Counted from the first letter of the stretch, positions 1 to 19,279 are shown. The stretch is DNA of 19,279 nt from a bacterium (GCA_041640655.1 JBEPZV010000040.1:1-19279), one strand, 5' to 3'. A program made the numbers and translations. The notes: a model not told the origin generated them from the letters alone.

Positions 1-2229
1 CGCGATCTTCTCCCCTTCGACGAAGACATCGAAGACGCGCGGAGGCCCTTCGCTCCCGCGATAGGTGCACACCAGGAGCACGGGCCGATCCGGAGTGACT
101 TTCAACGCGTAGCTGAACCATCCGTTGCGTGCGGCGCGCCACCGCCGTCCCTCGAAATATCCCTCGTTCGCATTCTCTCCCCGGAAGTCGTGGGCCTGTT
201 CGCTCTGCGGATCGTTGAGATTCACGGCGTCAATGGTCAGGCGTTCGATCTCACGACGTCGCGCCTCGCGCGCGGCGATCTCCGCCTTCCGCTTCTCCCA
301 CTCGGCCGGCGTATACACCTTCCAATAGACGGTGTACCGCCGGTCGTGCAGCTTGTAGAAGGGCGCGAGCGTCACGTCGCGCGGCTGGCCCAGCCCCTCG
401 GTTCGGAACGTCAGCGGCGTTCCCGCTACCGGCTTCACCTTCGCCAGGACGTCTTTCACATCTGCGGTGACGAACGCGGGCACCTCCACGGGCCGGAGGC
501 GACCGATGCGCGGAGCGCTCGGACCATAGCGCTCGGACTCGGTCAAGCCTTCTGTGCCGAGGTCTCCGGCCAAGACGATCGGACCATAGAGCAGAGCGAT
601 CATCGTGGGATCATCCGGCATGGCTTCCATGCGAAGGCTCATGGGGAACTGCACCTCCACCGTATCTCCCGCTCTCCACTCCCGCTCGATCGTGATGTAC
701 GATCCCGGTGTCGTCGTGACCGATTCGCGCCGACCGTTCACGAGGACTTGAGCGCCCGATACCGCCCATCCCGGGTACCGGATCTTCAACGCCAGACGAA
801 CGGGGCGCTCCGCGTGAAGGATCAAACGCGTCCGATCCTCTTCCGGAAATCGCGTCCGCTGCTCCAGGCGTATGCCCTTCTCGCTCCAGCGCACTTCCGA
901 AGCGAGAAAGAGGTTCACATAGAGTGAGCGGTCGTCGCGGAAATAGATCGCCTCCCCATATCGCGCGTGGTTCTCCATCCCCGTCCCCACGCAGCACCAG
1001 AAGGAGTTCTCCGGCGTCGAGTATGTCCGGAACGCTCCCGGTCGCAGCGGCACATAGTAACACATCATTCCCGTCGCCGGGTCCTGTGAGGCCAGGATGT
1101 GATTGAACAGCGCGCGCTCGTAAAAGTCCATGTACTCGCCCTTCGGCTCCCAACTGAACAGGTGGCGCGTGAGCTTCAGCATGTTGTACGTGTTGCAGGT
1201 CTCCGCCGTCGCCGGTCCCAATCGCCGCGAGAACTGCGCGATGGGGAAGAAGCGCTCGCCATCGCTATGCCCCCCGATGACGTATGAGCGATGCAGGGCG
1301 ACGCGTCGCCAGAAGAACGTGGCGATGTCCGCATACCACTTCTCGCCAGTCAACTCGTATTCCCGTGCGGCTCCGATGATCTTCGGGATCTGCGTGTTCG
1401 CATGAAGCCCATCCAGTGGGTCCTCCCCCCGGGACAGTGGCTCGAAGAGCCGGTGATGATCGAAGAGCCGCGCCAGCCGTAGATGCTCCGGGTTCCCCGT
1501 GACGGCATAGAGGTTCGCTAGAACCTCATTCATCCCCCCGTACTCGGTCTCCAGCATGTTCTGCTGTTGCTCGCGCGTCAGGCGATCCATCCGGAACTTC
1601 ACCCAATCCGCCATCTTGACGAGCACGTCGAGGGCCTGCGCGTTATCGCAATACACGTACACGTCGAGCAATCCCGCCATGATCTTATGGAGCGTGTAGT
1701 ATGGCGCCCACACGCGCTGCCGCGCTTCCACGCGATCAATGAACTCTTCCGGGAACGCCGACAAATACCCGCGATGGAATCCGCGCCGCTCGAGCGCCTC
1801 CTGAATACGCGCCAGCTCCGCCACGAGCTGATTCGCCCGCGCCTTGAATCGCTCATCCCCGGTCCCGGCGTACATGAGCGCGCAAGCCGTGAGATAATGT
1901 CCGACCGTATGCCCTCGCAGCTCGACATCCGGCGCTTCCCATCCCCCATAGGGTCGAGCGGGAGACGGAAGCCCGGCGTTCACCCGAAAGTTATGAAGCA
2001 GCCGATCCACATCCAGGCTCAGGATATACCGCGCATCTCGCTCCATCGCATCGCGAAACGGCCCCTCTAAAAGACGAACCTCGGTCACGTCGAAGGGAAT
2101 GGCCTTCAGTGGGACCTTATTCGGCACCGTGACCTTTCGCCCCTGCAGGGACATCCCCGTTCCCCGCGGAGCGCTCAAACCACAGAGCGCGAGAAGCACG
2201 AGTCCGAAACCGATCCATCTTGGTTTCAT
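1..2229 (-). CDS. Secreted beta-L-arabinofuranosidase-like glycoside hydrolase (DUF1680, GH127/GH146 type); 3' end runs off the window
   Basis: Not in the ORF track because there is no stop in the window. Manual translation from ATG 2229 (RBS GGAGGGAG) gives MKPRWIGFGLVLLALCGLSAP (signal-like), then DRLLHNFRVNAG, YGGWE, ELRGHTVGHYL, WAPYYTLHKIMAGL, EYGGMNE, GLHANTQIPK, ETCNTYNMLKL, YERALFNHIL and SFWCCVGTGMENH (Cys/Glu Zn-site motifs typical of this family). The frame stays open to base 1 (...VEGEKIA). Confidence 0.92.
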   Translation of the reverse strand, partial: MKPRWIGFGLVLLALCGLSAPRGTGMSLQGRKVTVPNKVPLKAIPFDVTEVRLLEGPFRDAMERDARYILSLDVDRLLHNFRVNAGLPSPARPYGGWEAPDVELRGHTVGHYLTACALMYAGTGDERFKARANQLVAELARIQEALERRGFHRGYLSAFPEEFIDRVEARQRVWAPYYTLHKIMAGLLDVYVYCDNAQALDVLVKMADWVKFRMDRLTREQQQNMLETEYGGMNEVLANLYAVTGNPEHLRLARLFDHHRLFEPLSRGEDPLDGLHANTQIPKIIGAAREYELTGEKWYADIATFFWRRVALHRSYVIGGHSDGERFFPIAQFSRRLGPATAETCNTYNMLKLTRHLFSWEPKGEYMDFYERALFNHILASQDPATGMMCYYVPLRPGAFRTYSTPENSFWCCVGTGMENHARYGEAIYFRDDRSLYVNLFLASEVRWSEKGIRLEQRTRFPEEDRTRLILHAERPVRLALKIRYPGWAVSGAQVLVNGRRESVTTTPGSYITIEREWRAGDTVEVQFPMSLRMEAMPDDPTMIALLYGPIVLAGDLGTEGLTESERYGPSAPRIGRLRPVEVPAFVTADVKDVLAKVKPVAGTPLTFRTEGLGQPRDVTLAPFYKLHDRRYTVYWKVYTPAEWEKRKAEIAAREARRREIERLTIDAVNLNDPQSEQAHDFRGENANEGYFEGRRWRAARNGWFSYALKVTPDRPVLLVCTYRGSEGPPRVFDVFVEGEKIA

Positions 2230-2288
2230 ATGCTCTCCCTCCACAAGGGATCTCCCGCCCGGCGTCATCCCATCTTAACCCATTGCAT

Positions 2289-2379
2289 GACATCGGGGGG
2301 GATCAGACGATGAGGAGATTGGGCGATGTTGGAAGCACGTACACACATGGGCGGCTCTCATCCTCTCCCCCCCGACGCC
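2289..2379 (-). other. Intergenic long stem-loop between the TonB-dependent receptor and the glycosidase
   Basis: Minus strand GGCGTCGGGGGGGA pairs with TCCCCCCCGATGTC (14 bp including 2 G-U), with an inner GATGAG/CTCATC helix. It starts just after the receptor stop codon and has no U-tract. Confidence 0.55.
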
Positions 2380-2387
2380 GGTCAACC

Positions 2388-5300
2388 TCAGAAACTCAAC
2401 TTGAGCCGGATCTGAATCTCCCGAGGCCCTGTGGCCGTCGCCGTCGTCTGCCCGAACGTCGTCGACATGATGCTGACGGAGCCGGCCACGCTGCCGACCT
2501 CGAAGCTCGGATGGTTGAAGGCATTGAGCGCCGTGATCCAGAGGTCGAACCTCACGCGTTCGGTCAGCGGGATCTCCTTCGAGAGCGCCAGATCTGGGAG
2601 AAAGAGGGAAGGTCCATACACATAAATGAACTGCCCGAAAACGCCGGGCGTCGTCGGAGGCGCCAAGATCTCTGGATTCGCCCGCCCGTCCGGACCGATG
2701 AGCTTCGGATCCACGAAGAACACAGTGGCATTCGGCCCCGGCCTCACCGCGAGCATCTTCTGCAGGTCCTTCGTCGTGAGCCCGTTCAAGATGACACCGG
2801 AATCGTTCTGATTCACGGTGAAGCGATCGCTGGAGAGCCGGAACACGCGCCCCGACTGCCAGCGAACGATCCCCGACAGCGTCCAGCCCCCGATGATCTT
2901 GTCCACGACCGAACTCCCTGTCGCCCATCGCCTCCCGGTCCCGAAGGGCAGCTCCCAACTCCAGTACGCTTGAAAGACGTGACGCAGGTCGAACGGCGAT
3001 GGCCCCTTATCGAGCCGCCGGTTTCGAAGCGTCGTGTAGTTGCGAGTCATGGTGGGCGAATCGGCGAAGAGATCGCTCAGAGACTTGCTGAAGGTGTAGT
3101 TGGCCGTGAAGCTCAAGCCCCGGCTGTAGGTGCGACGCACCTGCACCTGGAGCCCGTGATAGCTGGAGTAGGAGTAATCCGTCATGAGATTGATCGCTGC
3201 GCCGGCCGCGAAGGGGTTCGCCTGGAAGAAATTGATGGGGAAAGGACCCGGACTATCGAACCCAAGCCGCGCGCATGCCGGGAGCTGGTTCCCGACCATC
3301 CGGCAGAGGTAGATCGAAGATCCCGCCAGCGCATTGGCAAACGCTCCGACCTGTCCCTGACGAAGATAGTTCAGGAACGTGCCATTGCTGAAGCCCGAAG
3401 CGGCGGGCAGAGCGGGCTGCGATCCGCGCGCGCCAAATGCCGCTTCGAAAATGGGCAGCGGGACCTGTCCGGGAAGCCCTCGATACTGGAAGCTGTTCAC
3501 TCCGGCCGCCTGATTGAGCGCGAGATTCCGCTGGGCGTTCAAGAACTCCGCCAGGAACCCGTTCTCGAACACATTGACCTCATTCACATTGAAGCCGTGC
3601 CAGATATGCGTCCCCTTGTTGCCCACGTATCGGACTTCGACCACCGTATGACGGACGATCTCGCGCTGCAGACCGAACGTCCAGGTCTGGATGTAGGGCG
3701 TCCGAAGCTGCGGCAACATGCTGCTGAAGCCGCGCGCGAACGTGTACTCCGCCTGTCGGAAGGGCGGCGAGAACCTCTCCGGGAACATGGCCAGCGGCGG
3801 CGTCGGATCGCTCAATCGCAATTGCCCAATGGGAAATCCCGGCATCCCCGGATTCAGGAAGAGCGATTGCATAAGCCCGGGATTCCCACCCGCATAGTTG
3901 ATGAACGTCAGCAGCCCTTCATCGTAATAGGTCAGCGAATAGCTCGCCCGCAGGACGGTCTTCTGCTCCTCCCCGAAAAGCCGTCGCTGCCATCCCGCTC
4001 TCGCCATCGGCGACCACGCGAAGCCGAAATTCGGCCCCGGATTGACGAAATCGCCTCGATAGGCTCGCGGACGGAGGAAGACCTGCGGGTCCATCACCCC
4101 ATCGAGAACACCGGGCTTGAAGAGCTGACGCGAGGGGCCCATCAGGTGCTCCACCGTCGGGCTCGTGTAGATACCGTGCGCATCATGAGTCGCACCCGAG
4201 AACTGCCATCGGAATCCATAGTTGAGCGTGAGCGTCGGCCGATACCGCCACGAGTCCTGGAAGTAGAAGCCTCCAACTCGCTGCCGATCGAGCCGCACGA
4301 GCATCGTCAAGTCTTTGTACTGCTTCGTTCGATAGTCCACGCCTCGCGTCGCGCTGATGCTGGCCACGCGCCCGGTGAGCAACGCGTAGAGGTTCCACGC
4401 ATTCGTCAGATCGGTGCTGGAGATGGCCGGAAGGGTCGAGGGATTCAACACACTCGTCACCGGATCACCCGTGGCAATCCCCACAGTGTATTGCGGGATC
4501 CCCGCTCCGATGAAATCGGCGTCGTACCATCCGACGTGACGGAACGATCCCCCAATGGTCATCGAGTGCGCGCCTCGAATGAGCGTGAGGTTGTTGTAGA
4601 GATTGTGCGTGCCGTTGGCGCGCGAGATGTTCATCTGATTGCGAATCAACGGGGGAACGAAAGGATAAGCGATGCGCATGAGCCGACCGTTCACGTCGAA
4701 TTGATCTGGCCCCTCGCCCACATTGTATTGATCCACATTGTGCTGCAGCCCATACTTGAACTCGTTGAGCGTGCGCGGGGAGATCGTCCAGTTCACCGCT
4801 GTCGAAGCGATGTACCAACTGTTGGTGAACTTGCTCTGCGCCTTGAACTCAGGCCCCGGCCATGGCCTGGTCCCGTCAATGACCCGATTGAAGAGATGCC
4901 ATGTCCCCGTCCAGGTGAGGTTCGGCGTGATGTGATAATCCAAGCGAGCCGTCGGATAGTGCTGAATCGTATTCGTTCGATTGAGCCAGCTCAGCGTGTT
5001 CCGGAACAGATCCACGCGCGTGATCACGCCGTTGCGCCACGTCTCATTCGTCCGCCGGAAATATTCGGCCACGATGGGATCGAGCTGACTCGGGTATCCC
5101 TGAGCACCCGCGATCTGTAGGAGATTGACTGCGCGCTCCACCCCGTCCGTCCCGCGATACCGGAAGATCCCCTGTTGCGCCTCCGGCGTGAGGATCGTGT
5201 TCGACGCCGTGGACTGACTCGGGATCCGCGCCTGCTCGTAATTCACGAAGAAGAAGAGCTTGTTCCGCCACAGCGGCCCGCCCAGATTCCCACCGAATTC

Positions 5301-6158
5301 GTTGAACCGCACGCGAGGCCGGGGCAACCGGCGCGCGTTGTTGAAATAGCTGTTCGCATTCAGCGCATCGTTGCGCAGTTGGTGGAAGAGGCCGCCGTGG
5401 AATTCGTTCGATCCGCGCCGCGTGACGAAGCGAATCTGCATCGCCCCCTCGGCTCCGGCATCGGCCGTCAATCCGGCCGTCGAGATCGTCACCTCTTCAA
5501 TCGCATCGAGCCGAGGCGGAACCGTGGCGAAGAAGCTCGTGCCACCGCTCTTGAACCCTTGAGAGTTGTTGTTGATGCCATCCACCATGATATTGATCGT
5601 CGCCCCCGGCATCCCATTGTAAGCGCTGAAGCGACCTCCCCCTCCCACCGTCTGAGCTCCCGGCACCAGAAGCGCGAAGTTCAAGATGTTGCGCCCACTG
5701 AGCGGCAGTTTCTGAATCGCCTCGTTCCGAACCGTGTTGGAGACCGTGTTCGAGGTGACCTCCAGAGCCGGCATTGCCCCCTCAATTTGAACCGTCTCGA
5801 CGACCTCCCCGATCTTCAGGTGAACGACCACATCCGTCGTCCGCGCCGATTCCACGACCACTCGACTGAGAACGGCCGTCTGGAAGCCAGGCATCGTCAC
5901 CGTCACCTCGTAGGTCCCAAAGGGGAGATTCGGGAAGAGAAATACCCCGACTTCGTTGGTGACCGTCTCCCGGAGGGCTCCCGTGAGTTGATCTCTGAGC
6001 TGGACCTTCGCCCCCGCCACGACAGCTCCCGCCGGATCGAAGACCGTCCCGGAGATGGCCCCCGTCGTCTTCCCCTGCCCGAAGATGACGCCCCCGATCA
6101 GAAGCGAGAGGACGACGGTCCAGGATGCAACTCGACTCATGCGCGGTTTCACCAACAT
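2388..6158 (-). CDS. TonB-dependent receptor-like outer-membrane protein with N-terminal carboxypeptidase-regulatory-like domain (Oar-like, acidobacterial type)
   Basis: Likely start is ATG 6158 with AAGGAGG 7 nt upstream (the track start at 6185 is further upstream). Signal peptide, then GAISGTVFDPAGAVVAGAKV...TNEVG.F.FPNLPFGTYEVTVTMPGF, LPLSGRN, RRGSNEFHG, RNDALNANSYF, GFYFQDSWR.RPTLTLNYG.RW, and C-terminal PREIQIRLKLSF (terminal Phe of a beta-barrel). About 1256 aa. Confidence 0.93.
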   Translation of the reverse strand: MLVKPRMSRVASWTVVLSLLIGGVIFGQGKTTGAISGTVFDPAGAVVAGAKVQLRDQLTGALRETVTNEVGVFLFPNLPFGTYEVTVTMPGFQTAVLSRVVVESARTTDVVVHLKIGEVVETVQIEGAMPALEVTSNTVSNTVRNEAIQKLPLSGRNILNFALLVPGAQTVGGGGRFSAYNGMPGATINIMVDGINNNSQGFKSGGTSFFATVPPRLDAIEEVTISTAGLTADAGAEGAMQIRFVTRRGSNEFHGGLFHQLRNDALNANSYFNNARRLPRPRVRFNEFGGNLGGPLWRNKLFFFVNYEQARIPSQSTASNTILTPEAQQGIFRYRGTDGVERAVNLLQIAGAQGYPSQLDPIVAEYFRRTNETWRNGVITRVDLFRNTLSWLNRTNTIQHYPTARLDYHITPNLTWTGTWHLFNRVIDGTRPWPGPEFKAQSKFTNSWYIASTAVNWTISPRTLNEFKYGLQHNVDQYNVGEGPDQFDVNGRLMRIAYPFVPPLIRNQMNISRANGTHNLYNNLTLIRGAHSMTIGGSFRHVGWYDADFIGAGIPQYTVGIATGDPVTSVLNPSTLPAISSTDLTNAWNLYALLTGRVASISATRGVDYRTKQYKDLTMLVRLDRQRVGGFYFQDSWRYRPTLTLNYGFRWQFSGATHDAHGIYTSPTVEHLMGPSRQLFKPGVLDGVMDPQVFLRPRAYRGDFVNPGPNFGFAWSPMARAGWQRRLFGEEQKTVLRASYSLTYYDEGLLTFINYAGGNPGLMQSLFLNPGMPGFPIGQLRLSDPTPPLAMFPERFSPPFRQAEYTFARGFSSMLPQLRTPYIQTWTFGLQREIVRHTVVEVRYVGNKGTHIWHGFNVNEVNVFENGFLAEFLNAQRNLALNQAAGVNSFQYRGLPGQVPLPIFEAAFGARGSQPALPAASGFSNGTFLNYLRQGQVGAFANALAGSSIYLCRMVGNQLPACARLGFDSPGPFPINFFQANPFAAGAAINLMTDYSYSSYHGLQVQVRRTYSRGLSFTANYTFSKSLSDLFADSPTMTRNYTTLRNRRLDKGPSPFDLRHVFQAYWSWELPFGTGRRWATGSSVVDKIIGGWTLSGIVRWQSGRVFRLSSDRFTVNQNDSGVILNGLTTKDLQKMLAVRPGPNATVFFVDPKLIGPDGRANPEILAPPTTPGVFGQFIYVYGPSLFLPDLALSKEIPLTERVRFDLWITALNAFNHPSFEVGSVAGSVSIMSTTFGQTTATATGPREIQIRLKLSF

Positions 6159-6212
6159 GGCGGAGCCTCCTTGATCTGTTTTCAAGACCCTCCGTCTCCT
6201 GCGGAACGTCCC

Positions 6213-6241
6213 AGTGTAGGCTCCGCGCGCTTCGCTGTCTT
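6213..6241 (-). promoter_or_regulatory. Possible sigma70-type promoter for the receptor/glycosidase operon
   Basis: Minus strand AAGACA-N17-TACACT, ~55 nt upstream of ATG 6158. The -35 is weak. Confidence 0.35.
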
Positions 6242-6386
6242 GAATGATCTAAAGGCAAAATTGAACGGGATTAGGGTTCAGGGGCATTCCGAGAACGCCC
6301 CCGCGCGCTGTGGAGAATCCATCCATTCGGGAGTTCAATGGGGACGCGCTCCCCACTGAGGGATGCCGATGAGGGAGAATCGCGCC

Positions 6387-6920
6387 TCACGCGCGCGGAG
6401 GGTGGGAGGAGGCAGACGGGAGATTCTCCTCCAGCCGGGGGAAAAGGACCCGTTCCTCTCGATGGACGTGCTCGATGATGACCTCGATGATGCCTTCGCC
6501 GATGGCGATCACCCGCCGGATGGTCTCGCGCTCATCCGTCTCGCGCTTGAGCCGCTGCAAGGCGCGCTTGAGCTGACGACATTCCTTCTCCACGCCATCA
6601 TCCCCGGCGATGATCGTCCGAATCTCGCGCTCGCGCGAGAGGCCACTTCGCCTGAGCAACGGGCGCAAGGTCCGGCGCTCCCGCAGCATGTGCGGATGAA
6701 TGCGATCCACAAGCAGCGCATGGAGAGACTCCAGGACGGGGATCACCGCCGTCGCCTCAGCCCGCTCGAGCGACAGACGCGCGAGCGATTTGTCCAAGCG
6801 CCGTAATTCCTTCAACAGGACCCGATGTTCTTCGCGTAAAGCCTCGATCTCCGCCCGCGATCCTTCGGCAAGCCCCCGATCACCGGAGACACTCGAGCGC
6901 CTGCGCCTTTTCTCCACCAT
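6387..6920 (-). CDS. Hemerythrin/HHE-domain protein
   Basis: ATG 6920 preceded by GAGGAGGAGGG. Four-helix pattern with LREEH, HMLRE and EHVHREERVLFPRLE (HxxxEExxLFP). A TATAAT lies at 6959-6964 on the minus strand. Confidence 0.8.
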   Translation of the reverse strand: MVEKRRRRSSVSGDRGLAEGSRAEIEALREEHRVLLKELRRLDKSLARLSLERAEATAVIPVLESLHALLVDRIHPHMLRERRTLRPLLRRSGLSREREIRTIIAGDDGVEKECRQLKRALQRLKRETDERETIRRVIAIGEGIIEVIIEHVHREERVLFPRLEENLPSASSHPPRA

Positions 6921-7009
6921 GCCCTCCTCCTCGCGCAACCTCAGTGTGTCACGCGCTGATTATAGCCCACTCGGGATGAGAGAAGAAAACCAGACTCGCC
7001 TGCTTCTCC

Positions 7010-7049
7010 AAAATAAAGAGGAGCCGGGAACTTCATATCCCGGCCCCTC
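7010..7049 (-). terminator. Rho-independent terminator closing the small-peptide/structured-RNA transcript
   Basis: Minus strand GAGGGGCCGGGA-TATGAAGT-TCCCGGCTCCTC-TTTATTTT: 12-bp stem (1 G-U) followed by a U-rich tail. Confidence 0.85.
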
Positions 7050-7060
7050 GCTCTCGGAGG

Positions 7061-7288
7061 GTCGTACGAATCGCTTCACGGTCCTAAGCGGCCCGTGAGC
7101 ATCGGTCGGGCTTCACAACGTCCGTGATAAACATCTTCACAAACACCCCAGCGAAGCGAACAACTCGCTTCACCAAGATCAAAAACCATCGCGTGACGAG
7201 AGGCTCATCCCAAGTAAAGACCTGCTACTTGGTAATGGCCAAAGTGGTACACATGAACCGCTACTGCTACATCTCATCCACCATGAGA
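7061..7288 (-). ncRNA. Putative structured RNA (long 3' region of the peptide transcript, or an sRNA domain)
   Basis: Near-abutting hairpins folded by hand on the minus strand at 7272-7288, 7232-7264, 7210-7232, 7146-7178, 7120-7144 and 7061-7119. Many pairs are G-U, which only work on this strand. The region lies between a promoter and a terminator and has no RBS-supported ORF. Confidence 0.45.
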
Positions 7289-7366
7289 AACGCCCGCATC
7301 GAGCACGTTCACGAACTGGACGAAGAATCGGTAGAAGGCAAAGAGGATCAGCAGCCACAGTTCCAT
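7274..7366 (-). CDS. Small hydrophobic peptide, 30 aa: MELWLLILFAFYRFFVQFVNVLDAGVSHGG
   Basis: Very strong RBS (AAAGGAGGAGG) directly upstream of ATG 7366; TGA at 7274-7276. Codons are mostly G/C-ending like host genes (CTG, ATC, CTC, GCC, TTC, TAC, GTC, CAG, AAC). It has its own promoter and terminator, and is below the ORF-track size cutoff. Confidence 0.65.
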   Translation of the reverse strand: MELWLLILFAFYRFFVQFVNVLDAGVSHGG

Positions 7367-7436
7367 AGAGACCCCCTCCTCCTTTCATTGTTCTCCGGCG
7401 CGTCCACCCACCCGGCGACGGGCCGGCGGCCCGCGC

Positions 7437-7462
7437 GAAAACCCGAAAACCGTCGGGTTTTC
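7437..7462. repeat. Perfect 10-bp inverted repeat GAAAACCCGA-N6-TCGGGTTTTC at the predicted transcription start (5' hairpin or operator)
   Basis: Seen directly; it begins 7 nt downstream of the TATAAT -10 box on the minus strand. Confidence 0.7.
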
Positions 7463-7469
7463 AGGCTCT

Positions 7470-7497
7470 ATTATATGCAAACGGAGATTTCAGGCAA
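7470..7497 (-). promoter_or_regulatory. Sigma70-type promoter for the peptide/RNA transcript
   Basis: Minus strand TTGCCT-N16-TATAAT (perfect -10), with an A6 tract just upstream of the -35 (UP-element-like). Stands out in a GC-rich background. Confidence 0.75.
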
Positions 7498-7562
7498 GTA
7501 GATTTTTTCCTCTCCGCCCGATCAAGTCTTTGGGGCAGTCCCGTGAGGTGGAAGATAGGACT

Positions 7563-8987
7563 TCAGAGGCCGTACTGTTTCTTCTTCTTCTGGATGTGCA
7601 CCCGCGTGGTGCCGAGCAGCTCTCCGGCCCGGGTCAGGTTATTCCCGGTCTGTTCGAGCGCCTTTCGGATGAGGAAGATCTCCAGCGCCTCCTTGGCCTC
7701 ATACCACTTGGGCAGGCGCGTCCCATCCACGATGAACTGTTCTCCTTCGATGCGAATCCGGCCGGCCTCCAGTTTCTGCCGGATGCGCTCGAACTCGGCG
7801 CGAAACCATGCGTGCGGATATTCGGTCAGAAGCCGCTCCGCCCGCGCGAGCCACTCGCGCGCCTTCATGGGTTGAACTGAGAGCATCAGTTCGGCGAGAT
7901 AGAGACAGGCTGGCACCTCAACCTCTCGGCTCTGCAATCGTTCACCGATCTCCAACGCCTGTCGCAGTGCCTTCTCACTCTCATAGTATCGGCCCTTCAA
8001 AAGAGCGACGCGCCCGAGCTGCACCAGGGCACATCCCTTTTCGAATTCGCCTCCAGCCAGTTCCGCATATTCCAGCGCTTGCCGACCATACACATATGCC
8101 TTTTCTAGTGCTCCTTGGCCAATGTACAGCTCAGCAAAAGAGGAAAAAATCCTACTGGCAGTGCCAATATCTCCAATCCTGTGAGCCAATTCGGAACTCT
8201 CTCGCAAAAGTAACTCGGCTTCCTCATGTTGTCCAAGCCAAATCAAGGCTACAGCCATATCGTTACTTGCATGCTCAAGATCGTGAAAACTACCAAGCCC
8301 TTCAAAGATACTTCTCGCTTCCCGGAATGTTCTTACTGCCTTCGAATACCGCCCCAGATATAAGTGAAGACAACCTAGGCTATTTAAAGCCAAACCGTAA
8401 TAGCGCTTTTCCTCACAAGCATTCAAGGTCTCTACAGCTCTTTCAAACAAGGCCTCAGCTTCCCCTAAATGTCCCTGCTCGAAGCGACACACCCCGAGAT
8501 TGAACCACACGAGCCCGCGAAGGAACCCAGCACGATGGGCGTCATCGTTTTTGATTTGCTCAAGGGTACAATTGAGCAGCTTCTCGGCCTCTTGGAAATT
8601 CGCGCGTCGGCGTTCCAGGCGGCCGAGGTTATAGAGGGCGACGGCCTGTCGGAAGGTGTTACCGAGGAACTTGTAGAAGTGGAGGGCGATCTGAAAATGC
8701 TCCTCGGCCTCTTCGTAGCGATAGAGCCAATAACTCAACTCCCCGCGAGCCATCGCATATCGGGCAGCTACCTCCACGTCCTTCGCCTCGGCGGCGACCT
8801 CATCGAGCACGCGCTCGGCCTCGCGGAGGCGCGAGAAGTAGATCTCGATTTCCGCCTGGAGCACCTGGGCGAGCGGCGTCTTCTCGCGGATGTCCCTCAG
8901 AGCCTTTTCGGCCGTCACGAACTGGCCGGCGTCAATGAGATCGGCGATAGTGGATGCCGTGACCTGAAGCTCGCGGACTCGAGGCAT
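7563..8987 (-). CDS. TPR-repeat protein with C-terminal Fis-type helix-turn-helix; putative ligand-sensing transcription regulator (paralog 1)
   Basis: ATG 8987 with GAGGAGG RBS; 474 aa. Multiple TPR-like repeats (ALYNLG...FQEAEKLL, FNLGVC.FEQG.LGEAEALFERA, LNSLG.LHLYLGRYSKA). C-terminus LIRKALEQTGNNLTRAGELLGTTR matches the Fis/NtrC HTH pattern (AL..tgGN.t.AA.lLGisR). No Walker A or GAFTGA motif, so no AAA+ domain. Confidence 0.88.
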   Translation of the reverse strand: MPRVRELQVTASTIADLIDAGQFVTAEKALRDIREKTPLAQVLQAEIEIYFSRLREAERVLDEVAAEAKDVEVAARYAMARGELSYWLYRYEEAEEHFQIALHFYKFLGNTFRQAVALYNLGRLERRRANFQEAEKLLNCTLEQIKNDDAHRAGFLRGLVWFNLGVCRFEQGHLGEAEALFERAVETLNACEEKRYYGLALNSLGCLHLYLGRYSKAVRTFREARSIFEGLGSFHDLEHASNDMAVALIWLGQHEEAELLLRESSELAHRIGDIGTASRIFSSFAELYIGQGALEKAYVYGRQALEYAELAGGEFEKGCALVQLGRVALLKGRYYESEKALRQALEIGERLQSREVEVPACLYLAELMLSVQPMKAREWLARAERLLTEYPHAWFRAEFERIRQKLEAGRIRIEGEQFIVDGTRLPKWYEAKEALEIFLIRKALEQTGNNLTRAGELLGTTRVHIQKKKKQYGL

Positions 8988-9045
8988 GGCTTCGGCTCCT
9001 CCTCTGCCACAGAGTAATCCACTCAAACATCACACTGCGCCGCTA

Positions 9046-9074
9046 TATGTAGGCGATCGGGCGCAGCGCGTCAA
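9046..9074 (-). promoter_or_regulatory. Possible promoter for TPR regulator 1
   Basis: Minus strand TTGACG-N17-TACATA: good -35, weak -10. Confidence 0.4.
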
Positions 9075-9085
9075 GGGGGGAGGCG

Positions 9086-9129
9086 GAAAATACGGCGTTT
9101 GCCGGAGGAAAATCCGGCGATCGCCGGAG
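9086..9129. repeat. Tandem 22-bp imperfect direct repeat with palindromic cores (operator pair or tandem thyX terminators)
   Basis: GAAAATACGGCGTTTGCCGGAG (9086-9107) and GAAAATCCGGCGATCGCCGGAG (9108-9129), 19/22 identical. The second unit contains the perfect palindrome TCCGGCGATCGCCGGA. On the minus strand each hairpin is followed by TTTT. Confidence 0.7.
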
Positions 9130-9209
9130 GCGCCGAGGGCGCACAGGCGAAGGAGCAGTCGAGCCGACTTCGGATCAGGGGGCTACCGGAGAGGCCTCGG
9201 GCGCCGAGA

Positions 9210-10760
9210 TCAGATCAATCGCCGATACTCGCTCAGGTCGAGCCGCCAGACCGGGACGCCGCAGAAGCGTTCGCCCTCCGGGCAGGTCGGGCGAGTATTG
9301 GCCAGCTTTCGGAGCGCGCAGGGTGGAAGTAAGTACCTCCCGATTGTCGGGTTCACCTCGCGGATTTGCCGCGCTTCATCCACGGAAGCTCGCCAGATCT
9401 CTTCCTGCGCGAGATAACAGAGCCGCATGGCATGCTTGTGTCGGAGATTGAGCAGATCGGCCGATTCCGTATAGCGAATGGCGACGGCGTTCGGCAGCAG
9501 GTACATCGCATACTCATCGCGAACGCCGCGCGCTCTCAATCGGGTGATGGCCGACCAGATGCGCTCCATGGTTTCGACGTAGAAGCGCTCGACCTCCGCC
9601 TCACATCGGATCAGCTCGGGGATGATGAAATCCGGCTCCACGCTGAACTGGGTCGTCAGGCAGGGGCGCGAGGCAGGCGTCAGGCGATGCCGCTGATCCT
9701 GGGAATCGGCCGCGTGGCTGAGCTTCTTGCGGAATGTGTAGCTCGGATGATGGAGTGCGCGGGAGAGTTTGGAGAGCGTCGTCAGGTTCAACGACTCGCC
9801 AAGCAACCGATTCCGCGCCGGATTCAGGACCAACTCGATGGCCGCCCGGTCATCGAGCGCTGCCCGCGGGACTCCGAGGACTTGCCGCACGGCATCGGCC
9901 AGGGTCGCCTCATTGTGGAGCTTGTAATCCACGAGCTTGGAGACATGCCCGTCGAGGCTGCGATCGAACTCCTCGCGGAACGTGTGCCTCGCCTCCCATC
10001 CCAGCGTCTCGAAATGCGCGGTGAAGAAGGCGAATTCGGGCGTCTCCTCAAGCGGGATCGGCTCCTCGAGGATGCGCGCATAGAGCGGATCCCAGCGCAA
10101 CACTTCCTGGACCATCTTCTCGACGACGAGGCGCTGCTCATGCGGGGCGTCCCACTGCTGACAGAGCCGGTAGTAGCGGAGCAGGGTGATCGCGCTGATC
10201 GTGTGGTAGAGATAGGCGAACGTCGCCACGGGCAGCACGTATCGGGCGACCTCCAGGCATCGCTTCTCGATTGCCGCGCGATATTTCTTCTCGGTCGTCC
10301 GACGATGGGGGAAGAGGCGGCGATATTCGCGCTCGACGATGGGGAAGAGCCTCTCGGCCAAACGACGGTACGCCGCCATTTGGAATTCGATGGTCTCCAG
10401 ATAGAGCGTCAGACTCTCTCCGTTGAGTGGCGGGATGACGACGTTCCCTGGCGCGACCTCGACGTAGCGCTGACTCACCTGCTCGGAGTTGTAGAAGGGA
10501 TGCGCGTGCAAGAAGGACCAGATGAATTGCCGGGAGACGTTCGCCAGGGAGAATTGAAAATGCGCGTGCTCGATGGTCGTATGATGCCCGGCGCGGTAAA
10601 GCCTCTCGGCGAGCGCCTCGGCGCCGTCCTTGAGGTCCTCCTCGCGCACGATCCCTCGGCTCGAAGAGCACGTCCGCGCGGCCGTGAGGATCGTCTTGAA
10701 GGGGTTCACGAACGCCTTCTCCAACCTCACGATGGGCTCCGGCGAGAGGAATCGCTCCAT
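9210..10760 (-). CDS. thyX: FAD-dependent thymidylate synthase, long two-domain form
   Basis: Likely start is ATG 10760 (MERFLSPEP..., 516 aa); the track's N-terminal extension overlaps the FecR gene. Domain 1 has GHHTTIEHAHFQF..NVSR, EQVSQRY and ARYVLP. Domain 2 has SQDQRHR, YLLPNA, RLC..AQEEI and CPEG..FCG. Confidence 0.88.
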   Translation of the reverse strand: MERFLSPEPIVRLEKAFVNPFKTILTAARTCSSSRGIVREEDLKDGAEALAERLYRAGHHTTIEHAHFQFSLANVSRQFIWSFLHAHPFYNSEQVSQRYVEVAPGNVVIPPLNGESLTLYLETIEFQMAAYRRLAERLFPIVEREYRRLFPHRRTTEKKYRAAIEKRCLEVARYVLPVATFAYLYHTISAITLLRYYRLCQQWDAPHEQRLVVEKMVQEVLRWDPLYARILEEPIPLEETPEFAFFTAHFETLGWEARHTFREEFDRSLDGHVSKLVDYKLHNEATLADAVRQVLGVPRAALDDRAAIELVLNPARNRLLGESLNLTTLSKLSRALHHPSYTFRKKLSHAADSQDQRHRLTPASRPCLTTQFSVEPDFIIPELIRCEAEVERFYVETMERIWSAITRLRARGVRDEYAMYLLPNAVAIRYTESADLLNLRHKHAMRLCYLAQEEIWRASVDEARQIREVNPTIGRYLLPPCALRKLANTRPTCPEGERFCGVPVWRLDLSEYRRLI

Positions 10761-10806
10761 AGGGTCTTCTGCTCCCGAATCACATAGGCTGCTCACGCGA
10801 GAAGGG

Positions 10807-10835
10807 AGTATACGGCCTCCCCGCTTCAAGGGCAA
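10807..10835 (-). promoter_or_regulatory. Sigma70-type promoter for thyX
   Basis: Minus strand TTGCCC-N17-TATACT, ~46 nt upstream of ATG 10760; supports the shorter start. Confidence 0.65.
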
Positions 10836-10892
10836 GCACGCCCTCTGCCCGAGCCGACCTGATGCGGCCCTCGGGTTTTGTCGCACTCCTCT

Positions 10893-10920
10893 TTGAGCAG
10901 AGGACGACCCGTAGTATACT
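10893..10920 (+). promoter_or_regulatory. Sigma70-type promoter for the FecR-domain gene
   Basis: TTGAGC-N16-TATACT, 77 nt upstream of ATG 10998. Confidence 0.55.
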
Positions 10921-10997
10921 TGTGTCGAAGGTTCGGGGGCGAATTGGCGATTCCGCCCTGATCCTTCAGGAGAGTTTGAGGCGATGGAGGGAGGACG

Positions 10998-12071
10998 ATG
11001 AGGAAAACTGCCGCAATGCGTTCCGCTGTATTCGTCCTCGGCTTGCTCGTAGCTTTCGGCGGATGGGTCAGGGCGAAGGCTCAGTACGTCGTCTCGGCGC
11101 GCGCCGGTTTGGTCAATTACACGCAAGGCGAGGTTTGGGTGCAGACGTCCTCGGACACGCTCGTCCGAAGGCTCGCCCCACATCACCAATTGGACGATGG
11201 AGACGCGGTGCTCACAAAGAGCGGCCGAGCCGAGATCCTCCTGAATCCGGGATCGGTCCTGCGACTCGATCGAAACACGGAGGTTCTCTTCTCTCGAACG
11301 GACCTCCCGCTGGTGGAATTCGGGGTCGCCACGGGCGCGGTGCTCCTTGAAGCGGCGGATTTGAATCGCGAGGTCATCCTTCGGGGGCAAACGCCTCATG
11401 CGAGCTTTCGGATCAAAAAGAGCGGGCTTTATCGAGTAGATGTGCGCACGGACGCGACGCGCTTTCTGGTCCGAAGTGGAGAGCTGGAACTATGGGCTGA
11501 GGGGCGGATTCAGAAGCTGAAGAAGGGTCAACAGGCGACGGTGACTCCTGCTCACGTCGAGGTGGTGAAGCTGCCGAAGCTGGGACCGCTTGATGAGTTC
11601 GAGCTGTGGGCGAAAGACCGCGCGGAGGTTTTGGTCGCGGCGAATCGGTCGTTGACGCGTCGTCGAGGTTTCGGCTATAGCCTCATGGCGAGCCTGTGGG
11701 TGTTTGATCCCCTTCTGGGCGTCTATACCTTTGTGCCGTTCGGATTCGACTTCGCGTCCCCGTGGGGTCGGCGCCTCGTCTATCGGTGCCCGTATCCGAC
11801 CACGTGGTATTGGGGACCATATAGAGGAGGGCCCGATCATGGAGGTTCACCGGGAGCCATACCTTCACCGACGACGCCCTCTGAACGTTCGCGACCGAGC
11901 TTCCGCGTAGGAGACGGCCGCTTGGAACGCGGGGACGTGCTCGCGCCCGGCCCGGCTCTTGGCGGACGAGGCGAAGGGCCAGGCCTGCATCGGATGCCGG
12001 CGCCTTCGGCCCCGGTCGGAGGAGAAGTGCGATCGGCTCCGGGTCCGGTGAAGGCTCCGCACCATCAATAG
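10998..12071 (+). CDS. Exported FecR-domain protein with Pro/Gly-rich C-terminal tail
   Basis: GGAGGGAGG RBS; signal peptide ending AKA. FecR-like beta pattern GLVNYTQGEV...LDDGDAVLTKSGRAEILLNPGSVLRLDRNT...GLYRVDV...VRSGELEL, then DEFELWAKDR, an aromatic-rich segment and a low-complexity tail. Confidence 0.8.
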   Translation: MRKTAAMRSAVFVLGLLVAFGGWVRAKAQYVVSARAGLVNYTQGEVWVQTSSDTLVRRLAPHHQLDDGDAVLTKSGRAEILLNPGSVLRLDRNTEVLFSRTDLPLVEFGVATGAVLLEAADLNREVILRGQTPHASFRIKKSGLYRVDVRTDATRFLVRSGELELWAEGRIQKLKKGQQATVTPAHVEVVKLPKLGPLDEFELWAKDRAEVLVAANRSLTRRRGFGYSLMASLWVFDPLLGVYTFVPFGFDFASPWGRRLVYRCPYPTTWYWGPYRGGPDHGGSPGAIPSPTTPSERSRPSFRVGDGRLERGDVLAPGPALGGRGEGPGLHRMPAPSAPVGGEVRSAPGPVKAPHHQ

Positions 12072-12207
12072 CGCGCGATATTCCTGCACCCGAGCGCGAA
12101 GGAAGGGGGGAACAGGGTCGAGGCCGTCACTTGTTTTGCCTTCTGCGGCTCGCGCGCGCTCGCTCGGGCTCACGCTGCTAAACGGACGTTGAGGTGACCC
12201 GTCCTTC

Positions 12208-12930
12208 TCATTTTCGCGGCGGCTTTGAGGGGCGAATCTCCACGCAGCTCGGGAGGCTCGCCGGATCGTGCTCGAGCAGATGGAGGACGACACGGGCGAC
12301 GTCCGAGGGCTTCAACTTCCATGCGGATTCCGCCGTCGGCTCGCGTCCGCTGAACTCTGTGGCGACACTGCCGGGCATGATGTAACTCACGCGGATGTTA
12401 TCGTAGCGCAGGTCCTGCATGATCGCTTCGCTGAATCCATTCAAACCGAACTTCGAGGCATTGTAGGCGGCGCCCCCGGCGAATGCATTCTTCCCCGCGA
12501 GCGAGCTGATGTTGATGATGTATCCGCCGCCGCGCTGCCGCATGTATCCGATGACCTCGCGGCAGCAATAGAAGACGCCCGTGAGATTGGTCTCGATGAC
12601 CTCGTGCCACTCTTCGGGCGTCAGCTCGTAGATGCTGCGGAAGACGCCCACACCGGCATTATTGACCAAGATGTCCACGCCGCCGAAGGTCCGAACCGCG
12701 TATTGGACCAGCTCGCGCACCTGCGTGAGATCGCGCACATCGCACGGGAGGGCCGCGACGCGCCCCGGCGCCTTCGGCTCCAGTTCAGCGAGTGCATGTC
12801 GCACGGCCTCCGCTCGACGTGAGCAGAAGACCACTGACGCGCCCGCATCGAGCAAAGCCTCGACGATCGCGCGACCGATCCCGCGCGTGCCTCCGGTCAC
12901 GATGGCGATTTTCCCCCCGAGCGTCCCCAT
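12208..12930 (-). CDS. Short-chain dehydrogenase/reductase (SDR) family oxidoreductase
   Basis: TGGTRGIG, DILVNNAG, NISS and catalytic YNASK; GGAGG RBS. Confidence 0.95.
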   Translation of the reverse strand: MGTLGGKIAIVTGGTRGIGRAIVEALLDAGASVVFCSRRAEAVRHALAELEPKAPGRVAALPCDVRDLTQVRELVQYAVRTFGGVDILVNNAGVGVFRSIYELTPEEWHEVIETNLTGVFYCCREVIGYMRQRGGGYIINISSLAGKNAFAGGAAYNASKFGLNGFSEAIMQDLRYDNIRVSYIMPGSVATEFSGREPTAESAWKLKPSDVARVVLHLLEHDPASLPSCVEIRPSKPPRK

Positions 12931-13023
12931 AGGTTCCTCCGAACGAAGATGTCCTCACTTGAGAATCCGCATTGGCGCCCCCGTCGGGAGACGCTTTCGC
13001 GAGCGCGTCGGCTGCCGCCCTAT

Positions 13024-14451
13024 TCAGAGATTAAACTGCCGACGCAAGTTATGGACGTGCACCTTCGTGATCCCCAGCAATTCCCCTGCCTTCGTGAGAT
13101 TCCCCCCCGCTTGCCGGAGCGCGTTCTTCAGCAGAAACCGCTCCAGCGTCTCTCGCGCCACGTACCAATTCGGAAGGAAGTTCCCGTCGAAGATGAGCTT
13201 ATTGTCGGGCGTGAGCCTGATGCGCTCGCTTGTCGCGCGCTGTGAGACGCGCTCGATCTCCCGCTCGATCTGCGGATCGGCCAGCGGACGGAGCAGCTCT
13301 CGCGCGCAGGCGATCAGCTCCTGAGCCTTCATGGGCGAGGTCGCGTAACAGGCTTCGCCGAGATAGAGGCAGGCGAGTCCCTCCAACTTCCGATCGCCGA
13401 GACCTCGGGCGATCTCACGGGCGACCGAAAGTGCCGCCTCCGCCGCCTCGTGATCGCGCCGTCGCGCTGCCGCGCGACCGAGAAGGAGCTGCGCCTCCGC
13501 CCGCAAGCGATCATCCCGAAGGGCCTCCGCATGCTCCAGAGCGAAGCGAGCGGACTGCTCCGCGCGCGAGACGTCATTCCGCTCAAGGTAGACGTCGGCG
13601 AGCGCCTTGAACGTCCGTCCCAATCCGCGTTCATGCCCGAGGTGTTGGAGTACGCCGAGGCTCTCCGAGAGCGCCTGCTCGGCCTCGGCGAATCGCTCCA
13701 GGCGAACGAGCGCCAGAGCGAGCGTGCCGGTGATGTCGGCGAGGTGATCGCCAAGGGCATACCGGGCCAGAATGCGTTGCGCTTCCCGCAACGGCTCGAT
13801 GGCCTCAGCGCACTGTCCGCAGGCTACGAGCACGGCGCCGAGCGCGCCCAGGGCGGAGGCGTAATAGCGGCCATGCTCCTCGTCCAACAGTCTCAACGAG
13901 GACTGGAGCGAGGCCCGAGCCTCCTCGACCCGCCCCGTATGGGCCCGCCATGCGCCCAAGGCGTACTCGATCACACCGCGCATGAAATCGCCCTGCGCTG
14001 TCTCTTCATCGGCCAGGAGCGCCTTCGCCCGCTCCCACAGCGCTTCCGCGTCTTCCCCCCTTCCCTGTTTGAGCTTCGCCTCACCGAGATGATAGAGCCC
14101 GCGCGCCAGATGGCAGCGCGCCTCCAGCAGCTTGCAGATACAACAGGCGCCGTCCAAGACCTCCTCCGCCAAGTCCCACTGCTCCTGTTCCACATACAAC
14201 TGGCCGAGAACGGTGAGATAGCGCGGGAGCGACTGCACATTCAATCTCCAGGGATTGACCTGCGAGAGGCATTCTCGGGCGCGCTCAGGGCGACAGAAGT
14301 AGAGATGCACCTGGGCCTCTAGGATGGCCGCCAGTGGATCTTCATCAGCCGTGAGATTCGGGAGCATCCGTTCGGCCTCCTCGAATCTCCCCGCATCAAT
14401 CGAATCCATGAGCTTCGCGATCCACGCCGATCCCTCTCTGGTCGCCCGCAT
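13024..14451 (-). CDS. TPR-repeat protein with C-terminal Fis-type HTH (paralog 2)
   Basis: 475 aa; GGAGGGAG RBS. Collinear with 7563-8987: IDAGRF vs IDAGQF, GDFMRGVI vs AGFLRGLV, RYY, ACLYLGE vs ACLYLAE, and LPNWYVARETLERFLLKNALRQAGGNLTKAGELLGITKVH vs LPKWYEAKEALEIFLIRKALEQTGNNLTRAGELLGTTRVH. Confidence 0.88.
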   Translation of the reverse strand: MRATREGSAWIAKLMDSIDAGRFEEAERMLPNLTADEDPLAAILEAQVHLYFCRPERARECLSQVNPWRLNVQSLPRYLTVLGQLYVEQEQWDLAEEVLDGACCICKLLEARCHLARGLYHLGEAKLKQGRGEDAEALWERAKALLADEETAQGDFMRGVIEYALGAWRAHTGRVEEARASLQSSLRLLDEEHGRYYASALGALGAVLVACGQCAEAIEPLREAQRILARYALGDHLADITGTLALALVRLERFAEAEQALSESLGVLQHLGHERGLGRTFKALADVYLERNDVSRAEQSARFALEHAEALRDDRLRAEAQLLLGRAAARRRDHEAAEAALSVAREIARGLGDRKLEGLACLYLGEACYATSPMKAQELIACARELLRPLADPQIEREIERVSQRATSERIRLTPDNKLIFDGNFLPNWYVARETLERFLLKNALRQAGGNLTKAGELLGITKVHVHNLRRQFNL

Positions 14452-14560
14452 ATCTCCCTCCCCCGGTGGGAGTCTCCGTGCGCTTCACGCTTGACGCCCT
14501 CCCTGTACGACTTCCTCCAACGACCACGTCCCTTGGCTCGCGGCCTCTTTTCGGGTACCG

Positions 14561-14588
14561 ATTTTATCACGACTTCTTGCAAACTCAA
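14561..14588 (-). promoter_or_regulatory. Sigma70-type promoter for TPR regulator 2
   Basis: Minus strand TTGAGT-N16-TAAAAT with an extended -10 (TGA-TAAAAT). Confidence 0.6.
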
Positions 14589-14650
14589 GCAGATTTTGGC
14601 GCGAGGGGGGTGAGACCAAGGAGCGAGGGGGGACTACATCCGCTCGCAGG

Positions 14651-16504
14651 CTAAAAGGCGCGACGCCGCTCCGGAATGACCTTCAGAAGGAGCCGTTCGC
14701 CCCGACGCGAGACCAAAATCTCCACCTCTTCTCCCGCTTTCAACTCCTGGAGGGCATAGGTGTAGTCGTAGACGTTCCGAATCTCTCGCGATCCGACGCG
14801 GAGGATCACGTCGCCGACCTGCAGTCCCGCCTTTTCGGCTGGGCTCCCGGGTCGAACACCGGCGATCTTCACCCCATCGGTGGATTCAGCGTAGTCGGGG
14901 ATCGTCCCAATGTACACGCGGAATCCCGAAGCCACGGCTTCTCGTGTCTCCTCCCTCACGCGCACGAAGGCCGGACGCGTCGGTTGACGATCCAGCTCCT
15001 GCACGAGCGCATAGGCGAGCGAGATGATGCGCTCGGTCCCCTCGGCAGTGATCTTCTCCGCGTCGTCTGAGGGCTTGTGATAATCCTCGTGAACGCCGGT
15101 GAAGAAGTGCAGCACGGGGATGCCTCTCAGGTAGAACGACGTGTGATCGCTCGGACCGACCCCGTCATCGCGAATCCTCAGGTTCAACCGAATGGCTTCA
15201 TTCGCGCGTTGGAGCGCACTCGCCCAAAAGGGAGAAGTTCCGACGCCAGAAACGATGACGCCACTCTCGCGCAGTCGCCCGATCATATCGAAGTTGAGCA
15301 TGGCGACCGTACGCTCCAGCGGAAGGATCGGATGTTTCACATAATGATTGGAACCGAGGAGCCCCAACTCTTCGGCCGAGAAGGCAATGAAAAGGATGCT
15401 GCGCCGAAGGGACGAGCGAACGGCCGCCAGCGCTTGAGCCAATTCGAGTAAACCGGCCACACCCGAAGCATTATCGTCAGCGCCGTTATGCACCTCCCCG
15501 ATCTTATCGGGAGCCAGCGAGTGCTCCCCACCAAGCCCGAGATGATCGTAGTGAGCCCCGATGACGATGACTTCGTCTTTGAGGACGGGATCATTCCCCT
15601 CGAGCAATCCCACGACATTGGCCGTCTGACGCGTCTCCTTTCTCACATCCGCATATCCGACGAGGCGAACCCCGGAGAGCGTGAACGCGCGCGATGTTTG
15701 TGTTGAAGCCAGCGCGCGCTCTCGCTCGGCGAGGTCCTCTCCAGCAGCCCGCATGAGCTCAGCCGCTGCAGCGCGCCCGAGAAGGAGAACGGGAAGGCCG
15801 GCATCTCCGAACATATGATCGTAACCGAGAGCTGCGAGCCGATCGTCCTCAGCCTTCTCTTCGGTGGCGATGAAGATGACGCCGCGTGCGCCCTTCTCCC
15901 GAGCCGTGGCGATCTTCCGCTGAGGCGCCCGATGCGCGTGGAATCGCCCGTGCGGATCGTGACCGTCCGGCCCTCCTTGAAGGATGAGGAGGATCTTCCC
16001 GCTGACTTCGAGGTTCGCATAATCGTCATATCCCAGCTCGGGAGCTGAGATGCCATATCCCACAAAGACCACCTCTCCTTCGACGGTCCCGCTACTGGAG
16101 AAGGCGAGCGGCAGGAAGTCTCGTCCGAGGGCGAAGTCTCGCTCTCCTTCTCTCGCCCTCATCCGAAGCCGATTCATCGGTCCCGGCATGATGCGAGCGA
16201 CGAACGTGAAGCGTTGCTCGAACGTCCCGCCGTCGCCCACGGGTTTCAACCCGTACGTGCGGAACGCCTCGGCGATATACCGGGCCGCTCGATCAGCGCC
16301 TTCGGTCCCCGCTGCTCGCCCCCGCAGGTCATCCGATGCGAGAAATCGGACATGGGCGCGAATCTCTTCGGCCGTGATGGCGGCCTCTCCCCGAGGCCGA
16401 GGGTCTTCACCGAGAATCGCGTTACTGCCCAGCGCAGCCAAGAGGATCGCCCAGAGGACCCACACTATTGGAGACCTTCTCCCCATCAGGTGCGTCAGCT
16501 CCAT
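14651..16504 (-). CDS. Secreted M28-family metallo-aminopeptidase with PA insert and C-terminal PDZ domain
   Basis: Start ATG 16504 with AAAGGAGG RBS; signal peptide. FLASDDLRGR; PA motif FVGYG...DDY; Zn-site motifs GAHYDH, GADDNASG, AEELGLLGS, NFDMIG, SDH and YHKPSD; PDZ YIGTIP...GSPAEKAGLQVGDVI. Confidence 0.93.
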   Translation of the reverse strand: MELTHLMGRRSPIVWVLWAILLAALGSNAILGEDPRPRGEAAITAEEIRAHVRFLASDDLRGRAAGTEGADRAARYIAEAFRTYGLKPVGDGGTFEQRFTFVARIMPGPMNRLRMRAREGERDFALGRDFLPLAFSSSGTVEGEVVFVGYGISAPELGYDDYANLEVSGKILLILQGGPDGHDPHGRFHAHRAPQRKIATAREKGARGVIFIATEEKAEDDRLAALGYDHMFGDAGLPVLLLGRAAAAELMRAAGEDLAERERALASTQTSRAFTLSGVRLVGYADVRKETRQTANVVGLLEGNDPVLKDEVIVIGAHYDHLGLGGEHSLAPDKIGEVHNGADDNASGVAGLLELAQALAAVRSSLRRSILFIAFSAEELGLLGSNHYVKHPILPLERTVAMLNFDMIGRLRESGVIVSGVGTSPFWASALQRANEAIRLNLRIRDDGVGPSDHTSFYLRGIPVLHFFTGVHEDYHKPSDDAEKITAEGTERIISLAYALVQELDRQPTRPAFVRVREETREAVASGFRVYIGTIPDYAESTDGVKIAGVRPGSPAEKAGLQVGDVILRVGSREIRNVYDYTYALQELKAGEEVEILVSRRGERLLLKVIPERRRAF

Positions 16505-16558
16505 CTCTTCCTCCTTTCGTTTCGCCGGTGAACGCTTTTTAAGCGTACGGCGAAGATG

Positions 16559-16587
16559 TTGCGAGGCGCAAGGTTTTCTGCTATCAC
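16559..16587 (+). promoter_or_regulatory. Possible promoter giving a leaderless alpha/beta-hydrolase mRNA
   Basis: TTGCGA-N17-TATCAC with TG extension, 8 nt before ATG 16596; no SD present. Confidence 0.4.
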
Positions 16588-16595
16588 ACCGTGCT

Positions 16596-17222
16596 ATGGG
16601 ACTCATGCTGCCATCGTCAGTCGGACCGCTGGAAGCGATCCTCGAAGAGGGATCATCGTCCGATCCGAAGGCCGTCGCCATCCTGTGCCATCCCCATCCT
16701 CAATACGGGGGGACGATGCACAACAAGGTCGTCGTGCGCGCGGCGCAGGCCTTTCAAGAGGCGGGCATGGCGACGCTGCGCTTCAACTTTCGCGGCGTCG
16801 GCCGCAGCGCCGGGACCTTCGACTTCGGCGAGGGCGAGCAAGAGGACGTCGCCGCTGCTATCGCCTTCATGGCCGAACGGTATCCGAAGACGCCGATCTG
16901 GCTCACTGGATACTCCTTCGGCGCGTGGGTGGGATTGAAGGTCGGCGCGCGCGATGAGCGCGTGACGACGTTGGTGGCCATTGGAGCGGCCGTCGCGCTC
17001 GCCGATTTTCGCTTTCTGGAAGAGTGCACTAAACCGAAGCTCTTCATCCACGGGACCAAGGATGAGTTCGCTCCCCTGGAGCATCTTCAGGCCCTGATGC
17101 TGACGCTGCCGGAGCCGAAGGACCTGATCCTGATTGAAGGAGCCGACCATTTCTTCACGGGCAAGCTGGAAGAATTGAAGAGCGAGCTGCTCCGCTACAT
17201 CAGGACTCACTCGCCGCTGTGA
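16596..17222 (+). CDS. Alpha/beta-fold hydrolase (COG2945-like)
   Basis: HPHPQYGGTMHNKVV, LRFNFRGVGRSAG, nucleophile elbow GYSFG, HGTKDE and GADHFF. The real start is probably ATG 16596, because the track's extension is antisense to the peptidase. Confidence 0.92.
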   Translation: MGLMLPSSVGPLEAILEEGSSSDPKAVAILCHPHPQYGGTMHNKVVVRAAQAFQEAGMATLRFNFRGVGRSAGTFDFGEGEQEDVAAAIAFMAERYPKTPIWLTGYSFGAWVGLKVGARDERVTTLVAIGAAVALADFRFLEECTKPKLFIHGTKDEFAPLEHLQALMLTLPEPKDLILIEGADHFFTGKLEELKSELLRYIRTHSPL

Positions 17223-17791
17223 CCCCGCTGCTCTTCGCGCTCGCTCTCCGTTCTCGGGGCTCGCAACGCTTCCCGCACGCGTGGGATCGCCAGCAAGCGC
17301 TTGAGTTCGCCCGGACTGAGCGGCTGCGGGCGATCGCGCACGGCATCCACAATGCAGAAGAACCCGAAGGGCTCATCCCCCGCGTTGAGCAACTGATGCG
17401 GCGTCAGCGGAGCGATATAGACCGTATCGAGAAAGCCCACGTGCCAACATTCGGAACCGGCGATGACCGTCCCCTTTCCCCGGACGACGATCACGACGTG
17501 CGCGTGCTCATGTTTCTCCAGGCTGGTGAATCCGCCGGGCTCCAGCTCGAAATATCGGAGCTGGAAATCAAGGGGTTCGGCCGACTGCCCGACGAGGACC
17601 ATACGGAGCGCCGCTGCCCAATCCTCGGACGGCGCTTTATAGGGTTCCGGCTGCACCCCCTCCCACCGATAGTCCCCGCGATGGCGATAGAGTCGAGAGC
17701 TTCGCCCGTCCCCGATCGGTGCCCGATCGGAAGCTCCCAACCACTCGCAATGAATCGGTTCGTCCACTCGTCCTTCCTCGATTGCCGCCAT
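17207..17791 (-). CDS. Cupin-domain protein
   Basis: LRYFELEPGGFTSLEKHEHAHVVIVVRGKG...YIAPLTPHQL (cupin His ligands). Alternative start GTG 17767 with GAGGAAGG RBS. The 3' end overlaps the convergent hydrolase by 16 nt. Confidence 0.9.
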   Translation of the reverse strand: MAAIEEGRVDEPIHCEWLGASDRAPIGDGRSSRLYRHRGDYRWEGVQPEPYKAPSEDWAAALRMVLVGQSAEPLDFQLRYFELEPGGFTSLEKHEHAHVVIVVRGKGTVIAGSECWHVGFLDTVYIAPLTPHQLLNAGDEPFGFFCIVDAVRDRPQPLSPGELKRLLAIPRVREALRAPRTESEREEQRGHSGE

Positions 17792-17812
17792 GTGCTCGCG
17801 CCTCGCACGCGT

Positions 17813-17841
17813 ATTCTACGCCTTTGGCTCCTCGCTTTCAA
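17813..17841 (-). promoter_or_regulatory. Sigma70-type promoter for the cupin gene
   Basis: Minus strand TTGAAA-N17-TAGAAT. Confidence 0.7.
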
Positions 17842-18047
17842 TCGCGCGCGCTCGGAGCGGGCGGCCCATGCGGAGGCAGAACGTGATGTCGTCCGCACGA
17901 ACATGGCGTGTGACCGCACGAATGGGTCGCCCCCTTCGGGTCCCAGGGCTCGCCCGCGGCTCGCCCCGAGCCACATTCGCATGCCCGCTCACGTGGGCTC
18001 TATAGCGCGCTCCTCCTACGTCGGGGGAGTCAAATCGGGGCCGTTGA

Positions 18048-18076
18048 TTGGCAGATCGCAGAGCGTGGGCTAGAAT
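18048..18076 (+). promoter_or_regulatory. Sigma70-type promoter for the dehydrogenase pair
   Basis: TTGGCA-N17-TAGAAT. Confidence 0.7.
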
Positions 18077-18090
18077 TAAGCCTTTGGCTT

Positions 18091-19137
18091 ATGGAACGGA
18101 AGCGAAACGGCATGCTGGCGAATGTCCTCGTCCAACCGGGCTTGCTGGAATTGCGAGAGGTCGAACGACCGACGCCGGGGCCGGGCGAAGTCGTCGTCAA
18201 GATTCGCGCGGCTCTGACCTGTGGGACGGATCTGAAGGCATATCTGCGCGGGCATCCGAAGATGCCGATGCCGACGCTCTTCGGGCATGAATTCGCCGGC
18301 GAAGTGGCAGAGGTCGGCCACGGTGTCCGTCAGTTCCGCGAAGGGGATGCCATCATGGCCGTGCATTCGGCACCGTGCGGATATTGCTACTATTGCCGAC
18401 GCGGCCAGGACAACCTCTGCGAGCTGACGATGAAGGCGAAAGTCCTCGGCGCTTACGCCGAGTACATTAAGATCCCGGCGCACATCGTGCAGAAGAACAT
18501 GTTCCCCAAACCGGCGACGCTCCCGTTCAATGAAGCGGCCATCTTGGAACCGCTCTCATGCGTCGTCCATGGGTTGGAGGGGCTGGACTTCGATCCTGAG
18601 GACACGGTCCTGATCATCGGTGCGGGGGCGATCGGGCTGATGCACCTGTTGCTGCTGCGCGCATTGGGGTTGGAGCGCATTCTTGTCGCCGGACGGCGCG
18701 CCTTCCGACTACGGGCAGCGCGGGAGCTGGGCGCCGCTCGCGTCATTGACGCAGAGGGCGAAGATGTGCGCCAGGTCGTTCTCGATCTCACGCAGGGGCG
18801 TGGTGCCGATACCGTCATCGAATGCACGGGACGTCCGGACGTCTGGCAACAGGCGATCGCCCTCGTTCGTCGCGGAGGAAGGGTCGTCCTCTTCGGCGGA
18901 TGTCCGTCCGGCTCCACGATCGAGCTGGACACCGGGCGCATCCATTACGATCAGATCACGCTGATCAGTCCCTTTCACTACACGCGGCGGGCCGTGCGCA
19001 AAGCCTATGAGCTGCTGTGCGAACGACGGATCGAAGTCGGACGGCTCATCACCGGCGAATACCCCCTCACGCGTCTTCTGGAGGTCTTCACGCTGCTGCA
19101 GCAAGGCAATTGCATCAAATACGCGGTGATCCCGTGA
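18091..19137 (+). CDS. Zn-dependent medium-chain dehydrogenase (L-iditol/threonine dehydrogenase-like)
   Basis: CGTD, GHEFAGEV, structural Zn motif CGYCYYCRRGQDNLC, EPLSC, Rossmann GAGAIG. Start is 18091 or 18112. Confidence 0.95.
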   Translation: MERKRNGMLANVLVQPGLLELREVERPTPGPGEVVVKIRAALTCGTDLKAYLRGHPKMPMPTLFGHEFAGEVAEVGHGVRQFREGDAIMAVHSAPCGYCYYCRRGQDNLCELTMKAKVLGAYAEYIKIPAHIVQKNMFPKPATLPFNEAAILEPLSCVVHGLEGLDFDPEDTVLIIGAGAIGLMHLLLLRALGLERILVAGRRAFRLRAARELGAARVIDAEGEDVRQVVLDLTQGRGADTVIECTGRPDVWQQAIALVRRGGRVVLFGGCPSGSTIELDTGRIHYDQITLISPFHYTRRAVRKAYELLCERRIEVGRLITGEYPLTRLLEVFTLLQQGNCIKYAVIP

Positions 19138-19160
19138 GGCCAGCGGAGGCGACATCCGAT

Positions 19161-19279
19161 ATGTCCCCCCCCGCCTCGACGATGCGCGTCGCGCGTCTCT
19201 ATGACGTTGACGACATCCGCGTGGAGGAGATGGACGTCCCTTCGGTGGGCGAACGCGAGATCTTGGTGAAGACCGTCGC
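19161..19279 (+). CDS. Second Zn-dependent dehydrogenase, N-terminal fragment (runs off the window)
   Basis: MSPPASTMRVARLYDVDDIRVEEMDVPSVGEREILVKTV is a typical MDR N-terminus. GGAGG at 19145-19149; alternative start ATG 19182. Confidence 0.75.
   Translation, partial: MSPPASTMRVARLYDVDDIRVEEMDVPSVGEREILVKTV

Follow-up and report, generated by a model that had tools for sequence, protein, structure and literature searches.

A conserved gene for a hydrophobic 30-residue protein linked to a TPR/Fis-type HTH regulator in a Blastocatellia lineage

A genuine gene for a very hydrophobic 30-residue protein, MELWLLILFAFYRFFVQFVNVLDAGVSHGG, lies at positions 7274-7366 (stop codon included) on the minus strand of the window, i.e. 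the whole 19,279-nucleotide stretch of bacterial DNA analysed here, as judged from its conserved open reading frame (ORF) and the purifying selection acting on it. Comparison with related loci establishes that the gene is real, conserved and linked to a regulator gene, that such a pairing recurs within the regulator family, and that a motif in the small protein resembles that of the partner proteins encoded next to other regulators. We consider a module consisting of the regulator and its cognate small envelope protein as the best reading, although we give it slightly less than an even chance. On a conservative reading, the window contains a bona fide 30-codon gene with an unusually rich conserved mRNA architecture, and a previously unnamed two-gene module is defined.

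The coding evidence came from 14 ORF sequences, among which 12 coding sequences are distinct; related loci were searched with a 10-sequence regulator alignment. The ORF is intact, with start and stop codons unchanged, in all seven genomes of the genus and in all seven close metagenome loci, and the Shine-Dalgarno sequence is likewise kept in each of these orthologous loci. Variable sites are distributed 13/5/20 over the three codon positions, and dN/dS ranges from 0.045 to 0.51 for the 19 computable pairs. Eighteen residues of the protein are invariant (M1, E2, L3, L6, L8, F9, F11, Y12, R13, F14, F15, Q17, L22, D23, G25, V26, G29 and G30), and the tail reads D-x-G-V-[SG]-x-G-G-stop across relatives. 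The ORF is present as a single copy, with one match in each of the seven genus genomes and none away from the regulator, and no further copies of the 556-nt region were found in the same genome. A gene-caller product of the ORF is present in a representative set of 1.84 billion proteins (P0001, E 4.4e-18), while Pfam and NCBIfam returned 0 matching families for the protein.

The regulator gene at 7563-8987 on the minus strand encodes 474 residues with about 10 TPR repeats and a C-terminal Fis-type helix-turn-helix (HTH). Pfam matched TPR_12 (1.1e-27) and TPR_MalT (7.7e-16), together with the Fis-type HTH_8, which spans residues 452-485 in the 487-residue frame (22.4 bits, cut-off 22); HTH_8 matches 20 of the 21 members of the regulator family. 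The gene starts with the ATG at 8987 (MPRVRELQ...) in all orthologs, and the orthologs in five genus genomes are 73-83% identical. The AF2 model (pLDDT 89.3) is composed of 21 helices followed by a beta-hairpin and the HTH, with a confident TPR superhelix, and neither a signal peptide nor a transmembrane segment is evident in the amino-acid sequence. A PDB profile search placed LGN/Pins, kinesin light chain and AfsR on top (E 5e-16 to 1e-10), with RapF/RapJ reaching only E 3e-5 amid many generic TPR matches. Similarly, a Foldseek search with the model returned LGN/Pins first and the Rap proteins at ranks 41-50, with TM scores of 0.61-0.69 to the pheromone complexes of RapJ and phi3T Rap. By sequence and predicted fold, the TPR superhelix of the receptor is a generic one, and its closest solved folds, on the basis of the model, are peptide-binding TPRs, namely LGN/Pins and the Rap proteins with pheromones. 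Co-folding of the regulator with the 30-residue protein, run without controls, gave an ipSAE of 0.01 in both runs, a value to which we attach no weight in either direction.

The ATG of the ORF is located 196 nt past the regulator stop codon in the same orientation. The original prediction had described this arrangement of a 474-residue TPR protein ending in a Fis-type HTH and, about 200 nt downstream, a promoter, a strong ribosome-binding site, a small ORF and a terminator in a diderm bacterium, and all of these elements were recovered. The small ORF, which had been taken for a gene, is found beside and downstream of the regulator in 14 of 14 close loci, at +192 to +203 nt or, in G006, at +390, and has its own promoter; partner-type genes follow the regulators of two other lineages. 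The diderm assignment agrees with the record titles of the relatives, which name Blastocatellia/Acidobacteriota, and with a gene for a TonB-dependent-type outer-membrane barrel in the window.

The small gene would be transcribed from a promoter at 7470-7509 on the minus strand, comprising an A-tract (7509-7501), a -35 element TTGCCT (7497-7492), a 16-nt spacer and a -10 element TATAAT (7475-7470). The consensus match alone is not above chance (one site vs 0.9 expected in shuffled sequences), and it is the conservation that argues for the promoter: it is identical or nearly so, spacer included, in 11 aligned sequences (seven genus genomes and four further metagenome loci), with flanks that diverge. 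RNAalifold predicted a first 5'UTR hairpin at 7437-7462 (GAAAACCCG / CGGGTTTTC) at the 5' end of the transcript, in which the 9-pair stem is invariant or contains G-U pairs and the loop varies in sequence and length, and a second, GC-rich hairpin at 7398-7436, in which changes on both sides preserve the pairs (UA replaces CG in four of the 11 sequences, for example). The Shine-Dalgarno region, AAAGGAGGAGGGGG at 7372-7385, shows an invariant AAGGAGGA in the alignments. In the consensus fold, this region is predicted to pair with codons 7-12 of the ORF (AGGAGG/CCUUCU and GGGGUC/GAUCCU) in all 11 sequences, and the strong Shine-Dalgarno sequence is probably partly sequestered. The 3'UTR is predicted to contain a 13-pair hairpin at 7146-7178, preserved by changes on both sides among the 11 sequences, a conserved unpaired motif, GTGAAGCCCGACC, between hairpins at 7104-7116, and a short hairpin at 7077-7097 with three of its six pairs changed on both sides in 3-4 sequences. 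An intrinsic terminator at 7008-7049 (stem 7049-7018) has a 12-bp stem with 9 GC pairs, compensatory changes and a T-run, and begins 225 nt past the ORF stop, giving a predicted transcript of roughly 450 nt; all these features are on the minus strand. In the conserved helices, compensatory changes affect 7 of 51 pairs in the 5'UTR and 9 of 31 pairs in the 3'UTR.

Such an mRNA is reminiscent of a type I toxin, that is, a membrane-damaging hydrophobic peptide whose translation is kept in check by an antisense RNA together with the folding of its own mRNA. A hydrophobic 30-residue product, a long and highly structured mRNA region (MFE z-score -3.7), the predicted pairing of the Shine-Dalgarno sequence with the coding region and the narrow taxonomic range are consistent with this explanation. 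On the other hand, the gene occurs once in each genome, always in the same syntenic position and without mobile-element context, and no promoter-like site was found on the opposite (plus) strand in 6300-9400 by a simple consensus scan, which could miss an unusual promoter. There was also no Rfam match at gathering thresholds across the whole window. We therefore regard a toxin as very unlikely. The region could also act as a non-coding RNA, or the ORF could be the Phe-rich leader peptide of an attenuator for the following gene, which encodes a hemerythrin-domain protein. Phe-rich leader peptides are typical of Phe operons, and the ORF, with five Phe codons (six in some relatives) and a Tyr codon among 30 (FAFYRFFVQF), recalls them; the conserved RNA helices downstream of the ORF might point in the same direction. 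However, many residues other than Phe are under purifying selection, and the terminator is too far past the stop codon for ribosome-coupled attenuation. The hemerythrin-domain gene is not a Phe pathway gene and has its own conserved -10 element TATAAT. Neither of these RNA-based explanations has a matching Rfam family, and a search of 6900-7620 at E-values up to 10 gave noise only; a tRNA/tmRNA search found none. We give them next to no weight.

A more serious alternative is that the 30-residue protein acts on its own as a small membrane protein modulating a larger membrane complex, in which case its position would be inherited synteny and its resemblance to the partner proteins a coincidence. 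The residue-specific conservation of the helix, with F11, Y12, R13, F14, F15 and Q17 invariant, and the possession of its own promoter and terminator would fit this explanation, as would the synteny of the whole block (regulator, 30-residue ORF, hemerythrin gene and outer-membrane receptor) within the genus. In one metagenome-assembled genome, G004, the regulator is broken by stop codons and two deletions, whereas the adjacent ORF is intact, suggesting that the ORF may not depend on the regulator. This disruption must be read with the caveat attached to such an assembly, and it may be recent because the surviving pieces of the regulator are still 79-80% identical. Against a stand-alone function, no gene for a membrane complex lies next to the ORF, and partner-type genes hold the same relative position after other regulator lineages.

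We describe here two other regulator lineages of the same order, each followed by a co-oriented small gene. The proteins encoded by these partner genes have a signal peptide and one or two copies of a lineage-specific G-x-T-x-G-G-(R/K)-P motif. Among 401 genomes of the class, a profile of the partner proteins found matches in 11, each of which belongs to this order, and 12 of 12 matches are located directly downstream of a TPR-HTH gene in the same orientation. Duplicate copies of the motif occur within a protein, and its form differs from lineage to lineage: GVT[AM]GG[KR]P[YF], GQTHGGRPF, REGHTGRPGG and RESHAG[RK]P. Most partners are 105-126 residues long with a Trp-rich hydrophobic C-terminus; a 55-residue form in one genus (g5), which lies about 275 nt downstream of its regulator behind a promoter-like TTTACT-17-TACAAT (read by eye), is without the Trp-rich segment. 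Neither Pfam nor NCBIfam has a family for the partner proteins, and an ESM Atlas search with a 122-residue partner gave no usable match. A tree built from 38 regulators groups the ones partnered with G-x-T-x-G-G-(R/K)-P proteins into a single clade (7 rows, 100/100) and those followed by the 30-residue ORF into a second (10 rows, 100/100); it does not resolve how the two paired clades are related. The pairing of regulator and small gene is not universal, because other nearby regulator lineages precede unrelated genes: SDR, RNase HII-like, DsbA-like, S46 peptidase-like and MBL genes, the last four named by eye. No operator motif common to the small-gene promoter and the other module promoters was found. 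As separate observations, the compared module promoters share a GAAAAAATC tract upstream of the -35 element, the promoter of the g5 genus contains a perfect GTAAAC-N6-GTTTAC palindrome, and the operon promoters of the partner clade contain a TTGTCAAG-N13-CTTGACA palindrome.

The 30-residue protein is the positional counterpart of these motif-bearing partners, being encoded likewise directly downstream of a TPR/HTH_8 gene and co-oriented with it, and, as in the partners, its N-terminal part is hydrophobic and leads straight into G-V-[ST]-x-G-G. What is missing is the basic n-region, the (R/K)-P-[FY] extension, the second repeat and the C-terminal Trp-rich hydrophobic segment; unlike the partners, the ORF ends right after GG. 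hhalign aligned residues 7-30 with the signal peptide and first motif of the partners (ILFAFYRFFVQFVNVLDAGVSHGG / VAFIVFMLGSFTLPV-RAGVTAGG) with P 0.0018 and a probability of 15%, in which ...VNVLDAGVSHGG faces ...LPV-RAGVTAGG at the motif. The partner HMM ranked the ORF second among 20,904 ORFs of 20-60 residues in its own genome, and the single ORF outranking it looks like a chance match. This second rank is evidence against a coincidental resemblance, but the match itself is weak (E 2.8, 8.6 bits), and the profile favours any hydrophobic ORF because it contains hydrophobic signal peptides. No remnants of a longer partner gene were found past the ORF stop in three frames at the 14 loci. The resemblance is therefore weak and short of statistical support for homology, which suits a stand-alone protein; we nevertheless consider that explanation unlikely overall. 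The 30-residue protein is probably also the evolutionary counterpart of the partner proteins, and looks like a minimal version consisting of a hydrophobic segment and one truncated motif.

If the small protein is indeed the cognate envelope partner of the regulator, the module might work as follows. The small gene would be expressed from its own structured mRNA of roughly 450 nt, which is driven by a sigma-70-type promoter and carries two 5'UTR hairpins and, up to the terminator, a structured 3'UTR of 225 nt. The product would insert into the inner membrane by means of its helix, whose conservation is residue-specific, in a topology that we can only infer. The TPR superhelix of the regulator could then read the short conserved tail, either at the membrane or after its release, and this contact may tune the control of target promoters by the C-terminal HTH in a presumed direction and with a presumed output. 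The targets probably include the promoter of the small gene itself. In the full-length partner proteins, cleavage of the signal peptide would leave the motif in the periplasm, which does not fit a simple contact with a cytoplasmic TPR domain.

The original prediction had proposed a receptor-peptide system with reversed domain order. Its fullest form would be RRNPP-like quorum sensing, in which the 30-residue pro-peptide is exported and cut by an intramembrane protease in an SHP-like manner, and the last 6-8 residues (D-x-G-V-x-x-G-G) re-enter the cell, bind the TPR domain and switch the HTH. The conserved, linked small gene with its own promoter, the recurrence of the pairing and the motif-like tail support the proposal in part, and the resemblance of the TPR fold to Rap-pheromone complexes is compatible with it. 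The predicted SHP-like end was also correct as a sequence comparison: the invariant D23 plus seven residues ending in GG is matched by SHP2 and SHP3 in Table 1 of PMC4162386. The signal peptides and tandem lineage-specific motifs of the partner proteins recall the Phr pheromone repeats as portrayed in the accessible part of PMC11343458. The genome carries three Opp/Dpp-type binding proteins, although so do 11 of 14 control genomes. Against signalling, the basic n-region is absent, as had been anticipated: the protein starts with ME-, no basic residue precedes Arg13, and this invariant Arg lies inside the hydrophobic stretch. The residue preceding the putative cleavage site varies (A/K/L/S/N), a misfit with the residue rule for signal peptidase I cleavage. 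The conservation pattern speaks against the last eight residues as the signal: constraint is stronger on the hydrophobic body (pN/pS 0.20 over codons 1-22) than on the tail (0.31 over codons 23-30), and an export signal followed by a pheromone would suggest the opposite. Diversifying selection on the tail was rejected, since pN/pS at positions 24, 27 and 28 is 0.77, near neutral and not above 1. The disrupted regulator of G004 and the generic nature of the TPR domain further weaken the proposal. Export and re-import across two membranes in a diderm are undocumented for this class in the surveys, which, in the sections available, describe RRNPP systems from Bacillota only (PMC10075063, PMC9765709). 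Secreted-peptide signalling appears to us improbable, though well worth keeping in view.

The broader claim, that a thermophilic diderm order of Blastocatellia uses encoded peptide signals read by TPR receptors with a C-terminal Fis-type HTH, is in our view doubtful to the same degree. If true, the partner genes would encode propeptides with the lineage-specific, sometimes tandem G-x-T-x-G-G-(R/K)-P motifs as signals, the 30-residue ORF would be an SHP-like minimal propeptide, and the whole would amount to convergent RRNPP-like communication outside Bacillota with reversed domain order. A literature search on TPR and HTH_8 regulators and peptide signalling in Acidobacteria found nothing relevant. 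Pairs of a TPR receptor and an adjacent small peptide gene are, as far as the accessible survey text goes, a speciality of Bacillota and their phages. Here, a regulator of another domain order in a diderm phylum is repeatedly paired with a small gene, whether for the 30-residue protein, a 55-residue signal-peptide protein or 105-126-residue repeat-motif proteins. If the TPR domain reads the motifs, this would be an independent invention of regulator-peptide coupling and would open a way into the gene regulation of hot-spring Acidobacteriota, a group in which no genetic system is known to us.

Small membrane-protein modulators and type I toxins are proteins of about 30 residues that have one hydrophobic helix, are translated from a structured mRNA of their own and occur over a narrow phylogenetic range. 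The gene described here shares these properties; unlike for those systems, we saw neither a partner complex nor an antisense RNA, and no distribution in several copies. Compared with RRNPP systems, a cytoplasmic receptor with a TPR-type domain (from Pfam and the AF2 model) and an adjacent small gene of putative cognate role at all 14 loci are present, whereas an N-terminal effector domain (XRE-type HTH or Rap 3-helix bundle), a propeptide export signal readable from the sequence (Sec or an SHP-type Lys-rich N-terminus) and a Bacillota host are absent. By these features, the pair is not an RRNPP member, because the type and position of the HTH, the export signal and the taxon do not fit.

The likeness to Rgg/SHP lies in a cytoplasmic repeat-domain regulator adjoining an ORF that is very short and hydrophobic and has a promoter of its own, and in the C-terminal Asp plus seven residues ending in GG, as in SHP2 (MKKISKFLPILILAMDIIIIVGG) and SHP3 (MKKVNKALLFTLIMDILIIVGG), whose C8 forms are the pheromones according to the available part of PMC4162386. 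In contrast, the sole DNA-binding domain is a C-terminal Fis-type HTH_8 instead of an N-terminal XRE-type HTH, the TPR region is nearest to generic TPRs, the small protein lacks the Lys-rich N-terminus of SHPs and has a Gly/Ser-rich instead of an Ile/Val-rich tail, and the host is a diderm acidobacterium. From Rap-Phr the pair differs in that Rap proteins have no HTH and are only remotely similar to the regulator in sequence, the partners mostly measure 105-126 residues and end in a Trp-rich hydrophobic segment, and the 30-residue ORF has neither a signal-peptide n-region nor a duplicated motif. What it shares with Rap-Phr is a TPR superhelix of similar size and, in the partners of the other regulator lineages, a Sec-type signal peptide with two copies of a short motif, comparable to those Rap-Phr propeptides, such as that of phage phi3T Rap, described in the accessible part of PMC11343458 as holding tandemly duplicated pheromones.

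The regulator (7563-8987, reverse strand) is a 474-aa protein in which Pfam recognizes tetratricopeptide repeats (TPR_12, 1.1e-27; TPR_MalT, 7.7e-16) and a Fis-type helix-turn-helix (HTH_8, 22.4 bits, cut-off 22); the HTH_8 match is found in 20 of the 21 members of the regulator family. The AlphaFold2 model (pLDDT 89.3) consists of 21 helices, a β-hairpin and the HTH. Both Pfam and the model place the HTH at the C terminus, as the original prediction had it when it spoke of a reversed domain order. The predicted small gene lies downstream on the same strand. Its 30-codon ORF (7366-7274) begins 196 nt after the regulator stop, and is preceded by a promoter found by consensus scan (TTGCCT-16-TATAAT, 7497-7470), with the Shine-Dalgarno (SD) sequence AAAGGAGGAGGGGG between the two, and followed by an intrinsic terminator with a 12-bp stem (7049-7018). 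Every feature that had been predicted is present at the locus. Taken alone, neither the promoter match (1 found, 0.9 expected) nor the terminator matches (4 found, 2.9 expected) exceed the level of shuffled sequences; both signals derive their significance from conservation.

A search with the 556-nt intergenic region matched all six remaining genus members, at E 1.5e-34 or better, and no genome among the 54 further relatives covered, where the best E was 0.0011. The start, stop and length of the ORF and its SD are kept in 7/7 genus genomes, while the sequence directly 3' of the stop diverges. As the original prediction had proposed to check, a small ORF is conserved beside the regulator's orthologs; it is also present at all seven metagenome loci with a regulator of 71% identity or more. 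Genomes and loci together provide 12 distinct coding sequences. Variable sites are distributed 13/5/20 over the three codon positions, pairwise dN/dS ranges from 0.045 to 0.51 (19 of 21 pairs computable), and 18 residues are invariant. A profile of the peptide finds one copy in each of the seven genus genomes (E 3.7e-19 or better) and nothing credible elsewhere in the class (394 genomes, best E 0.014), a count that takes in four unpublished genomes (G296, G129, G373 and G357). Neither Pfam nor NCBIfam holds a family for the ORF. Among 1.84 billion representative proteins the profile gave three matches, of which the first, 30 aa long, belongs to the same family (E 4.4e-18) and the third is noise. 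The second, P0002 (62 aa), joins the start of a frame antisense to the neighbouring hemerythrin gene (window forward strand, from 6363) onto residues 10-30 of the 30-aa protein; such a fusion requires an inverted join and is most probably an assembly chimera. The small ORF is a real gene, and its linkage to the regulator is real.

The predicted transcript, from the -10 element to the terminator, is about 450 nt long and folds more strongly than its shuffles (z -3.7). Consensus folding of 11 sequences, in which all helices are predictions, places a hairpin at the 5' end (7462-7437), followed by a GC-rich one kept through double changes (7436-7398), and pairs the SD with codons 7-12. In the 225-nt 3'UTR it places a hairpin of 13 pairs (7146-7178) and a short one (7077-7097); together with the terminator, these helices show compensatory changes in 9 of 31 pairs. 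A conserved unpaired stretch, GTGAAGCCCGACC (7104-7116), lies just upstream of the short hairpin and the terminator. An arrangement of this kind would fit a regulatory RNA derived from the 3'UTR; Rfam has no match for the small gene's RNA. That the small gene specifies a leader peptide or a non-coding RNA we regard as highly improbable.

Each genome of the genus carries three TPR/HTH_8 paralogs. The relatives of the source genome (3.1 Mb in 128 contigs, the window being contig C40) are recorded as Blastocatellia/Acidobacteriota MAGs, several of them from hot springs. The second paralog, of 475 aa and with 33% identity to the first, is also encoded in the window (13024-14451, reverse strand). 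A short-chain dehydrogenase gene consistently follows it, here at 12208-12930 after a gap of 93 nt, and no small ORF was seen beside it. Among eight metagenome loci of this paralog, whose best matches share 32-34% identity, six have the dehydrogenase 57-108 nt downstream; at the remaining two, L115 and L121, the filter listed nothing downstream. The third paralog forms an operon with a partner gene (G000:C4:74563-76333; locus L103, 2025-3837). About 20 nt further on comes a 122-aa protein that combines a signal peptide with a doubled GVTAGG(K/R)P(Y/F) motif, a Gly-rich stretch and, at its C terminus, a hydrophobic segment rich in Trp. In relatives, the palindrome TTGTCAAG-N13-CTTGACA covers the -35 element of this operon's promoter.

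Related regulators in other genera of the order have similar partners, in which a different motif is duplicated (GQTHGGRPF, REGHTGRPGG or RESHAG(R/K)P). One genus (G011, G010) has a shorter partner of 55 aa, encoded about 275 nt downstream of the regulator, which carries a signal peptide and GDGHTGHR just once. At both of its loci (L064, L065) a perfect palindrome, GTAAAC-N6-GTTTAC, occurs about 165-185 nt after the regulator stop and overlaps the -35 of the partner gene's promoter-like site. The partner profile matches in 11 of 401 class genomes, all within this order, and in 12/12 cases the matching gene comes directly after a TPR/HTH_8 gene on the same strand. In 5.8 billion sequences the partner family accounts for just eight clusters at 90% identity, none of them named. 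A maximum-likelihood tree of 38 regulators groups those with repeat-motif partners in one 100/100 clade and those followed by the 30-aa ORF in a separate 100/100 clade; it does not settle the branching order of the clades. Regulator and small protein make up a newly described, order-specific module.

Does the 30-aa protein belong with these partners? In profile-profile comparison its residues 7-30 align with the partner's signal peptide and first motif (…VNVLDAGVSHGG vs …LPV-RAGVTAGG; P 0.0018, probability 15%). To test this without bias, every ORF of 20-60 aa in the genome (20,904 in total) was scored with the partner HMM. The 30-aa ORF came second with a low score (8.6 bits, E 2.8); the only one above it is rich in Arg and has the look of a chance hit. 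Nothing resembling the remainder of a partner follows its stop. Together these results hint that the small ORF may derive from the N-terminal portion of a partner gene, or may have converged on it.

Upstream of the regulator's own promoter-like TTGACG are two direct repeats, GCCG(G/T)ATTTTCC, 10 nt apart (9085-9118, reverse strand), which also occur in G001, G002 and G006 and as one copy in the genus with the 55-aa partner. The first overlaps the T-run of the terminator of a thyX-like gene (9210-11399, reverse strand), a 729-aa frame in which residues 231-438 contain two Thy1 (ThyX) stretches and a long extension at the N terminus lacks a Pfam match; for a flavin-dependent thymidylate synthase, 729 aa is an unusual length. 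Directly after the small gene's terminator comes a hemerythrin HHE-domain gene (6387-6938, reverse strand; Pfam), whose own TATAAT (GGGCTATAATCAGCG) is conserved in 7/7 genus genomes. In G006 synteny extends over the whole block, from the regulator through the small gene and the hemerythrin gene to the TonB-dependent-type receptor.

We tentatively favour a pair in which the small product would be an envelope protein functionally coupled to the TPR/HTH_8 regulator, by a mechanism that we infer. The regulator upstream of the ORF is 73-83% identical among five genus genomes. In G004 its ortholog (L068, G004:C38) is broken: an in-frame stop and a frame change interrupt it, and two deletions have removed residues of about 169-294 and 352-428. 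The 30-aa ORF there is intact. A 132-aa frame still open at this locus joins a TPR remnant to the HTH, and what survives of the protein shares 79-80% identity with the regulator of the window. An intact ORF beside a broken regulator would suit a small membrane protein uncoupled from it, a reading that we consider doubtful. A type I toxin, another reading of a small hydrophobic protein whose SD is predicted to be paired, seems very unlikely.

The original prediction was of a receptor-peptide system. In favour of a pair that works in this way are the small gene adjoining the regulator, the D-x7-GG end that the 30-aa protein shares with SHP sequences, as claimed, and the tandem motifs in partners of the regulator's paralogs, which recall the tandemly duplicated pheromones described for Rap-Phr propeptides (PMC11343458). 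Against secreted-peptide signalling that works in an RRNPP-like manner stand the hydrophobic body, which is under stronger constraint than the tail (pN/pS 0.20 for codons 1-22, 0.31 for codons 23-30), the lack of an export signal and the broken G004 regulator; we judge it unlikely. Three Opp/Dpp-type binding proteins are encoded in the genome, and such proteins are common (11 of 14 control genomes). By sequence, the TPR region matches LGN/Pins, kinesin light chain and AfsR first, with RapF/RapJ reaching E 3e-5; in the fold comparison LGN comes out on top (TM 0.56-0.70), with Rap-pheromone complexes at ranks 41-50 (TM 0.61-0.69). It is a generic peptide-binding superhelix. Because its HTH is C-terminal and of Fis type, the 30-aa ORF has no basic N terminus and the host lies outside Bacillota, the pair is not a member of the RRNPP family.
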